IMG/VR virus record: IMGVR_UViG_3300029073_000029
Source: a virus
Taxonomy: Duplodnaviria; Heunggongvirae; Uroviricota; Caudoviricetes
Length of the DNA stretch: 6,136 nucleotides
Reading direction: 5' to 3' (one strand)
Shown: piece after piece, positions 1 through 6,136 of the stretch
How positions within the stretch are numbered: the first letter of the stretch is position 1
Layout of the letters: every line of letters starts with the position of its first letter
Translations under genes and position numbers: made by a program
Notes under the pieces: model-generated
What the model was told of the DNA's origin: nothing
The model's database searches: none
Seen by the model: only the letters and a program-made list of their open reading frames with translations

Positions 1-22
1 CGAAGGTGAGTTGATGGCTCAT
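1..22 (-). CDS. 5' end of a minus-strand ORF (MSHQLTF...) that runs off the left edge; sits where P4 beta follows gop
   Basis: ATG at 22..20 (plus-strand cat), AGAGG about 6 nt upstream, frame open to position 1. It starts 41 nt after the TGA of the 63..1082 gene. Only 7 codons are visible, so identity is unknown. Confidence 0.3.
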
Positions 23-62
23 GATGTCCCTCTGGGATGCGCTCCGGATGAATATGATGATC

Positions 63-1082
63 TCATATCAGGAACTTGTTCGCACCTTCCCTAGCAGAAC
101 GGACATCGACTGGTGTAAGGAAGAATTTATTCTTCCATTTTTGATTTTTAAATCTTGAGGATAGCCTTGCTATTAAAGATGACTTTCCATTTCCTGAACC
201 GCCTATAAGTGATAGGACTCTACTTTGAGAGCTATTTCCTCTAACATTCTCAAGATAATCCCAAACTTCTTTCTGTATATATTCGCGACCAACAAAGTCT
301 TTCGGCTGACATGGCTTATAATCCATAAAATCGTCAGCAAGAATTATTTCACTGACAATTTCCCTTTCGTAATTTTCAGATAATTTTGAAGACGAAACAG
401 TTTGTTCCGGTTCAGATAATATATAAAAATCAGTTACTTCCAACCCTTCAAAAAGCCCTTGCTCCTTTATAATATCACTTATGCGACTGACACTTGGAAT
501 TTTACTATTTTTATTTATAGCGAACGGCACCACTCTTATAGGGCTACCATTTTCAACTTCTTGCAAAAGCCAAGTCATTTCTATTTCAGGATGAACTAAA
601 AGTGTTGCACTAGTATATTTTGCCGGAATGTCATCTGTTGGAATATCCTCAACCTTACCTGTTGCAAGTATAGATATAAGAATCTCTTTTTTATCAAAAA
701 AAGAATAATCTATACGCTCATCAAGTCTATAATCCTCAAGCGTTGACTGAGCATCTTTACCCAAATCAGAAATTGAAAAAAGTGCAATTTTTTTAACTCT
801 CAACCTAAATGCTTGAGAAAATGCCAAATCAACCACAGATGAATCAACTTTTTGCTGCATGAATTTACATTCTACATACAGCTTTTCATTTGATGGTGTA
901 TGAGTAGCCTGAATATCAATTTCCATGCCAGATTTTCTGACTTCCATACCATCAATTCTATACGATTGCCGGCGGAGTATATCAGCGCAAAAATTCTCGA
1001 AAAACTTCCCTCTCGAGGTATTGGAATAATTACTAGGTACACAAACTATCAAATCTTTATTCAGTGGTAACGGCCTGGCCAT
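63..1082 (-). CDS. AT-rich cargo protein, 339 aa: N-terminal Mrr-like PD-(D/E)xK nuclease motif plus C-terminal start of an AAA_16/STAND-type P-loop NTPase that appears truncated
   Basis: Complete ORF with AAGGAG about 8 nt upstream of the ATG at 1082. Seen: GKFFENFCADILRRQSY...GMEIDIQA...KLYVECKF (hD...ExK pattern typical of Mrr_cat restriction-endonuclease domains) and FVGREYIQ...RVLSLIGGSGNGKSSLIARL (Walker A, at about 203..180) followed by only about 38 residues before TGA at 65..63. Clearly AT-rich by eye compared with flanking DNA. Position corresponds to gop in P4 (inference). Confidence 0.8.
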   Translation of the reverse strand: MARPLPLNKDLIVCVPSNYSNTSRGKFFENFCADILRRQSYRIDGMEVRKSGMEIDIQATHTPSNEKLYVECKFMQQKVDSSVVDLAFSQAFRLRVKKIALFSISDLGKDAQSTLEDYRLDERIDYSFFDKKEILISILATGKVEDIPTDDIPAKYTSATLLVHPEIEMTWLLQEVENGSPIRVVPFAINKNSKIPSVSRISDIIKEQGLFEGLEVTDFYILSEPEQTVSSSKLSENYEREIVSEIILADDFMDYKPCQPKDFVGREYIQKEVWDYLENVRGNSSQSRVLSLIGGSGNGKSSLIARLSSRFKNQKWKNKFFLTPVDVRSAREGANKFLI

Positions 1083-1097
1083 TTATACACTCCTTAT

Positions 1098-1127
1098 CTC
1101 ATATCCTTTTGACAAGTAAGATATCAA
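1098..1127 (-). promoter_or_regulatory. Candidate sigma70 promoter for the cargo gene
   Basis: On the minus strand, TTGATA (plus 1127..1122), an 18-nt spacer, then TATGAG (plus 1103..1098), just upstream of the AAGGAG RBS. Motif match only. Confidence 0.25.
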
Positions 1128-1202
1128 CCTCGAGTTTCAGAAACCAGTATCTTGCGCATATTTACGACATCAAAACTTTTGGTTATGCACCCACAGCGCG
1201 CA

Positions 1203-1221
1203 GTGCTTTCCCCGCCTCGCC
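1203..1221. other. cos: cos site: 19-nt P2/P4-type cohesive-end sequence
   Basis: Plus strand gtgctttccccgcctcgcc is the reverse complement of GGCGAGGCGGGGAAAGCAC, which I recall as the P2/P4 cohesive end. The following bases on the minus strand (TGCGCGCTG) also match my recollection of the P2 left end. It lies right after psu, as in P4. Confidence 0.7.
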
Positions 1222-1323
1222 CGCCCGCTTTGCGGGGCGGTTTTAATGCAGTTGCACTGACACGCTCAGACCGCGCCGGGAATGGTGCGGTCTGCAGAAA
1301 ATGAGGCAGGAAAACGCATGCAA

Positions 1324-1355
1324 AGCCATGCACCTTATCGATGCATGGCTTTTTT
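1324..1355. terminator. Perfect 9-bp hairpin with T-tract between psu and cos; possibly bidirectional
   Basis: AGCCATGCA (1324..1332), 9-nt loop, TGCATGGCT (1342..1350), then TTTTT (1351..1355) on the plus strand. On the minus strand the stem is preceded by A-run and followed by UUGCAUGCGUUUU, a weaker U-tract. Confidence 0.5.
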
Positions 1356-1385
1356 CAGTAAAAACGGGAGGATTTTCGGGGAATT

Positions 1386-1958
1386 TTACACAGACTGACG
1401 TGATGCCAGTTGCGCACTTTTACGCGAAAAAATCATGTTCTGCGCAGGGGTGAATTTTTCACGGCTGTCATCCACCGAAGCCGCGTCAGGCCTGAATCCG
1501 ATGGTCGTTAAAATGTCACTATCCTGTGCGGAATAATTAATTTTTTCCCCCTTCGCAAGCCAGGACAGAAGGGCTTCACGCAGGGCATCTGTGGCACGCT
1601 GTATGGCACAGTTTCGGGCAATGGCCGTCAGCTCACTGTAGCCCATCAGCTCCGGTGCCAGTGCCGCCGCCAGTGCTGTGCCGTGCTGCTGCATAAAATC
1701 ATTCAGCCGGTCGCGGATGCTGATGTGCTGAACGGCTTCATGCGAACGAATATAACGACCGGCGGCCTGATTCACCTGCCATTTTCTGACTTCGATAATA
1801 TTGCGTAATTCGTCCAGGCGACTGACGTTTCTGCCTTCTCCTGACTGAATCCGCAGATATTCCTGTTCGGCCGCAGCCAGCTCATTTTTGCGTTGCAGCC
1901 ATGCTGCTTTGTTATTCTGACAGGTGTCAAAGGCCTGCTGTAAGGCTGTGCTTTCCAT
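1386..1958 (-). CDS. psu: Psu-like protein (polarity suppression / capsid decoration), 190 aa
   Basis: Complete ORF of exactly 190 aa, the length I recall for P4 Psu. Third gene of a sid-delta-psu string, immediately upstream of cos as in P4. No distinctive motif was checked, so the call rests on size and synteny. Confidence 0.7.
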   Translation of the reverse strand: MESTALQQAFDTCQNNKAAWLQRKNELAAAEQEYLRIQSGEGRNVSRLDELRNIIEVRKWQVNQAAGRYIRSHEAVQHISIRDRLNDFMQQHGTALAAALAPELMGYSELTAIARNCAIQRATDALREALLSWLAKGEKINYSAQDSDILTTIGFRPDAASVDDSREKFTPAQNMIFSRKSAQLASRQSV

Positions 1959-2031
1959 CGTTATCTCTTTCTCATCATGCTGAAGAATAAAAATACGGTG
2001 TGCGGCGACGGCCGGTGTTAACCGGCAGCCC

Positions 2032-2532
2032 TCATTCCAGACGCAGCGAATATGATTGTGTTTTTAACCGTACTGGCGGCAGTTCCTGTTTTTCATGCAG
2101 GCTTTCTGCAAGCTCGTCCGGCGTGACCGGGCGGACAATGAAGCGGTTGATGGTCTGAAGCGTTTTAAACACCAGACCACAGCCCGGATCCGTGCACACA
2201 TAAAAACGCTCGGTGACTTCCTGAGACAGACGCCGCGATGTTCTTGACAGCGCAAGGCCTTTACATCTCCGACAACAATATCCGGTAACAAGCATTCTTT
2301 TCGGGCGCTTCATGCTGCCGGAGGCTGACGTCAGTGAATCGCGGTATCTCTGTTTGCCTGAAATGTATTCCATTCCTGAATCTTTACAGTCAGAGAAAAA
2401 GCTTTCACTCGCTTCAAATGTCGCAGAGCAATAAATATTCCGGCACTGTGCAATCATTATCTTGGTGCCATCGTCCATGAAATGTGCGCGACGGGTGTGA
2501 GCAACATGTCCACACGACGGGCAGTAAATCAT
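2032..2532 (-). CDS. delta: Delta late-gene transcriptional activator, 166 aa, with two Ogr-type zinc fingers
   Basis: Two copies of the C-X2-C-X22-C-X4-C finger characteristic of the Ogr/Delta family: CPSC...(22)...CRNIYC and CRRC...(22)...CTDPGC. Start ATG overlaps the sid stop as ATGA (plus strand 2529..2532 tcat). Length matches the 166 aa I recall for P4 Delta. Confidence 0.9.
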   Translation of the reverse strand: MIYCPSCGHVAHTRRAHFMDDGTKIMIAQCRNIYCSATFEASESFFSDCKDSGMEYISGKQRYRDSLTSASGSMKRPKRMLVTGYCCRRCKGLALSRTSRRLSQEVTERFYVCTDPGCGLVFKTLQTINRFIVRPVTPDELAESLHEKQELPPVRLKTQSYSLRLE

Positions 2533-3263
2533 GACAGCAGTCCTCTGGCCTTAAGCTTTGCTCCCTGCTGGTCTATTTTGTCCTGCCACACCTTGCGCTG
2601 TGCCGGTGTGCCTGCCACCTCATAATCCATGTGCGGGAGTGTTGCCGCTGACAGTCCGGTCAGCCGGAGAACCGGCTCGCCGGTGAGGCTGATTTGCATC
2701 TGTTTTATTTTCTGTTCCAGCGATGATTTCACCTGCTGCATGACAGCCTTTTCCGGTGCGACGTAGCCCTGATGGCCGGTGGTGTTGGCGAGCGGATTTT
2801 CCTGTACCAGGATGCTCAGATGCATTGCCCGGACAAGCGCCTCACAGGTTTCATTCAGGGCGTGTTCCAGCTCATGCTCTGCATACAGACTCAGCAGGTG
2901 ATGATGTGCCTTCCGGTAGGCGGTGGCCGTGCTGTCACACGCCCCTTTCAGGCGTTCGCGTTCAAAATTCAGCACCACGGCCAGATTGTCATATTCCTGT
3001 ACCAGCTCCCGGCGTGCCACGCGCTCAATGTGGCGCTGTTTCAGCTCGTCGCTCAGGACACCACCGGCTGCACGAAAGGCCGTGCGCCAGTCGTCAGCGT
3101 CGTTTCCGTCGGCCTGCGCCAGCGCATTTTTTTCCTGCTCTGCCCGTTCAATGGCCGTGACGGTCTCATCCATCAGGCGGGCGTTCTCAAGATGGGCGGC
3201 TCTGGCCTTTTCCAGTTGTGCCAGTGCGGGTTTCAGATATTCAGGGATAGTGTGGTCAGACAT
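2529..3263 (-). CDS. sid: Sid-like external scaffold / capsid size determination protein, 244 aa
   Basis: The ORF-track start at 3281 is a GTG. The ATG at 3263 has AGGAG about 7 nt upstream and gives 244 aa, the length I recall for P4 Sid. Helix-prone composition. First gene of the sid-delta-psu order, downstream of TGT-N12-ACA sites. Confidence 0.8.
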   Translation of the reverse strand: MSDHTIPEYLKPALAQLEKARAAHLENARLMDETVTAIERAEQEKNALAQADGNDADDWRTAFRAAGGVLSDELKQRHIERVARRELVQEYDNLAVVLNFERERLKGACDSTATAYRKAHHHLLSLYAEHELEHALNETCEALVRAMHLSILVQENPLANTTGHQGYVAPEKAVMQQVKSSLEQKIKQMQISLTGEPVLRLTGLSAATLPHMDYEVAGTPAQRKVWQDKIDQQGAKLKARGLLS

Positions 3264-3297
3264 TTTCCGGCTCCTCGTCACTTCAGGTTAAGAAAAT

Positions 3298-3353
3298 TGT
3301 GACGTACACCGGACAGCAACACGACGCATTGCAGATGTGCCAGCCCTGACACA
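3298..3353 (-). promoter_or_regulatory. Psid-like late promoter with two TGT-N12-ACA activator sites
   Basis: TGT(3298..3300)-N12-ACA(3313..3315) and TGT(3336..3338)-N12-ACA(3351..3353). The distal site is centred about 55 bp and the proximal about 17 bp upstream of a transcription start assumed near 3290. Ogr/Delta-activated P2/P4 late promoters have this element centred near -55. Confidence 0.5.
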
Positions 3354-3408
3354 GGAGACTCATCCTCACACCGGCAAGCCAGGAAAAGGTCGCAGGAAAA
3401 ACCGGCTT

Positions 3409-3577
3409 ACTGTTTGTTTTTTTATATTTTACTGTTCACCTCTGTTCACCTTAATAAAAAAGATAAGTAATACAGTAAGTTAAAGGATGAACAATCGCAG
3501 TAATGACTGTTCACCGTCTGTTCACCACTGTTCACCCGCTCATGGACTTTTTGTGCTGTTTACTACTGTTTGTTTTT
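3409..3577. other. ori: Putative replication origin with alpha-type iterons
   Basis: Five perfect direct TGTTCACC octamers at 3433..3440, 3443..3450, 3508..3515, 3519..3526 and 3529..3536, spaced about 10-11 bp, separated by an AT-rich spacer and bracketed by a 13-bp direct repeat ACTGTTTGTTTTT (3409..3421 and 3565..3577). I recall TGTTCACC as the type I iteron bound by P4 alpha at ori and crr. Confidence 0.6.
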
Positions 3578-3640
3578 ATTAATTCGCCGGGAATGAATAA
3601 GAAGAAACGATTTGTATTTCACTATAAAAATTACAAATTG

Positions 3641-3670
3641 CTTTAAGTGGCTTTAAATGACTTTAAGTGG
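3641..3670. repeat. Three tandem 10-bp repeats CTTTAA(G/A)TG(G/A)
   Basis: ctttaagtgg / ctttaaatga / ctttaagtgg, head to tail with helical-turn periodicity, about 150 bp upstream of vis. Function not determined; candidate regulator-binding array. Confidence 0.6.
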
Positions 3671-3695
3671 AAATGAACAAAAAACACACAACCAT

Positions 3696-3713
3696 TGTAA
3701 GGCTGCCGGAACA
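3696..3713 (+). promoter_or_regulatory. Candidate activator site of a PLL-like late promoter driving vis
   Basis: TGT(3696..3698)-N12-ACA(3711..3713), centred about 110 bp upstream of the vis ATG, which would place a transcription start near 3755..3760. Confidence 0.4.
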
Positions 3714-3815
3714 AATCCCCCCTGTTGCGTCTGCTGAAAATATTCACAAAATAAAGCGCTACCCGAAGCCGGACGGACTTATCCGGTGCTGTATGGACAT
3801 TAACGAGGTAGCCCG

Positions 3816-4082
3816 ATGCAAGCTGTTTTTTCTTCCCCGTCTCCCGCCCCTGTGACGCCACTGATGCCGCTGCCGGACATCACACAGGAGCGTTTTTTAC
3901 GTCTTCCGGAAGTGATGCACCTGTGCGGCCTGTCACGCTCGACCATCTATGAACTCATCCGTAAGGGGGAATTTCCGCCGCAGGTGAGTCTTGGCGGTAA
4001 AAATGTGGCCTGGCTGCACTCTGAAGTCACCGCATGGATGGCCGGCCGCATTGCCGGACGCAAACGGGGGTACGACGCATGA
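3816..4082 (+). CDS. vis: AlpA/Vis-family DNA-binding regulator (excisionase-like helix-turn-helix), 88 aa
   Basis: [51 protein letters not shown] matches the AlpA-family pattern (LP.V....G.SRST.Y.....G.FP....LG.....W...EV..W). GAGG lies 7 nt upstream of the ATG at 3816. An alternative in-frame ATG at 3864 would give 72 aa. Confidence 0.85.
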
Positions 4083-4117
4083 TGATGCCTGTTCTGCAAA
4101 AAGTCCCTTTTTCTGGC

Positions 4118-4147
4118 TTGCCTTTTTCCGGCATTTGCGGATATAGT
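4118..4147 (+). promoter_or_regulatory. Candidate sigma70 promoter (PLE-like) upstream of the immunity-like leader
   Basis: TTGCCT (4118..4123), 18-nt spacer, TATAGT (4142..4147). Motif match only. Confidence 0.35.
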
Positions 4148-4154
4148 TTTTCCG

Positions 4155-4471
4155 CTGCCGCAAAATCGGCAGCCGGGCGTGAGAACCCGTGTAACTCGAA
4201 GGCGACATATGACGCGCCATGCGTCTTTTTTTGTGTCGCAATCAACGCCACAGAGCGCCAGATTATGGTGTGGCGTGTGGTTTGCCGTGCAGGTATGATC
4301 CTGTTCGCAATCGCATGTTATGCCACTGAGTCAATGGTAGCTCAGGCGGGGCAGCCTCCGGGCTGGCCGGTATTCTTCGAGGCCGGTATTCTCACCCCCG
4401 TCTGGGCTATCGCCATCGAGCGTGAGAACTCCGGCGATAGCAGTTATTTGCTACTCGAAGGAGGCTGCCTT
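4155..4471 (+). ncRNA. Untranslated leader with repeated boxes and complementary segments; candidate cI-type immunity RNA region
   Basis: GCGTGAGAAC occurs twice (4177..4186, 4420..4429), each followed by ACTCGAAGG (4194..4202, 4453..4461; the second abuts the RBS of the 65-aa ORF). Between them, CTTCGAGG (4375..4382) and TTCTCAC (4389..4395) are complementary to those boxes, within a 12-nt direct repeat GGCCGGTATTCT (4365..4376, 4381..4392). No convincing ORF with RBS. Boundaries are approximate. Confidence 0.35.
4211..4232 (+). terminator. Short GC hairpin followed by T7; candidate intrinsic terminator within the leader
   Basis: GACGC (4211..4215), 5-nt loop, GCGTC (4221..4225), then TTTTTTT (4226..4232). 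Confidence 0.4.
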
Positions 4472-4669
4472 ATGGCTACAACCCTTACCCCCTCACACCC
4501 TGAATTTGTCTTTGTGTTTGCGGCTGTCCGTCGCGCAGACCGTCATCCCCGTATCTGCATGCTTCGCACCGTCGCCGGTGATGAACGCAGCGCCCGCCGT
4601 TCCCTTGTCCGTGACTATGTGCTCTCCCTTGCTGCCCGTCTGCCGGTGGTGGAGGTGTCCCGTGCGTAA
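4472..4669 (+). CDS. Small protein, 65 aa, first ORF after the leader (position comparable to P4 kil)
   Basis: GAAGGAGG ends about 7 nt before the ATG at 4472. It is the 3' part of the 211-aa track ORF, whose upstream portion lacks an RBS and overlaps vis and the leader. Confidence 0.55.
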
Positions 4670-4949
4670 TAAAAAAGCCCCTCAGACCGTCTCAGCACGT
4701 CATGACGCCCGTGAACACCTCAGCATTGAGGCTTACCATAAGCTCAACCGCGCCAGCGCCGTATCCCAGTTTGTTGGGGGTGATTTGATTCACCGTGAAC
4801 TCTCCGGCCTGCATCAGCTCTACATTCCGCATATTTTCAGCTACCTGAATGAAGATATTGATTTTGTGCTGAATGAGCTGAAAGCCAAAGGCCTGTGCCG
4901 CGATTTTCTCGCCCAGCAGAAAGACCGGGGAGACAGGACGCATGTTTGA
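4662..4949 (+). CDS. Small protein, 95 aa, GTG start (size compatible with P4 epsilon, not verified)
   Basis: GGAGG (4651..4655) sits 6 nt upstream of the GTG at 4662. It overlaps the stop of the 65-aa ORF by 8 nt and its own TGA (4947..4949) overlaps the next ATG. Confidence 0.6.
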
Positions 4950-5397
4950 TTTTCCCCAGCCCGGTGAGATTTACCGTTCTGCCGGTTTTCCCGATGTGGC
5001 CGTGGTCGGCATTCTGGAAGACGGTATTCCGTGGGAAATGCCGTACCGCTGCCCGGACATTGTCTGGAACCCGTACCGCCGTAAATTCAGTATCCTTGTG
5101 CGTATCCTCGATGACGGGCGCACCACAGACATCCCGCTGGGGCGTTTTCTGCGGGAATTTACCTGTGACCGTCCTGACCTGTTTAAACGCAGCCCCGTAA
5201 ACCGGCATGCGGTACTGAAAGAAATGGCCGGAGACCCGGAATTACAGAAATGGCGGGAGAAATATCTGGATATTTACCCGCAGGACACTGTTCCGGCCAG
5301 CCGGGCGGCACCGGTGGCGCGGGAATGGCGGGAAATTCCCCGCACGGAGCCTGACCCGGAAATCACCCCGGATAACAGTTACCGCAATTATCTGTAA
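4942..5397 (+). CDS. Hypothetical protein, 151 aa (same length as P4 orf151)
   Basis: Complete ORF, start overlaps the upstream stop (translational coupling), purine-rich stretch upstream. Length and position within the left operon match my recollection of P4 orf151. Confidence 0.75.
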   Translation: MFDFPQPGEIYRSAGFPDVAVVGILEDGIPWEMPYRCPDIVWNPYRRKFSILVRILDDGRTTDIPLGRFLREFTCDRPDLFKRSPVNRHAVLKEMAGDPELQKWREKYLDIYPQDTVPASRAAPVAREWREIPRTEPDPEITPDNSYRNYL

Positions 5398-5470
5398 TTA
5401 AAAAACGATACCCGAAAAATTAAATGTGCGTATTCGCGCAGGGATACGCACGTCTTCAGGAGACGCAGAT

Positions 5471-5536
5471 ATGCCTTATCAGTTAATGCAACCGGCACGG
5501 AATGCAGTCATCTGTCACAGGGAGGAAAACAAATGA
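5471..5536 (+). CDS. Possible 21-codon leader micro-ORF ([21 protein letters not shown]) coupled to the next gene
   Basis: AGGAGA (5458..5463) lies 7 nt upstream of the ATG at 5471. Its stop TGA (5534..5536) overlaps the ATG (5533..5535) of the 106-aa ORF as ATGA. Too short to judge by composition. Confidence 0.25.
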
Positions 5537-5853
5537 AAACACCCTTACCGCCCGTCTTACGCGCTGCCCTTTACCGTCGCGCTGTCGCCTGTGCCTGGCT
5601 GACCGTGTGCGAACGTCAGCACCGCTACCCGCATCTCACCCTTGAGTCACTGGAGGCGGCCATCGCCGCTGAGCTGGAAGGCTTTTATCTGCGCCAGCAC
5701 GGTGAGGAAAAAGGGCGTCAGATAGCCTGTGCCCTGCTGGAAGATTTAATGGAATCCGGCCCCCTGAAGGCCGCGCCGTCGCTGTCCTTTCTCGGGCTGG
5801 TTGTGATGGATGAACTCTGTGCCCGTCACATAAAAGCGCCGGTACTGCACTGA
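5533..5853 (+). CDS. Hypothetical protein, 106 aa, immediately upstream of the primase
   Basis: GGGAGG ends 8 nt before the ATG. Complete ORF ending 14 nt before the alpha start. Whether this or the 95-aa ORF is the epsilon (anti-repressor) equivalent cannot be decided from sequence alone. Confidence 0.75.
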
Positions 5854-5867
5854 AGGAGAACAACACC

Positions 5868-6136
5868 ATGAAAATGAACGTAACCGCCACCGTCAGCCAT
5901 GCGCTCGGCCACTGGCCGCGTATTCTCCCGGCGCTGGGGATTCAGGTGCTGAAGAACCGTCATCAGCCCTGTCCGGTCTGTGGCGGGAGTGACCGCTTCC
6001 GTTTTGATGACAGGGAGGGGCGTGGCACCTGGTACTGCAATCAGTGTGGTGCCGGTGACGGCCTGAAACTGGTTGAAAAGGTGTTTGGTGTTTCCCCGTC
6101 CGACGCGGCCGCAAAGGTGGCTGCCGTGACCGGCTG
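5868..6136 (+). CDS. alpha: Alpha-type primase/helicase replication protein, N-terminal part only (runs off the window)
   Basis: AAGGAG (5853..5858) lies 9 nt upstream of the ATG at 5868. Translation MKMNVTATVSHALGHWPRILPALGIQVLKNRHQPCPVCGGSDRFRFDDREGRGTWYCNQCGAGDGLKLVEKVFG carries a CxxC...CxxC zinc ribbon of the kind found at the N terminus of P4-type primases. No stop within the window. Confidence 0.85.
   Translation, partial: MKMNVTATVSHALGHWPRILPALGIQVLKNRHQPCPVCGGSDRFRFDDREGRGTWYCNQCGAGDGLKLVEKVFGVSPSDAAAKVAAVTG

What the first reader, a model, noticed from the sequence alone, without database searches (positions are those of the whole stretch)
63..1082. Cargo gene at the P4 hotspot position: Mrr-like nuclease fused to the start of a STAND-type NTPase
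Seen: a 339-aa AT-rich ORF whose N terminus carries a restriction-endonuclease-like PD-(D/E)xK signature (GKFFENF..ADIL...Y, EIDIQA, YVECKF) and whose C terminus begins a classic AAA_16/STAND ATPase (FVGREYIQ...VLSLIGGSGNGKSSLIARL). Established: P4 carries gop-beta-cII between cos and int, gop is toxic without beta (Ghisotti et al. 1990), and P4-like satellites carry variable anti-phage cargo at this locus (Rousset et al. 2022). Nuclease-STAND fusions are the architecture of Avs-type antiviral proteins. Inference: this is either a defence/abortive-infection effector or the toxin half of a two-gene module with the ORF starting at 22. If the window is P4 itself, this is gop, whose biochemistry is, as far as I know, uncharacterised.
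Basis: partly seen in the sequence, partly recalled or inferred. Interest (0 to 1): 0.8.

Follow-up and report, generated by a model that had tools for sequence, protein, structure and literature searches.

The report
IS-broken antiviral NLR-like gene on P4 satellite
The 339-codon reading frame is the front third of an already catalogued 913-residue nuclease–STAND (NLR-like) candidate anti-phage gene carried by a P4-like satellite, cut off here by an IS5-family insertion sequence, so it is a recently broken gene rather than a new fusion or a toxin module.

Summary
Window 63-1082 (minus strand) is a 339-aa AT-rich ORF with a real Mrr-type PD-(D/E)xK nuclease domain, followed by the first ~50 positions of a STAND NTPase. 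It lies just past cos and psu of a P4-like satellite, at the known defence hotspot.

The "nuclease fused to the start of an NTPase" form is an artefact. Window 1-90 is 100% identical to the end of ISKpn26 (IS5 family), inserted at a CTAG at 91-94. The last 8 codons and the stop come from the IS, and the "ORF at 22" is the start of the IS transposase.

ORF residues 1-331 are identical to WP_000113630.1 (913 aa), which is uninterrupted in 53 of 5,426 complete E. coli genomes. A separate metagenome contig holds the opposite junction: the other IS end, a duplicated CTAG, and codons 332-913 without a single change. The insertion is therefore simple and recent.

The intact protein is system #13 in Rousset et al. 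[quoted passage not shown] Its closest solved structure is Avs4, but it matches no PADLOC Avs model and seems untested. It is not gop. The truncated product lacks Walker B, the oligomerisation domains and the sensor, so it is probably dead. Low interest.

The parts
1..90 (-). Terminal 90 nt of an IS5-family insertion sequence (ISKpn26-like). The terminal inverted repeat GGAAGGTGCGAACAAG lies at 75-90 (read on the minus strand). The transposase start codon is at 22-20 and runs leftwards out of the window (MSHQLTF...).
   Evidence: 100% identity over window 1-94 (IS end plus the CTAG) to thousands of copies annotated 'IS5-like element ISKpn26 family transposase'. A longer contig, L003, continues MSHQLTFADSEFSTKRR.
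91..94 (.). CTAG target site of the IS insertion, duplicated on the other side of the IS.
   Evidence: The window junction reads ...CACCTTCC|CTAG|CAGAACGG against the intact ...CCGCCT|CTAG|CAGAACGG. The opposite junction in L006 reads ...CCGCCT|CTAG|GGAAGGTGCGAATAAGCGGGG.
91..1082 (-). Native 5' part of the 2742-nt Mrr-nSTAND1 gene WP_000113630.1: codons 1-330 plus two bases of codon 331. Residue 331 stays Arg by chance (AGA to AGG).
   Evidence: 100% DNA identity from position 91 onwards to 53 E. coli chromosomes. 331 of 331 residues are identical.
63..1082 (-). The ORF as read by the first stage (339 aa): 331 native residues, then 8 IS-encoded residues (EGANKFLI, 66-89), then the stop (63-65).
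732..1013 (-). Mrr_cat PD-(D/E)xK nuclease domain (aa 24-117). Catalytic residues: D56 at 915-917, E71 at 870-872, K73 at 864-866.
453..710 (-). Second, confidently folded alpha/beta domain (aa 125-210) with no profile match. It is followed by a disordered linker (aa 224-259, window 306-413).
   Evidence: AlphaFold pLDDT about 90; no Pfam family.
91..296 (-). Remnant of the nSTAND1 NTPase domain (aa 263-331): the FVGRE motif at 282-296 and the Walker A GGSGNGKSS at 177-203. Walker B (D392, E395, E396) and everything after it are missing.
   Evidence: In the truncated model this segment has pLDDT 35-83 and loses its beta strand.
1196..1385 (.). Conserved P4 cos region. The 19-nt cohesive-end sequence (reverse complement of GGCGAGGCGGGGAAAGCAC) lies at 1203-1221. 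Homology with P4 ends at 1196, which is where the variable cargo begins.
   Evidence: aligned to the P4 sequence printed in Table S2A of PMC9122126.
1386..1958 (-). psu (polarity suppression protein, 190 aa), the conserved flank of the hotspot.
   Evidence: Pfam Psu.

Best explanation
The ORF is the 5' third of a single-gene, NLR-like (Avs-like) candidate anti-phage gene carried in the psu/cos-int hotspot of a P4-like satellite. Here the gene is interrupted by a recent transposition of an IS5-family element (ISKpn26). Shown: the IS end, the CTAG target duplication on both sides, and identity of both halves to the intact 913-aa gene. Inferred for the intact protein: a C-terminal region (aa ~600-913, winged-helix-like units and a helical bundle) senses an infection cue. 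The nSTAND1 NTPase (Walker A 294-302, Walker B 392-396) then drives ATP-dependent oligomerisation, which brings the N-terminal Mrr-type PD-(D/E)xK domains together so that they cut DNA and abort the infection, as in Avs3 and Avs4. Inferred for the allele in the window: transcription and translation from the native start would give a 339-aa product with a complete nuclease domain. That product has no Walker B, no helical or winged-helix oligomerisation domains and no sensor, so it cannot be switched on. The defence function is lost and the ORF is a fresh pseudogene.
For: IS identity: window 1-94 (the 90-nt IS end plus the CTAG) is 100% identical to ISKpn26 copies, with the transposase N-terminus on the same strand. 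Break point: DNA identity to 53 E. coli chromosomes starts exactly at position 91, and protein identity stops after residue 331. Opposite junction: an exact match to the predicted sequence was found in L006, with the other IS end, CTAG, and codons 332-913 with 0 mismatches. The truncated ORF occurs on 8 gut-metagenome contigs from at least 3 assemblies, each ending inside the IS. Intact gene: 2742 nt, uninterrupted and about 100% identical in 53 of 5,426 complete genomes, and the only gene between cos/psu and int. Family: 536 homologues, typically about 900 aa. The full-length protein passes the Pfam cut-offs for nSTAND1 (32.0 vs 27.1) and Mrr_cat (32.1 vs 21). Nuclease, Walker A and Walker B residues are invariant. 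The best PDB match for the full-length model is Avs4 bound to portal, E=1.4e-11. [quoted passage not shown] Avs proteins oligomerise on target recognition, and deleting their effector abolishes cell death (PMC13601566 abstract; PMC13581612).
Against: The two junctions come from different assemblies, so no single molecule has been shown to carry 5' half, IS and 3' half together. No complete E. coli genome in the collection has this insertion. No experiment shows that the intact protein defends against phage: it is absent from the table of cloned systems in Rousset et al., and no PADLOC model matches it. Its sensor region matches no profile, and a trigger could not be inferred. Loss of function of the truncated product is inferred from other Avs proteins, not shown.
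Confidence: 0.9

Rival explanations
1. The 339-aa product is a working stand-alone protein. Freed of its regulatory NTPase and sensor, the Mrr nuclease plus middle domain would act as a constitutive or differently regulated nuclease, or interfere with intact copies.
For: The promoter, start codon, the whole nuclease domain with its catalytic residues, and the second domain are intact and predicted to fold confidently. The allele is seen in several metagenome assemblies.
Against: Family members are consistently about 900 aa. The shorter hits in the list have reduced query coverage and are mostly from short contigs, so no natural ~330-aa form is evident. The P-loop remnant is predicted to be disordered. 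In characterised Avs proteins the nuclease is active only in the oligomer. The downstream 582 codons are still perfect, which points to a very recent event rather than a maintained new gene.
Confidence: 0.05
2. One reading: a toxin paired with the ORF starting at 22 as a two-gene toxin-antitoxin or abortive-infection module, or P4 gop itself.
For: The position matches that of gop-beta-cII in P4. A nuclease domain could act as a toxin.
Against: The sequence from 22 leftwards is the N-terminus of the ISKpn26 transposase, present in thousands of unrelated places. In all 53 intact loci the gene stands alone between cos and int. gop is a 133-aa two-transmembrane-helix protein, unrelated in size and domain content to this ORF.
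Confidence: 0.01
3. The junction is an assembly chimera: the assembler joined an intact gene to an IS copy located elsewhere in the community.
For: The window is a metagenome-type contig that ends inside a high-copy repeat. No isolate genome shows the insertion.
Against: The break falls exactly at the IS terminal base, next to a CTAG, the preferred IS5 target. The reciprocal junction with the same CTAG was predicted in advance and then found as an exact 37-nt match in another contig. The same junction recurs in at least 3 assemblies.
Confidence: 0.03

Closest known systems
P4-hotspot system #13 of Rousset et al. 2022 (PMC9122126, Table S1B): 'AAA_35/Mrr_cat', NLR-like protein with an N-terminal endonuclease effector (WP_000113630)
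   Same: It is the same gene. Residues 1-331 are identical, the position between cos/psu and int of a P4-like satellite at ssrA is the same, and it is a single-gene system.
   Different: The copy in the window is interrupted after codon 331 by an ISKpn26 insertion. That study catalogued the system but did not clone or test it.
EcAvs4 (PDB 8dgf), an antiviral STAND with an Mrr-like nuclease effector that senses phage portal protein
   Different: Only 12% identity. No PADLOC Avs model matches, and a family profile finds no Avs chain in the PDB by sequence. The protein is 913 aa against 1,534 aa. The NTPase belongs to Pfam nSTAND1. The C-terminal region is short and predicted as winged-helix-like units plus a helical bundle, not a large TPR array. 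The trigger is unknown.
TIR-NLR of P4-like satellites (Rousset et al. 2022; validated)
   Same: It occupies the same hotspot, is a single gene, and has the same effector-STAND-sensor logic.
   Different: Its effector is a TIR (NADase) domain, not a nuclease. It has a TPR sensor and was shown experimentally to defend.
IS5/ISKpn26 insertional gene inactivation in Enterobacteria
   Same: The terminal repeats are identical, a 4-bp CTAG is duplicated, and the insertion lies in AT-rich horizontally acquired DNA.
   Different: Nothing unusual. The target simply happens to be a satellite defence gene, and a 2026 preprint reports defence pseudogenes as rare in P4 (<1% of P4 pseudogenes).

Membership tests
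Pfam Mrr_cat (PF04471) / PD-(D/E)xK nucleases | Profile score above the gathering cut-off | tested here: met
   33.9 bits against 21, E=3.8e-8, aa 24-117 of the window ORF.
Pfam Mrr_cat (PF04471) / PD-(D/E)xK nucleases | Catalytic D...(D/E)xK residues present and conserved, on the restriction-endonuclease-like fold | tested here: met
Pfam nSTAND1 (PF20703) STAND NTPase | Profile score above the gathering cut-off | tested here: not met
   Window ORF: 20.9 bits against 27.1, with only profile positions 8-58 of 379 matched. The intact 913-aa protein does pass, at 32.0 bits.
Pfam nSTAND1 (PF20703) STAND NTPase | Complete P-loop NTPase core (Walker A and Walker B) | tested here: not met
   Walker A (aa 294-302) is in the window. 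Walker B (D392, E395, E396) lies beyond the IS break at residue 331.
Avs (antiviral STAND) families as modelled in PADLOC-DB 2.0.0, and those with solved structures | Sequence-profile match to a named Avs family | tested here: not met
   No Avs model matches the full-length protein; the only hit is a P-loop match to DndF at E=4e-4. A family profile finds no Avs chain in the PDB.
Avs (antiviral STAND) families | Tripartite architecture: N-terminal effector, central STAND NTPase, C-terminal sensor | tested here: met
   True of the intact protein only: AlphaFold model with pLDDT 84, and Avs4 as top Foldseek hit over about 1000 columns. The window ORF keeps only the effector.
Avs (antiviral STAND) families | Anti-phage activity triggered by a phage component | not testable with these tools
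   No published test was found. The supplementary tables of Lee et al. 2026, which assign clades and clusters, are not held.
P4-like satellite defence-hotspot cargo (Rousset et al. 2022) | Located between psu/cos and the integrase of a P4-like element | tested here: met
   The window holds psu, delta, sid and cos. In intact loci the integrase follows directly, as it does in L006.
P4 gop | Small (133-aa) protein with two transmembrane helices, followed by beta and cII | tested here: not met
   The sequence and description of gop are in Table S2A. The ORF here is a soluble nuclease-NTPase with no beta or cII.
IS5-family insertion | Element terminus abutting the target, with a 4-bp direct duplication on both sides | tested here: met
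   Window 1-90 is 100% ISKpn26. CTAG lies at 91-94 and again at the opposite junction in L006. The two junctions are on different contigs.

The most novel reading that the evidence does not exclude
The intact ~900-aa Mrr-nSTAND1 family (536 or more homologues across Gammaproteobacteria and beyond) may be a still-untested antiviral STAND family. Its short sensor, built of winged-helix-like units rather than TPRs, might recognise something other than the folded phage proteins sensed by Avs1-24, for example nucleic acid. The two independent IS hits on it (ISKpn26 here, IS1A in strain MB53) might then reflect selection to switch off a costly or helper-phage-blocking gene, not neutral decay.
Probability: 0.15. 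Interest if true: 0.45.

Novelty: already known. Interest (0 to 1): 0.15.

Why it matters
It matters mainly as a correction. What looked like an unusual nuclease fused to a stub of an NTPase, or the uncharacterised gop toxin, is an insertion-sequence break in a gene already listed among P4 hotspot systems. There are two small points of value. First, the family is common (97 loci in Rousset et al., 53 of 5,426 complete E. coli genomes, hundreds of homologues), sits outside the PADLOC models, and appears untested, so it is a reasonable candidate for a defence assay. Second, an IS-inactivated defence gene in a P4-like satellite is an example of a state that a 2026 preprint reports as rare, and a second independent IS-mediated loss of the same gene exists in strain MB53.

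Tried and rejected
(1) PADLOC and NCBIfam scans of both the 339-aa and the 913-aa proteins gave no defence-family or equivalog assignment, only generic P-loop matches.
(2) A family-profile search of PDB sequences found only a marginal winged-helix hit (2d1h, E=0.008, aa 616-685).
(3) Pfam scans of the middle domain (aa 120-260) and of the C-terminal 313 and 453 residues found nothing meaningful.
(4) A full-text search for the accession returned no paper. It appears only in a supplementary table.
(5) The four listed papers that mention nSTAND1 did not appear, from their titles and abstracts, to concern this protein.
(6) The supplement of Lee et al. 2026, which could assign the protein to an Avs clade or cluster, is not held.
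(7) The promoter scan found no sigma-70 consensus upstream of the gene, so the promoter remains unassigned.
(8) I looked for the insertion allele in complete E. coli genomes and found none.
(9) The gop hypothesis is rejected on size and domain content.

Full report
WHAT IS IN THE WINDOW

The window is part of a P4-like satellite prophage. On the minus strand lie psu (1386-1958), delta (2032-2532) and sid (2529-3281). The regulatory and replication genes follow on the plus strand (the RefSeq annotation of identical loci is). The 19-nt P2/P4 cohesive-end sequence is at 1203-1221. Ungapped homology with P4 itself stops at 1196 (aligned to the P4 sequence printed in Table S2A of PMC9122126). Everything to the left of 1196 is therefore the variable cargo of the psu/cos-int hotspot described by Rousset et al. 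2022.

THE OBSERVATION

ORF 63-1082 (minus strand, 339 aa) exists with all the quoted motifs. It has 35.5% GC, against 53.7% for the rest of the window.

The nuclease is well supported:
- Pfam Mrr_cat scores E=3.8e-8, above its cut-off.
- D56, E71 and K73 are invariant across 44 homologues down to 28% identity.
- An AlphaFold model of residues 1-331 is very confident for aa 10-220.

The C-terminal part carries FVGRE and the Walker A GGSGNGKSS. It matches only the first ~50 positions of the AAA_16 and nSTAND1 profiles, and both scores are below their cut-offs.

WHY THE ORF STOPS WHERE IT DOES

Window 1-90 is 100% identical to the end of ISKpn26, an IS5-family element present in thousands of places in E. 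coli. Read on the minus strand, the sequence runs in this order: gene, CTAG, GGAAGGTGCGAACAAG... (the terminal repeat), then ATG AGC CAT CAA..., which translates to MSHQLTF, the start of the transposase. DNA identity to E. coli chromosomes begins exactly at position 91.

The ORF is identical to the 913-aa protein WP_000113630.1 for 331 residues. The last 8 residues (EGANKFLI) and the stop are read from the IS repeat.

I predicted the opposite junction as IS end + CTAG + AGGCGGACG... and scanned metagenome contigs for it. One exact 37-nt match was found, in L006. There the other IS5-family end (GGAAGGTGCGAATAAGCGGGG...) abuts a second CTAG, and codons 332-913 follow without a single amino-acid difference from the intact gene. 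The integrase comes next. This is a simple transposition with the 4-bp target duplication typical of IS5 (that typical behaviour is from my own knowledge of the element). It is recent, because the orphaned 3' part has not decayed.

The truncated ORF is on 8 human-gut metagenome contigs from at least 3 assemblies, all of which end inside the IS. None of the 5,426 complete E. coli genomes has the insertion. Fifty-three of them carry the uninterrupted 2742-nt gene at about 100% identity.

WHAT THE INTACT GENE IS

It is the only gene between cos/psu and the integrase of a satellite integrated at ssrA. Full-length, it passes the Pfam cut-offs for both nSTAND1 (32.0 vs 27.1) and Mrr_cat. It belongs to a family of at least 536 proteins, typically about 900 aa. 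Relatives include Serratia, Pantoea and Pectobacterium (76-81% identity), Vibrio, Aeromonas and Acinetobacter (about 48%), and more distant lineages. The nuclease residues, Walker A (G297, G299, K300, S301, S302) and Walker B (D392, E395, E396) are invariant.

The AlphaFold model (pLDDT 84) shows these parts:
- a nuclease domain (aa 8-120);
- a second alpha/beta domain (125-210);
- a disordered linker (224-259);
- the NTPase with its helical and winged-helix modules (about 263-600);
- a C-terminal region of winged-helix-like units ending in a helical bundle (613-912).

The best solved-structure match is EcAvs4 bound to phage portal (8dgf, E=1.4e-11).

At sequence level the protein is not a member of any named family I could test. 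No PADLOC 2.0.0 model matches, including the Avs models. No Avs chain in the PDB is found with a family profile. The middle domain and the C-terminal region match no Pfam family.

WHAT IS ALREADY PUBLISHED

Table S1B of Rousset et al. [quoted passage not shown] The main text mentions hotspot STAND proteins whose effector is Mrr_cat. The sequence does not occur in their table of cloned systems, so it appears to be untested.

A 2026 Nature paper defines at least 90 antiviral STAND families and finds triggers for Avs7-21. I could not check where this protein falls, because its supplement is not held. In P4 itself the hotspot holds gop-beta-cII, and gop is a 133-aa protein with two transmembrane helices. 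The ORF is not gop.

HOW IT MOST LIKELY WORKS

For the intact protein the mechanism is inferred by analogy with Avs proteins. Those oligomerise on target recognition and kill through their effector domain (PMC13601566 abstract; PMC13581612). The C-terminal region would sense an infection cue, the NTPase would drive oligomerisation, and the clustered Mrr domains would cut DNA.

For the allele in the window, the start codon and the native upstream sequence are intact, so a 339-aa product is probably made. It lacks Walker B, the oligomerisation modules and the sensor, and its P-loop remnant is predicted to be unfolded. It is most likely inert, and the defence function is lost. I put 0.9 on the structural conclusion (an IS-disrupted copy of system #13) and about 0.6 on the Avs-like mechanism of the intact protein.

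VERDICT

The feature is an already catalogued gene in a broken state, so interest is low.

Two residual points remain. The family looks untested and lies outside current defence-finder models. Also, IS-inactivated defence genes are reported to be rare in P4 satellites, yet the same gene has been hit a second time, by IS1A in strain MB53.

Noticed in passing
L007 (NZ_CP073939.1, E. coli MB53) 4001-6261: This is a second, independent disruption of the same gene. Only the 3' 1548 nt remain next to int and ssrA. An IS1A sits at the break, and the 5' half plus the rest of the P4-like satellite are gone, which suggests an IS1-mediated deletion.
   Followed up: partly
window 4141-4417 (+): Rfam finds the P4 immunity RNA region: C4 antisense RNA (CI RNA) at 4330-4417 (74.3 bits), isrK at 4154-4231 (70.7 bits), and the c4 a1/b1 target at 4141-4193 (50.4 bits). 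These overlap mechanical ORFs such as 4034-4669, whose 5' part is therefore probably non-coding.
   Followed up: partly
window 1124-1333 (-): RefSeq annotates a 69-aa 'hypothetical protein' (WP_071590453.1) here in the identical loci. It runs straight across the cos site (1203-1221) and the GC-rich hairpin at 1221-1240, so it is probably a spurious call.
   Followed up: no
window 21-158 (+): This 45-aa ORF lies antisense to the IS end and to the gene remnant. It spans the insertion junction, so it exists only because of the insertion and is almost certainly meaningless.
   Followed up: no
L001 2360-7226: In strain EC1722-1 a second integrase with an AAA ATPase + RloB pair (an OLD/AbiL-like candidate defence pair) lies between ssrA-side phage genes and the satellite's own integrase. 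This is a tandem island at the same attachment region, and it is absent from STEC346 (L002).
   Followed up: no
L006 10574-12310 (-): The orphaned 3' part of the gene forms a 578-aa ORF with a GTG start, directly downstream of the IS end. It lacks the nuclease and Walker A. I did not examine whether read-through or IS-driven transcription expresses it.
   Followed up: no

What the first reader, a model, noticed from the sequence alone, without database searches (positions are those of the whole stretch)
63..203. NTPase module ends about 38 residues after Walker A: truncated or decayed
Seen: the Walker A GGSGNGKS (about 203..180) is followed by only about 38 residues before TGA at 65..63. That is too short for a Walker B and the rest of a P-loop fold. 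Just beyond the stop the sequence composition changes, and a new ORF starts in a different frame. Inference: either a deletion or recombination joint removed the remainder of a larger STAND protein, or a frameshift hides a longer product. A nuclease freed from its regulatory ATPase and sensor could be constitutively active, which would fit a toxin needing an antidote.
Basis: inference. Interest (0 to 1): 0.6.

Follow-up and report, generated by a model that had tools for sequence, protein, structure and literature searches.

The report
Defence gene cut by IS5-family insertion
The short ATPase is real, but it is the front third of a 913-residue nuclease-STAND defence gene of a P4-like satellite prophage, cut by an ordinary IS5-family insertion sequence; the contig also stops inside that repeat.

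Summary
ORF 63..1082(-) encodes 339 aa, with Walker A GGSGNGKS at 203..180 and only 38 residues after it. The cause is an insertion sequence, not a deletion, recombination joint or frameshift.

- **Left junction.** Window 91..6136 is 99.98% identical to intact E. coli loci, where the gene is 2742 nt / 913 aa (WP_000113630.1: Mrr_cat nuclease, nSTAND1 NTPase, winged-helix-rich C-terminus). Identity stops exactly at window 91.
- **The insertion.** Window 90..1 is 100% identical to the transposase-proximal end of an IS5-family (ISKpn26-like) element: inverted repeat GGAAGGTGCGAACAAG, transposase ATG at 22..20. It sits next to CTAG, a typical IS5 target.
- **The ORF's tail.** Its last 8 codons and TGA are IS sequence.
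- **Right junction.** A separate metagenome contig reads IS end, CTAG, then the rest of the gene. This gives a 4-bp target duplication, so nothing was deleted there. The 578-aa remnant ORF also exists in an E. coli isolate record.
- **Frequency.** 53 of 54 complete E. coli genomes carrying the gene have it intact, and full-length homologues run about 890-946 aa.
- **Window edge.** It is an assembly break inside the repeat.

The "freed nuclease / toxin needing an antidote" idea has no support. The likeliest outcome is a null defence allele. This is an ordinary finding of low novelty.

The parts
63..1082 (-). Chimeric 339-aa ORF. Codons 1-331 are native Mrr_cat-nSTAND1 gene. Codon 331 spans the junction and still encodes R. 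Codons 332-339 (EGANKFLI) and the TGA are read from the IS.
   Evidence: ORF list; translation compared with the intact allele, first difference at aa 332; exact product found on 8 metagenome contigs.
91..1082 (-). Native 5' 992 nt of the 2742-nt defence gene (WP_000113630.1).
   Evidence: 100% nucleotide identity to L001/L002 over 992 nt. All 53 genome matches end at window 91.
732..1013 (-). Mrr_cat (PD-(D/E)xK) nuclease domain, aa 24-117. The catalytic-type residues E54, D56, E71, C72 and K73 are invariant in the family.
   Evidence: Pfam PF04471 E 3.8e-8, 33.9 bits against a cut-off of 21; invariant columns in the 46-sequence alignment A2.
180..203 (-). Walker A / P-loop GGSGNGKS (aa 294-301).
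   Evidence: Regex on the translation. S296, G297, G299, K300, S301 and S302 are invariant in A2.
91..94 (.). CTAG, the IS5-type (YTAR) target site. This is the left copy of the 4-bp target-site duplication.
   Evidence: Alignment A1. The right junction in L007 reads ...CACCTTCC|CTAG|AGGCGG. L001 6001-6004 is shared by the window match and the L007 match. YTAR motif: PMC5009759.
1..90 (-). Transposase-proximal end of an IS5-family (ISKpn26-like) insertion sequence. It runs off the window edge.
   Evidence: 100% identity over 1..90 to places annotated 'IS5-like element ISKpn26 family transposase' in 2255 records. Identical to the first 90 nt of the IS copies in L006 and L008.
75..90 (-). Terminal inverted repeat GGAAGGTGCGAACAAG.
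   Evidence: 15 of 16 complementary to the other end (CTTATTCGCACCTTCC) of the 1196-bp copy in L006.
1..22 (-). First 7 codons of the IS transposase (MSHQLTF...).
   Evidence: In L006 the transposase CDS starts at locus 1522, which corresponds to window 22. The frame offset is 1 relative to the defence gene.
1203..1221 (-). P2/P4 cohesive-end (cos) 19-mer. It marks the gene as cargo of the P4 hotspot between cos/psu and int.
   Evidence: Exact match to GGCGAGGCGGGGAAAGCAC, with 0 of 200 shuffles matching. The cos sequence itself is from my memory of P2/P4.
1386..1958 (-). psu (polarity suppression protein), the P4 core gene flanking the hotspot.
   Evidence: RefSeq annotation of the identical locus; Pfam Psu on the called gene.

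Best explanation
The ORF is the 5' third of a single-gene defence locus in a P4-like satellite prophage, interrupted by a simple transposition of a ~1.2-kb IS5-family (ISKpn26-like) insertion sequence.

The intact gene encodes 913 aa: an Mrr-type nuclease effector, an nSTAND1 NTPase and a winged-helix-rich C-terminal region. It is the only gene between the integrase and the cos site (one small, probably spurious ORF aside).

The IS landed at a CTAG inside codons 330-331. In the predicted structure that is just after the strand following the P-loop helix, and about 60 residues before the Walker B motif (VLTIFFDQFEE, D392-E396).

Translation runs 8 codons into the IS inverted repeat and stops at a TGA in the IS. 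The rest of the gene lies beyond the IS. There it is called as a separate 578-aa ORF starting at GTG = V336.

The window ends 90 nt into the IS only because short-read assemblers break contigs inside repeats.

Shown: the junctions, the IS identity, the target duplication and the intact allele. Inferred: the allele is a null for defence. The fragment lacks Walker B, the oligomerisation surfaces and the sensor, so it can neither sense nor assemble, and the monomeric nuclease most likely stays inactive.
For: - **Left junction.** All 53 complete E. coli genomes matching the region match window 91..1400 and none matches further. No genome covers 80% or more of window 1..200. Alignment A1 shows the window and three independent contigs following the intact allele up to ...GTTCTGCTAG and then reading GGAAGGTGCGAACAAG....
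- **Intact allele.** It is 2742 nt / 913 aa and annotated 'nSTAND1 domain-containing NTPase' or 'restriction endonuclease'. Its nSTAND1 score is above the gathering cut-off (32.0 against 27.1), whereas the window product scores below it (20.9).
- **IS identity.** Window 1..90 is 100% identical to annotated IS5-like ISKpn26-family copies. The reference copy is 1196 bp, its inverted repeats match at 15 of 16 positions, and its transposase starts at the position equivalent to window 22.
- **Right junction.** It was found by exact search in OAUD01000029.1: IS end, CTAG, AGGCGGACG.... L007 9148-12327 equals L001 2825-6004 at 100%, and window 91 equals L001 6001, so a 4-bp CTAG is duplicated.
- **One IS with both ends.** A single IS copy in strain 203740 has both the window's 90 nt and L007's 55 nt at its two ends.
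- **Remnant ORF.** The predicted 578-aa ORF exists exactly in public data (P0121 = STF52490.1, 9 contigs, longest 1.29 Mb) and equals the L007 ORF.
- **Frequency.** 53 of 54 complete genomes with the gene have it in one uninterrupted piece. Of the top 120 homologues, the full-length ones are about 890-946 aa; the shorter entries are fragments, and none ends at aa 331-339.
- **Site conservation.** The insertion site lies in a conserved block: D326 and R328 are invariant, A330 and G332 nearly so.
- **Assembly break.** Contigs from k127 assemblies carry 121 nt of IS and the k119 contig carries 113 nt, which is k-1-5 in each case.
- **Target motif.** The IS5 target-site duplication motif YTAR includes CTAG (PMC5009759).
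Against: - The left and right junctions were seen on different contigs from different assemblies. No single record here spans gene, IS and gene, so continuity in the window's own genome is inferred, not observed.
- Reference IS copies are mosaic at the transposase-distal end: L006 and L008 are 96.3% identical overall. The full sequence of the copy in this locus is therefore unknown.
- Loss of function and lack of toxicity are inferences. Nothing here measures expression or activity of the 339-aa product, whose upstream region and nuclease motifs are intact.
Confidence: 0.94

Rival explanations
1. IS-associated deletion or rearrangement. In the genome the window comes from, the IS marks a joint beyond which the 3' two thirds of the gene (and perhaps int) are gone.
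For: The window and all contigs carrying the 339-aa product stop inside the IS, so the far side is unseen in those assemblies. Other copies of this IS do lack matching target duplications and sit next to truncated genes, for example the partial gluconate permease in L006. One complete genome (MB53) keeps only nt 1195-2742 of the gene, so partial loss does happen at this locus.
Against: The exactly complementary right junction exists, with the same CTAG and with the uninterrupted 3' part of the gene and int at 100% identity. The matching 578-aa remnant ORF occurs on 9 contigs, about as many as the 6-8 contigs that carry the 339-aa ORF.
Confidence: 0.04
2. Assembly artefact. The gene is intact in the organism, and the assembler wrongly joined it to an IS end.
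For: The sequence comes from short-read metagenome assemblies, and the contig ends in a repeat.
Against: The same junction recurs in at least three assemblies made with different k values. The junction falls precisely at an inverted-repeat terminus next to a canonical YTAR target. The reciprocal junction exists on another contig, and the 578-aa remnant ORF exists in an isolate-derived NCBI protein.
Confidence: 0.01
3. The 339-aa product is a biologically meaningful free Mrr nuclease, constitutively active or toxic and kept in check by an antidote, rather than a dead remnant.
For: The upstream region and the whole nuclease domain with its invariant E54/D56/E71/C72/K73 are unchanged, so the fragment is probably still made. 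In apo SeAvs7 the nuclease is sequestered by the C-terminal lobe (PMC13581612), so removing that lobe removes one layer of autoinhibition.
Against: There is no candidate antidote gene particular to this allele. The allele persists in several samples. In Avs-type proteins nuclease activation needs NTPase-mediated tetramerisation, and the NTPase is broken here after the second core strand. The tail is 8 arbitrary IS-encoded residues, not a conserved C-terminus. The allele is absent from 5426 complete E. coli genomes.
Confidence: 0.04
4. A frameshift or sequencing error hides a longer continuous product.
For: None beyond the short length of the ORF.
Against: Past window 91 the DNA has no similarity to the gene in any frame and is 100% IS sequence.
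Confidence: 0.005

Closest known systems
IS5-family insertion sequences (IS5 / ISKpn26) disrupting host genes, including defence genes
   Same: The 16-bp terminal inverted repeat GGAAGGTGCGAA(C/T)AAG is present. The element is about 1.2 kb. The transposase starts MSHQLTF 69 nt from the end. The 4-bp YTAR target (here CTAG) is duplicated (PMC5009759). Inactivation of immunity genes by IS transposition is documented for CRISPR-Cas (PMC10359306).
   Different: Nothing unusual about the element. The only slightly uncommon point is the location. [quoted passage not shown]
EcAvs4 (PDB 8DGF): Mrr nuclease - STAND NTPase - TPR sensor that recognises the phage portal
   Same: For the intact 913-aa protein: an N-terminal Mrr-type PD-(D/E)xK nuclease followed by a STAND NTPase. 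EcAvs4 is the best solved-structure match of the AlphaFold model (8dgf_B, E 1.1e-11). The intact protein is a single-gene system in a defence hotspot.
   Different: Identity is 12% and TM-score is low. The protein has 913 aa against 1534 for the 8dgf_B chain. The C-terminal ~430 aa is predicted to be tandem winged-helix-like units and helices, not a long TPR solenoid. It matches no PADLOC Avs model and no PDB chain by sequence. The trigger is unknown. The window's allele lacks everything after the P-loop region.
P4-like satellite defence hotspot cargo (Rousset et al. 2022)
   Same: The gene sits between cos/psu and int of a P4-like element integrated next to ssrA. WP_000113630 is itself listed, as 'Mrr_cat', as sole hotspot cargo in that paper's supplementary table (15 occurrences in the stored text). 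The text mentions hotspot STAND NTPases with Mrr_cat effectors.
   Different: I found no evidence that this particular protein was tested experimentally. Here it is IS-disrupted.

Membership tests
IS5-family insertion sequence (ISKpn26-like) | Terminal inverted repeats of about 16 bp, GGAAGGTGCGAA(C/T)AAG | tested here: met
   Window 90..75 reads GGAAGGTGCGAACAAG. In the reference copy L006 the two ends are complementary at 15 of 16 positions.
IS5-family insertion sequence (ISKpn26-like) | Encodes an IS5-type DDE transposase | tested here: inconclusive
   Only 7 codons lie in the window. Window 1..90, and the 121 nt carried by L003, are 100% identical to copies whose CDS RefSeq annotates as IS5-like ISKpn26-family transposase. 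The rest of this copy is unseen.
IS5-family insertion sequence (ISKpn26-like) | 4-bp target-site duplication matching YTAR | tested here: met
   CTAG flanks the left end (window 94..91) and the right end (L007 12327..12324). Both map to L001 6001-6004. Caveat: the two junctions come from different contigs.
IS5-family insertion sequence (ISKpn26-like) | Element length about 1.2 kb | not testable with these tools
   The window ends 90 nt into the IS. Reference copies are 1196 bp (L006) and 1194 bp (L008).
STAND NTPase (Pfam nSTAND1) | Walker A P-loop | tested here: met
   GGSGNGKS at aa 294-301, invariant across 46 homologues.
STAND NTPase (Pfam nSTAND1) | Walker B (hhhhD[D/E/Q]) and the rest of the nucleotide-binding domain | tested here: not met
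   Absent from the window's ORF. In the intact allele it is VLTIFFDQFEE, with D392, Q393, F394, E395 and E396 invariant. That is 61 residues beyond the break.
STAND NTPase (Pfam nSTAND1) | Score at or above the Pfam gathering threshold (27.1 bits) | tested here: not met
   The window product scores 20.9 bits and matches profile positions 8-58 of 379 only. The intact allele scores 32.0 bits and passes.
Avs4 (antiviral STAND type 4) | N-terminal Mrr-type nuclease plus STAND NTPase | tested here: met
   True of the intact allele: Pfam Mrr_cat and nSTAND1. The top PDB fold hit is 8dgf_B.
Avs4 (antiviral STAND type 4) | Sequence membership (match to a defence-system Avs HMM) | tested here: not met
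   PADLOC-DB 2.0 gives only a weak P-loop hit to DndF (E 4e-4) and no Avs model. Identity to 8dgf_B is 12%.
Avs4 (antiviral STAND type 4) | Long C-terminal TPR sensor that binds the phage portal | tested here: not met
   The AF2 model (pLDDT 82.6) shows a short, winged-helix-rich C-terminal region. Trigger specificity cannot be tested here.
P4-like satellite hotspot cargo | Located between cos/psu and the integrase of a P4-like element | tested here: met
   psu is at 1386..1958 and cos at 1203..1221. In intact loci int lies 24 nt beyond the gene's stop codon. The protein is listed in the Rousset 2022 supplement.
   No gene is specific to the truncated allele. The flanks are identical to intact loci on one side and are IS on the other.

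The most novel reading that the evidence does not exclude
The IS-split allele is not simply dead. The 339-aa Mrr-nuclease fragment is still transcribed from the untouched upstream region and has lost the C-terminal lobe that autoinhibits such nucleases. It might therefore act as a low-level free nuclease with a phenotype of its own (self-toxicity, restriction-like activity or SOS induction). In addition, the 578-aa remnant might be expressed from within the IS, because the gene's frame stays open 76 codons back into the IS. IS5-family insertion and excision at this CTAG would then behave as a switch for a costly satellite-borne defence gene.
Probability: 0.04. Interest if true: 0.45.

Novelty: already known. 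Interest (0 to 1): 0.1.

Why it matters
It matters little beyond annotation. The locus should be labelled as an IS-interrupted pseudogene of WP_000113630.1, not as a small nuclease/ATPase or a toxin.

Two modest points remain.

- It is a concrete case of an IS-inactivated defence gene inside a P4-like satellite hotspot. A recent survey reports that class as rare (PMC13586616).
- The intact 913-aa protein belongs to a widespread family (536 hits across Enterobacterales, Vibrio, Acinetobacter, Aeromonas and others). As far as I could find, the family is uncharacterised. It is Avs-like, with an Mrr nuclease and a non-TPR, winged-helix-rich C-terminal region, and it matches no PADLOC Avs model. 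It would be a reasonable candidate for phage-challenge and trigger screens.

Tried and rejected
- **Frameshift or hidden longer ORF.** Rejected, because the DNA past window 91 is IS, not gene.
- **Natural short isoform.** Rejected. Full-length homologues are about 890-946 aa, and the tail is IS-encoded.
- **Guessed 3' remnant products.** I guessed the product a gene caller would report on the other side of the IS. Six edge-truncated versions and two IS-internal starts were not in the collection. The GTG (V336) version was.
- **Left-junction exact searches.** Scans of viral contigs and genome contigs found nothing. No complete E. coli genome has the junction.
- **Apparent IS mismatch.** At first the right-junction IS end in L007 did not match the reference copy L006, which suggested a different IS. 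This was resolved: a single copy in strain 203740 (L008) has both end types.
- **Sequence search of the intact protein against the PDB.** No hits.
- **PADLOC and NCBIfam.** Only non-specific P-loop hits.
- **Supplements of PMC13581612.** Not held as text, so I could not check whether this family has an Avs number there.

Full report
**1. The observation**

- ORF 63..1082 on the minus strand encodes 339 aa.
- Pfam finds an Mrr_cat restriction-endonuclease domain at aa 24-117 (E 3.8e-8, above its cut-off).
- From aa 255 only the first ~50 profile positions of AAA_16, nSTAND1 and other P-loop families match, all below their cut-offs.
- The Walker A GGSGNGKS is aa 294-301, which is window 203..180 exactly.
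- 38 residues follow before TGA at 65..63.

One correction applies: the discontinuity lies 25 nt upstream of the stop codon, not beyond it.

**2. Where similarity ends**

- A megablast of window 1..1400 against 5426 complete E. coli genomes gave 53 chromosomes matching at 99.9-100%. Every one matched window 91..1400 and no further.
- No genome covers 80% or more of window 1..200.
- In two of these genomes (L001 = EC1722-1, L002 = STEC346) the gene is 2742 nt / 913 aa. It is WP_000113630.1, annotated 'nSTAND1 domain-containing NTPase' or 'restriction endonuclease'.
- There it lies between a P4-type integrase and psu, with only a small, probably spurious, 69-aa ORF besides. In STEC346 the element sits directly next to the ssrA tmRNA gene.
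- Window 91..6136 is 99.98% identical to L001, with 1 mismatch in 6046 nt.
- The window's protein is identical to the intact one through aa 331. It then reads EGANKFLI-stop where the intact protein reads GGRFVAEAVV....

**3. What the foreign sequence is**

- Window 1..90 is 100% identical to places annotated 'IS5-like element ISKpn26 family transposase' in 2255 records.
- In the reference copy L006 the transposase CDS begins at the position equivalent to window 22. The element is 1196 bp with 15/16-matching terminal inverted repeats, GGAAGGTGCGAACAAG and CTTATTCGCACCTTCC.
- The composition shift is the gene (GC 0.355) meeting the IS (GC 0.50).
- The base before the inverted repeat ends a CTAG (window 94..91). 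This fits the YTAR target-site duplication motif of IS5 (PMC5009759; PMC10359306).

**4. Simple insertion or deletion?**

*Assembly break.* The exact 339-aa product is on 8 human-gut metagenome contigs from at least three assemblies. Every one stops inside the IS. The k127 contigs carry 121 nt of IS and the k119 contig carries 113 nt, which is k-1-5 in both cases. That is the signature of a de Bruijn assembly break in a repeat. The window edge is therefore technical.

*The remnant ORF.* I reconstructed the expected right junction and the ORFs a gene caller would report there. The version starting at GTG = V336 (578 aa) exists exactly in the public collection. It is P0121 = NCBI STF52490.1, 'Uncharacterised protein [Escherichia coli]', on 9 contigs, the longest 1.29 Mb.

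*The right junction.* An exact search for IS right end + CTAG + downstream gene sequence found one metagenome contig, OAUD01000029.1. It reads ...CTTATTCGCACCTTCC|CTAG|AGGCGGACG..., followed by the complete 3' part of the gene and the integrase, at 100% identity to L001 2825-6004. Window 91 maps to L001 6001 and L007 ends its match at L001 6004. The 4-bp CTAG is therefore present on both sides, which is a target-site duplication with no loss of gene sequence.

*One IS with both ends.* The IS end in L007 differed from the L006 copy. A single 1194-bp copy in E. coli 203740 (L008) carries both the window's 90 nt and L007's 55 nt at its two ends, so one IS variant accounts for both junctions.

*Caveat.* The two junctions were seen on different contigs.

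**5. Is the short form a natural variant?**

No.

- 536 homologues were found. Among the top 120, the full-length ones are about 890-946 aa, spread across Serratia, Pantoea, Pectobacterium, Vibrio, Photobacterium, Aeromonas, Acinetobacter, Providencia and Desulfobacterales. The shorter entries are fragments, and none ends at aa 331-339.
- In a 46-sequence alignment the insertion site lies inside a conserved block: D326 and R328 are invariant, A330 and G332 nearly so.
- The Walker B, D392-Q-F-E-E396, is invariant and lies beyond the break.
- 53 of the 54 complete genomes with the gene have it in one piece. The remaining one (MB53) keeps only nt 1195-2742.

**6. What the intact protein is**

- An AlphaFold2 model built on that alignment has mean pLDDT 82.6.
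- It shows, in order: a PD-(D/E)xK domain (aa 1-120); a beta-rich domain (125-210); a disordered linker (225-237); a P-loop NTPase (β1 289-294, helix 300-310, β2 320-326, Walker B strand 386-392); helical and winged-helix modules; and further winged-helix-like units up to the C-terminus.
- The IS break falls right after β2.
- The best solved-structure match is EcAvs4 bound to a phage portal (8dgf_B, E 1.1e-11, 12% identity). Next come archaeal STAND-like ATPases, RuvB, ORC/Cdc6 and NLRs.
- PADLOC has no Avs match, and no PDB chain matches by sequence.
- Rousset et al. 2022 list WP_000113630 ('Mrr_cat') as sole cargo of P4 hotspots. They note hotspot STAND NTPases with Mrr_cat effectors.

The intact gene therefore works like an Avs-type single-protein sensor-effector. 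It fails the tests for membership of Avs4 itself.

**7. Consequence**

This section is inference. In solved Avs proteins the nuclease is held inactive in the apo state, and it becomes active only when target binding drives NTPase-mediated tetramerisation (PMC13581612). The 339-aa product lacks Walker B, the oligomerisation modules and the sensor, so the most likely outcome is a null defence allele.

- No antidote candidate is specific to this allele.
- The allele is tolerated in several samples.
- Its tail is arbitrary IS sequence.

The idea cannot be formally excluded, because the upstream region and the nuclease motifs are intact. I give it about 4%.

**8. Context and novelty**

IS disruption of immunity genes is well known (PMC10359306). 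A 2026 survey reports that defence pseudogenes are rare in P4-like satellites (PMC13586616). This makes the locus a minor curiosity, not a new kind of thing.

Noticed in passing
window 1203..1221 (-), and 1221..1240 (+): There is an exact P2/P4 cohesive-end 19-mer GGCGAGGCGGGGAAAGCAC (0 of 200 shuffles match). It is immediately followed by a GC-rich hairpin with a T-run. This places the defence gene in the cos-int hotspot of the satellite.
   Followed up: partly
window 1124..1333 (-): A 69-aa ORF is annotated in RefSeq as hypothetical protein WP_071590453.1. It overlaps the cos site and the GC-rich non-coding stretch, so it is probably a spurious gene call. It is present in intact loci too, so it is not an antidote for the truncated allele.
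   Followed up: no
window 4141..4417 (+): Rfam matches above gathering score: c4-a1b1 targets (4141..4193), isrK Hfq-binding RNA (4154..4231) and C4 antisense RNA (4330..4417). Together these are the P4-type RNA immunity region.
   Followed up: no
L006 395..1590 versus L008 303..1496: Copies annotated as ISKpn26-family are mosaic. The two copies share the transposase-proximal 121 nt exactly, differ at the distal ~60 nt, and are 96.3% identical overall. Neither copy has a matching 4-bp duplication, and the L006 copy abuts a truncated gluconate permease gene.
   Followed up: partly
reconstructed right junction (L007 12310..12382 and IS copy L006): The defence gene's reading frame stays open for 76 codons back into the IS distal end, with GTG and TTG candidate starts inside the IS. 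The 3' remnant could therefore be translated as an IS-gene fusion if transcription reads out of the IS. Gene callers chose the GTG at V336 (578 aa, STF52490.1).
   Followed up: partly
NZ_CP073939.1 (E. coli MB53) 1091427..1092974: One complete genome holds only nt 1195..2742 of the gene, annotated 'hypothetical protein'. This is a different, independent truncation of the same defence gene.
   Followed up: no
L001 1..3038 versus L002 1..3038: Upstream of the P4-like integrase, STEC346 has ssrA directly. EC1722-1 has a further island there: another integrase, an AAA-family ATPase and an RloB-family protein. This looks like tandem island integration at ssrA, with a second putative defence pair.
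   Followed up: no
intact protein aa ~480-913 (L001 4254..5550, minus strand): The C-terminal region of this STAND family is predicted to consist of several winged-helix-like units rather than TPR or WD40 repeats. It has no Pfam match. The family has 536 detectable members across several gammaproteobacterial orders and Desulfobacterales, and it matches no PADLOC Avs model.
   Followed up: partly

What the first reader, a model, noticed from the sequence alone, without database searches (positions are those of the whole stretch)
63..1200. Compositional island bounded by cos on one side and a sharp shift on the other
Seen by eye: roughly 63..1190 is strongly AT-rich (runs of AAA/TTT and AT-rich codons) while the late operon, immunity region and positions 1..62 are clearly more GC-rich. 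This is the signature of horizontally acquired cargo inserted into a conserved satellite backbone.
Basis: seen in the sequence. Interest (0 to 1): 0.45.

Follow-up and report, generated by a model that had tools for sequence, protein, structure and literature searches.

The report
IS5-cut defence cargo beside P4 cos
The AT-rich stretch is real: it is the swappable "cargo" slot that P4-type phage satellites keep next to their packaging site, here holding the front third of a nuclease-type immune-sensor gene that was cut in two by a jumping gene (IS5). This is an already described kind of locus, not a new one.

Summary
Observation confirmed. Window 91-1195 is 35.6% GC and 1196-6136 is 54.1% (changepoint near 1186; GC3 0.27 vs 0.50-0.65). 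The window is a P4-like satellite prophage, 97.8% identical to P4 from cos through psu-delta-sid, the immunity RNAs and the start of alpha.

The right edge of the island is the P2/P4 cos site: the 19-mer lies at 1203-1221, and homology between elements begins at 1196. The left "sharp shift" is not satellite backbone. Positions 1-90 are the end of an IS5-family element, with its CTAG target at 91-94.

The island holds codons 1-331 of a 913-aa Mrr-nuclease/nSTAND1-NTPase/winged-helix protein (WP_000113630.1). In intact relatives this gene fills the whole ~2.9-kb slot between int and cos. IS5 cuts it between Walker A and Walker B. The complementary junction was found in an independent metagenome contig.

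The cargo occurs in 53 of 5,426 E. coli genomes and the cos-psu flank in about 1,050. Six other elements carry unrelated cargo at this slot, all 31-37% GC.

Rousset et al. 2022 described this hotspot and list this exact protein in it. Modest extras: the defence candidate is IS-inactivated (reported as rare in P4), and this Avs-like family appears untested.

The parts
1..90 (-). Terminal 90 nt of an IS5-family insertion sequence. The terminal inverted repeat CTTGTTCGCACCTTCC lies at 75-90. The transposase (InsH) start codon is at 22-20 on the minus strand and reads out of the window (MSHQLTF...).
   Evidence: Window 1-96 is 99% identical to the element annotated 'transposase InsH, IS5D, IS5 family' in phage RCS47, where window 22 aligns with the insH start codon. 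E. coli loci with the intact gene match only from window 91 onward.
91..94 (.). CTAG, the 4-bp IS5 target site, duplicated on the other side of the IS.
   Evidence: Window...CACCTTCC|CTAG. Independent contig OAUD01000029.1 (L013)...CTAG|GGAAGGTGCGAATAAG. L013 is 100% identical to the intact locus up to and including the CTAG.
63..1082 (-). Truncated cargo ORF of 339 aa. Codons 1-331 (window 1082-91) are the N-terminus of the 913-aa Mrr_cat + nSTAND1 protein WP_000113630.1. The last 8 codons and the stop (window 90-63) are read from the IS. It keeps the PD-(D/E)xK nuclease domain (D56, E71, K73) and Walker A (G297-S302). It lacks Walker B (D392-E396), the rest of the NTPase and the whole winged-helix C-terminal half.
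   Evidence: Pfam gives Mrr_cat at 24-117 (E=3.8e-08) and only the first ~50 positions of nSTAND1/AAA_16. It is identical to the intact protein through residue 331 and diverges from 332. Invariant residues come from a 43-sequence alignment.
1083..1195 (-). Cargo-specific 5' leader and presumed promoter region of the cargo gene (39% GC). A Shine-Dalgarno AAGGAG (plus strand CTCCTT, 1090-1095) lies 7 nt before the ATG.
   Evidence: Read directly from the sequence. This stretch belongs to the variable region: it is absent from other P4-likes, whose homology starts at 1196. No consensus sigma-70 promoter was found here, so the promoter assignment is inferred.
1196..1221 (.). Start of the conserved backbone: the GCGCGCA motif (1196-1202) followed by the P2/P4 19-nt cohesive end (1203-1221, reverse complement of GGCGAGGCGGGGAAAGCAC).
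   Evidence: Exact match at 1203. The P4 record ends at window 1222. P2-like phages match 1188-1268. The aligned junctions of 8 elements show shared sequence only from the GCGCGCA motif.
1221..1240 (+). Conserved G+C-rich hairpin followed by a T-run, immediately right of the cos end. It looks like a terminator on the + strand.
   Evidence: It is conserved in all P4-like loci sampled. Its function was not tested.
1386..3263 (-). Conserved P4 late operon that forms the GC-rich right flank: psu 1386-1958, delta 2032-2532, sid 2529-3263.
   Evidence: Pfam: Psu 1.1e-87, Ogr_Delta 6.8e-22. 97.8% identical to P4. RefSeq annotation of the 99.98%-identical locus L001.

Best explanation
The low-GC island is the occupied accessory ('defence hotspot') slot of a P4-like satellite prophage. 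This slot is the variable segment that P4-type elements keep between the 3' end of int and the cos site.

In this lineage the slot holds one self-contained gene for a 913-aa protein with three parts: an N-terminal Mrr-type PD-(D/E)xK nuclease, a central STAND (nSTAND1) P-loop NTPase, and a C-terminal array of winged-helix domains. By analogy with nuclease-STAND (Avs) immune sensors, the intact protein most likely stays monomeric and inactive until its C-terminal sensor binds a phage-derived ligand. It would then oligomerise in an NTP-dependent way, bringing the nuclease domains together so that they cut DNA and abort the infection. That would protect the host, and with it the resident satellite. 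This mechanism is inferred and has not been shown.

In this window an IS5-family element has inserted at a CTAG inside codon 331-332, between Walker A and Walker B. The window shows only the promoter-proximal 1.1 kb of the ~2.9-kb cargo. The predicted product is a 339-aa nuclease-plus-Walker-A stub with no oligomerisation or sensor modules, so it is most likely non-functional.

The right GC step is the cargo/backbone recombination boundary, 7 nt from the cos cohesive end. The left GC step is the IS5 terminus.
For: Shown:
- GC island and changepoint.
- P4 backbone identity and cos position.
- Immunity RNAs C4, isrK and c4-a1b1 at 4141-4417.
- Window 91-6136 is 99.98% identical to intact prophages at ssrA, in which a single 913-aa gene fills int-to-cos.
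- IS5 end, transposase start and CTAG target, with the complementary junction in an independent 68.7-kb contig.
- The same truncated ORF occurs in 8 gut-metagenome contigs.
- Cargo in 53 genomes versus the flank in about 1,050 of 5,426.
- Unrelated cargo at the same slot in five other E. coli elements and P4 itself, all 31-37% GC against a backbone of ~54% (48% in one degraded element).
- Variable region delimited at L001 ~7210-10105.
- Rousset et al. [quoted passage not shown]

Supporting the inferred mechanism:
- Pfam Mrr_cat plus nSTAND1 above their gathering scores.
- Nuclease and Walker A/B residues invariant across 43 homologues down to 29% identity.
- AlphaFold model with mean pLDDT 82 and about four C-terminal wHTH units.
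- The best PDB fold match is EcAvs4 bound to a phage portal, 8dgf, E=2e-10.
- Ligand-driven tetramerisation that activates a PD-(D/E)xK nuclease is documented for Avs proteins (PMC13581612).
Against: - I found no experimental evidence that this protein defends against phage. It is absent from what appears to be Rousset's table of tested systems, and no searchable paper names it.
- No PADLOC 2.0.0, NCBIfam or PHROGs model recognises it beyond the P-loop.
- The C-terminal region is a winged-helix array, not the TPR-like sensor of characterised Avs proteins. The ligand could be nucleic acid, or the role could differ.
- The overall TM-score to Avs4 is low (0.20), as expected for a flexible multi-domain model, so the match mainly reflects the nuclease and NTPase modules.
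- The two IS junctions come from different contigs, possibly different samples. No single read-through assembly of the interrupted locus was seen, and it is absent from complete E. coli genomes and GTDB representatives.
Confidence: 0.88

Rival explanations
1. The low-GC stretch is an intrinsic, conserved functional region of the P4 backbone (for example an AT-rich origin or regulatory region, or a diverged version of P4's own gop-beta-cII genes) rather than exchangeable cargo.
For: P4-type backbones do contain conserved AT-rich DNA. Window 3400-3750 is 35% GC and is the P4 ori region. P4's own gop-beta-cII segment has the same GC, 35.9%.
Against: Similarity to P4 stops at cos, and nothing in window 1-1221 matches the rest of the P4 record. 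The stretch is one long coding ORF with Mrr_cat and STAND domains. It is present in only 53 genomes, against about 1,050 with the flank. Other elements share no sequence to the left of window 1196.
Confidence: 0.02
2. The left boundary (IS5 joined to the gene) is an assembly artefact: a metagenome contig wrongly extended into a repeat. On this reading the gene is intact in the real genome.
For: All contigs that carry the truncated ORF stop 113-121 nt into the IS, as assemblers do at repeats. No complete genome in the E. coli set or the GTDB representatives holds the junction.
Against: The same junction occurs in at least 8 contigs, including three assemblies built with two different k-mer settings. 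The join falls exactly at the IS terminal inverted repeat and at a CTAG. From my own knowledge, IS5 prefers YTAR targets. The reciprocal junction, with the same CTAG and the opposite inverted repeat, exists in an independent 68.7-kb contig that is 100% identical to the intact locus up to that point. A chimera would not produce a perfect 4-bp target duplication.
Confidence: 0.04
3. The truncated 339-aa product is not a dead remnant. It would be a functional stand-alone Mrr-type nuclease, for example a constitutive or differently regulated restriction activity, kept because it is useful.
For: The ORF keeps a good Shine-Dalgarno, its native upstream region, the complete nuclease domain with all catalytic residues, and a clean stop 28 nt into the IS. 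The allele persists in several gut samples.
Against: In characterised nuclease-STAND proteins, nuclease activity needs NTPase-driven tetramerisation (PMC13581612). The 120 best homologues listed include only a few shorter hits (505-771 aa), and the shortest carries no recorded Pfam domains, so none is a nuclease-plus-Walker-A stub of ~340 aa. The window differs from the intact allele by one base in 6,046, which indicates a very recent event with no time for selection to act.
Confidence: 0.05
4. The 913-aa gene is cargo but not an immune sensor. It could be a DNA-binding regulator or partition-type ATPase with a nuclease domain that serves the satellite's own life cycle.
For: The C-terminal half is made of winged-helix DNA-binding-type domains, with weak profile hits to wHTH regulators and Csa3. 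The best structural matches after Avs4 are Orc1/Cdc6, RuvB and RFC. No defence HMM hits.
Against: The gene is not needed by P4-likes, since most lack it. It sits in the slot where many tested cargos were found to be anti-phage systems (PMC9122126). Homologues occur as solitary genes in a prophage next to Dar-type anti-restriction genes, and beside IS66 and a HEPN-Toprim gene. A nuclease effector fused to a STAND NTPase is the Avs architecture.
Confidence: 0.1

Closest known systems
P4-like satellite defence hotspot between int and cos/psu (Rousset et al. 2022, Cell Host Microbe, PMC9122126; extended in NAR 2026, PMC13586616)
   Same: Same element type, same slot directly adjacent to cos, and the same pattern of a conserved backbone with swapped cargo. 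The exact protein WP_000113630 is listed as an occupant of the hotspot in their supplementary table.
   Different: Here the cargo gene is interrupted by an IS5-family element. The 2026 study reports that under 1% of P4 pseudogenes resemble defence genes, and that transposable elements are thought to be infrequent in phage and satellite genomes.
P4 gop-beta-cII region (the reference occupant of the same slot)
   Same: Same position between cos and int, similar size (2.6 kb against 2.9 kb) and the same low GC (35.9% against 35.4%).
   Different: No sequence or domain similarity. P4 carries three genes and this element carries one Mrr-STAND gene.
Avs4 / antiviral STAND proteins with nuclease effectors (EcAvs4, PDB 8dgf; SeAvs3 and SeAvs7)
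   Same: An N-terminal PD-(D/E)xK (Mrr-type) nuclease followed by a STAND NTPase with invariant Walker A and B motifs, in a single-gene system. EcAvs4 is the best PDB fold match.
   Different: About 900 aa instead of ~1,500. The C-terminal part is an array of about four winged-helix domains instead of a TPR-like sensor. No PADLOC model of any kind, Avs included, matches beyond a weak P-loop hit. The NTPase falls in Pfam nSTAND1. No trigger or anti-phage activity is known.
IS5 insertional inactivation
   Same: A terminal inverted repeat GGAAGGTGCGAA(C/T)AAG on both sides, a 4-bp CTAG target duplication, and an InsH-type transposase start.
   Different: Nothing unusual. Only 90 nt of the IS are in the window, and the element was not seen in full at this site.

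Membership tests
P4-like phage satellite | Core genes psu, delta, sid, alpA/vis, epsilon region and alpha primase, in P4 order | tested here: met
   Pfam Psu, Ogr_Delta, Phage_AlpA and DUF5375. 97.8% nucleotide identity to P4 6703-11624. The 99.98%-identical locus L001 is annotated with sid, Icd-like, derepression protein and primase.
P4-like phage satellite | P2/P4 cos site with the 19-nt cohesive end | tested here: met
   Exact 19-mer at 1203-1221. P2-like phages match 1188-1268.
P4-like phage satellite | Immunity region with CI (C4-type) RNA | tested here: met
   Rfam C4 at 4330-4417 (74 bits), c4-a1b1 at 4141-4193, isrK at 4154-4231.
P4-like phage satellite | Tyrosine integrase and integration at a tRNA or tmRNA gene | tested here: met
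   Not inside the window. In the intact relatives (L001, L002), int lies next to ssrA. The contig with the other IS junction, L013, is 100% identical to L001 5825-9004, which spans int.
P4 hotspot cargo (Rousset 2022) | Located between int and cos/psu, directly adjacent to cos | tested here: met
   The cargo ends 7 nt from the cos 19-mer. In intact loci it starts within about 20-80 nt of the int stop.
P4 hotspot cargo (Rousset 2022) | Content varies between otherwise similar elements | tested here: met
   53 genomes against about 1,050. Type II R-M, RT systems, HEPN+DUF262, SIR2+ATPase and gop-beta-cII occupy the same slot in other elements.
P4 hotspot cargo (Rousset 2022) | Anti-phage activity of the cargo | not testable with these tools
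   No experimental record was found for WP_000113630.
Avs (antiviral STAND) proteins | STAND NTPase with conserved Walker A and B | tested here: met
   Pfam nSTAND1 at 32.0 bits against a cutoff of 27.1. G297, G299, K300, S301, S302 and D392-E396 are invariant in 43 homologues. This holds for the intact protein. The window copy stops before Walker B.
Avs (antiviral STAND) proteins | N-terminal effector domain, here a PD-(D/E)xK nuclease | tested here: met
   Mrr_cat E=1.4e-07. D56, E71 and K73 invariant.
Avs (antiviral STAND) proteins | C-terminal TPR-like repeat sensor that envelops a phage protein | tested here: not met
   The model shows about four H-H-H-beta-beta winged-helix units at ~540-835 plus a helical tail, and no TPR solenoid. 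Weak profile hits are to wHTH regulators and Csa3.
Avs (antiviral STAND) proteins | Recognised by existing defence-system sequence models (PADLOC-DB 2.0.0) | tested here: not met
   The only hit is a weak P-loop match to DndF, E=4e-4. Assignment to one of the ~90 structural families of PMC13581612 could not be tested, because its supplement is not held.
IS5 family insertion sequence | Terminal inverted repeats GGAAGGTGCGAA..., a 4-bp YTAR target duplication, and an InsH DDE transposase | tested here: met
   Inverted repeat at 75-90, CTAG on both sides, opposite repeat in L013, transposase start aligned to the annotated insH. The YTAR target preference is from my own knowledge. The full IS at this site was not seen.

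The most novel reading that the evidence does not exclude
Two things remain that the evidence does not exclude as new.

1. The Mrr-nSTAND1 proteins of ~900 aa may be a compact, uncharacterised Avs-like family. Their sensor is an array of winged-helix domains, so they might recognise a nucleic-acid feature of the invader rather than a folded phage protein, unlike characterised Avs proteins.

2. The IS5-split allele may be a caught-in-the-act example of defence loss by inactivation at a P4 hotspot. The 2026 survey argues that this route is nearly absent in favour of direct swapping.
Probability: 0.2. Interest if true: 0.5.

Novelty: already known. Interest (0 to 1): 0.15.

Why it matters
This is a clean, fully resolved example of the P4 satellite defence hotspot. 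The cargo/backbone boundary maps to within a few bases of cos, and cargo composition (31-37% GC) is strikingly uniform whatever the gene content. That is useful as a positive control for a genome scan, but it does not change what is known.

Two small points may interest specialists. First, a candidate immune gene in this hotspot has been knocked out by IS5, whereas a recent large survey found defence pseudogenes very rare in P4-like elements. Second, the intact 913-aa Mrr-STAND-winged-helix protein is widespread (Enterobacterales, Vibrionaceae, Acinetobacter, many metagenomes) yet appears untested and is invisible to PADLOC models. That makes it a reasonable candidate for experimental characterisation.

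Tried and rejected
Searches that gave nothing useful:
- PADLOC, NCBIfam and PHROGs scans of the truncated and full-length protein returned only weak P-loop hits.
- PDB sequence searches, with the single sequence and with the profile, gave no significant relative.
- An exact-match scan of GTDB representative genomes for the window's IS junction found nothing. A scan of IMG/VR for the reciprocal junction also found nothing.
- No complete E. coli genome covers window 1-1300 in one piece.
- The promoter scan found no consensus sigma-70 site in 1083-1195, so the cargo promoter remains unlocated.
- The repeat search in 1-1400 found no direct repeats flanking the cargo, hence no att-like or integron-like boundaries.
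- A literature search for the accession found no paper. The five nSTAND1 papers contain nothing experimental on this family.
- The supplement of the 2026 Nature Avs classification is not held, so I could not assign a family number.

Ideas rejected:
- cos at positions 1-62. It is at 1203-1221.
- The island as diverged gop/beta/cII.
- The island as an AT-rich backbone regulatory region.
- The IS junction as an assembly chimera.

Full report
**1. The observation**

The sliding GC profile shows 32-40% GC in every 200-nt window between 101 and 1200, jumping to 52-55% immediately afterwards. Segment values are 35.6% for 91-1194, 54.1% for 1195-6136 and 51.6% for 1-62. The best single changepoint in the first 3.3 kb is at 1186, with a log-likelihood gain of 47.9 nats. 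No 1128-nt window elsewhere in the sequence drops below 48.4%. Third-codon-position GC of the island ORF is 0.265, against 0.50-0.65 for the backbone genes. The island is real and well beyond chance.

One caution: a second 35% GC stretch at 3400-3750 is conserved P4 backbone. It corresponds to about P4 9096-9446, inside the annotated replication origin with its type 1 and type 2 repeats. Low GC alone therefore does not identify cargo.

**2. What the window is**

- Window 1222-6134 is 97.8% identical to phage P4 positions 11624-6703.
- The ORFs are psu (1386-1958, minus strand), delta (2032-2532, minus), sid (2529-3263, minus), alpA/vis (3816-4082, plus), orf151 (4942-5397) and orf106/DUF5375 (5533-5853), as shown.
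- Rfam finds the P4 immunity RNAs: c4-a1b1 at 4141-4193, isrK at 4154-4231 and C4 at 4330-4417.
- The 19-nt P2/P4 cohesive end, as the reverse complement of GGCGAGGCGGGGAAAGCAC, lies at 1203-1221. The linear P4 record ends exactly at window 1222.

cos therefore sits at the right edge of the island, where the sharp GC step occurs.

**3. The left edge is an insertion sequence**

Window 1-96 is 99% identical to an element annotated 'InsH, IS5D, IS5 family'. The terminal inverted repeat CTTGTTCGCACCTTCC occupies 75-90. The transposase start codon is at 22-20 on the minus strand.

E. coli chromosomes that carry the island match only from window 91 onward. Window 91-6136 differs from strain EC1722-1 (locus L001 9001-15046) by one base in 6,046.

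The reciprocal junction was found by exact-pattern search in metagenome contig OAUD01000029.1. It consists of the remainder of the gene, then CTAG, then GGAAGGTGCGAATAAG. That contig is 100% identical to L001 5825-9004, which covers int and the 3' part of the gene. Together the two junctions show a simple IS5 insertion with a 4-bp CTAG target duplication and no deletion.

The truncated ORF occurs in 8 human-gut metagenome contigs, all of which end 113-121 nt inside the IS. The junction is absent from complete E. coli genomes and from GTDB representatives. The window is therefore most likely a metagenome contig that broke at the repeat.

**4. The cargo**

In intact relatives the P4-like prophage lies at ssrA. 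The whole space between the int stop and cos is occupied by one minus-strand gene, WP_000113630.1. It is 913 aa, 35.4% GC, and uniformly low in GC along its length.

- Pfam finds Mrr_cat (residues 24-117) and nSTAND1/AAA_16 (from about 255).
- In a 43-sequence alignment that reaches 29% identity, the PD-(D/E)xK residues D56, E71 and K73, Walker A G297-S302 and Walker B D392-E396 are invariant.
- An AlphaFold2 model (mean pLDDT 82.3) shows the nuclease, an intermediate beta-rich module, the NTPase, and a C-terminal half built from about four winged-helix units plus a helical tail.
- Its best match among solved structures is EcAvs4 bound to a phage portal (8dgf, E=2e-10). The next matches are STAND-like and AAA+/wHTH ATPases such as PAB2304, Orc1/Cdc6 and RuvB.
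- No PADLOC, NCBIfam or PHROGs model recognises it beyond the P-loop. It has no sequence relative in the PDB.

The window copy encodes residues 1-331, then 8 residues and a stop read from the IS. It keeps the nuclease domain and Walker A but loses Walker B, the rest of the NTPase and the entire C-terminal half.

**5. Is it exchangeable cargo in a conserved backbone?**

- The island sequence (95-1185) is present in 53 of 5,426 complete E. coli genomes, always once, chromosomal and at least 99% identical.
- The adjacent cos-psu segment (1186-1960) is covered to at least 80% in about 1,050 genomes, with homology beginning at window 1195-1198.
- Five other P4-like elements carry different cargo at the same slot: a type II restriction-modification system, reverse-transcriptase systems, HEPN+DUF262, or SIR2+ATPase. 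P4 itself carries gop-beta-cII there.
- When the junctions are aligned, all eight sequences share the cos 19-mer and the preceding GCGCGCA, and nothing to the left of it.
- On the int side, homology to other ssrA-type elements ends within the last ~20-80 nt of int.
- All seven cargos are 31-37% GC. Backbones are ~54%, or 48% in one degraded element.
- Homologues of the cargo gene are solitary genes in unrelated settings: between metabolic genes in Serratia (36% GC within 60% GC DNA), inside an Acinetobacter prophage near DarA/DdrB, and beside IS66 and a HEPN-Toprim gene in Photobacterium.

**6. How it most likely works**

Shown: the architecture, the conservation of catalytic residues, the hotspot location and the IS disruption.

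Inferred from characterised nuclease-STAND proteins (Avs3, Avs4, Avs7; PMC13581612): the intact protein is an autoinhibited monomer, ligand binding by the C-terminal sensor permits NTP-dependent oligomerisation, and this assembles an active PD-(D/E)xK nuclease that degrades DNA and aborts infection. The winged-helix sensor departs from the TPR-like sensors of characterised Avs proteins and leaves the ligand open. Without the NTPase core and the sensor, the 339-aa stub is expected to be inactive.

From my own knowledge, IS5 prefers YTAR targets and AT-rich, destabilised DNA. That would make an AT-rich island a natural target, but this is a comment and was not tested.

**7. Comparison with what is known, and novelty**

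Rousset et al. 2022 described this hotspot. They emphasised that it is directly adjacent to cos, and they noted hotspot STAND proteins with Mrr_cat effectors. They list WP_000113630 fifteen times in a supplementary table. It does not appear in what seems to be their table of tested systems, and no searchable paper mentions the accession.

The 2026 NAR survey reports that fewer than 1% of pseudogenes in P4-like elements resemble defence genes, and it argues for swapping without prior inactivation. An IS5-split defence candidate is thus an uncommon state, but it is mechanistically ordinary.

Verdict: a real feature, correctly interpreted in outline, and already known in kind and in this specific instance. 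The new details are the IS5 truncation and the precise boundaries.

Noticed in passing
window 3400-3750: A second low-GC stretch (35%) that is not cargo. It is about 98% identical to P4 and corresponds to the annotated P4 replication origin with its type 1 and type 2 repeats. It serves as a control showing that low GC alone does not mark acquired DNA.
   Followed up: partly
window 1221-1240 (+): A G+C-rich hairpin CCGCCCGCTTTGCGGGGCGG followed by TTTTAATG, immediately right of the cos cohesive end and conserved in all P4-like loci sampled. On the + strand it looks like an intrinsic terminator. It could stop transcription that leaves the hotspot from running antisense into psu.
   Followed up: no
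window 1124-1333 (-): RefSeq annotates a 69-aa 'hypothetical protein' (WP_071590453.1) here in the intact relatives. The ORF runs straight across the cos site and the cargo/backbone boundary, so it is probably a spurious gene call.
   Followed up: no
window 4141-4417 (+): Rfam finds the P4 immunity RNAs above their gathering scores: c4-a1b1 targets (4141-4193), isrK (4154-4231) and C4/CI antisense RNA (4330-4417). They lie inside what RefSeq annotates as an 'Icd-like protein' CDS (window 4079-4669).
   Followed up: no
L001 2360-5698 (E. coli EC1722-1): In this strain the P4-like element is preceded by a second integrase with an AAA-family ATPase plus an RloB-family protein (an AbiL-like pair). 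This suggests a tandem array of islands on the int side of the P4-like element; in strain STEC346 (L002) ssrA lies directly beside int.
   Followed up: no
L007 2086-4531 and 7838-8092 (E. coli strain 571): Another P4-like element has an IS3 inserted in its integrase and a truncated delta gene, yet keeps an intact RT-type cargo next to a degenerate cos (4 mismatches in the 19-mer). IS hits and decay do occur in P4-like elements.
   Followed up: no
L016/L017 7001-9700 (Acinetobacter): A 48%-identical homologue of the cargo gene sits inside a prophage between DarA_N/ddrB-ParB-type genes and a tail-tip gene, so the same single-gene module also travels as a prophage moron.
   Followed up: partly

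What the first reader, a model, noticed from the sequence alone, without database searches (positions are those of the whole stretch)
1203..1385. cos site with two flanking hairpins in the psu-cos spacer
Seen: the 19-nt sequence at 1203..1221 matches the P2/P4 cohesive end as I recall it. Between it and the psu stop lie an 8-bp inverted repeat (CAGACCGC 1267..1274 / GCGGTCTG 1287..1294) and a perfect 9-bp hairpin with T-tract (1324..1355). The second looks like a terminator, stronger on the plus strand, that is, against transcription entering psu in antisense; the first has no T-tract. Inference: either could also be part of the terminase recognition region, which in P2 extends to one side of the cut site.
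Basis: partly seen in the sequence, partly recalled or inferred. Interest (0 to 1): 0.45.

Follow-up and report, generated by a model that had tools for sequence, protein, structure and literature searches.

The report
P4-type cos site and its recognition arm

Summary
Window 1203-1221 is the exact reverse complement of the P2/P4 cohesive end GGCGAGGCGGGGAAAGCAC, and window 1222-1460 is 98.3% identical to the right end of phage P4.

Both inverted repeats are real. The first is 1267-1277/1284-1294, 11 nt with one mismatch. The second is 1322-1332/1342-1352, 11 nt and perfect.

I compared 117 distinct P2-family cos right arms: 16 satellites with psu, 59 with the helper portal gene nearby, 42 others that are mostly helpers.
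- The second hairpin is built from two of three TGCAT boxes fixed at -124, -111 and -101 from the nick. A fourth box lies at -29.
- The first hairpin is a dyad centred at -60.
- Helpers that have no psu carry the same boxes and often the same dyad.
- 99 distinct P4-like arms align over 152 nt without a single indel, and show no covariation beyond sequence conservation.

Best reading: a one-sided, lambda-cosB-like terminase recognition arm. This is inferred, not shown. Only satellites extend the distal boxes into a strong hairpin, which probably also ends or insulates sid-delta-psu transcription.

This is an ordinary member of a known system; the box anatomy is a modest refinement.

The parts
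1203..1221 (-). 19-nt cohesive end (cosN). Read on the minus strand it is GGCGAGGCGGGGAAAGCAC. The nicks are inferred between 1221|1222 (minus strand) and 1202|1203 (plus strand).
   Evidence: Identical to P4 1-19 and to the annotated cosL of P2. The nick positions are taken from the ends of the P2 and P4 records; they were not measured here.
1196..1250 (-). 55-bp core shared by P2 and P4, positions -29 to +26 from the nick. It includes GCGCGCA at 1196-1202, on the cargo (hotspot) side of the cohesive end.
   Evidence: 53 of 55 bases match P2 by eye. The columns are near-invariant in 117 arms. The 55-bp core is cited from Ziermann and Calendar 1990 in PMC3931495, PMC5694545 and PMC9594776. P4-like homology in E. 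coli genomes ends at about 1193-1197.
1221..1240 (+). Hairpin-capable stretch abutting the nick, CCGCCCGCTTTGCGGGGCGG followed by TTTT. It lies inside the 55-bp core.
   Evidence: The only terminator-like site in the scan. Not more stable than shuffles. By eye, the 186-type variants (e.g. L005, L009) do not fold here. I read it as a duplex recognition sequence.
1246..1257 (-). Proximal box pair, GTGCA-AC-TGCAT on the minus strand. The TGCAT is at -29 to -25. The family consensus is ATGCA-nn-TGCAT-(T/G)AAAA.
   Evidence: TGCAT at 1246-1250 on the minus strand. TGCAT falls in the -30 to -21 bin in 114 of 117 arms, and ATGCA in the -40 to -31 bin in 70 of 117. Consensus.
1267..1294 (.). Arms 1267-1277 and 1284-1294, centre at 1280.5, which is -60 from the nick.
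   Evidence: The best inverted repeat of at least 5 bp is centred at -60 in 12 of 12 satellites and 36 of 55 helpers that have one. A perfect repeat of at least 7 bp occurs in 24-31% of arms against 2-5% of dinucleotide shuffles. No T tract follows it on either strand.
1318..1345 (-). Three direct TGCAT boxes on the minus strand: 1341-1345 (-124), 1328-1332 (-111) and 1318-1322 (-101).
   Evidence: for positions. In 117 arms, 90, 91 and 81 carry TGCAT in these three 10-nt bins, against about 1 per bin elsewhere. The 13 + 10 spacing with the last box at -101 is the commonest layout in every class.
1322..1352 (.). It is a perfect 11-nt inverted repeat formed by box 1 and box 2 plus satellite-specific extensions. 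As minus-strand RNA it reaches 13 pairs (1322-1334 with 1340-1352).
   Evidence: It is strong only in satellites: median -19.5 kcal/mol, z -4.25, against -10.2, z -0.98 in helpers. All 16 unbiased satellite arms have an inverted repeat of at least 7 bp here.
1350..1355 (+). T6 run after the distal hairpin on the plus strand. On the minus strand the tail is TTTGCATGCGTTTT, window 1324 down to 1311.
   Evidence: The plus-strand T6 is present in 61 of 109 P4-like haplotypes. The minus-strand tail is (T/C)TTTGCAT in 107 of 109.
1353..1385 (-). A/T-rich spacer between the psu stop codon (1386-1388) and the distal hairpin. It is conserved among satellites and in a subset of helpers, phage 186 among them.
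   Evidence: by eye. The psu stop lies at -165 to -167, so the whole psu-cos spacer is occupied by the conserved arm.

Best explanation
The region is the cos site of a P4-like satellite prophage. It has two parts: the 19-nt cohesive end, and a one-sided recognition arm of about 130-165 bp on the psu side.

The arm is a rigidly spaced array of duplex DNA motifs:
- AAGCGGGCG at the nick;
- a TGCAT box pair at -36 to -25;

My inference is that the helper phage's terminase reads this array to place the staggered nicks. Its small subunit gpM would bind the boxes, as gpNu1 binds the R sites of lambda cosB, and the dyad might bend the DNA or bind a dimer.

In satellites only, boxes 1 and 2 have been extended into an 11-13 bp hairpin with U-rich tails on both strands. 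This probably also works as a bidirectional intrinsic terminator or attenuator. It would end sid-delta-psu transcription before it crosses cos, and would block antisense entry from cargo genes.

Shown here: the identity of the cos site, and the conservation, positions and spacing of the motifs in both helpers and satellites. Inferred: terminase binding and transcription termination.
For: Identity of the cos site:
- Exact cohesive end and 98.3% identity to the P4 right end.
- psu confirmed by Pfam PF07455, E 1e-87.
- The genomic context in E. coli STEC346 is a P4-like island next to ssrA with an integrase.

Motifs shared by helpers and satellites:
- In 117 distinct right arms fished only by the -9 to +13 sequence, TGCAT sits in the bins at -130 to -101 in 81-91 arms and at -30 to -21 in 114 arms, against about 1 per bin elsewhere and on the other side of the cut.
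- Among the 59 helper arms with portal gene Q nearby, 37-45 carry TGCAT in each distal bin and 57 in the proximal bin.
- 34 of the 52 loci in which neither psu nor Q was found within the stretches first searched (1.2 kb on the psu side, 1.5 kb on the other) also encode Q elsewhere in the locus.
- The helper-only consensus shows islands of conservation exactly at the two hairpins and nothing in between.
- Helper sequences upstream of box 1 are mutually unrelated.

Rigid geometry:
- Last box at -101 and spacing 13 + 10.
- Dyad centre at -60.
- 99 distinct P4-like arms align over 152 columns without any gap.

Sequence-level rather than structure-level constraint:
- The loop and the tail of the distal hairpin are nearly invariant. 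Covariation is no higher than in shuffles: 445 of 500 shuffles reach the observed score.

One-sidedness:
- Conservation ends at +26, where satellites diverge into cargo.

Related phages:
- Phage 186 has the same arm, but its annotated terminator t95b lies upstream of the boxes. The boxes are therefore not simply a terminator.
- Pseudomonas phage phiCTX has the same layout with GCAG boxes, a 7-bp dyad at about -59 and a box at -28. Its record annotates repeats and an IHF site around cos (positions read by eye).

Dual role in satellites:
- The hairpin is strong only where psu reads into cos: z -4.25 against -0.98.
- U-rich tails on both strands.
- Some helpers whose upstream gene reads toward cos carry a separate canonical terminator upstream instead (by eye).

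Published experiment:
- Longer P4 cos flanks raised cosmid transduction more than 1000-fold (PMC9594776). That study did not resolve which flank matters.
Against: - No binding, cleavage or packaging data were available. The primary deletion study (Ziermann and Calendar 1990) is not in the library, so I could not check whether its minimal cos includes the boxes.
- P2 itself lacks a recognisable -60 dyad. It scores -10.7 against the helper matrix. The dyad therefore cannot be essential for P2 terminase.
- Only 25 of 59 helpers have three or more exact distal boxes.
- The sequences are related by descent, so part of the conservation is inheritance. The argument rests on the contrast with the diverged stretches between the motifs.
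- From memory, and unverified, the right end of P2 DNA is the end found at the tail. It would then be packaged last. If so, a lambda-style model in which terminase stays on the arm it binds needs modification.
- The psu-sense tail has only 3-4 U before GCAU, which is weak for an intrinsic terminator.
Confidence: 0.68

Rival explanations
1. The second hairpin (1322-1352) is only the Rho-independent terminator of the sid-delta-psu operon. The first is an incidental GC-rich palindrome. Neither takes part in packaging.
For: - The hairpin lies 33 nt after the psu stop. It is strong (-22 kcal/mol, z -3.46) and has U-rich tails.
- The strong stem is specific to elements in which psu reads into cos.
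- An intrinsic terminator makes sense behind a gene whose product disables Rho (PMC11718236).
Against: - The TGCAT boxes that make the stem lie at the same distances from the nick in helpers without psu.
- Loop and tail are nearly invariant, and no indel occurs in 152 nt across 99 arms. A terminator does not need that.
- Phage 186 places its annotated terminator upstream of the same boxes.
- The -60 dyad is position-locked in both classes.
- The P4 record annotates terminators for cII and alpha but none after psu.
Confidence: 0.15
2. The hairpins act as RNA structures. They could be a 3' stabiliser of the psu mRNA, or part of a small RNA or antisense transcript crossing cos.
For: - Both fold better than shuffles on at least one strand.
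- Among P4-type variants of the first hairpin, by my count 6 of 8 substitutions keep G.U pairing on the plus strand (by eye).
Against: - No Rfam family matches the region even at E up to 1.
- There is no covariation beyond column conservation.
- The 6 to 2 split is not significant (two-sided binomial about 0.29, my own arithmetic).
- Helpers keep the motifs but mostly not the stems.
Confidence: 0.07
3. The conserved arm is kept as a homology anchor for recombination. That recombination swaps the defence cargo next to cos between P2-like and P4-like elements. The arm is not kept for terminase recognition.
For: - Rousset et al. propose that cos-adjacent recombination drives cargo exchange (PMC9122126).
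- I found mosaics with a P4-type arm joined to a 186-type cohesive end, and breakpoints inside the 19-mer.
Against: - Conservation is in short islands separated by freely diverging DNA. That pattern fits binding sites. A recombination anchor would be a continuous homologous block.
- Rigid spacing without indels is not required for recombination.
Confidence: 0.07

Closest known systems
cos site of satellite phage P4 (NC_001609 / X51522, both ends of the linear record)
   Same: The cohesive end is identical. Window 1222-1460 is 98.3% identical to the P4 right end. Both hairpins and all boxes are present in P4. psu lies immediately upstream.
   Different: There are two substitutions in the first hairpin: the window has a mismatch at an inner position and P4 at an outer one. 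On the cargo side the window continues TGCGCGCTG as in P2, where P4 has CGCGCGCAA. The cargo differs: an Mrr_cat plus STAND-like gene here, gop/beta/cII in P4.
cos site of helper phage P2 and the 55-bp P2/P4 core (Ziermann and Calendar 1990, as cited in PMC3931495, PMC5694545 and PMC9594776)
   Same: The same 19-mer. 53 of 55 core positions match. There are three direct TGCAT boxes about 100-125 bp from the nick and one at -29.
   Different: P2 has no -60 dyad and no strong distal hairpin (-7.7 kcal/mol against -21.5). Beyond the boxes on that arm lies the old/tin cargo, whose mRNA starts about 150 bp from the nick and reads away from cos.
Phage lambda cos (cosN plus cosB with R3-I1-R2-R1), from established knowledge of lambda packaging
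   Same: It works alike in outline: a staggered-nick site with short repeated boxes on one side only, at fixed distances. An intervening element could bend the DNA.
   Different: There is no sequence similarity. The overhang is 19 nt rather than 12. The boxes are TGCAT, not lambda R sequences. No IHF consensus was recognised by eye. Binding by gpM is untested. From memory, P2 prefers circular monomers as substrate. Which arm is packaged first was not established here.
Bidirectional Rho-independent terminators
   Same: A GC-containing stem of 8-13 bp, flanked by an A run upstream and a T run downstream, so that both strands give a hairpin followed by U residues.
   Different: The 9-nt loop (5 nt if extended) is at or beyond the usual range, and the scan did not call it. 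The psu-sense tail has only 3-4 U. The sequence is far more conserved than a terminator needs.

Membership tests
P2/P4-type cos site | 19-nt 5' cohesive-end sequence GGCGAGGCGGGGAAAGCAC | tested here: met
   Window 1203-1221 is its exact reverse complement. It is identical to P4 1-19 and to P2 cosL 1-19.
P2/P4-type cos site | About 55 bp of conserved core around the cohesive end (-29 to +26) | tested here: met
   53 of 55 positions match P2, by eye. The columns are near-invariant across 117 arms.
P2/P4-type cos site | Satellite context: downstream of psu, at the edge of the psu-int cargo hotspot | tested here: met
   Psu matches PF07455 at E 1e-87. The sid-delta-psu order is seen. In E. coli STEC346 a cargo gene and an integrase follow, next to ssrA. 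The hotspot is described in PMC9122126.
P2/P4-type cos site | Cleavage by P2-family terminase and packaging of DNA that carries the site | not testable with these tools
   This needs transduction or in vitro ter assays.
Lambda-cosB-like terminase recognition array | Repeated short boxes on one side of the nick site, at fixed distances, conserved among phages that share a terminase type | tested here: met
   In phiCTX the box sequence changes to GCAG while the layout is kept (by eye).
Lambda-cosB-like terminase recognition array | Binding of the terminase small subunit to the boxes | not testable with these tools
   No binding data were found in the accessible literature.
Lambda-cosB-like terminase recognition array | Host bending-protein (IHF) site between the boxes | not tested
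   No formal IHF scan was run, and none was obvious by eye. The phiCTX record annotates an IHF site about 300 bp from its cos, probably linked to attP.
Rho-independent (intrinsic) terminator | Stable GC-containing stem-loop | tested here: met
   The 1322-1352 hairpin folds at -22.0 kcal/mol on the minus strand (z -3.46) and -17.6 on the plus strand (z -1.68).
Rho-independent (intrinsic) terminator | U-rich tract directly after the stem | tested here: inconclusive
   The plus strand has UUUUUU and meets the criterion. The psu-sense strand has UUUGCAUG, which is weak. Across 109 haplotypes the plus-strand T-run is 6 in 61 and 2 in 34, and the psu-sense tail is 3-4 T in 107. The scan did not call the site because the loop exceeds 8 nt. 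The 1267-1294 hairpin has no T tract on either strand.
Rho-independent (intrinsic) terminator | Transcript 3' ends at the site | not testable with these tools
   This needs Term-seq, 3' RACE or reporter read-through assays.

The most novel reading that the evidence does not exclude
Satellites of the P4 family carry a sharpened version of the helper's packaging signal. All three distal TGCAT boxes are intact in every satellite arm, against about 40% of helper arms, and they are fused into a dyad. This version would do two jobs. It would let the satellite out-compete helper DNA for terminase. It would also act as a Psu-insensitive intrinsic terminator that controls how much transcription crosses cos into the defence cargo.
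Probability: 0.2. Interest if true: 0.55.

Novelty: already known. Interest (0 to 1): 0.32.

Why it matters
[quoted passage not shown] It sits at the edge of the defence-gene hotspots of both (PMC9122126).

A base-level map of what lies beyond the textbook 55-bp core tells three things:
- what a minimal efficient P4 cosmid should contain. Longer flanks raised transduction more than 1000-fold in PMC9594776;
- where cargo can be inserted without harming packaging: beyond +26 on one side and beyond about -130 on the other;
- whether defence genes that run in the same direction as psu can really be expressed as an extension of the psu operon, as speculated in PMC11718236. A conserved hairpin with U tails, which Psu cannot suppress, stands in the way.

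Tried and rejected
1. Strand-specific RNA signature in the first hairpin. Among P4-type variants, by my count 6 substitutions keep G.U pairing on the plus strand and 2 on the minus strand (by eye). This is not significant, so I dropped it.

2. Covariation test on 99 P4-like arms. Nothing exceeded the shuffles. This gives no support for an RNA structure, and I used it as evidence for sequence-level constraint. Caveat: these arms were fished with the core of the distal hairpin, so those columns are invariant by construction.

3. Rfam scan of the whole window at E up to 1. Nothing matched in 1100-1400.

4. The 'satellites carry the optimal array' idea, scored with a helper-derived position matrix. 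Satellites score higher on the distal boxes (36.9 against 31.3, p 0.0015, sequences not independent). They score lower on the dyad and the proximal box. The result is mixed, so I kept the idea only as the novel case.

5. Whole-window enrichment of TGCAT: 20 matches against 21 expected. The signal is positional and comparative; it is not compositional.

6. A promoter inside the spacer. None was found by the scan or by eye.

7. Literature. Ziermann and Calendar 1990 and the 1993 P4 review are not held. Cosmid-engineering papers give no deletion map.

8. The psu-based locus search in the genome collection gave only 6 loci. The wider sample came from two pattern scans of IMG/VR, each cut at 120 rows.

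Full report
WHAT THE WINDOW IS

The window is a piece of a P4-like satellite prophage. On the minus strand lie sid (2529-3281), delta (2032-2532) and psu (1386-1958). The psu product matches Pfam PF07455 at E 1e-87. Bases 91-6136 are 99.98% identical to a P4-like island next to ssrA in E. coli STEC346.

CHECKING THE OBSERVATION

- Window 1203-1221 is the exact reverse complement of GGCGAGGCGGGGAAAGCAC. That sequence is bases 1-19 of P4 and the annotated cosL of P2, and PMC3931495 quotes it as well.
- Window 1222-1460 is 98.3% identical to the last 239 bases of P4.
- The first inverted repeat extends to 11 nt with one mismatch, 1267-1277/1284-1294.
- The second is a perfect 11-nt repeat, 1322-1332/1342-1352, with a 9-nt loop.
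- Both fold better than dinucleotide shuffles on at least one strand.
It is no more stable than shuffles. By eye it is not conserved as a structure in the variants with a 186-type cohesive end.

COORDINATES USED BELOW

I number from the nick on the psu-sense (minus) strand. Position -n is window 1221+n. Position +n is window 1222-n.

COMPARATIVE SAMPLE

A psu-based search of the genome collection gave 6 divergent P4-like loci with about 60% Psu identity.

A scan of IMG/VR with only the -9 to +13 sequence gave 120 loci. With P2, P4, the window and a few annotated phages these made 132 arms, of which 117 distinct arms with at least 300 nt on each side were analysed. Of those 117:
- 16 have psu upstream;
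- 59 have the helper portal gene Q within 1.5 kb on the other side;
- 42 have neither within the stretches searched (1.2 kb on the psu side, 1.5 kb on the other).

Of the 52 loci without psu or Q in those stretches, 34 encode Q elsewhere in the locus.

A second scan, anchored on the core of the distal hairpin, gave 109 distinct P4-like haplotypes.

WHAT THE HAIRPINS ARE MADE OF

The second hairpin is built from repeated boxes. On the psu-sense strand, TGCAT occurs at -124, -111, -101 and -29 (window 1341-1345, 1328-1332, 1318-1322 and 1246-1250).
- Across the 117 arms, TGCAT falls in the three 10-nt bins from -130 to -101 in 90, 91 and 81 arms, and in the -30 to -21 bin in 114. Every other bin from -200 to +200 holds about one.
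- The 59 Q-linked helpers show 37, 44, 45 and 57.
- The commonest layout in every class is spacing 13 + 10 with the last box at -101.
- The stem of the hairpin is box 1 (ccATGCAt) paired with box 2 (gTGCATgg). Box 3 is the TTTGCATGCG that follows.

The first hairpin is a dyad whose centre is locked at -60. That holds in 12 of 12 satellites and in 36 of 55 helpers that have an inverted repeat of at least 5 bp there. Perfect repeats of at least 7 bp occur in 24-31% of arms against 2-5% of shuffles.

The helper-only consensus shows islands of conservation at exactly these places, with unconstrained DNA between them. Conservation stops at +26 on the other side of the cut. Upstream of box 1 the helper sequences are unrelated to one another.

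RIGIDITY AND TYPE OF CONSTRAINT

Ninety-nine distinct P4-like arms align over 152 columns with no gap, although the inter-motif stretches differ widely.

On that alignment the two stems are paired in 95% and 61% of cells, against 31-40% when the partners are slid. No covariation measure exceeds the shuffles. The loop and tail of the distal hairpin are nearly invariant.

This is the signature of duplex sequence recognition with fixed helical geometry. It is not the signature of an RNA structure. Nothing in Rfam matches the region.

WHAT DIFFERS BETWEEN SATELLITES AND HELPERS

The boxes are shared, but the strong distal hairpin is not. The median fold energy of -145 to -92 is -19.5 kcal/mol (z -4.25) in satellites and -10.2 (z -0.98) in helpers.

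All 16 unbiased satellite arms have at least three exact distal boxes. Only 25 of 59 helpers do.

Some helpers whose neighbouring gene reads toward cos carry a separate canonical terminator upstream of the boxes (by eye). In phage 186 that terminator is annotated as t95b, directly upstream of an arm very like the satellite one.

Pseudomonas phage phiCTX keeps the layout with a different box sequence: GCAG boxes at about -109, -99 and -83, a 7-bp dyad at about -59 and a box at -28. Its record annotates repeats spanning cos (positions read by eye).

MECHANISM

The only function that helpers and satellites share at this locus is being cut and packaged by the same terminase. I therefore infer that the array is the terminase recognition arm. 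It is functionally like lambda cosB, with the TGCAT boxes as small-subunit (gpM) sites and the -60 dyad as an accessory element. P2 itself lacks the dyad, so it cannot be essential.

In satellites, psu always reads into cos, and Psu disables Rho (PMC11718236). There the two outer boxes have been extended into a hairpin with U-rich tails.
- The psu-sense tail is 3-4 T followed by GCAT in 107 of 109 haplotypes.
- The antisense tail is T6 in 61 haplotypes and T2 in 34.

This probably serves as a modest bidirectional intrinsic terminator or attenuator.

Binding and termination are both inferences. No experiment was available.

LITERATURE

The accessible papers know the 19-nt end and a 55-bp core shared by P2 and P4. 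One reports that longer P4 flanks raise cosmid transduction more than 1000-fold, without mapping the effect. I found no description of the box array for P2, P4 or 186. The primary deletion study is not held, so I cannot claim the anatomy is new.

PMC11718236 speculates that defence genes running in the same direction as psu extend the psu operon. The conserved hairpin bears on that idea. In this window the cargo gene does run in the same direction as psu.

VERDICT

This is a real and correctly identified P4-type cos site, which is an already known kind of element and nearly identical to P4's own. The useful result of the second look is this: both hairpins belong to a conserved, one-sided, rigidly spaced recognition arm shared with helper phages, and the distal one probably has a second job as a terminator in satellites.

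LIMITS

- The sequences are related by descent.
- Both IMG/VR scans were cut at 120 rows.
- The second scan is biased toward an intact distal hairpin.
- Several statements about single phages were read by eye.

Noticed in passing
window 1124-1333, minus strand: RefSeq (PGAP) annotates a 69-aa hypothetical protein (WP_071590453.1) in the identical STEC346 sequence. It runs straight across the cohesive end, the -60 dyad and box 3. The linear packaged genome would cut it at cos, so it is probably a spurious gene call.
   Followed up: partly
window 1-90 and 63-1082: Bases 1-90 do not match STEC346. They match thousands of places in E. coli chromosomes and plasmids, up to 43 per genome, so they look like the end of an insertion sequence. 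That insertion truncates the cargo gene, which is annotated as a 2742-bp (913-codon) 'restriction endonuclease' CDS in STEC346 and has Mrr_cat and a STAND-like P-loop. Only a 339-aa ORF is left here.
   Followed up: partly
loci L105, L213, L220, L150, L199, L227, L243 (cos junctions): Some satellites join a P4-type right arm (..CAAAGCGGGCG|) to a 186-type cohesive end (GGCGTGGCGGGGAGAGCAT). Others switch type inside the 19-mer. This points to recombination or repair breakpoints at or within cos, as Rousset et al. suggested for cargo exchange.
   Followed up: partly
alignment A1 (99 P4-like arms; window 1210-1361 is the first row): There is not a single insertion or deletion in 152 nt among 99 distinct sequences, although some stretches are almost unconstrained in sequence.
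   Followed up: yes
L248 (phiCTX 35200-35580): The phiCTX right arm has the same layout but with GCAG boxes in place of TGCAT, and a CCAGCAG/CTGCTGG dyad at about -59. The record annotates R4-R6 repeats spanning cos and an IHF site nearby.
   Followed up: partly
L003 about 625-680 (P2 33424-33480): In P2 the mapped starts of the old-tin mRNA lie about 150 bp from the nick and read away from cos. The promoter region should therefore overlap or abut the distal TGCAT boxes (by eye).
   Followed up: no
window 4141-4417, plus strand: Rfam hits above gathering score: c4-a1b1 (4141-4193), isrK (4154-4231) and C4 antisense RNA (4330-4417). This is the P4-type RNA immunity region.
   Followed up: no
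window about 3430-3540: A cluster of TGTTCACC repeats in both orientations. It corresponds to the 'ori type 1 repeats' annotated in the P4 record (by eye).
   Followed up: no
window about 4662-4950: In STEC346 the epsilon-like 'Derepression protein' is annotated as frameshifted. The window differs from STEC346 by one gap somewhere in 91-6136. I did not locate the gap.
   Followed up: no
window 1185-1189, minus strand: A further TGCAT lies at +33 to +37, on the cargo side of the cut (GGGTGCATAACC). There is no positional enrichment on that side in the family, so it is probably chance.
   Followed up: yes

What the first reader, a model, noticed from the sequence alone, without database searches (positions are those of the whole stretch)
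3298..3713. Three TGT-N12-ACA elements in a 534-bp divergent intergenic region
Seen: sites at 3298..3315, 3336..3353 and 3696..3713. About 0.13 would be expected by chance in this length, so three is enrichment. Established: Ogr/Delta-activated late promoters of P2/P4 carry this dyad centred near -55. Two sites are placed to serve sid, one to serve vis, giving divergent activator-dependent promoters.
Basis: partly seen in the sequence, partly recalled or inferred. Interest (0 to 1): 0.4.

Follow-up and report, generated by a model that had tools for sequence, protein, structure and literature searches.

The report
P4 satellite late promoters, Delta sites

Summary
Exact TGT-N12-ACA matches lie at 3298, 3336 and 3696, and a fourth lies at 4190. 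Three in the sid-vis spacer is more than chance gives: the composition-aware expectation is 0.25-0.48, not 0.13, with P about 0.002-0.013.

Window 1222-6134 is 97.8% identical to satellite phage P4, and the spacer is 99% identical. Both sid-side sites are base-for-base P4's. The vis-side site differs from P4 only inside N12.

- **Distal sid site:** it is an exact dyad in all 22 Sid-encoding relatives and 75 P4-type contigs, at a fixed distance from a conserved -10-like CAsAAT. That places it near -55, as at the annotated P2 late promoters.
- **Proximal sid site:** it lies near -18 and overlaps the -10. It is exact only in P4-type elements.
- **Activator:** a two-finger Ogr/Delta protein is encoded in the sid operon.
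- **Core promoters:** neither has a sigma-70 consensus.

Verdict: these are the known Psid and PLL Delta/Ogr sites, so interest is low. The site at 4190 is a chance match in the PLE leader. Side observations: the block upstream of the PLL site, which holds P4's Cox boxes, occurs as three unrelated haplotypes; an IS5 end cuts a defence gene.

The parts
3336..3353 (-). Distal Psid Delta/Ogr dyad (reads TGTGTCAGGGCTGGCACA on the sid strand). Inferred centre about -55.5.
   Evidence: Exact match and identical to P4. It is an exact TGT-N12-ACA in all 22 Sid-encoding relatives, starting 90 +/-1 nt (one at 85) before the sid ATG, with extended consensus TGTGyCA-N4-TGsCACA. Its spacing to the -10-like hexamer is gap-free and invariant in 20 distinct sequences. 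Only one central spacer position varies among 76 P4-type copies.
3298..3315 (-). Proximal Psid dyad (reads TGTCCGGTGTACGTCACA on the sid strand). Inferred centre about -17.5; its 3' ACA lies inside the -10-like CACAAT.
   Evidence: Exact match, identical to P4 and invariant in 76 P4-type copies. In the single-finger-Delta relatives the same register reads TGT-N12-AGA, a 5/6 match.
3296..3301 (-). Psid -10-like hexamer CACAAT. Inferred transcription start near 3289.
   Evidence: CA[C/G]AAT is conserved in all relatives at a fixed distance from the distal dyad. No sigma-70 consensus promoter is found here. The start itself is inferred, not mapped.
2529..3263 (-). sid (capsid size determination, 244 aa), first gene of the Psid operon.
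   Evidence: 99% identical to P4 Sid. Homologues are listed.
2032..2532 (-). delta, a 166-aa activator with two Ogr/Delta zinc fingers. Its start overlaps the sid stop by 4 nt.
   Evidence: Pfam Ogr_Delta, E = 6.8e-22, two stretches. Two CX2CX22CX4C motifs. 97.6% identical to P4 Delta.
1386..1958 (-). psu, last gene of the sid-delta-psu late operon.
   Evidence: Pfam Psu, E = 1.1e-87; matches the P4 annotation.
3696..3713 (+). PLL Delta/Ogr dyad TGTAAGGCTGCCGGAACA. Inferred centre about -55.5.
   Evidence: Exact match. P4 has TGTAAGACAGCCTGAACA at the same place, so all 3 differences lie inside N12. TGT/ACA is kept in 75 of 76 P4-type copies, with 9 spacer alleles. In distant relatives, 8 of 14 carry TGT-N11/N13-ACA at the same place and the rest are degenerate.
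3747..3753 (+). PLL -10-like CAAAATA. Inferred start near 3760. The conserved TGTTGC lies at 3723..3728.
   Evidence: The block from TTGTTGC through CACAAAATA and the leader is strongly conserved in 16 relatives. It resembles P2 PF, which has GAAAATA before its annotated start. No sigma-70 consensus is found.
3816..4082 (+). vis (orf88), an AlpA-type HTH regulator/excisionase, first gene transcribed from PLL.
   Evidence: Pfam Phage_AlpA, E = 7.3e-21. 98.9% identical to P4 ORF88.
3638..3666 (-). Three P2 Cox boxes (TTAAAGCAA, TTAAAGCCA, TTAAAGTCA), which are the P4 ori type-2 repeats. They lie about 95-120 nt upstream of the inferred PLL start.
   Evidence: Matches to the Cox-box consensus TTAAA(G/C)NC(A/C). 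The consensus and the position of Cox binding upstream of PLL come from PMC3936717.
3433..3536 (+). P4 replication origin type-1 iterons (TGTTCACC x5). They lie between the two promoters and are not part of the dyads.
   Evidence: with the P4 annotation.
4190..4207 (+). Fourth exact TGT-N12-ACA, judged a chance match in the PLE leader.
   Evidence: It is absent from P4. The ACA belongs to a conserved GGCGACA, while the TGT lies in a variable stretch. It sits downstream of the only sigma-70 consensus promoter (4118..4147) and just before a terminator-like hairpin at 4211..4225.

Best explanation
The window is part of a P4-type satellite prophage in an E. coli chromosome. The sid-vis spacer carries P4's two divergent late promoters.

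**Psid** (leftward) drives sid-delta-psu. **PLL** (rightward) drives vis and the genes beyond it. Neither has a usable sigma-70 -35/-10, so each needs a zinc-finger activator of the Ogr/Delta family: P4's own Delta, or Ogr from a P2-type helper. The activator binds a TGT-N12-ACA dyad centred about 55 bp upstream of the start. From that position it recruits RNA polymerase through the alpha subunit; this last step is established knowledge for P2/P4 and was not tested here.

- Sites 3336..3353 (Psid) and 3696..3713 (PLL) are these -55 sites.
- Site 3298..3315 is a second Delta site at about -18 of Psid, overlapping the -10. I infer that it modulates Psid once Delta has accumulated, most plausibly by limiting it, since delta lies in the operon it activates (positive feedback).

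Shown here: identity to P4, geometry, conservation, presence of the activator gene, and absence of consensus promoters. Inferred: the transcription starts, Delta occupancy, and the role of the -18 site.
For: - **Identity to P4:** 97.8% over 1222..6134 and 99% over the spacer. Both Psid dyads are identical to P4's, and the PLL dyad changes only within N12.
- **Gene order:** psu-delta-sid / vis, as in the P4 records.
- **Activator:** Delta has two Ogr_Delta fingers.
- **Core promoters:** the only sigma-70 consensus promoter in 3200..4300 is PLE at 4118..4147.
- **Conservation of the distal Psid dyad:** exact in 22 of 22 diverged relatives (Sid 57-67% identical) at -90 +/-1 from the ATG. Its distance to CA[C/G]AAT is gap-free and invariant, while the central N4 varies freely.
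- **Variation among P4-type copies:** among 76 copies, 123 of 552 spacer positions vary, yet the 18 TGT/ACA positions vary in one sequence only.
- **P2 comparison:** the P2 RefSeq record annotates activator sites and starts. The centres lie 55.5 nt from both PO and PP, 57.5 nt from PF and about 57 nt from PV. Anchoring on the -10-like hexamers gives the same geometry in the window.
- **Literature held:** Delta is an Ogr homologue, and both promote expression of P2 and P4 late genes (PMC8628076). P2 late promoters share TGT-N12-ACA (PMC3931495, citing Christie & Calendar 1985 and Julien & Calendar 1995). Ogr-type late promoters lack sigma-70 motifs (PMC5694545).
Against: - No transcript or binding data exist for this window, so the starts (3289, 3760) are inferred from -10-like hexamers and analogy.
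- Alternative -10 candidates at PLL, such as AATATT at 3739..3744, would put that dyad nearer -47.
- The footprint papers could not be retrieved. The statement that Delta protects -55 in all six promoters and -18 in Psid rests on my memory of Julien & Calendar 1995.
- The PLL dyad is poorly conserved outside P4-type elements.
- Exact TGT-N12-ACA is neither necessary nor specific in P2.
Confidence: 0.93

Rival explanations
1. The three matches are chance occurrences in a TGT/ACA-rich spacer and have no function.
For: A fourth exact match at 4190 looks like chance. P2 has five exact matches, none at a late promoter.
Against: P(>=3) is 0.002-0.013. The dyads do not overlap the iterons. The distal Psid dyad is exact at a fixed position in 22 of 22 diverged relatives. 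TGT/ACA is nearly invariant in 76 P4-type copies, while the PLL spacer has 9 alleles.
Confidence: 0.02
2. The dyads belong to the replication origin, as binding sites for the alpha primase-helicase or a host factor, rather than to promoters.
For: The P4 record's rep_origin feature (9086..9809) spans all three sites. The spacer carries the origin iterons.
Against: The annotated origin repeats are TGTTCACC and the 10-bp type-2 repeats at 3433..3536 and about 3638..3666, which are separate from the dyads. The dyads keep a fixed distance to -10-like hexamers and start codons of the flanking genes in relatives whose intervening origin sequences differ. P2 has the same dyad geometry at annotated promoters that have no origin.
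Confidence: 0.03
3. The proximal dyad (3298..3315) is not a working regulatory site. It is an exact match only because a conserved TGT happens to sit 12 nt upstream of the ACA contained in the P4-type -10 hexamer CACAAT.
For: Relatives have CAGAAT, hence TGT-N12-AGA. The site overlaps the core promoter, where an activator would be expected to hinder polymerase. The exact match is confined to one clade.
Against: All 18 positions, including N12, are invariant in 76 P4-type copies, while 22% of spacer positions vary. The upstream TGT is invariant across all relatives. 5/6 matches are bona fide sites in P2. From memory, Delta footprints a site at -18 of Psid (Julien & Calendar 1995, not retrievable here).
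Confidence: 0.2
4. The dyads are sites for a host regulator such as CRP rather than for Delta/Ogr.
For: The half-sites begin TGTGA/TGTGC, which resembles the CRP half-site TGTGA (sequence).
Against: From established knowledge, the CRP consensus is TGTGA-N6-TCACA, that is TGT-N10-ACA, not N12. The 12-nt spacing is kept without exception at the distal Psid site in 22 relatives. A cognate Ogr/Delta gene always follows sid.
Confidence: 0.02

Closest known systems
Bacteriophage P4 late promoters Psid and PLL (X51522 / NC_001609)
   Same: Same element at 97.8% identity and the same spacer at 99%. The two Psid dyads are identical. The PLL dyad is in the same position with TGT and ACA retained. The flanking genes, origin iterons and Cox boxes are the same.
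   Different: There are three substitutions inside the N12 of the PLL dyad; the window's version is the common allele among P4-type contigs (50 of 76). Rare alleles lie at 3316, next to the proximal dyad, and at 3487, in the inverted iteron. The cargo left of cos differs.
Bacteriophage P2 late promoters PP, PO, PV, PF (Ogr-dependent)
   Same: An upstream dyad centred 55.5-57.5 nt from the annotated start, no sigma-70 consensus, and activation by the same protein family. PP and PO are also divergent.
   Different: P2's sites are imperfect: TGT-N12-CCA at PO/PP and PF, and TGT-N11-ACA at PV. P2's PP and PO share one site 111 bp apart. In the window each promoter has its own site, the sites are about 360 bp apart, and an origin lies between them. 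Psid also has a second, core-overlapping site.
Psid/PLL of P4-like satellites with a single-finger Delta (L004-L024)
   Same: Exact distal Psid dyad at the same distance, the same -10-like hexamer class, the same sid-delta order, and a conserved PLL core and leader.
   Different: Delta is 67-87 aa with one finger instead of 166 aa with two. The proximal dyad is 5/6. The PLL dyad is N11/N13 or degenerate. TTTGCCA-type repeats of about 11 bp replace the Cox boxes.

Membership tests
Ogr/Delta-dependent late promoter (P2/P4 type) | Upstream element of dyad symmetry with consensus TGT-N12-ACA | tested here: met
   Exact matches at 3336..3353 (Psid) and 3696..3713 (PLL). The consensus is stated in PMC3931495.
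Ogr/Delta-dependent late promoter (P2/P4 type) | Dyad centred about 55 bp upstream of the mapped transcription start | not testable with these tools
   No transcript data exist for the window. Indirect support: the dyad centre lies 48.5 nt from the end of a conserved -10-like hexamer at Psid, with no indels in 20 distinct relatives. This matches the P2 annotated geometry of -55.5 to -57.5.
Ogr/Delta-dependent late promoter (P2/P4 type) | No functional sigma-70 -35/-10 consensus (activator-dependent core) | tested here: met
   The consensus scan of 3200..4300 finds only PLE at 4118..4147 and nothing at Psid or PLL.
Ogr/Delta-dependent late promoter (P2/P4 type) | Cognate CX2CX22CX4C zinc-finger activator available | tested here: met
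   delta at 2032..2532 matches Pfam Ogr_Delta (E = 6.8e-22, two stretches) and has two cysteine motifs.
Ogr/Delta-dependent late promoter (P2/P4 type) | Activator binding to the dyad and activator-dependent transcription | not testable with these tools
   This needs a footprint or reporter assay. The primary papers (Julien & Calendar 1995 and others) are not held.
Satellite phage P4 (the same element) | Collinear near-identity to the P4 genome across psu-delta-sid-ori-vis-cI-epsilon-orf151-orf106 | tested here: met
   97.8% over 4.9 kb, in one piece, with matching annotation. It is chromosomal in E. coli: 100% identity over 91..6136 in two genomes.
CRP-dependent promoter | TGTGA-N6-TCACA (TGT-N10-ACA) spacing | tested here: not met
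   All three dyads have N12, and the spacing is conserved in relatives. The CRP consensus is from established knowledge.

The most novel reading that the evidence does not exclude
Two things the data do not exclude and that I did not find described in the held literature.

(1) PLL may be modular. It has a conserved Delta/Ogr dyad and core, plus an upstream block of about 45 bp that is swapped as a cassette. Among otherwise about 98% identical P4-type elements this block occurs as three unrelated haplotypes: the P2 Cox-box type in 30 copies and two others in 26 and 18. Each would tune the satellite to the Cox-like protein of a different helper.

(2) The exact -18 Psid dyad and the exact PLL dyad occur only in the clade whose Delta is a tandem two-finger protein. 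They may therefore have co-evolved with the Delta duplication as an autoregulatory refinement.
Probability: 0.3. Interest if true: 0.35.

Novelty: already known. Interest (0 to 1): 0.1.

Why it matters
For the scan it matters little, because this is a correct rediscovery of the textbook P4 late-promoter architecture in a P4-type prophage that is common in E. coli.

The work does add three modest points:
- A comparative footprint shows which parts are constrained. The distal Psid dyad and its spacing to the -10 are universal, while the -18 dyad and the PLL dyad are lineage-specific.
- Exact-motif counting fails on P2 itself, which is a caution for this kind of test.
- The helper-sensing block next to the PLL dyad is polymorphic, and this could bear on helper specificity of satellites.

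Tried and rejected
- **Primary literature:** I tried to retrieve Julien & Calendar 1995, van Bokkelen 1991, Halling & Calendar 1990 and the Christie & Calendar P2 review. None is held. Several full-text searches gave only indirect statements.
- **P2 as a positive control:** I expected exact TGT-N12-ACA at the P2 late promoters. None of P2's five exact matches is there, and the annotated sites are 5/6 or N11. I therefore switched to annotated sites and starts for the geometry.
- **Fourth match at 4190..4207:** considered as a possible Delta site in the PLE leader. Rejected because it is absent from P4, its TGT lies in a variable stretch, and its ACA is part of a conserved GGCGACA next to leader hairpins.
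- **5/6 matches in the spacer:** seven were found, against about 2.6 expected from the naive per-position probability. Three lie in the iterons, and the list carries no statistical weight. TGTTGCGTCTGCTGAAAA at 3723..3740 (about -28 of PLL) is noted only as a candidate.
- **CRP reading:** rejected on spacing.
- **Half-site constraint test:** a population test within P4-type copies alone (1 of 18 half-site positions variable against 22% background) is only suggestive, with P about 0.07 by my arithmetic. The argument rests on the deeper relatives.

Full report
**Observation.** A pattern search finds exact TGT-N12-ACA at 3298..3315, 3336..3353 and 3696..3713, as reported, and a fourth at 4190..4207. 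Across the whole window, 4 matches are found against 1.32 expected, and 9 of 200 shuffles reach 4. The spacer is rich in TGT and ACA because it carries TGTTCACC iterons. Dinucleotide-preserving shuffles of 3264..3815 give 0.25 (P(>=3) = 0.002), and local trinucleotide frequencies give 0.48 (P = 0.013). The enrichment is real but weaker than claimed. The '534 bp' depends on a GTG start for sid. With the ATG used in the P4 records (244-aa Sid), the spacer is 552 bp.

**What the region is.** Window 1222..6134 matches satellite phage P4 (X51522, NC_001609) at 97.8% in one piece. On the minus strand the genes are psu (1386..1958), delta (2032..2532) and sid (2529..3263). On the plus strand they are vis/orf88 (3816..4082), followed by the immunity region, epsilon, orf151 and orf106. 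The window is chromosomal in E. coli: two complete genomes match 91..6136 at 100%. The 601-nt stretch 3240..3840 is 99% identical to P4. Both sid-side dyads are base-for-base those of P4. The vis-side dyad sits in the same place, and all three of its differences lie inside N12 (TGTAAGGCTGCCGGAACA against TGTAAGACAGCCTGAACA). The same spacer carries the P4 origin: five TGTTCACC iterons at 3433..3536, and three type-2 repeats at about 3638..3666. On the other strand the type-2 repeats read as P2 Cox boxes, TTAAA(G/C)NC(A/C) (consensus from PMC3936717). None of these overlaps the dyads.

**Geometry.** A consensus scan of 3200..4300 finds only one sigma-70-type promoter, TTGCCT-18-TATAGT at 4118..4147. 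This is P4's early promoter PLE. Nothing is found in front of sid or vis, as expected for activator-dependent promoters (PMC5694545).
- **Psid.** On the sid strand the sequence reads TGTGTCAGGGCTGGCACA-N20-TGTCCGGTGTACGTCACAAT. Taking CACAAT (3301..3296) as the -10 and A3289 as +1, the distal dyad is centred at -55.5 and the proximal one at -17.5. The proximal dyad's 3' ACA then lies inside the -10.
- **PLL.** On the vis side, CAAAATA at 3747..3753 resembles the GAAAATA that precedes the annotated start of P2 PF. With +1 at 3760, the dyad is centred at -55.5.
- **P2 yardstick.** The P2 RefSeq record annotates both activator sites and transcription starts. The shared PO/PP site is centred 55.5 nt from both starts, the PF site lies at -57.5, and the PV site at about -57.

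The window's starts are inferred, not mapped. At PLL another -10 candidate (AATATT, 3739..3744) would shift the dyad to about -47.

**Comparative evidence.** I collected 22 Sid-encoding loci from species-representative genomes: one is P4-type and 21 have Sid only 57-67% identical.
- **Distal Psid dyad.** In every locus it is an exact TGT-N12-ACA starting 90 +/-1 nt (one at 85) before the sid ATG. The extended consensus is TGTGyCA-N4-TGsCACA, and the central four bases vary freely. Anchored on the dyad with no gaps, the -10-like CA[C/G]AAT lies at an identical distance in all 20 distinct sequences.
- **Proximal dyad.** It is exact only in P4-type elements. The others read TGT-N12-AGA because their -10 is CAGAAT, although the upstream TGT is invariant.
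- **PLL dyad.** The core (TTGTTGC ... CACAAAATA) and the leader are strongly conserved. The dyad itself is exact only in P4-type elements. Of 14 distant relatives, 8 have TGT-N11/N13-ACA at the same place (P2 PV is also N11) and the rest are degenerate.
- **Link to the activator.** P4-type elements encode the 166-aa two-finger Delta, whereas all the relatives encode a 67-87-aa single-finger protein immediately after sid. This is one clade against another, so it counts as a single evolutionary event.

**Population evidence.** Seventy-five P4-type contigs from IMG/VR plus the window give 66 distinct spacers, and 123 of 552 positions vary. The proximal dyad is invariant, and the distal dyad varies at one central position. 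The PLL dyad keeps TGT and ACA in 75 of 76 copies while showing nine N12 alleles. This is the pattern expected if the outer triplets, and at Psid the extended half-sites, are what the protein reads.

**Mechanism.** The held literature supports three points. Delta is an Ogr homologue, and both promote expression of the late genes of P2 and P4 (PMC8628076). P2 late promoters share TGT-N12-ACA (PMC3931495). P2 Cox activates PLL from sites upstream of it (PMC3936717). From my own knowledge, which I could not check here, Julien & Calendar (1995) footprinted Delta at about -55 on all six P2/P4 late promoters and at a second site near -18 in Psid. Also from my own knowledge, Ogr/Delta act through the C-terminal domain of the RNA polymerase alpha subunit.

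The best reading is therefore that 3336..3353 and 3696..3713 are the -55 activator sites of Psid and PLL. Site 3298..3315 is a second, core-overlapping Delta site of Psid. Because delta lies within the Psid operon and overlaps the sid stop by 4 nt, activation is self-reinforcing. I infer that the -18 site most plausibly tempers this loop, but that role is not shown.

**The fourth match.** The site at 4190..4207 lies in the PLE leader, between conserved hairpins and just before a terminator-like hairpin at 4211..4225. P4 lacks it. Its ACA belongs to a conserved GGCGACA and its TGT falls in a variable stretch. I treat it as chance.

**A caution on the method.** P2 has five exact TGT-N12-ACA matches (8.2 expected) and none is at a late promoter. 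Its real sites are 5/6 or N11 variants.

**Verdict.** The refinements are that one sid site is at -18 rather than -55, and that the spacer also holds the origin and the Cox boxes. The feature is already known, so interest is low.

Noticed in passing
window 3630..3675; L028-L102 at the equivalent place: The block of about 45 bp just upstream of the PLL dyad (P4 ori type-2 repeats, which are the P2 Cox boxes) occurs as three unrelated haplotypes among otherwise about 98% identical P4-type elements. Type A is GCTTTAAGTGGCTTTAAATGACTTTAAGTGG (30 copies, including the window and P4). Type B is ..TCCAGCTCCTTCCAGAGCGTTTTAAAGC.. (26 copies). Type C is ..TCCAGGTCCTTCAGAACCCTTTGAGACCCTTCCAGTCC.. (18 copies, with boxes at a 10-bp period). 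This looks like a cassette swap of a helper-responsive element.
   Followed up: partly
L004-L024, about 100-170 nt upstream of vis: Distant P4-like relatives carry repeats of the TTTGCCA / GGGCCA type at a period of about 11 bp where P4 has its Cox boxes. They may be binding sites for a different helper protein, or origin repeats.
   Followed up: no
window 1..1082: The minus-strand ORF at 63..1082 has an Mrr_cat nuclease domain and the start of an nSTAND1 NTPase with a Walker A motif. In E. coli EC1722-1 the intact gene encodes a 913-aa nSTAND1 NTPase in the psu-int hotspot. In the window it is cut by an IS5-family end at 1..96 (insH match; the matches in E. coli genomes start at 91). Mrr_cat-STAND proteins are reported in this P4 defence hotspot (PMC9122126).
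   Followed up: partly
window about 1188..1268: A short stretch, 90-93% identical to P2-type phages, lies at the point where the P4 record ends at its cohesive terminus (window 1222 corresponds to P4 11624). It is therefore the cos region shared with the helper.
   Followed up: no
window 3487: The single inverted type-1 origin iteron reads GATGAACA in the window. It reads GGTGAACA in P4 and in 64 of 65 other distinct P4-type spacers. This is a rare allele in an alpha-protein binding repeat.
   Followed up: no
window 3316: G3316, immediately next to the proximal Psid dyad (about -27 of Psid), is a rare allele: 62 of 65 other distinct P4-type spacers differ, and P4 has A. It changes TGTTGT to TGTTGC, the hexamer that is conserved at PLL.
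   Followed up: no
window 4118..4230: This stretch holds the PLE promoter (TTGCCT-18-TATAGT, 4118..4147), then conserved leader hairpins and a terminator-like hairpin at 4211..4225 with a T run. Downstream of the T run the window follows the P4 immunity type. The otherwise near-identical L003 carries a different sequence there.
   Followed up: no
L025 (P2 genome): None of P2's five exact TGT-N12-ACA matches coincides with its four annotated late-promoter activator sites, which are 5/6 or N11 variants.
   Followed up: yes

What the first reader, a model, noticed from the sequence alone, without database searches (positions are those of the whole stretch)
3409..3577. Iteron-type origin embedded between the divergent late promoters
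Seen: five same-orientation TGTTCACC octamers in two clusters (2 + 3) about 60 bp apart, an AT-rich spacer containing degenerate inverted copies, and a flanking 13-bp direct repeat ACTGTTTGTTTTT on each side. Established: I recall TGTTCACC as the iteron bound by the P4 alpha primase-helicase at ori and crr. Inference: this is the replication origin; the T-rich flanking repeats could be the unwinding element.
Basis: partly seen in the sequence, partly recalled or inferred. Interest (0 to 1): 0.5.

Follow-up and report, generated by a model that had tools for sequence, protein, structure and literature searches.

The report
Known replication origin of satellite P4
This stretch is the already described replication origin (ori1) of a P4-type satellite prophage of E. 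coli, 99% identical to phage P4's annotated origin, so it is real but ordinary.

Summary
There are five same-strand TGTTCACC octamers (3433, 3443, 3508, 3519, 3529), one degenerate inverted copy (3486-3493), a 35-bp AT-rich spacer, and an exact flanking direct repeat that is 14 nt long (TACTGTTTGTTTTT), not 13. Window 1222-6134 is 97.8% identical to phage P4, and the sid-vis intergenic region is 99% identical. GenBank X51522 annotates this exact place as 'origin of DNA replication', with six 'ori type 1 repeats' at the same positions and the same octamer in crr. An element 100% identical to the window encodes a full alpha primase-helicase whose C-terminus matches the solved P4 origin-binding domain (1KA8), followed by a crr. 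The iteron layout (start-to-start spacing 10/65/11/10, 35-bp spacer) is kept in about 100 distinct P4-like elements and in six other enterobacterial genera. The secondary idea, that the T-rich flank repeats are the unwinding element, is not supported. The right copy is not conserved and only 13 of 98 distinct origins share such a word. The least stable and strongly conserved segment is the spacer. Novelty: already known. A side lead is that the adjacent 'type 2 repeats' match P2 Cox boxes and are replaced by 186 Apl-type boxes in other satellites.

The parts
3433..3450 (+). Left pair of type I iterons (TGTTCACC at 3433-3440 and 3443-3450)
   Evidence: Exact matches. They map onto the 'ori type 1 repeat' features of X51522 at 9406-9413 and 9396-9403. 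They are conserved across P4-like elements at 1.69 bits per position.
3451..3485 (.). 35-bp AT-rich spacer (17% G+C, A-rich on the iteron strand). It is the best candidate for the site of first melting.
   Evidence: It is the least stable 30-mer of the P4 part of the window (3450-3479, -29.6 kcal/mol). Its length of 35 bp is kept in E. coli elements and in five of six other enterobacterial genera; Kosakonia has 36. Its sequence is conserved at 1.66 bits, and the core GATAAGTAATACA at 1.86 bits.
3486..3493 (-). Inverted type I iteron, here the variant TGTTCATC (P4 has the perfect TGTTCACC)
   Evidence: It maps onto the X51522 feature 9353-9360. The A variant is found in 4 of 120 IMG/VR loci, and also in E. 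coli Z1626, Kosakonia and Kluyvera.
3508..3536 (+). Right cluster of three type I iterons (3508-3515, 3519-3526, 3529-3536)
   Evidence: Exact matches. They map onto X51522 features 9331-9338, 9320-9327 and 9310-9317. The two copies not fixed by my search pattern (3519-3526 and 3529-3536) score 1.90 and 1.96 bits. Conservation drops immediately after 3537.
3408..3424 (+). Left T-rich element (TACTGTTTGTTTTTTTA), which includes the left copy of the flank repeat
   Evidence: CTGTTTGTTTTTTTA is nearly invariant even in elements only 70% identical overall. It is kept as a T-tract in other genera. It scores 1.65 bits.
3564..3577 (+). Right copy of the 14-nt flank repeat. It is specific to the P4 lineage and is not conserved.
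   Evidence: Relatives have ACTTTTTATTTTT, ACTGTTTATTTTT or unrelated sequence. It scores 0.87 bits, and a shared word of >=13 nt occurs in only 13 of 98 distinct origins. Only strand-specific T-richness is kept downstream of the iterons (0.38-0.52 T).
3638..3666 (-). 'ori type 2 repeats' of the GenBank record. They are three tandem 10-bp units that match the P2 Cox-box consensus. They lie outside the finding's coordinates.
   Evidence: X51522 features 9176-9205. TTAAAGCAA, TTAAAGCCA and TTAAAGTCA match TTAAA(G/C)NC(A/C). The consensus, and the fact that Cox binds upstream of P4 PLL, come from PMC3936717.
3336..3353 (.). TGT-N12-ACA site on the sid side, the putative Ogr/Delta activator site of Psid. 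A second such site lies at 3298-3315.
   Evidence: TGT...ACA is kept with a variable spacer in distant elements. The assignment to Psid is an inference from the known -55 consensus (my own knowledge).
3696..3713 (.). TGT-N12-ACA site on the vis side, the putative activator site of PLL
   Evidence: It lies about 110 bp upstream of the vis/orf88 ATG at 3816. The assignment is an inference.
5868..6136 (+). 5' end of the alpha gene (the initiator, a primase-helicase), cut by the end of the window
   Evidence: 89 of 89 codons are identical to P4 alpha. In a 100% identical element, alpha is 777 aa and residues 671-770 match PDB 1KA8 at E = 1e-63.

Best explanation
The region is ori1 of a P4-type satellite prophage, the orthologue of the phage P4 origin.

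Mechanism, largely from published work on P4 that I recall rather than tested here:
- The element's own alpha protein binds the type I iterons (core T-N-TTCAC-N) through its C-terminal winged-helix domain.
- The six sites sit in helical phase on either side of a 35-bp AT-rich spacer, so bound alpha assembles on one face of the DNA.
- The helicase part of alpha opens the duplex, most probably in the spacer.
- The primase part of alpha lays down primers, and host DNA polymerase III completes bidirectional theta replication.
- A second iteron-bearing site, crr, downstream of alpha, is needed in cis.
- Cnr (orf106) restrains alpha in the plasmid state.

What is shown here: sequence orthology, the annotation of the orthologous site, conservation of the layout, and the presence of a cognate alpha and crr in an identical element.

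What is inferred: alpha binding, the site of melting, and activity of this particular copy.
For: - Window 1222-6134 is 97.8% identical to P4. The sid-vis intergenic region is 99% identical.
- X51522 annotates the orthologous site as 'origin of DNA replication' with six 'ori type 1 repeats' that map exactly onto the window's octamers. It annotates the same repeats in crr.
- Five exact octamers against 0.24 expected.
- Spacing of 10/65/11/10 with a 35-bp spacer in nearly every relative examined: all but one of the E. coli P4-like elements (96-70% identity) and Enterobacter, Phytobacter and Kluyvera. TW10598, Mangrovibacter and Erwinia differ by 1 bp in the long interval (64), and Kosakonia has 9/66 with a 36-bp spacer.
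- Iterons and spacer are the best conserved non-coding columns in 99 distinct IMG/VR origins.
- An element 100% identical to window 91-6136 (E. coli EC1722-1) encodes a 777-aa alpha whose residues 671-770 match PDB 1KA8 at E = 1e-63.
- That element also has a crr-like pair of 122-bp direct repeats, carrying TGTTCACC in both orientations, downstream of alpha.
- PMC4234260 states that P4 alpha binds the origin repeats through a winged-helix domain and then unwinds and primes.
- The spacer is the least stable duplex in the P4 part of the window.
- No DnaA box or IHF consensus (<=1 mismatch) lies in 3400-3700. This is consistent with an origin that does not use DnaA.
Against: - No binding or replication assay exists for this copy.
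- The inverted iteron carries a C-to-T change in its core (TGTTCATC). This variant is rare (4 of 120 IMG/VR loci). As I recall, deleting any single iteron inactivates P4 oriI, so this copy could be weakened. Against that, the variant recurs in E. coli Z1626, Kosakonia and Kluyvera, which argues that it is tolerated.
- The window stops inside alpha, so alpha and crr of this very element are known only through an identical element elsewhere.
- The primary P4 replication papers could not be read with the tools.
Confidence: 0.92

Rival explanations
1. The T-rich 13/14-nt direct repeats flanking the iterons are the DNA unwinding element of the origin.
For: - Both copies lie in low-stability DNA: 3407-3436 at -31.2 and 3556-3585 at -31.8 kcal/mol per 30 bp.
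- The repeat is unlikely by chance.
- The left T-tract is strongly conserved.
- Strand-specific T-richness downstream of the iterons is kept across genera.
- The repeat shares the ACTGTT head with the iterons: 5 of the 6 + strand ACTGTT in the window are in the origin.
Against: - The right copy is not conserved (0.87 bits).
- Only 13 of 98 distinct origins share a >=13-nt word between their flanks, and the two copies vary independently.
- The spacer between the clusters is less stable (-29.6) and is conserved in both length and sequence.
- From memory, and not verifiable here: Tocchetti et al. 1999 (J Virol 73:7308) limited ori1 to 123 bp containing the six iterons and a 35-bp AT-rich region. 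A fragment of that size cannot include the right copy, and cannot include all of the left one.
Confidence: 0.1
2. The site is an auxiliary alpha-binding region like crr, used for looping or copy-number control, or an operator through which alpha modulates the divergent late promoters. On this reading it is not the place where replication starts.
For: - The same octamer occurs in crr, which is required in cis but is not the start site.
- The iterons lie between the two late-promoter activator sites.
Against: - Synteny and 99% identity place it at ori1, not crr.
- crr is defined by two 120-bp direct repeats downstream of alpha. These are absent here and present elsewhere in the identical element.
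- The GenBank record, which rests on the original mapping, calls this site the origin.
- A regulatory side effect of alpha binding on Psid or PLL is not excluded, but it would be additional to origin function.
Confidence: 0.04
3. This copy is an inactive relic. The element is a decaying prophage whose origin no longer fires.
For: - The core of the inverted iteron is mutated.
- The neighbouring accessory gene is interrupted by an IS5 end in the window's source.
Against: - All other iterons, the spacings and the spacer are intact.
- sid, delta, psu, vis, cnr and the start of alpha are intact open reading frames.
- The same origin sequence occurs in 3 IMG/VR loci, and the same element is found whole in two complete genomes.
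- The IS5 hit is in the non-essential region.
Confidence: 0.08

Closest known systems
Phage P4 ori (ori1), GenBank X51522 9086-9809, type I repeats at 9310-9413
   Same: The position is the same (between sid and orf88/vis). The five direct plus one inverted octamers, the spacing, the 35-bp AT-rich spacer, the flanking 14-nt repeat and the three type 2 repeats are all the same. The intergenic region is 99% identical.
   Different: There is one substitution in the inverted iteron (GGTGAACA to GATGAACA). There are a few substitutions just right of the last iteron and near the PLL activator site.
P4 crr (cis replication region), X51522 4291-4590
   Same: It carries the same TGTTCACC octamer, annotated as 'ori type 1 repeat'. 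A crr-like region is present in the identical element.
   Different: crr consists of two 120-bp direct repeats 60 bp apart, with octamers in both orientations. It lies downstream of alpha and is an auxiliary site rather than the start site. The window region has no such long repeats.
Iteron-type plasmid origins (pSC101, R6K gamma, P1, F oriS; Rep plus iterons)
   Same: Both have directly repeated initiator sites at helical spacing next to an AT-rich stretch. Both have extra iteron sets elsewhere that could pair with the origin.
   Different: The P4 initiator is itself a primase-helicase with a C-terminal winged-helix domain, not a Rep that recruits DnaB. No DnaA box or IHF site is found in or next to the iterons. 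The iterons are only 8 bp long. A distant second site is required in cis.
SaPI/PICI satellite origins (two iteron sets flanking an AT-rich region, bound by a Rep helicase; my own knowledge)
   Same: The general architecture and logic are shared: a satellite-encoded initiator-helicase and iteron clusters on both sides of an AT-rich segment.
   Different: The sequence and the protein family are unrelated, and no crr-type second site is involved.

Membership tests
P4-type ori1 (alpha-dependent origin of P4-like satellites) | Six type I octamers TGTTCACC (five direct, one inverted) spaced near the helical repeat | tested here: met
   There are five exact direct copies and one inverted copy with 1 mismatch. 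Start-to-start spacing is 10/65/11/10.
P4-type ori1 (alpha-dependent origin of P4-like satellites) | 35-bp AT-rich region inside the iteron array | tested here: met
   3451-3485 is 35 bp with 17% G+C, and it is the least stable duplex in the P4 part of the window.
P4-type ori1 (alpha-dependent origin of P4-like satellites) | Orthologous position and sequence: between sid and orf88/vis, alignable to P4 ori | tested here: met
   99% identity to X51522 over the intergenic region, and the annotated features coincide.
P4-type ori1 (alpha-dependent origin of P4-like satellites) | Cognate alpha primase-helicase with the C-terminal origin-binding winged-helix domain encoded by the same element | tested here: met
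   The window holds alpha codons 1-89, identical to P4. A 100% identical element has the full 777-aa alpha, and residues 671-770 match PDB 1KA8 at E = 1e-63. The C-terminus of this very copy lies outside the window.
P4-type ori1 (alpha-dependent origin of P4-like satellites) | crr with type I repeats in cis, about 4.5 kb away | tested here: inconclusive
   crr is not inside the window. In the identical element, two 122-bp direct repeats with TGTTCACC lie about 4.8 kb from the origin.
P4-type ori1 (alpha-dependent origin of P4-like satellites) | Alpha binds the iterons, and the fragment supports alpha-dependent replication | not testable with these tools
   This needs EMSA or footprinting and a plasmid replication assay. 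For P4 itself it is reported in the literature (PMC4234260; the primary papers are not held).
Classical Rep/iteron plasmid origin | DnaA boxes and/or an IHF site adjoining the iterons | tested here: not met
   No TTWTNCACA or WATCAANNNNTTR match with <=1 mismatch in 3400-3700.

The most novel reading that the evidence does not exclude
The origin core may hold more than iterons plus a passive AT-rich melt zone. The spacer core (GATAAGTAATACA) and the left T-tract are conserved at the sequence level across genera as strongly as the iterons. This suggests a further specific site, such as a primer start, a helicase-loading strand, or an unknown factor. Next to the origin lies a swappable array of operators for the helper phage's excisionase/regulator: Cox boxes in P4 and in this window, and 186 Apl-type TTGCCA boxes in many other satellites. 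That array would match each satellite to the helper that can wake it. I did not find this described in the papers I could search, but I did not search exhaustively.
Probability: 0.3. Interest if true: 0.45.

Novelty: already known. Interest (0 to 1): 0.1.

Why it matters
As an origin, this adds nothing new. P4 ori1, its type I iterons and their recognition by alpha have been in the sequence records since the 1980s and 1990s, and this copy is 99% identical. The check is still useful in four ways.
- It confirms that a reader working from sequence alone recognised the origin correctly.
- It corrects the idea that the flanking T-rich repeats are the unwinding element.
- It documents that the iteron geometry (10/65/11/10 with a 35-bp spacer) is almost invariant across P4-like satellites of several genera.
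- It raises a separate lead: the repeat array beside the origin looks like a helper-specific sensor that differs between satellites.

Tried and rejected
- Primary P4 papers. I tried to read Ziegelin 1993 and 1995, Tocchetti 1999 and the Lindqvist 1993 review by PubMed or PMC id. None is held. Several full-text searches returned only indirect mentions. What I state about the minimal ori1, Cnr and DnaA independence is therefore from memory and is marked as such.
- Scan of genome contigs for three tandem TGTTCAC. Only the enterobacterial and Avibacterium loci were usable.
- IHF or DnaA site as the reason the spacer is conserved. No consensus match was found.
- Covariation of the 'type 2' array with a satellite protein. 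Array classes 0, 2 and 3 all have P4 proteins at >=97% identity, and Vis is identical across classes. A satellite-encoded binder is therefore unlikely, which led to the helper-RDF idea.
- Sigma-70 promoter scan of 3200-3900. It found nothing, as expected for activator-dependent late promoters.
- My first guess that ORF 63-1082 was the IS5 transposase. That was wrong: it is the N-terminal part of an nSTAND1 NTPase gene cut by an IS5 end.

Full report
**1. Observation.**
TGTTCACC occurs five times in the window, all on the + strand, at 3433, 3443, 3508, 3519 and 3529. Only 0.24 are expected, and none of 200 dinucleotide-preserving shuffles reaches five. The two clusters are 57 bp apart. Start-to-start spacings are 10, 65, 11 and 10 bp, close to the helical repeat.

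Between the clusters lies a 35-bp stretch with 17% G+C (3451-3485). It is followed by a single inverted near-copy, GATGAACA (TGTTCATC on the - strand, 3486-3493). At up to two mismatches there is no other inverted copy in the spacer, so 'copies' should be singular.

ACTGTTTGTTTTT is present at 3409-3421 and 3565-3577. The exact repeat is 14 nt (TACTGTTTGTTTTT) and extends to 21 nt at 86% identity. An exact repeat of 13 nt or more arose in 0.7% of Markov resamples of the 534-bp intergenic region.

**2. What it is.**
Window 1222-6134 matches phage P4 (X51522) 11624-6703 in reverse orientation at 97.8% identity. The sid-vis intergenic region is 99% identical.

The P4 record annotates 'origin of DNA replication' at 9086-9809. 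It carries six 'ori type 1 repeat' features that map one-to-one onto the window's five direct octamers and the inverted one. It also carries three 'ori type 2 repeat' features that map to about window 3640-3670. The same record marks ten 'ori type 1 repeats' inside crr, the cis replication region downstream of alpha. An older record (X02534, 1984) already lists these direct repeats.

The only difference inside the iteron array is G to A in the inverted iteron.

**3. Context in the element.**
The window holds these genes in P4 order:
- psu, delta and sid on the - strand;
- the origin;
- vis/orf88, the immunity region, epsilon, orf151, cnr/orf106 and the first 89 codons of alpha on the + strand. 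Those 89 codons are identical to P4 alpha.

Window 91-6136 is 100% identical to prophages in E. coli STEC346 and EC1722-1. In EC1722-1, alpha is 777 aa, and residues 671-770 match the solved P4 origin-binding domain, PDB 1KA8, at E = 1e-63. Downstream of alpha lie two 122-bp direct repeats, 182 bp apart, carrying TGTTCACC in both orientations. This is a crr. The cognate initiator and the second cis site therefore exist in an identical element, although both lie outside the window itself.

**4. Late promoters.**
TGT-N12-ACA is, from my own knowledge, the consensus of the Ogr/Delta activator site centred near -55 of P2 and P4 late promoters. It occurs four times in the window, and three of those flank the origin:
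- 3336-3353 and 3298-3315 on the sid side. These are consistent with a start near 3290 on the - strand and a second site near -18.
- 3696-3713 on the vis side. This is consistent with a start near 3760 on the + strand.

The iterons lie between them. No sigma-70 consensus promoter is found in 3200-3900, as expected for activator-dependent promoters. The promoter assignments are inference.

**5. Conservation.**
The 534-bp region is found in 1067 of 5426 complete E. coli genomes, always on the chromosome. Three further comparisons follow.

Alignment with P4 and eight E. coli elements, from 96% down to 70% identity:
- The TGTTCAC core is invariant at the second left iteron, the inverted iteron and all three right iterons. 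The first left iteron reads TATTCAC in the three most distant elements.
- The spacer is nearly invariant.
- The left T-tract CTGTTTGTTTTTTTA is nearly invariant.
- Conservation collapses right after the last iteron.

A pattern scan of species-representative genomes gave the same 2 + inverted 1 + 3 layout in Enterobacter, Phytobacter, Kosakonia, Mangrovibacter, Kluyvera and Erwinia. Spacing is 10/65/11/10 (plus or minus 1), with a 35-bp spacer in five of the six (36 bp in Kosakonia). A looser version appears in Avibacterium.

A scan of IMG/VR gave 120 loci with 99 distinct origin cores. In ungapped register, and counting only columns not fixed by my search pattern:

| Segment | Information (bits per position) |
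|---|---|
| Iterons not fixed by the pattern | 1.69-1.96 |
| Spacer 3451-3479 | 1.66 |
| Spacer core GATAAGTAATACA | 1.86 |
| Left 13-mer | 1.65 |
| Right 13-mer | 0.87 |
| 3537-3564 | 0.46 |

Within the iteron, positions 2 and 8 are the least constrained.

**6. The flanking repeats.**
Only 13 of 98 distinct origins share a word of 13 nt or more between the left and right flanks. The two copies also vary independently. Examples are a left ACTGTTTATTTTT paired with a right ACTGTTTGTTTTT, and a right ACTTTTTATTTTT. The repeat as a pair is thus a feature of the P4 lineage, not a conserved part of the origin.

Two things are conserved: the left T-tract, and a general T-richness of the iteron strand downstream (0.38-0.52 T).

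A nearest-neighbour stability profile puts the least stable 30-mer of the P4 part of the window in the spacer (3450-3479, -29.6 kcal/mol). Next come 3610-3639 (-30.0), the left flank (-31.2) and the right flank (-31.8).

From memory, Tocchetti et al. 1999 limited ori1 to 123 bp holding the six iterons and a 35-bp AT-rich region, and found that 6- or 10-bp insertions inactivate it. The 35-bp figure and the invariant spacing seen here agree with that. I could not read the paper.

The T-rich repeat shares the ACTGTT head with the iterons, so a weak half-site role is possible but untested.

**7. Mechanism.**
Published work on P4 is summarised in PMC4234260: alpha binds the repeats at the origin through a winged-helix domain, then unwinds and primes. 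The remaining details come from my own knowledge:
- theta replication;
- the requirement for crr in cis;
- looping between ori and crr;
- control by Cnr;
- independence from DnaA, DnaG and DnaB.

No DnaA box or IHF consensus lies in 3400-3700, which fits an origin that does not use the host initiator.

**8. Rivals.**
- A crr-like or purely regulatory site is unlikely, given the synteny, the 99% identity to ori1 and the absence of the 120-bp repeats.
- A dead relic is possible but unlikely. Only one iteron base differs, and the variant recurs in other lineages.
- Chance is excluded.

**9. Verdict.**
The finding is real and correctly interpreted, but it is the already known P4 ori1. Novelty: already known. 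Interest: low (0.1).

**10. Side observations.**
The 'type 2 repeats' match the P2 Cox-box consensus TTAAA(G/C)NC(A/C) on the - strand at 3638-3666, with 10-bp spacing. PMC3936717 places the Cox-binding site upstream of P4 PLL.

In 118 IMG/VR satellites this segment falls into 24 sequence classes. Many classes carry other tandem arrays with a 10-11-bp period. Several have 3-6 same-orientation TT[GA][CT]CA boxes, against a background of 0.17 per 150 nt. These resemble the annotated Apl operator arrays of phage 186 at attP and pR-pL.

The classes do not co-vary with any satellite protein. The main survey of P4-like satellites does not mention Cox or Apl. This suggests a modular sensor for the helper's excisionase/regulator next to the origin. 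It lies outside the finding and is only partly followed up.

Noticed in passing
window 3638-3666 (- strand); IMG/VR loci L135-L254, segment from 200 to 105 nt upstream of the vis start: GenBank's 'ori type 2 repeats' match the P2 Cox-box consensus (TTAAAGCAA, TTAAAGCCA, TTAAAGTCA at 10-bp spacing). In other P4-like satellites this segment is replaced by different tandem arrays with a 10-11-bp period. Several of these are TTGCCA-type boxes like the Apl operators of phage 186. The classes do not co-vary with satellite proteins. A possible reading is a swappable sensor for the helper phage's excisionase/regulator.
   Followed up: partly
window 3451-3485, core 3462-3474: The AT-rich spacer is conserved in sequence, not only in composition. 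GATAAGTAATACA scores 1.86 bits across 99 distinct origins, and ATAAGTAATACAG is kept in five of six other enterobacterial genera (Erwinia differs at two positions). No IHF or DnaA consensus explains this.
   Followed up: partly
window 3378-3400: The block GCCAGGAAAAGGTCGCAGGAAAA, between the Psid activator site and the origin, is conserved across genera as GCCAG.AAA.GGTC.CAGGAAA. It contains a CAGGAAAA direct repeat. Its function is unknown; one possibility is a site for Vis or another regulator.
   Followed up: no
window 1-96 and 63-1082 (- strand): The first ~96 bases are an IS5 end (99% identical to insH-flanking sequence). It interrupts a gene that in the otherwise identical prophage of E. 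coli EC1722-1 is a 913-aa nSTAND1-domain NTPase. The ORF at 63-1082 is its N-terminal 339 aa. It lies in the variable accessory region next to cos.
   Followed up: partly
window 1188-1268: This short stretch is 90-95% identical to the cos region of P2-type phages. It lies at the junction of P4 right-end homology (which begins at window 1222). This is the satellite's packaging site, which mimics the helper's.
   Followed up: no
L011 (E. coli 2013C-3264) and two IMG/VR cores listed: Iteron copy number varies through gain of a 10-bp unit. One element has three iterons in the left cluster. Two have four in the right cluster (…CACCACTGTTCACCACTGTTCACC…).
   Followed up: partly
L023 (Avibacterium sp. 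21-586), oriented positions about 505-618: The same TGTTCACC iterons occur in a 2 + inverted 1 + 3 layout in a member of the Pasteurellaceae. The AT-rich spacer is 57 bp and the spacing is different. The flanking genes were not examined.
   Followed up: no
L005 (E. coli Combat11I9) versus L014 (EC1722-1): Elements with identical origin regions carry different accessory cargo next to cos: an AAA ATPase plus HNH endonuclease in one, and an nSTAND1 NTPase in the other. L005 lies next to ssrA. This is consistent with a variable accessory slot in P4-like satellites.
   Followed up: no

What the first reader, a model, noticed from the sequence alone, without database searches (positions are those of the whole stretch)
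3641..3670. Three head-to-tail 10-bp repeats upstream of vis
Seen: ctttaagtgg / ctttaaatga / ctttaagtgg, exactly one helical turn apart, about 35 bp upstream of the third TGT-N12-ACA site. The features above do not explain it. Inference: a phased protein-binding array, plausibly for the Vis/AlpA-like regulator (autoregulation) or a DNA-bending protein.
Basis: inference. Interest (0 to 1): 0.4.

Follow-up and report, generated by a model that had tools for sequence, protein, structure and literature searches.

The report
P4 satellite's helper-Cox docking repeats
The three 10-bp repeats are real, but they are the already annotated "ori type 2 repeats" of satellite phage P4. They read as three near-perfect binding boxes for the Cox protein of the helper phage P2, so they most likely let the satellite sense its helper rather than serve its own Vis regulator.

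Summary
**Observation.** It is confirmed. CTTTAAGTGG/CTTTAAATGA/CTTTAAGTGG lies at 3641-3670. A comparable triple appeared in 0 of 1000 shuffles of the window.

**Identity.** The window is a P4-type satellite prophage, 98% identical to phage P4. The array is 30/30 identical to the three features annotated "ori type 2 repeat" in the P4 GenBank record.

**What it is.** On the minus strand the repeats read TTAAAGTCA/TTAAAGCCA/TTAAAGCAA. That fits the published P2 Cox box TTAAA(G/C)NC(A/C), spaced 10 bp. The boxes face away from the late promoter PLL, about -122 to -94 from its predicted start. A matrix built only from P2's own Cox sites picks this array as the best phased cluster in the window.

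**Vis reading.** It is not supported. The identical Vis protein occurs in elements whose array has been replaced. No IHF consensus is present.

**Extension, possibly new.** At the same position, other P4-like satellites carry phased arrays of different sequence.
- In at least 247 E. coli genomes the array matches phage WPhi's Cox repeats.
- In 38 of 61 Enterobacterales loci, the best cluster of phage 186 Apl operators (TTGCCA) falls at this position.

The array therefore looks like a swappable helper-sensing cassette.

**Verdict.** The finding as given is already known. The extension is inferred from sequence only.

The parts
3641..3670 (.). Three head-to-tail 10-bp repeats. They equal the three 'ori type 2 repeat' features of phage P4 (X51522/NC_001609 9176-9205).
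   Evidence: Searches show the repeats. Searches give the annotation. One search shows 30/30 identity to P4. One search gives 0/1000 shuffles.
3658..3666 (-). Cox box nearest the promoter, TTAAAGTCA. It matches the consensus TTAAA(G/C)NC(A/C) at 9 of 9 positions.
   Evidence: The consensus comes from PMC3936717 and PMC5009727.
3648..3656 (-). Cox box TTAAAGCCA, 9 of 9 positions.
3638..3646 (-). Cox box TTAAAGCAA, 8 of 9 positions.
3608..3637 (-). Weak, in-phase Cox-box-like positions (4-5 of 9). This is the predicted zone into which Cox spreads, away from PLL. Inference only.
   Evidence: The literature reports at least 70 nt protected, spreading, and boxes facing away from the promoter.
3696..3713 (+). 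TGT-N12-ACA, the Delta/Ogr-type activator site of the late promoter PLL.
   Evidence: In the P2 record, activator-site centres lie 55-58 bp upstream of late transcription starts.
3723..3760 (+). Predicted PLL core. TGTTGC is at 3723-3728 and GAAAATATTCACAAAATA at 3736-3753. The predicted start is near 3760. The core is kept with 0-3 mismatches in 61 P4-like loci.
   Evidence: There is no sigma-70 consensus promoter here, as expected for an activator-dependent promoter. The start position is an inference.
3816..4082 (+). vis (AlpA-family excisionase and regulator), the first gene downstream of PLL. It is 99% identical to P4 Vis.
3433..3536 (.). Six type 1 iterons (TGTTCACC) of the P4 replication origin, next to the array but distinct from it.
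   Evidence: They are conserved in elements whose type 2 array is replaced.

Best explanation
The array is the docking site for the Cox protein of a P2-type helper phage, placed upstream of the satellite's late promoter PLL.

**Proposed sequence of events**
1. A P2-type helper infects the cell or is derepressed. Cox, the first product of its early operon, binds cooperatively, one protomer per helical turn.
2. It binds the three strong boxes at 3638-3666 on the minus strand, about -122 to -94 from the predicted PLL start.
3. It then spreads leftward over weaker in-phase positions, bending or wrapping the DNA.
4. This activates PLL. The satellite then transcribes vis and the downstream operon, including the primase gene alpha. 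It can therefore excise, replicate from the adjacent origin and exploit the helper.

**Shown in the literature for P4**
- Cox binds upstream of PLL and activates it.
- The box consensus, the 10-11 bp spacing, a footprint of at least 70 nt, and boxes that face away from the promoter.

**Shown here**
- The window's array is base-for-base the P4 array.
- It is the only strong phased cluster of Cox boxes in the window.

**Inferred**
- These three repeats are the nucleating boxes of the published footprint.
- The direction of spreading.
- The promoter start position.
For: - **Identity to P4.** The array is 30/30 identical to P4's annotated repeats, within a region 98% identical to P4.
- **Consensus match.** The minus-strand reading is TTAAAGTCA/TTAAAGCCA/TTAAAGCAA. 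Matches to the published consensus are 9/9, 9/9 and 8/9, at 10-bp spacing.
- **Helper-derived matrix.** A matrix built only from six boxes in P2's own Pe-Pc region and annotated attP Cox site was scanned on both strands. It places its best phased triple exactly on the array in the 6136-bp window. It does the same in the 11.6-kb P4 genome (score 25.4).
- **Permuted-word null, array zone only.** The P2 Cox model gives P = 9/3000. The WPhi model gives 215/3000 and the 186 Apl model 380/3000.
- **Reverse direction.** A matrix from the three satellite boxes ranks the P2 Pc promoter (25954) first in P2 1-27000.
- **Gapped alignment.** The array's best local alignment in P2 is 25951-25984, the Pc/Cox operator. 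Only 4 of 300 shuffled queries score as high.
- **Orientation.** The boxes point away from PLL, as the literature describes for P4.
- **Comparative support.**
  - Elements that are 97% identical overall are only 56% identical in 3625-3680.
  - There they carry repeats matching phage WPhi's Cox repeats.
  - In 38 of 61 other satellite loci, the locus-wide best cluster of 186 Apl operators falls at the same position.
  - WPhi Cox is reported not to activate P4, which fits class specificity.
Against: - **Primary paper not read.** The footprint paper (Saha et al. 1989) and the figure showing the P4 boxes were not available. The exact overlap of the footprint with 3638-3666 is therefore inferred, not read.
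- **Number of boxes.** The literature speaks of at least six boxes. Only three are strong here, and the neighbours match 4-5 of 9 positions.
- **Single boxes are at chance frequency.** Single Cox-box matches occur at chance frequency across P4. The signal rests on the clustering.
- **GenBank label.** The record names the repeats as origin elements, and a role in replication is not excluded.
- **No binding test.** No binding or expression experiment is possible with these tools.
Confidence: 0.85

Rival explanations
1. The array is an operator for the satellite's own Vis (AlpA-family) protein. It would mediate negative autoregulation of PLL or stimulation of Psid.
For: - Vis is a recombination directionality factor. 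Such proteins bind direct repeats one helical turn apart, and three adjacent sites can suffice.
- Vis is reported to regulate transcription away from att.
- The array lies between Psid and PLL.
Against: - Identical Vis (WP_001149160.1) goes with both the P4-type array and the replaced array.
- The repeat word occurs only once in P4's int-attP spacer, at 2 mismatches and not in phase. Vis is reported to bind that spacer.
- A matrix from the phased GGA words of that spacer does not hit the array. The identification of those words as Vis sites is my own guess.
- The array matches the helper's Cox operator instead.
- The Vis footprint paper (Polo et al. 1996) could not be read.
Confidence: 0.07
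2. The repeats are an auxiliary element of the replication origin, as the GenBank label 'ori type 2 repeat' implies. They might bind the alpha protein or a host factor, or help unwinding. This could hold in addition to Cox binding.
For: - The repeats lie inside the annotated rep_origin (P4 9086-9809).
- They sit about 105 bp from the last type 1 iteron.
Against: - The type 1 iterons and their spacing stay identical in the WPhi-type class and recognisable in the most divergent E. coli elements, whereas the type 2 array is replaced outright. The sampled satellites of other genera likewise carry different arrays at this position.
- The sequence bears no resemblance to TGTTCACC.
- From my own memory of Tocchetti et al. 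1999, J Virol 73:7308 (not checked with tools): the minimal ori1 is a 123-bp segment holding the six type 1 iterons and a 35-bp AT-rich stretch. That would exclude 3641-3670.
Confidence: 0.08
3. The array is a site for a host nucleoid protein such as IHF or Fis, or intrinsically bent DNA that shapes the promoter region.
For: The region is AT-rich and phased at 10 bp, which can give intrinsic curvature.
Against: - No IHF consensus (WATCAANNNNTTR, up to 1 mismatch) lies between 2465 and 4847.
- A host-factor site should be conserved among satellites of the same host. Instead E. coli elements carry at least two unrelated array sequences.
Confidence: 0.03

Closest known systems
Phage P4 'ori type 2 repeats' and the P2 Cox binding site upstream of P4 PLL (Saha, Haggard-Ljungquist and Nordstrom 1989, as cited in PMC3936717)
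   Same: The sequence is identical at 30/30 bases. The position is the same between the type 1 iterons and the TGT-N12-ACA site of PLL. The orientation is the same.
   Different: Nothing differs in the array itself. The surrounding element is a chromosomal P4-like prophage with different cargo at the gop/beta position.
P2 Cox operator at the P2 Pc promoter, and the annotated Cox site at P2 attP
   Same: Same box word and 9-10 bp phasing. A 34-nt gapped alignment links the array to P2 25951-25984.
   Different: In P2 the boxes overlap Pc and repress it, and at attP they serve excision. In the satellite they lie about 95-120 bp upstream of a promoter that Cox activates. The satellite's three boxes fit the consensus better than P2's own.
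Phage 186 Apl operators (7 at pR-pL, 5 at attP)
   Same: Same architecture of direct repeats 10-11 bp apart, bound cooperatively, with three adjacent sites as the minimum. Many P4-like satellites carry this word at the position of the window's array.
   Different: The word is different (TTGCCA/TGGCAA). The window's array does not match it (P = 380/3000).
Derepression of staphylococcal pathogenicity islands (SaPIs) by helper phage proteins
   Same: It works alike at the level of logic: a satellite stays silent until a specific helper-encoded protein appears.
   Different: SaPIs use protein-protein inactivation of the Stl repressor. Here a helper DNA-binding protein is recruited to mimic operators in the satellite's DNA. 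This comparison rests on general knowledge and was not tested here.

Membership tests
P4 ori type 2 repeats (GenBank X51522 / NC_001609) | Same sequence at the homologous position of a P4-type element | tested here: met
   The annotated features at P4 9176-9205 map exactly to window 3641-3670. Identity is 30/30 within a region 98% identical to P4.
P2 Cox operator (Cox-box array) | Several direct repeats matching TTAAA(G/C)NC(A/C) | tested here: met
   Three boxes match at 9/9, 9/9 and 8/9. The P2-derived matrix ranks them first in the window. The permuted-word null gives P = 9/3000.
P2 Cox operator (Cox-box array) | 10-11 bp between box starts, all in one orientation | tested here: met
   Box starts are 10 bp apart, all on the minus strand, facing away from PLL.
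P2 Cox operator (Cox-box array) | At least six boxes and a footprint of about 70 nt | tested here: inconclusive
   Only three strong boxes were found. In-phase neighbours match 4-5 of 9 positions. The figure with the published P4 boxes was not available.
P2 Cox operator (Cox-box array) | Bound by Cox protein, with Cox-dependent activation of PLL | not testable with these tools
   Reported for P4 in the literature.
Vis (AlpA-family) operator | Site sequence co-varies with the protein and resembles its sites at att | tested here: not met
   The same Vis accession goes with two unrelated arrays. There is no phased copy of the word in P4's int-attP spacer.
P4 alpha-protein iterons (type 1, TGTTCACC) | The octamer TGTTCACC, conserved together with the origin | tested here: not met
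   The word is different. The type 1 iterons are conserved where the array is replaced.
IHF binding site | WATCAANNNNTTR | tested here: not met
   No match with up to 1 mismatch between 2465 and 4847.

The most novel reading that the evidence does not exclude
The position upstream of PLL is a swappable helper-sensing cassette. P4-like satellites across Enterobacterales keep a phased array of 3-5 direct repeats there. The repeat word copies the operator of whichever recombination directionality factor their helper uses.

**Three classes matched so far**
- P2 Cox boxes in P4 and in this window.
- WPhi-type Cox repeats in a large E. coli class.
- 186 Apl-type TTGCCA boxes in many Citrobacter, Enterobacter, Klebsiella, Kluyvera, Raoultella and Pantoea-group elements.

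If so, the array sequence would predict which helpers can wake a given satellite. The cassette would be one of very few fast-evolving patches in otherwise near-identical elements. I found no description of this in the searchable literature. That library lacks most of the older P2/P4 papers.
Probability: 0.6. Interest if true: 0.65.

Novelty: already known. Interest (0 to 1): 0.3.

Why it matters
**The finding as given.** It matters little. It rediscovers an annotated feature of a classic model system and corrects the proposed binding protein.

**The extension.**
- Satellites appear to recognise their helpers by carrying decoy copies of the helper's own Cox/Apl operators.
- They appear to exchange this roughly 50-bp cassette while the rest of the element stays about 97% identical.
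- This would give a sequence-based way to predict helper range. P4-like satellites occur in roughly a fifth of complete E. coli genomes (1067 of 5426).
- It would also give a concrete example of arms-race evolution at a regulatory DNA site rather than in a protein.

Tried and rejected
- **Literature retrieval.**
  - The primary papers could not be fetched: Saha 1989, Eriksson 2000, Tocchetti 1999, Lindqvist 1993, Christie and Dokland 2012.
  - Several keyword searches returned mostly irrelevant papers.
  - Searches failed on term length.
- **Pattern scans of viral contigs.** I scanned for two-unit array words, TTTGCCA-N3-4-TTTGCCA and TAGTACTNTTTAGYAC. The aim was to find helper phages with matching operators.
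- **Sampling P2-like switch regions through Ogr**. All 80 returned loci had identical Ogr. Most ended just after ogr, at the prophage boundary, so they held no switch region.
- **Guess at the Vis operator.**
  - I noticed phased GGA words in P4's int-attP spacer and a similar-looking stretch at window 3764-3798.
  - A matrix from the spacer words did not score the PLL region or the array above background.
  - I therefore make no claim about where Vis binds near PLL.
- **Column-permuted matrices as a locus-wide control**. Some permutations landed in the array zone often, up to 33 of 61 loci, because the zone is repetitive and cyclic shifts keep the word. I replaced this with a stricter zone-only null that also permutes base labels.
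- **Scripts.** The first two scripts failed because a locus file had not yet been copied.

Full report
**1.

The window reads ctttaagtgg / ctttaaatga / ctttaagtgg at 3641-3670. Tandem Repeats Finder gives period 10 and 3.1 copies at 3640-3670. The repeat finder extends the register to 3635-3670.

I scored three consecutive 10-mers that differ pairwise by at most 2 bases.
- None occurs in 1000 dinucleotide-preserving shuffles of the window.
- One occurs in 3000 shuffles of the AT-rich intergenic region alone.

The vis start is at 3816.

**2. What the locus is**

The intergenic region 3280-3830 is 98% identical to phage P4.
- The minus-strand genes are psu, delta and sid.
- The plus-strand genes are vis, an Ash/Icd-like ORF, the epsilon-region ORFs and the start of the primase alpha.

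Window coordinate w corresponds to P4 coordinate 12846 - w.

The P4 records annotate three "ori type 2 repeat" features at 9176-9205, inside a feature "origin of DNA replication". These map exactly to window 3641-3670. The array is 30/30 identical to P4. The neighbouring six type 1 repeats (TGTTCACC) lie at 3433-3536. The finding therefore rediscovers an annotated element of a model phage.

**3. What the repeats are**

Two held papers on the P2 Cox protein give the relevant facts (PMC3936717; PMC5009727).
- Cox activates the P4 late promoter PLL.
- Its binding site lies upstream of PLL.
- It protects at least 70 nt.
- It recognises directional boxes TTAAA(G/C)NC(A/C) spaced 10-11 bp apart.

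On the minus strand the window's repeats read as follows.

| Window position | Sequence | Match to consensus |
|---|---|---|
| 3658-3666 | TTAAAGTCA | 9/9 |
| 3648-3656 | TTAAAGCCA | 9/9 |
| 3638-3646 | TTAAAGCAA | 8/9 |

The boxes are 10 bp apart and point away from PLL.

In the P2 record, the centres of late-promoter activator sites lie 55-58 bp upstream of the annotated starts. That places the PLL start near 3760 and the three boxes at about -122 to -94.

**4. Tests independent of the published consensus**

I built a position matrix from six boxes taken only from phage P2: three at the Pc promoter and three in the annotated attP Cox site. I scanned both strands for phased triples spaced 9-11 bp.

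| Test | Result |
|---|---|
| P2 matrix on the 6136-bp window | Best cluster is the array (score 25.4) |
| P2 matrix on the 11.6-kb P4 genome | Best cluster is the array (score 25.4) |
| Permuted-word null, array zone, P2 Cox model | 9/3000 reach the observed score |
| Same null, WPhi model | 215/3000 |
| Same null, 186 Apl model | 380/3000 |
| Matrix from the three satellite boxes on P2 1-27000 | Pc promoter (25954) ranks first |
| Best gapped alignment of the array in P2 | 25951-25984, the Pc/Cox operator; 4/300 shuffles |

Only three boxes are strong. The in-phase neighbours match 4-5 of 9 positions. This fits nucleation on three sites followed by spreading, as described for this protein class. 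I could not compare with the published box map.

**5.

Vis:
- The window's Vis is identical to WP_001149160.1.
- The same accession is annotated in E. coli elements whose array is replaced by CTTCAGAACC/CTTTGAGACC/CTTCCAGTCC.
- Over psu to alpha, the window and the O157:H7 element are 97.2% identical. In 3625-3680 they are only 56% identical, the lowest of any 50-column block. An autoregulatory site should not be replaced while its protein stays unchanged.
- The repeat word is not repeated in P4's int-attP spacer, where Vis is reported to bind.

IHF: no consensus with up to one mismatch lies between 2465 and 4847.

Promoter: no sigma-70 consensus promoter is present in the region, as expected for activator-dependent promoters.

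**6. Where the evidence led: the array varies by class and matches helper operators**

I aligned eight E. coli elements and inspected 80 loci found with a Vis alignment across Enterobacterales. The PLL core is almost invariant: TGTTGC, then GAAAATATTCACAAAATA. About 40-125 bp upstream of it, nearly every element has 3-5 direct repeats at 10-11 bp. The words differ from class to class.

Phage 186 (Apl) class:
- The 186 record annotates seven Apl sites at pR-pL and five at attP. They read TGGCAA/TTGCCA at 10-11 bp spacing.
- This is the word in many satellite arrays. Examples are GTTTGCCA... in L017, L032, L036 and L053, and TGGCAAAC in L055 and L087.
- A matrix from the 12 annotated Apl sites puts its locus-wide best phased triple inside the 86-bp zone in 38 of 61 satellite loci. 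The zone holds 1.7% of positions.
- Permuted matrices gave a mean of 6.5 loci and a maximum of 33.
- In-zone scores often reach 22-28, above any out-of-zone best (21.5).
- Zone-only nulls give 0-9 of 3000 for five such loci.

Phage WPhi class:
- WPhi's C-cox spacer holds the direct repeat CCTAGAA(A/G)GGAC(A/T)GG.
- AAGGG-type boxes lie just left of its integrase arm repeats. That is the position of the annotated Cox site in P2.
- A matrix from the O157-class boxes ranks that attP-side site first and the C-cox spacer third in the whole 32.7-kb WPhi genome.
- The best gapped alignment of the O157 array in WPhi is 22650-22675, with 0 of 300 shuffles as good.
- The WPhi matrix fits the O157 array zone at 7/3000, whereas the P2 matrix gives 1128/3000.

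Supporting facts:
- WPhi Cox is reported not to bind P2 Cox boxes and not to activate P4.
- Cox/Apl proteins are known to fall into several groups. 186-type regulatory regions are reported in Enterobacter and Klebsiella prophages.

Prevalence in 5426 complete E. coli genomes:
- The P4-type array is in 439 genomes.
- The WPhi-type array is in at least 247.
- P4-like intergenic regions occur in 1067 genomes in all.

**7. Mechanism and confidence**

Best explanation (0.85): the array nucleates cooperative binding of a P2-type helper's Cox upstream of PLL. This switches on the satellite's left operon. Binding and activation are literature facts for P4. The assignment of these three repeats as the strong boxes is inferred from sequence.

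Rivals:

| Rival | Confidence |
|---|---|
| Auxiliary origin element, possibly in addition to Cox binding | 0.08 |
| Vis operator | 0.07 |
| Host nucleoid-protein site | 0.03 |

**8. Novelty**

The feature and its likely binder are already known. The cassette-like replacement of the array with words that match WPhi Cox and 186 Apl operators did not turn up in the searchable literature. It rests on sequence statistics only. I give it 0.6 probability, and moderate-to-high interest if true.

Noticed in passing
window 3625-3680 compared with L216 6225-6280 (E. coli O157:H7 TB21-1): A patch of about 50 bp is only 56% identical between two satellites that are 97.2% identical overall. The array is replaced by CTTCAGAACC/CTTTGAGACC/CTTCCAGTCC, which matches phage WPhi's Cox repeats.
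   Followed up: yes
L014-L091 (80 P4-like loci from other Enterobacterales), 40-125 bp upstream of the PLL core: In 38 of 61 loci the best cluster of phage 186 Apl operators (TTGCCA/TGGCAA) falls at the place of the window's array, in either orientation. Other words remain unassigned: AGTACT in Pantoea, CACTGCA in L078/L085, GCTTATTTGT in L077. A few loci show no obvious array (L030, L052, L054, L060, L062).
   Followed up: partly
window 4436-4485: This is the second most divergent block between the window and the O157-type element: 66% identity against 97% overall. It lies in the region homologous to P4's cI/immunity segment, inside an Ash-family ORF (4034-4669). It may be a different immunity allele.
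   Followed up: no
window 63-1082, minus strand: A 339-aa ORF sits where P4 carries gop and beta. It has an Mrr-type restriction endonuclease domain, then a P-loop that matches the start of STAND/AAA NTPase models below their cut-offs. It ends 62 bp from the window edge, so it may be truncated or disrupted. It is a likely anti-phage cargo gene.
   Followed up: partly
window 3723-3760: TGTTGC followed by GAAAATATTCACAAAATA is kept with 0-3 mismatches in 61 P4-like loci from many genera. This is far better conserved than its surroundings. It is probably the PLL core and perhaps a regulator site.
   Followed up: partly
L004 (phage P4) 3970-4075; window 31-60: P4's int-attP spacer holds two runs of GGA-centred words 10-11 bp apart, four and then three. 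These are candidates for the two reported Vis boxes. A matrix from them scores highest in the window at 31-60, at the far left edge, and not near PLL.
   Followed up: partly
L008 (E. coli E1624) and L059, array zone: The array CTTATAACTC/CTTCCAGTGC/CTTTAAATGG mixes P2-type and WPhi-type words. In L008 it scores well with both matrices (2/3000 and 6/3000). It may be an intermediate or a dual-specificity cassette.
   Followed up: partly
window 4190-4207: A fourth TGT-N12-ACA match lies downstream of vis, outside the two known late-promoter regions. Four matches in the window are seen in 9 of 200 shuffles.
   Followed up: no
L013 (contig labelled uncultured Clostridiales) and L055 (labelled Vagococcus): P4-like loci typical of Enterobacteriaceae appear in assemblies labelled as Firmicutes. 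These are probably binning or contamination artefacts.
   Followed up: no

What the first reader, a model, noticed from the sequence alone, without database searches (positions are those of the whole stretch)
4118..4471. Immunity-like leader: duplicated boxes and a complementary middle segment
Seen: about 390 nt without a convincing ORF, a candidate promoter, and the paired boxes GCGTGAGAAC and ACTCGAAGG occurring twice (4177..4202 and 4420..4461). A central segment (4365..4396) is complementary to both boxes, and a small hairpin plus T7 sits at 4211..4232. The second box pair abuts the RBS of the first ORF. Established: P4 immunity works through a small RNA in the leader whose seqB pairs with flanking seqA and seqC to cause premature termination. 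Inference: these are the equivalents. The individual complementarities I can see are only 7-8 bp, so the assignment is tentative.
Basis: partly seen in the sequence, partly recalled or inferred. Interest (0 to 1): 0.55.

Follow-up and report, generated by a model that had tools for sequence, protein, structure and literature searches.

The report
P4-type antisense RNA immunity leader
This is the well-known immunity switch of satellite phage P4, in which a small processed RNA pairs with two matching sites in its own transcript to stop lytic genes; here it sits in an E. coli P4-like prophage that carries a different "address" in one of the two pairing boxes.

Summary
The window is a P4-like satellite prophage: 95.3% identical to phage P4 over 3300-4700, and 4118-4471 is 100% identical to a stretch of an E. 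coli O91 chromosome. The finding is the P4 immunity region. It comprises promoter PLE (4118-4147), seqA (4177-4202), intrinsic terminator t1 (4211-4232), the CI RNA (Rfam C4, 4330-4417, 74 bits), seqB (4374-4395), and seqC (4420-4461) overlapping the kil ribosome-binding site. Rfam also matches isrK (4154-4231) and c4-a1b1 (4141-4193), both above gathering score.

Compared with P4, the second box is changed in all three copies in a compensatory way: TTCACAG/CTGTGAA in P4, CTCGAAG/CTTCGAG here. Across 39 distinct related leaders, both boxes covary in seqA, seqB and seqC with 98-100% of cells paired. There are four box-1 types and at least six box-2 types, and they reassort.

One point is wrong. 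The region is not free of ORFs: it lies inside the 196-codon eta reading frame (Phage_ASH), as in P4.

Verdict: real, correctly interpreted and already known. The likely heteroimmune allele and the modular two-box diversity are of modest extra interest.

The parts
3816..4082 (+). vis / orf88 (AlpA-type excisionase-regulator). Its stop TGA (4080-4082) overlaps the eta ATG (4079-4081).
   Evidence: 88-aa ORF. Pfam Phage_AlpA 74 bits. P4 ORF88 is annotated at the aligned position.
4079..4669 (+). eta reading frame (196 codons), spanning the whole 'leader'. kil is its nested 3' part.
   Evidence: Pfam Phage_ASH 78.4 bits. PGAP annotates the identical 591-nt ORF as 'host cell division inhibitor Icd-like protein'. 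The frame is open across the leader in 61 of 63 distinct relatives. Roles of eta and kil as summarised in PMC10111431.
4118..4147 (+). Promoter PLE: -35 TTGCCT (4118-4123), 18-nt spacer, -10 TATAGT (4142-4147).
   Evidence: The only promoter-like site in 3700-4700. Identical in P4. The -10 is annotated at the aligned position in X02534.
4154..4231 (+). Short PLE-to-t1 transcript (seqA RNA, IsrK homologue): hairpin 4154-4173, hairpin 4174-4189 with box 1 in its loop, box 2, then the t1 hairpin and U-run.
   Evidence: Rfam isrK 70.7 bits (gathering 50) and c4-a1b1 50.4 bits (gathering 46.7). Fold.
4177..4186 (+). seqA box 1, GCGTGAGAAC. Core GUGAGAA (4179-4185) pairs with seqB 4389-4395.
   Evidence: Five of 7 pairs show changes on both sides among relatives, 99.6% of cells paired.
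4194..4202 (+). seqA box 2, ACTCGAAGG. CUCGAAGG pairs with seqB 4374-4381.
   Evidence: Six of 8 pairs show changes on both sides, 97.8% paired. Differs from P4 (TTCACAGG) in a compensated way.
4211..4232 (+). Intrinsic terminator t1: GACGCG-CCA-UGCGUC followed by U7.
   Evidence: Stem invariant in 39 relatives (helix 5). Identified as P4 t1 from position (between PLE and cI) and from my recollection of Briani et al. 2000.
4330..4417 (+). cI gene: CI RNA of the C4 antisense RNA family. Predicted mature RNA about 4336-4414: 16-bp closing stem, hairpin 1 (4352-4365), hairpin 2 (4366-4387), 3' GCC(A).
   Evidence: Rfam RF01695 74.3 bits, E 1.2e-13. MFE -48.2 kcal/mol, z = -4.7. Closing stem 100% paired, with 3 pairs changed on both sides.
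4374..4395 (+). seqB: UCUUCGAG (4374-4381, loop of hairpin 2, pairs with box 2) and UUCUCAC (4389-4395, single-stranded joiner, pairs with box 1).
4406..4441 (+). Alternative hairpin in the precursor: arms 4406-4414 and 4433-4441, with seqC box 1 in the loop. It competes with the 3' strand of the CI closing stem.
   Evidence: 9-nt perfect inverted repeat (I5). Pairing kept by compensatory changes in L013, L016 and L042. Function inferred only.
4420..4429 (+). seqC box 1, GCGTGAGAAC.
   Evidence: Five of 7 pairs changed on both sides, 100% paired.
4453..4463 (+). seqC box 2, ACTCGAAGG, overlapping the kil Shine-Dalgarno GGAGG (4459-4463).
   Evidence: Five of 7 pairs changed on both sides, 99.6% paired.
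4472..4669 (+). kil (65 codons), nested in frame in eta. First gene translated from PLE transcripts.
   Evidence: ATG 8 nt after GGAGG. A 64-65-codon ORF is conserved in all relatives. PMC10111431.
4662..4949 (+). epsilon (helper derepression protein), the first downstream lytic-operon gene kept off by the immunity.
   Evidence: Pfam Derepression 170 bits. P4 annotation.

Best explanation
The region is the immunity determinant of a P4-like satellite prophage, homologous part for part to that of phage P4.

**Shown here**
- Homology to P4.
- The RNA folds.
- The three-way complementarity and its covariation.
- The overlap of seqC with the kil RBS.
- The open eta frame across the leader.

**Taken from published P4 work, not tested on this allele**
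1. The constitutive promoter PLE (4118-4147), which lies inside the eta reading frame, transcribes the leader.
2. The primary transcript is processed to a stable CI RNA of about 79 nt (about 4336-4414). In P4 this is done by RNase P at the 5' end.
3. CI RNA displays seqB in a hairpin loop (UCUUCGAG) and in an adjacent single-stranded stretch (UUCUCAC).
4. seqB pairs with seqA (4177-4202) upstream. This raises termination at the intrinsic terminator t1 (4211-4232) and so autoregulates CI.
5. seqB also pairs with seqC (4420-4461) downstream. seqC overlaps the kil Shine-Dalgarno sequence. Pairing blocks kil translation and causes premature transcription termination before epsilon, orf151, orf106 and alpha, so the prophage's replication and lytic genes stay off.
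6. When the upstream late promoter is activated, ribosomes coupled from vis translate full-length eta across the leader and override termination.

**Inferred**
The window shares box 1 with P4, but box 2 is changed in all three sites. Its immunity specificity therefore probably differs from P4's.
For: - **Homology.** 95.3% identity to P4 over 3300-4700, with the same gene order: psu, delta, sid, ori repeats, vis, leader, epsilon, orf151, orf106, alpha.
- **Rfam.** C4 74.3 bits, isrK 70.7 bits and c4-a1b1 50.4 bits, all above gathering score.
- **Sequence elements.** Boxes and complements are unique in the window. Promoter and terminator were found by scan.
- **CI fold.** -48.2 kcal/mol, z = -4.7. 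The box complements sit in a loop and in a single-stranded joiner.
- **Compensatory change against P4** in seqA, seqB and seqC.
- **Duplex energies.** Cognate duplexes are 3 to 9 kcal/mol more stable than cross duplexes with P4.
- **Covariation in 39 distinct leaders drawn from 73 related leader sequences.** seqA-seqB: 11 of 15 pairs changed on both sides. seqB-seqC: 10 of 14. Cells paired 97.8-100%, against 33-46% for the whole scored structure when partners are slid by 1 to 3 columns.
- **Literature.** PMC4825925 and PMC10111431 summarise the P4 mechanism. PMC5499578 cites RNase P processing of CI RNA.
Against: - No expression data for this element. Processing, stability and termination are inferred from P4.
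- Nearest-neighbour cofolding does not reproduce the loop-loop seqA-seqB contact. It predicts only a small effect of blocking seqA on the t1 hairpin (probability 0.81-0.87 rising to 0.93-0.96). The way CI enhances t1 termination therefore gets no support from my computations.
- The window shares box 1 with P4, so partial cross-immunity cannot be excluded.
- The prophage carries an IS insertion in its cargo gene, so the element may not be fully active. All core ORFs in the window are nevertheless intact.
Confidence: 0.95

Rival explanations
1. The RNA acts essentially as a translational repressor of kil, like C4 RNA on icd in P1/P7. Any termination is only a secondary, Rho-dependent polarity effect. 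seqA and t1 play no direct part in immunity.
For: - seqC box 2 overlaps the SD GGAGG.
- seqC is cognate in all 39 distinct leaders, whereas seqA is non-cognate in a few, such as L070 and L027.
- PGAP names the ORF Icd-like.
- The RNA belongs to the same Rfam family as P1 C4.
Against: - This refines the main explanation rather than replacing it.
- By my recollection of Briani et al. 2000, P4 has Rho-independent, CI-dependent termination at t1 and t4.
- seqA still covaries with seqB in nearly all relatives.
- The t1 hairpin and U7 run are invariant, which argues that they are used.
Confidence: 0.15
2. The repeated boxes are by-products of protein coding in eta (repeated peptide motifs such as RENP/RENS) or are DNA sites for a protein. 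They are not RNA pairing partners.
For: - The whole segment is inside a conserved open frame with a Pfam Phage_ASH match.
- Both copies of box 1 encode '..RENx'.
Against: - The middle segment is the reverse complement of the boxes, which peptide repetition does not explain.
- Changes in the boxes are matched by complementary changes in seqB in 4 box-1 types and at least 6 box-2 types.
- Structure-aware Rfam models score well above threshold.
Confidence: 0.02
3. The sequence is a decaying relic in a defective prophage. It is recognisable as P4 immunity but no longer functional.
For: - An IS5-family element interrupts the cargo gene at the left end of the window.
- Many P4-like elements in genomes are cryptic.
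Against: - Promoter, t1, CI stem and all three box sets are intact and mutually cognate.
- The exact 354-nt segment occurs at 99% identity or more in 86 complete E. coli genomes.
- All core ORFs in the window are full length.
Confidence: 0.04

Closest known systems
Phage P4 immunity region (PLE, seqA, t1, cI/seqB, seqC, kil/eta)
   Same: 96% mean column identity over 4083-4700. The promoter, t1, CI RNA scaffold and box 1 are the same, as are the position of seqC on the kil RBS, the eta frame over the leader and the flanking genes.
   Different: - Box 2 differs in all three copies. P4 has UUCACAGG in seqA and seqC with CCUGUGAA in seqB. The window has CUCGAAGG with (U)CUUCGAG.
- There is a 9-nt in-frame deletion at about 4295.
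- A +1/-1 indel pair lies between seqC box 1 and the kil ATG.
- Cross duplexes are 3 to 9 kcal/mol weaker than cognate ones.
P4-like retronphage phiR73 immunity (Sabbattini et al. 1996, cited in PMC7567579)
   Same: A P4-like element described as having its own immunity specificity determinants in the same cI/seqA/seqC system. This is the same kind of allelic variation as seen here.
   Different: I could not obtain the phiR73 sequence. It is absent from the phage collection searched, and the paper is not held. Whether the window's allele is the phiR73 allele is therefore untested. The window carries no retron; its cargo is an Mrr/nSTAND1 NTPase gene.
C4 antisense RNA / a1b1-a2b2 / icd-ant (immI) of phages P1 and P7
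   Same: - Same Rfam RNA family (RF01695) and same target motif family (RF03163).
- The RNA is cut out of the transcript it regulates.
- There are two target sites, the downstream one on the RBS of an Icd-like ORF.
- CI RNA and C4 RNA are both cited as RNase P substrates (PMC5499578).
   Different: - The genomic context is a satellite, not P1.
- The downstream genes are epsilon and the primase alpha, not ant.
- From my recollection of the P4 literature, P4 uses CI-dependent intrinsic-type terminators in addition to translational repression with polarity.
IsrK sRNA of Salmonella Gifsy-1 (RF01394)
   Same: The PLE-to-t1 RNA (4154-4231) matches the isrK model end to end at 70.7 bits. [quoted passage not shown]
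   Different: IsrK was shown to act in trans on its own long isoform to allow translation of orf45/anrP. No such role is known or tested for the P4-type short transcript.

Membership tests
P4 immunity system (CI RNA with seqA/seqB/seqC) | Located in a P4-type left operon, between vis and epsilon/alpha, downstream of a constitutive promoter (PLE) | tested here: met
   Gene order and 95.3% identity to P4. TTGCCT-18-TATAGT at 4118-4147, identical to P4.
P4 immunity system (CI RNA with seqA/seqB/seqC) | Small structured RNA of the C4/CI family encoded in the leader | tested here: met
   RF01695 74.3 bits against gathering 45, full-length match 4330-4417. Stable fold, z = -4.7.
P4 immunity system (CI RNA with seqA/seqB/seqC) | seqB complementary to one site upstream (seqA) and one downstream (seqC) on the same transcript | tested here: met
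   Covariation in 39 distinct leaders.
P4 immunity system (CI RNA with seqA/seqB/seqC) | Intrinsic terminator t1 between seqA and cI | tested here: met
   Hairpin plus U7 at 4211-4232. Invariant stem in relatives.
P4 immunity system (CI RNA with seqA/seqB/seqC) | seqC overlaps the translation start region of kil, which is nested in eta | tested here: met
   Box 2 at 4453-4461 overlaps GGAGG at 4459-4463; ATG at 4472. The eta frame 4079-4669 is open and coupled to the vis stop.
P4 immunity system (CI RNA with seqA/seqB/seqC) | CI RNA is processed from the PLE transcript and accumulates as a stable RNA of about 79 nt | not testable with these tools
   Needs northern blot or RNA-seq. Only the RNase P-type hairpin with a 3' GCCA is visible.
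P4 immunity system (CI RNA with seqA/seqB/seqC) | CI-dependent premature termination, and immunity to superinfection | not testable with these tools
   Thermodynamic modelling of the t1 hairpin with and without seqA blocked was uninformative.
P1/P7 immI (C4 RNA, icd, ant) | C4-family RNA with a1b1 and a2b2 targets, a2b2 on the RBS of an icd-like ORF | tested here: met
   RF01695 and RF03163 hits. The ORF is annotated Icd-like by PGAP.
P1/P7 immI (C4 RNA, icd, ant) | Antirepressor gene ant downstream of icd | tested here: not met
   Downstream genes are epsilon (Pfam Derepression), orf151, DUF5375 and primase. No Ant domain was found. The region works like immI but is not a member of it.
IsrK sRNA (RF01394) | Sequence and structure match to the family model | tested here: met
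   70.7 bits against gathering 50, model positions 1-77 of 77.
IsrK sRNA (RF01394) | Trans-activation of translation of its own read-through mRNA | not tested
Mentioned only as a lead (PMC4825925).

The most novel reading that the evidence does not exclude
The two pairing boxes work as an independently reassorting two-part address. That would give many mutually heteroimmune groups of P4-like satellites in Enterobacteria.

The evidence so far:
- At least 4 box-1 types and at least 6 box-2 types occur, and about 13 combinations were seen among 75 seqB sequences (73 related IMG/VR loci, P4 and the window).
- The window's allele has the P4 box 1 and a non-P4 box 2, so it would be one such group.
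- seqA can be non-cognate, as in L070 and L027, but seqC never is. This would mark seqC as the specificity-determining target.

I found no systematic description of this combinatorial diversity in the searchable literature. A change in a single box may or may not be enough for heteroimmunity; that is untested.
Probability: 0.45. Interest if true: 0.4.

Novelty: already known. Interest (0 to 1): 0.22.

Why it matters
It confirms that a reader working from sequence alone correctly recognised a classic antisense-RNA immunity switch. For annotation, RefSeq records label this locus only as an 'Icd-like protein' gene. The CI RNA, its targets and t1 are not annotated there, although the leader is present in about a fifth of complete E. 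coli genomes (1048 of 5426). The compensated box changes give a ready-made natural mutant series. It could be used to test how few base pairs decide satellite-satellite immunity, and whether the two boxes act independently.

Tried and rejected
1. **Original P4 papers.** I tried to read Sabbattini 1995 (PMC176756), Forti 1999 (PMC94026) and Lindqvist 1993 (PMC372931). None is held. Exact published coordinates of seqA, seqB, seqC, t4 and timm could not be transferred. Statements about t1, t4 and timm rest on secondary summaries and on my memory.
2. **phiR73 allele.** I tried to find out whether the window's allele is that of phiR73.
   - phiR73 is not in the phage collection.
   - A search of related loci for retron reverse transcriptases gave L012 (RT-TIR type XII) and L013 (RT type II-A).
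   - The closest E. coli retron of that type lies in a differently organised P4-like element.
   - Left unresolved.
3. **Thermodynamic test of how CI binding to seqA promotes t1 termination.** The t1 hairpin already has probability 0.81-0.87 without blocking and 0.93-0.96 with it. Cofolding cannot model the loop-loop contact. Uninformative.
4. **Boxes as peptide repeats in eta or as protein-binding DNA sites.** Considered and rejected, because the middle copy is inverted and covaries.
5. **Chance.** Two 'X ... rc(X) ... X' triads occur in 0.2% of shuffles.

Full report
**What the window is**

The 6136-nt window is part of a P4-like satellite prophage of E. coli.
- Region 3300-4700 is 95.3% identical to phage P4 (X51522/NC_001609) over its full length.
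- The gene order matches the P4 annotation: psu (1386-1958, minus), delta (2032-2532, minus), sid (2529-3281, minus), ori repeats, vis/orf88 (3816-4082), the region in question, epsilon (4662-4949), orf151 (4942-5397), orf106/DUF5375 (5533-5853) and the start of the alpha primase (5868 onward).
- The finding's segment 4118-4471 is 100% identical to a stretch of the E. coli O91 RM7190 chromosome, in a prophage next to tRNA-Leu.
- It is at least 99% identical in 86 complete E. coli genomes, and recognisably present in 1048 of 5426.

**Check of the observation**

- GCGTGAGAAC occurs only at 4177 and 4420.
- ACTCGAAGG occurs only at 4194 and 4453.
- The complements TTCTCAC (4389) and CTTCGAG (4375) each occur once. 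Both lie in the central segment, in the inverse order expected for antiparallel pairing.
- The consensus scan finds exactly one promoter-like site in 3700-4700, TTGCCT-18 nt-TATAGT at 4118-4147. It finds one terminator-like site, GACGCGCCATGCGTC followed by T7 at 4211-4232.
- Box 2 of the second pair overlaps GGAGG (4459-4463), 8 nt before the ATG at 4472.
- In 5000 dinucleotide-preserving shuffles of 4083-4480, two separate 'X ... reverse complement of X ... X' triads of 7 nt arose 10 times.

One statement is wrong. The region is not free of ORFs. It lies inside an open frame of 196 codons (4079-4669) whose ATG overlaps the vis stop codon (ATGA). This frame matches Pfam Phage_ASH at 78 bits. 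RefSeq annotates it as an 'Icd-like' protein.

**Identity of the parts**

Rfam covariance models match three parts, all above their gathering scores:

| Rfam family | Window coordinates | Bits | Gathering score |
|---|---|---|---|
| C4 antisense RNA | 4330-4417 | 74.3 | 45 |
| isrK | 4154-4231 | 70.7 | 50 |
| c4-a1b1 (targets of C4 RNA) | 4141-4193 | 50.4 | 46.7 |

The predicted CI RNA (4336-4414) folds into a 16-bp closing stem with two hairpins (-48.2 kcal/mol, z = -4.7).
- The complement of box 2 (UCUUCGAG, 4374-4381) sits in the loop of the second hairpin.
- The complement of box 1 (UUCUCAC, 4389-4395) sits in the single-stranded joiner after that hairpin.
- Upstream, box 1 of seqA lies in the 8-nt loop of a small hairpin (4174-4189).
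- Box 2 of seqA lies just before the t1 hairpin.

The pairwise alignment with P4 puts all of these on the P4 leader. The -10 hexamer and the dyad and direct repeats annotated in the old P4 record X02534 fall on the same positions.

**Evidence that the pairing is functional**

The window and P4 share box 1, but box 2 differs in all three copies, and the changes keep the pairing:

| | seqA and seqC | seqB |
|---|---|---|
| P4 | TTCACAGG | CCTGTGAA |
| Window | CTCGAAGG | (T)CTTCGAG |

Cognate seqB-seqA and seqB-seqC duplexes are -32 to -37 kcal/mol. Cross combinations between the window and P4 are -24 to -32 kcal/mol.

A pattern fixed on CI hairpin 1, with the loop left free, found 73 related loci in IMG/VR. 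Their seqB regions show four box-1 types (complements of GTGAGAA, GTGGAAA, GTAGGAA and TTTGCAG). They show at least six box-2 types, in many combinations. In nearly every locus, seqA and seqC carry the matching sequences.

I counted pairs on an alignment of the 39 distinct leaders:

| Pairing | Box | Pairs changed on both sides | Cells paired |
|---|---|---|---|
| seqA-seqB | 1 | 5 of 7 | 99.6% |
| seqA-seqB | 2 | 6 of 8 | 97.8% |
| seqB-seqC | 2 | 5 of 7 | 99.6% |
| seqB-seqC | 1 | 5 of 7 | 100% |

- When partners are slid by 1 to 3 columns, pairing over the whole scored structure falls to 33-46%.
- No shuffle of 500 reached the observed covariation score.
- The CI closing stem is 100% paired, with three pairs changed on both sides.
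- The t1 stem is invariant.
- These counts are of sequences, not independent events. Even so, several distinct box types cannot be explained by shared ancestry alone.

**How it most likely works**

The mechanism is taken from P4 and was not tested on this allele. Secondary sources describe it (PMC4825925; PMC10111431; PMC5499578).
- In the lysogen, transcription from the constitutive promoter, which lies inside eta, terminates early.
- CI RNA is produced by processing of this untranslated transcript. It is cited as an RNase P substrate.
- CI RNA pairs with seqA and seqC to cause termination.
- Kil, the truncated form of Eta, is translated only on read-through.
- Full-length Eta is translated only from the upstream late promoter, coupled to the alpA homologue (vis). 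Its translation suppresses termination.

From my own recollection of Briani et al. 2000:
- t1 is the intrinsic terminator between PLE and cI.
- t1 needs CI RNA and seqA, and serves CI autoregulation.
- A second, atypical terminator (t4) and a Rho-dependent site (timm) lie downstream of cI.

The window shows every sequence requirement for this scheme. The eta frame is open across the leader in 61 of 63 distinct relatives. It stays open in the window despite a 9-nt indel and a +1/-1 indel pair relative to P4. The segment is therefore both coding and regulatory RNA.

My attempt to model the effect of CI on t1 thermodynamically gave no useful signal.

**Comparison with known systems and novelty**

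This is a member of the P4 immunity system by every feature that can be tested from sequence.
- It works like the P1/P7 C4-icd-ant module and shares the RNA family, but it lacks ant.
- The short PLE-to-t1 RNA is a homologue of Salmonella IsrK.
- Heteroimmune P4-like alleles have been reported since the phiR73 work (Sabbattini et al. 1996, cited).
- I could not obtain the phiR73 sequence, so I cannot say whether this allele is that one.
- The exact 41-nt seqB allele of the window occurs in 88 complete E. coli genomes. The P4 allele occurs in 206.

The finding is therefore real, correctly interpreted and already known. The free reassortment of the two boxes, and the fact that only seqA is ever non-cognate, are the only aspects that might go beyond the literature.

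Noticed in passing
window 1-104: The first ~100 nt are the end of an IS5-family element. The reverse complement of 1-23 reads ATGAGCCATCAACTCACCTTCG, which I recognise from memory as an IS5 transposase start. The element abuts CTAG at 101-104. This part alone hits thousands of places in E. coli genomes, whereas 91-1400 matches at 100% in genomes that lack the IS.
   Followed up: partly
window 63-1082 (minus strand): The cargo gene beside psu is low in G+C. It encodes an Mrr_cat restriction-endonuclease domain followed by a P-loop (nSTAND1/AAA_16-like) and is cut short by the IS. Uninterrupted copies are annotated 'nSTAND1 domain-containing NTPase / restriction endonuclease'. This is probably an anti-phage gene in the known P4 hotspot. 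PADLOC gave only a weak DndF hit.
   Followed up: partly
E. coli strain 4/4, NZ_CP023826.1 2956333-2960652 (hits H48 and H71): The same cargo gene (99.9% identity) sits about 3 kb from a P4-type seqB allele, not the window's allele. Immunity allele and cargo therefore reassort between otherwise similar prophages.
   Followed up: no
L070 3707-4062 (minus); L027 8585-8940: These are leaders whose seqA is non-cognate. L070 has P4-type box 2 in seqA but the window-type box 2 in seqB and seqC. L027 has seqA differing in both boxes. Among 39 distinct leaders, seqC box 1 always matches seqB and seqC box 2 matches except in the two degenerate leaders described in the L026/L036 item. This suggests that seqA pairing is dispensable.
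   Followed up: partly
window 4406-4414 with 4433-4441: A perfect 9-bp hairpin in the precursor uses the 3' strand of the CI closing stem and carries seqC box 1 in its loop. Its pairing is kept by compensatory changes in the three divergent leaders L013, L016 and L042. It could be part of the atypical terminator downstream of cI. This is untested.
   Followed up: partly
window 4350-4359 with 4460-4469: GGCAGCCTCC (hairpin 1 of CI) is perfectly complementary to GGAGGCTGCC (the kil SD and spacer) (I3). This extends the possible seqB-seqC contact, or allows in-cis sequestration of the RBS. Covariation could not be assessed because my search pattern fixed hairpin 1.
   Followed up: no
window ~4295, 4441 and 4470 versus P4: Relative to P4 there is a 9-nt in-frame deletion. 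There is also a +1/-1 indel pair that shifts the eta frame for about 28 nt between seqC box 1 and the kil ATG and then restores it. The frame is open in 61 of 63 distinct relatives.
   Followed up: yes
L026 6908-7263; L036 6818-7173: These two leaders have seqB loop ATCCTATGACG. Their seqA and seqC box 2 do not match it well, and L036 has an interrupted eta frame. They look like decaying immunity regions.
   Followed up: no
L012 9444-11078; L013 876-1805: Two of the related P4-like loci carry retron-type reverse transcriptases as cargo. L012 has an RT-TIR type XII (638 bits) and L013 an RT type II-A (402 bits).
   Followed up: partly

What the first reader, a model, noticed from the sequence alone, without database searches (positions are those of the whole stretch)
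5398..5536. Hairpin and coupled 21-codon micro-ORF ahead of the 106-aa gene
Seen: the 135-bp gap after the 151-aa ORF contains an 8-bp inverted repeat GTGCGTAT/ATACGCAC (5426..5451) with no T-tract. It is followed by a strong RBS and a 21-codon ORF whose TGA overlaps the ATG of the 106-aa gene. Inference: an operator or RNA processing site plus a leader peptide coupling expression of the downstream gene (and possibly alpha) to upstream translation.
Basis: inference. Interest (0 to 1): 0.4.

Follow-up and report, generated by a model that had tools for sequence, protein, structure and literature searches.

The report
Vestigial gene stub before P4 cnr
The hairpin and 21-codon mini-gene ahead of the satellite phage P4 copy-number gene cnr are real, but the mini-gene is the leftover stub of a small gene that P4's relatives still carry, not a dedicated regulatory leader peptide, so the finding is mostly ordinary.

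Summary
The window is satellite phage P4's left operon (99% identical to X51522). The 135-nt gap lies between orf151 and cnr (ORF106).

**Observation: confirmed.**
- An 8-bp perfect inverted repeat extends to a 12-bp RNA stem of -17.5 kcal/mol.
- It is followed by GGAG, then a 21-codon ORF at 5471-5536 whose TGA overlaps the cnr ATG.
- The dyad was already annotated in GenBank X02534.

**Interpretation: partly supported.**
- In related P4-like satellites the same hairpin, ribosome-binding site and ATG start an 85-90-aa gene, "X" (phrog_10110, unknown function).
- X also ends in ATGA on the cnr start. The literature says this family is "absent from P4".
- P4 keeps only X's translation start and its last ~19 nt.
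- The stub peptide is not under purifying selection: 8 nonsynonymous and 0 synonymous variants, against 10:21 in cnr.
- Other lineages carry a different 24-codon stub, an in-frame fusion of the X start to cnr, or a disrupted X.
- So there is no conserved leader peptide.
- The ATGA junction is ancestral and nearly universal. Relay of ribosomes to cnr is therefore plausible but unproven.

**Hairpin.** It is better conserved than the flanking coding DNA. No covariation could be shown, and its function (most likely at the RNA level) is inferred only.

The parts
4942..5397 (+). orf151 (151 aa, unknown function), the upstream gene. The hairpin module is found only downstream of orf151 homologues.
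   Evidence: ORF; X51522 ORF151; phrog_10748, E = 4e-101. The covariance model finds the element once per orf151-bearing locus and never in loci that lack orf151.
5398..5423 (+). A/U-rich unpaired spacer (TTAAAAAACGATACCCGAAAAATTAA). It contains one match to the degenerate RNase E consensus RN|WUU at 5417-5421.
   Evidence: unpaired in the MFE structure. It is 62-88% identical to P4 across lineages, against 61-80% for the orf151 3' end. The RNase E motif is read by eye against a consensus recalled from memory and is weak evidence.
5424..5453 (+). Stem-loop: 12-bp stem (perfect 8-bp core 5426-5433 / 5444-5451) with a 6-nt loop GCGCAG (5436-5441).
   Evidence: It has 1 segregating site in 30 nt among 101 P4-type haplotypes (C5451T, G-C to G-U). 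It is 83-100% identical to P4 in 14 of 15 orf151-bearing lineages compared (77% in the outlier L055, Cedecea), against 69-86% for flanking coding DNA in the same 14, and 30/30 identical in Serratia L058. Annotated as a dyad in X02534.
5456..5464 (+). Conserved TCAGGAGAC holding the first Shine-Dalgarno (GGAG 5459-5462), 5 nt after the stem and 8 nt before the ATG at 5471.
   Evidence: The GGAG is invariant in all 27 unique intergenic variants, although the search pattern required TCAGGAG. The same ribosome-binding site serves gene X, the stubs or cnr itself in relatives.
5471..5536 (+). 21-codon micro-[24 protein letters not shown]. It is the stub left at the locus of gene X (phrog_10110). Its stop TGA at 5534-5536 overlaps the cnr ATG.
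   Evidence: Both ends are homologous to the X start and the X 3' end. The interior is not demonstrably homologous to X. Variants are 8 nonsynonymous to 0 synonymous.
5520..5525 (+). Second Shine-Dalgarno (GGGAGG) for cnr, embedded in micro-ORF codons 17-19, 7 nt before the cnr ATG.
   Evidence: X05623 annotates 'pot. ribosome binding site (ORF 106)' here. Conserved as GGGGAGG / GAGGAGG at the 3' end of X in relatives.
5533..5853 (+). cnr (ORF106, DUF5375), the P4 copy-number regulator and the downstream coupled gene. alpha starts at 5869.
   Evidence: (PF17345, E = 2.9e-63). The role of cnr is taken from PMC8628076.

Best explanation
The 135-nt orf151-cnr gap of P4 has two parts.

**(1) A conserved non-coding module.**
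- It consists of an A/U-rich spacer, a 12-bp stem-loop and a GGAG ribosome-binding site.
- In P4-like satellites that carry orf151 it provides the translation start for whichever ORF comes next.

**(2) The remnant of the next gene.**
- Most relatives have here an 85-90-aa gene X (phrog_10110, unknown function). It is 75 aa in elements without orf151. Its stop overlaps the cnr start (ATGA).
- In the P4 lineage the conserved core of X is gone.
- What is left is X's ribosome-binding site and ATG, about 40 nt of unassignable sequence, and X's last ~19 nt, which hold the cnr ribosome-binding site and the ATGA junction.
- Read together these form the 21-codon ORF.
- Its peptide has no function of its own.

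**If the ORF still does anything (inferred):**
- It acts as a short relay cistron. Ribosomes load at the strong upstream site, translate 21 codons and terminate on the cnr AUG.
- There they can reinitiate, or keep the cnr start site open.
- This resembles the chain of overlapping genes in the rest of the operon.

**The hairpin (inferred):**
- It most likely acts in the left-operon mRNA on the + strand as a structural or stability element.
- It sits at the only sizeable untranslated gap in this part of the operon. All the other gene junctions examined overlap or lie within about 15 nt.
- Possible roles are a protective 5' hairpin after cleavage in the A/U-rich spacer, a 3' exonuclease barrier, or an insulator that keeps the ribosome-binding site free.

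**Shown:** the anatomy, positional homology of both ends with X, loss of the X core, lack of peptide constraint, conservation of the hairpin and of the ATGA junction.

**Inferred:** translation of the stub, any coupling effect, and the RNA-level role of the hairpin.
For: **Identity of the region**
- The window is 99.0% identical to P4 X51522 over orf151-cnr-alpha.

**Relatives with orf151 carry X at this position**
- L039, L041, L047, L049, L052, L055, L058 and L280 have the identical layout: orf151 stop, spacer, hairpin, TCAGGAGAC, ATG.
- This is followed by an 85-90-aa ORF ending ...GGGGAGGnnnnnnATGA on cnr.
- X matches phrog_10110 (E = 1e-39 to 1e-45) and has no Pfam or NCBIfam family.
- X forms 337 clusters of 'hypothetical proteins' with a strongly conserved core.
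- de Sousa & Rocha 2021 describe a 75-aa family between epsilon and alpha, present in 61% of P4-like elements and 'absent from P4' (PMC8628076).

**States among 172 hairpin-bearing loci**

| State | Loci |
|---|---|
| P4-type stub (140 of them intact) | 142 |
| Full-length X | 25 |
| X-start::cnr in-frame fusion | 3 |
| Different 24-codon stub, also ATGA-coupled | 1 |
| IS1 insertion in X | 1 |

**Selection**
- Micro-ORF: 8 nonsynonymous, 0 synonymous.
- cnr: 10 nonsynonymous, 21 synonymous.
- orf151: 42 nonsynonymous, 32 synonymous.

**ATGA junction**
- Present in 54 of 56 genome loci.
- The other E. coli P4-like operons examined are chains of genes that overlap by 4 nt or 1 nt.

**Two separate loss lineages**
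- In a cnr neighbour-joining tree the P4-type stub and the 24-codon stub plus fusions fall in different clades (no support values).

**Hairpin**
- z = -4.1.
- 3.3 segregating sites per 100 nt, against 12-15 in the neighbouring segments.
- 83-100% identical to P4 in 14 of 15 lineages (77% in L055), where flanking coding DNA is 69-86%.
- The + strand fold is more stable than the - strand fold in 13 of 15 variants.
- Changes C5451U, C5449U and the UC/CU swap at 5434-5435 keep pairing only as RNA G-U pairs on the + strand.
Against: **Descent of the stub from X**
- The interior ~40 nt of the micro-ORF cannot be aligned to X better than shuffled sequence (85/500 and 178/500 shuffles as good).
- Descent from X therefore rests on position and on the two ends.
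- The first 16 nt instead share a 9-nt identity (ATCAGTTAA, same offset) with the start of the fused cnr in L056. The history may involve recombination rather than one simple deletion.

**Coupling is not demonstrably needed**
- cnr has its own GGGAGG and an AUG that is 0.86 unpaired.
- X carries a nonsense codon in L414, a frameshift in L025 and an IS1 insertion in another locus (L162).
- One P4-type copy has ATG changed to ATA.
- Two in-frame stubs are only about a 1-in-9 coincidence.

**Hairpin**
- No significant covariation: 297/500 shuffles are as good.
- U5433C fits the - strand better than the + strand.
- The stem is degraded in Cedecea L055.
- The loop is as conserved as the stem, which would suit a sequence-specific binder.
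- No transcript-end or ribosome-profiling data were available.
Confidence: 0.7

Rival explanations
1. Neutral scar. The micro-ORF is not translated to any effect. cnr is translated only from its own ribosome-binding site, and the open frame and ATGA overlap persist only because the deletion is recent and the last 19 nt are needed as the cnr ribosome-binding site.
For: - cnr has a strong ribosome-binding site of its own and an accessible AUG.
- The micro-ORF shows no synonymous bias (8 N: 0 S).
- P4-type copies are 95-100% identical, so there has been little time for decay.
- Relatives tolerate a nonsense codon, a frameshift and an IS1 insertion in X.
- One copy has lost the start codon.
Against: - The ribosome-binding site and start are intact in 140 of 142 P4-type copies.
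- A second, differently built 24-codon stub in another clade also keeps the ribosome-binding site, ATG, open frame and ATGA.
- When X is fully lost, its start is fused in frame to cnr rather than discarded.
- The upstream hairpin and ribosome-binding-site module stays highly conserved even where X is gone.
Confidence: 0.3
2. The hairpin is a sequence-specific binding site. It would be an RNA translational operator next to the ribosome-binding site, or a DNA operator on the 8-bp dyad, for a P4 or host protein that controls X/cnr-alpha expression.
For: - Primary sequence, including the loop GCGCAG, is almost invariant across lineages, and 30/30 identical in Serratia L058.
- The distance from the stem to GGAG is fixed at 5 nt.
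- The stem lies at -47 to -18 from the AUG, partly inside the region a 30S subunit covers (established knowledge).
- There is no covariation, as expected if sequence rather than shape is read.
Against: - No candidate binder is known.
- The dyad lacks the alpha-binding repeats annotated at the P4 origin.
- The half-site centres are 18 bp apart, which does not fit one or two helical turns.
- Variants C5451T and C5449T break the DNA dyad but keep RNA pairing.
- The site is degraded in Cedecea.
Confidence: 0.2
3. Dedicated regulatory leader peptide or attenuator. Translation of a conserved short peptide senses a signal and controls cnr/alpha through alternative RNA structures.
For: A short ORF with a strong ribosome-binding site sits directly upstream of, and overlaps, the regulated gene, and a hairpin lies nearby.
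Against: - The peptide is not conserved in relatives and is not under purifying selection.
- The hairpin lies upstream of the micro-ORF, so translation cannot remodel it.
- No terminator or alternative pairing was found.
- There is no run of regulatory codons.
- No Rfam leader family matches.
Confidence: 0.04
4. The stem-loop is an intrinsic terminator for antisense (- strand) transcription. On the - strand the stem is followed by AUUUAAUUUUUCGGG.
For: - The conserved A-rich spacer on the + strand reads as a U-rich tail on the - strand.
- Variant U5433C keeps pairing only on the - strand.
- In L273 the - strand fold is slightly the stronger one.
Against: - The - strand stem is weaker in 13 of 15 variants: -10.7 against -17.5 kcal/mol in P4, and -7.1 in the C5451T variant.
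- The terminator scan does not call it.
- No promoter-like site and no - strand gene lie to its right within the window.
Confidence: 0.06

Closest known systems
Bacteriophage P4 itself (GenBank X51522, X02534, X05623): the ORF151-ORF106 (cnr) intergenic region
   Same: The sequence is the same (99.0% identity). X02534 already annotates the hairpin as an imperfect dyad symmetry and a '-10 consensus' at the orf151 stop. X05623 annotates the cnr ribosome-binding site.
   Different: No record annotates the 21-codon ORF or relates it to any gene. No function is attached to the dyad.
The 75-aa family of P4-like satellites between epsilon and alpha (de Sousa & Rocha 2021, PMC8628076) = phrog_10110 = gene X here
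   Same: It occupies the same locus immediately upstream of cnr. It uses the same ribosome-binding site and ATG after the hairpin in orf151-bearing elements. It has the same 3' end with the cnr ribosome-binding site and the ATGA overlap.
   Different: P4 lacks the entire conserved core, including the invariant residues E23, C24, H27, C75 and W79. The 21-aa product matches no family. The paper calls the family absent from P4; here a stub of its locus is identified.
Translationally coupled overlapping cistrons (ATGA stop-start overlap, as at trpE-trpD and trpB-trpA of E. coli; established knowledge)
   Same: The stop codon of the upstream ORF overlaps the downstream start. The downstream ribosome-binding site lies inside the upstream ORF. 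The neighbouring genes of P4-like left operons are arranged the same way.
   Different: Here the upstream cistron is a 21-codon remnant with no product of its own. Dependence of cnr on it is untested.
Short leader cistrons used to standardise translation (synthetic 'bicistronic design'; recalled from memory, Mutalik et al. 2013)
   Same: The layout is the same: first ribosome-binding site, a short ORF of about 16-21 codons, a second ribosome-binding site embedded in its 3' end, then an overlapping stop and start.
   Different: This one is natural and arose by gene decay. No evidence shows it buffers cnr expression.
Intercistronic mRNA stem-loops that set segment stability or processing (for example REP in malE-malF, papB-papA, puf operon; established knowledge)
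   Same: It is a stable hairpin without a U-tract in an untranslated gap of a polycistronic mRNA, preceded by an A/U-rich single-stranded stretch.
   Different: No processing or stability data exist for this site. The loop sequence is conserved, which such elements do not require.

Membership tests
Attenuation-type leader peptide (trpL / hisL / pheL kind) | The leader ORF is conserved among related operons. | tested here: not met
   Relatives have an 85-90-aa gene, a different 24-codon stub, or no ORF at this position. Variants within the P4 type are 8 N: 0 S.
Attenuation-type leader peptide (trpL / hisL / pheL kind) | Alternative terminator and antiterminator hairpins overlap or follow the leader ORF, with an intrinsic terminator before the structural gene. 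| tested here: not met
   The only strong hairpin lies upstream of the ORF (5424-5453). No terminator-like site was found in 5200-6136 near it.
Attenuation-type leader peptide (trpL / hisL / pheL kind) | A run of codons for the sensed amino acid, or a known stalling motif. | tested here: not met
   [21 protein letters not shown] has no repeated codon run. Stalling motifs were judged by eye only.
Translationally coupled overlapping cistrons | The stop codon of the upstream ORF overlaps or abuts the downstream start codon. | tested here: met
   ATGA at 5533-5536. The same junction is present in 54 of 56 genome loci.
Translationally coupled overlapping cistrons | The upstream ORF has a functional translation start, so that ribosomes reach the junction. 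| tested here: inconclusive
   GGAG lies 8 nt before the ATG and is intact in 140 of 142 P4-type copies. The first ribosome-binding site is about 0.3-0.4 unpaired. Actual translation cannot be tested here.
Translationally coupled overlapping cistrons | Downstream translation depends on upstream translation. | not testable with these tools
   This needs reporter fusions or ribosome profiling. In silico, the cnr ribosome-binding site and AUG are not strongly sequestered, which argues against strict dependence.
phrog_10110 / 75-aa P4-like satellite protein (gene X) | A profile match, and the conserved core (L-E-C-L-E-H...SVIYLMT...RCN..W). | tested here: not met
   The 21-aa product matches no Pfam family and has none of the 24 invariant columns. 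Its interior DNA aligns to X no better than shuffles.
phrog_10110 / 75-aa P4-like satellite protein (gene X) | The locus: immediately upstream of cnr with an ATGA overlap and, in orf151-bearing elements, started by the ribosome-binding site after the hairpin. | tested here: met
   Alignment of P4 with L039, L047, L049, L052, L055 and L058. The flanks are identical on both sides.
Intrinsic (Rho-independent) terminator | A G+C-rich stem-loop directly followed by a U-tract. | tested here: not met
   On the + strand the stem is followed by CUUCAGGAG. The scans call nothing. The - strand version is weaker and also not called.
Any curated RNA family (Rfam 15) | A covariance-model match. | tested here: not met
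   At E <= 1 the only hits in the window are C4/CI RNA, isrK and c4-a1b1 at 4141-4417. Nothing matches in 5398-5536.
Structured cis-regulatory RNA supported by covariation | Compensatory base changes that maintain the helix. | tested here: inconclusive
   In 15 distinct variants 95% of cells are paired, but only 1 pair has a double change, and 297/500 shuffles score as well. The sequences are too similar to decide.

The most novel reading that the evidence does not exclude
The A/U-rich spacer, invariant stem-loop and ribosome-binding site could form a translational operator. A P4-encoded protein (Orf151, encoded just upstream, or Cnr itself) would bind it to set how many ribosomes enter the relay ORF and hence how much Cnr, and perhaps alpha primase, is made. 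That would be a previously unrecognised post-transcriptional layer of P4 plasmid copy-number control. It would also explain why the stub ORF and its junction were kept after gene X was lost.
Probability: 0.1. Interest if true: 0.55.

Novelty: new member of a known kind. Interest (0 to 1): 0.3.

Why it matters
P4 is the model phage satellite, and cnr/alpha set its replication and plasmid copy number.

- **A small correction to the literature.** P4 does not simply 'lack' the widespread 75-aa satellite gene. It carries a stub of that gene's locus, which still forms a ribosome-binding site to ATGA relay in front of cnr.
- **A candidate cis element.** The hairpin module is flagged as the best-conserved non-coding element in this part of the left operon, and it can be tested with a few point mutations.
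- **A caution.** Short ORFs coupled to a downstream gene can be gene remnants rather than evolved leader peptides.

None of this changes the current understanding of P4 biology unless the hairpin or the relay proves to be regulatory.

Tried and rejected
- **Rfam scan of the whole window at E <= 1.** Nothing matched in the region.
- **Sigma-70 promoter and intrinsic terminator scans, both strands.** Nothing was found at the element. The '-10 consensus' TGTAAT annotated in 1984 has no acceptable -35.
- **CI immunity RNA pairing with the region.** Complementarity is weaker than the window average. The known Rho-dependent terminator timm maps to window 4472-4628, not here (PMC3177188).
- **Covariation test of the stem.** Not significant.
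- **Homology of the micro-ORF interior to X, by shuffle tests.** Not significant. I therefore withdrew my first claim of a clean in-frame deletion, and an early idea that TGCAACCGGC matches the Kosakonia X tail.
- **Hairpin core pattern in viral contigs.** Outside P4-like elements there were only unrelated chance matches.
- **Covariance model of the element against 59 sources.** No extra or diverged copies, and none in elements without orf151.
- **More diverged orf151 loci from viral contigs.** The hits were almost all near-identical P4-type copies.
- **-1 frameshift signal.** A_AAA_AAC at 5400-5406 plus a downstream hairpin looked like one. I rejected it because it lies after the orf151 stop and 17 nt from the stem.
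- **AlphaFold2 model of X.** Low confidence (pLDDT 61, two helices), so I ran no fold search.
- **Primary P4 papers.** Dehò 1988, Terzano 1994, Lindqvist 1993 and Liu 1997 are not held in the library. One literature search was wasted on unrelated 'CNR' hits.
Full report
**What the window is.**
- Bases 1222-6134 are 97.8% identical to satellite phage P4 (X51522). Bases 4900-6136 are 99.0% identical.
- On the + strand lies the P4 left operon:
  - kil/orf88 (3816-4082);
  - the CI immunity RNA and its targets (Rfam C4, isrK and c4-a1b1 hits at 4141-4417);
  - epsilon;
  - orf151 (4942-5397);
  - ORF106 = cnr (5533-5853);
  - the start of alpha (5869 onward).
- The finding is the orf151-cnr gap.

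**Check of the observation.** Everything described is there.
- The gap is 135 nt (5398-5532).
- The inverted repeat GTGCGTAT / ATACGCAC sits at 5426-5433 and 5444-5451.
- As RNA it extends to a 12-bp stem, 5424-5435 with 5442-5453, including two G-U pairs, with loop GCGCAG.
- Its energy is -17.5 kcal/mol against -7.5 +/- 2.5 for shuffles (z = -4.1).
- It forms with high probability in three different sequence contexts.
- No T-tract follows, and neither scan calls a promoter or terminator.
- GGAG (5459-5462) lies 8 nt before ATG5471.
- The ORF 5471-5536 encodes [21 protein letters not shown]. Its TGA overlaps the cnr ATG (ATGA, 5533-5536).
- cnr has its own GGGAGG (5520-5525) inside the micro-ORF, annotated in X05623.
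- The dyad was annotated in 1984 in X02534 (record 3656-3690 = window 5422-5456). The micro-ORF is annotated nowhere.

**What relatives have at this position.** I fetched 56 loci encoding Cnr homologues from one genome per species. I added about 230 loci from viral and metagenome contigs that match the end of orf151 plus TCAGGAG, and several E. coli prophages. Two layouts exist.
- *Elements with orf151.*
  - L039, L041, L047, L049, L052, L055, L058 and E. coli L280 have orf151 stop, A-rich spacer, the same hairpin, TCAGGAGAC and ATG, all as in P4.
  - The ATG then opens an 85-90-aa ORF that ends ...GGGGAGGnnnnnnATGA on the cnr start.
- *Elements without epsilon/orf151.*
  - A 75-aa version of the same protein follows the Icd-like gene directly and again ends ATGA on cnr.
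  - No hairpin is present.
- *The protein, called X here.*
  - It matches phrog_10110 (E down to 1e-45) and has no Pfam or NCBIfam family.
  - It forms 337 clusters, all named 'hypothetical protein', with a highly conserved core.

**The micro-ORF is what is left of that locus in P4.**
- In the alignment P4 shares the left flank up to ATGCCT, and the right flank from CAGGGAGGAAAACAAATGA onward, with X-bearing elements.
- P4 has 66 nt where they have 258-273 nt. None of the conserved core of X remains.
- I could not show that the ~40 interior nucleotides derive from X. Local and long-gap alignments score no better than shuffles (85/500 and 178/500 shuffles as good).
- The first 16 nt instead share ATCAGTTAA, at the same offset, with the start of cnr in elements where the X start is fused directly to cnr (L056: ATGGCTGATCAGTTAACC...; another type: ATGCCTGTTCAGTTAACC...).
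- The exact history (one deletion, or deletion plus recombination among variants) is therefore open.
- The positional homology of both ends is firm.

**States of the locus.** Among 172 hairpin-bearing loci (redundant sample):

| State | Loci |
|---|---|
| P4-type stub, intact | 140 |
| P4-type stub with ATG changed to ATA | 1 |
| P4-type stub with the stop lost in a poly-C run (probably a sequencing error) | 1 |
| Full-length X | 25 |
| In-frame X-start::cnr fusion | 3 |
| Different 24-codon stub (MPYKQNNDAINHNNPCSLTGEVNI*), also ATGA-coupled | 1 |
| IS1 insertion in X | 1 |

- X also carries a nonsense codon in L414 and a frameshift in L025.
- In complete E. coli genomes, about 1,009 records have the P4-type region at 95% identity or more. 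Only 85 genomes have X.
- A cnr neighbour-joining tree places P4 apart from the clade holding the 24-codon stub and the fusions. That suggests at least two separate losses, but the tree is mosaic and has no support values.

**Selection.** Among 101 distinct P4-type haplotypes spanning orf151 to cnr:

| Segment | Nonsynonymous | Synonymous | Segregating sites per 100 nt |
|---|---|---|---|
| orf151 | 42 | 32 | 14.9 |
| spacer | – | – | 15.4 |
| hairpin | – | – | 3.3 |
| ribosome-binding-site region | – | – | 11.8 |
| micro-ORF | 8 | 0 | 12.1 |
| cnr | 10 | 21 | 9.0 |

- Three further missense variants of the micro-ORF appear in the larger set.
- The 21-aa peptide is therefore not maintained as a protein.
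- There is also no attenuator anatomy. The hairpin lies upstream of the ORF, and no terminator or alternative pairing exists.

**Is coupling still plausible?** Evidence for:
- An ORF that stops on the cnr start codon is present in 54 of 56 genome loci.
- The other E. coli P4-like operons examined are chains of genes overlapping by 4 nt or 1 nt.
- In every rearranged state except the disrupted ones, translation that starts after the hairpin is delivered to the cnr start, or into cnr itself.

Evidence against:
- cnr has its own strong ribosome-binding site. Its AUG is 0.86 unpaired and its ribosome-binding site 0.34 unpaired, no worse than the upstream site.
- Disrupted X alleles exist.
- Two in-frame stubs are only about a 1-in-9 coincidence.

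I rate a retained relay function at roughly even odds. It works like a natural version of a short leader cistron with the second ribosome-binding site embedded in its 3' end.

**The hairpin.**
- It is the best-conserved piece of the region.
  - It has one segregating site in 30 nt, C5451T, which turns a G-C pair into G-U.
  - It is 83-100% identical to P4 in 14 of 15 lineages (77% in L055), where the orf151 3' end is 69-80% and the cnr 5' end 73-86% identical in those same 14.
  - It is 30/30 identical in a Serratia element whose Cnr is 76% identical.
- It occurs once per orf151-bearing element and nowhere else in P4-like loci. Unrelated contigs show only chance matches.
- The stem is always 5 nt from GGAG.
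- Weak evidence for a + strand RNA structure:
  - C5451U, C5449U and the UC/CU swap at 5434-5435 keep pairing only through G-U on the + strand.
  - The + strand fold is the more stable in 13 of 15 variants.
- Evidence against, or neutral:
  - No significant covariation.
  - U5433C fits the - strand better.
  - The stem is degraded in Cedecea L055.
  - The loop is as invariant as the stem, which would suit a sequence-specific binder.
- The hairpin sits in the only sizeable untranslated gap in this part of the operon (cnr to alpha is 15 nt; the other junctions examined overlap). It is preceded by an A/U-rich unpaired stretch with one RNase E-like motif.
- My preferred reading is an mRNA structural or stability element that comes with the epsilon-orf151 module and provides a defined translation start for the next cistron. 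This is inference only.
- A translational or DNA operator, and an antisense terminator, are kept as rivals.

**Comparison with what is known.**
- The sequence and the dyad are known (P4, 1984-1990 records).
- The absence of the 75-aa gene from P4 is known (2021).
- New here:
  - the un-annotated 21-codon ORF is identified as the stub of that locus;
  - several alternative decay states share the same hairpin and ribosome-binding-site module and the same junction to cnr;
  - the hairpin module is more conserved than its coding flanks.
- The finding is not a member of the attenuation-leader family. Three defining features were tested and none was met.
- It meets the structural criteria of overlapping coupled cistrons. 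The functional criterion is untestable here.

**Verdict.**
A coupling architecture is plausible, and the hairpin is a conserved element of unknown role.
There is no conserved leader peptide; the micro-ORF is a vestige.
- This is a modest, mostly explanatory result in a very well-studied element.

Noticed in passing
window 4141-4417 (+): The P4 immunity region is recognised by Rfam. Hits are C4 antisense RNA (the CI RNA) at 4330-4417, isrK at 4154-4231 and c4-a1b1 targets at 4141-4193. The known Rho-dependent terminator timm maps to window 4472-4628 (PMC3177188).
   Followed up: partly
window 1-1221; ORF 63-1082 (-): The left 1.2 kb is not P4: the match to X51522 starts at 1222, the P4 cos end. 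It encodes a 339-aa protein with a P-loop-like GGSGNGKSS motif. Its only hit in the defence library is weak (DndF, E = 2.7e-4). This is possibly cargo of the satellite's variable hotspot.
   Followed up: partly
window 4942-5853 (+): orf151 and cnr are in the same reading frame, and the 135-nt gap has no stop codon in that frame. A single TAA (5395-5397) separates them. The chance of 45 stop-free codons is about 0.12, so this is probably a coincidence.
   Followed up: partly
L279 (E. coli CFSAN027346) 1-2500; also hits H47, H48: An IS66-family element (ISCro1) is inserted at the position equivalent to window 5431, inside the left arm of the hairpin. It separates orf151 from cnr in several E. 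coli genomes.
   Followed up: partly
alignment A2 (gene X proteins P0001-P0116): Family X has invariant C24, H27 and C75 and a nearly invariant C44, which might bind a metal. The AlphaFold2 model is a low-confidence two-helix hairpin (pLDDT 61).
   Followed up: partly
L414 about 2150-2160; L025; L162: Gene X is decaying in other lineages too. L414 has an in-frame TAG (…CTGATGTAGGTGCAG…), Raoultella scottii L025 has a frameshift, and L162 has an IS1 end inserted after codon 4.
   Followed up: partly
L004-L007, L054: Contigs binned as Dysgonomonas, Clostridiales, Ferruginibacter and 'bacterium' MAGs carry a cnr whose product is 100% identical to P4 Cnr, together with the P4-type gap. A 'Vagococcus sp.' assembly carries a P4-like element. 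These are most likely enterobacterial contamination or mis-binning.
   Followed up: no
window 5400-5406 (+): A_AAA_AAC, a classic -1 frameshift slippery heptamer, lies 17 nt upstream of the hairpin. It comes after the orf151 stop codon and the spacer is too long, so it was judged not to be a frameshift signal.
   Followed up: yes
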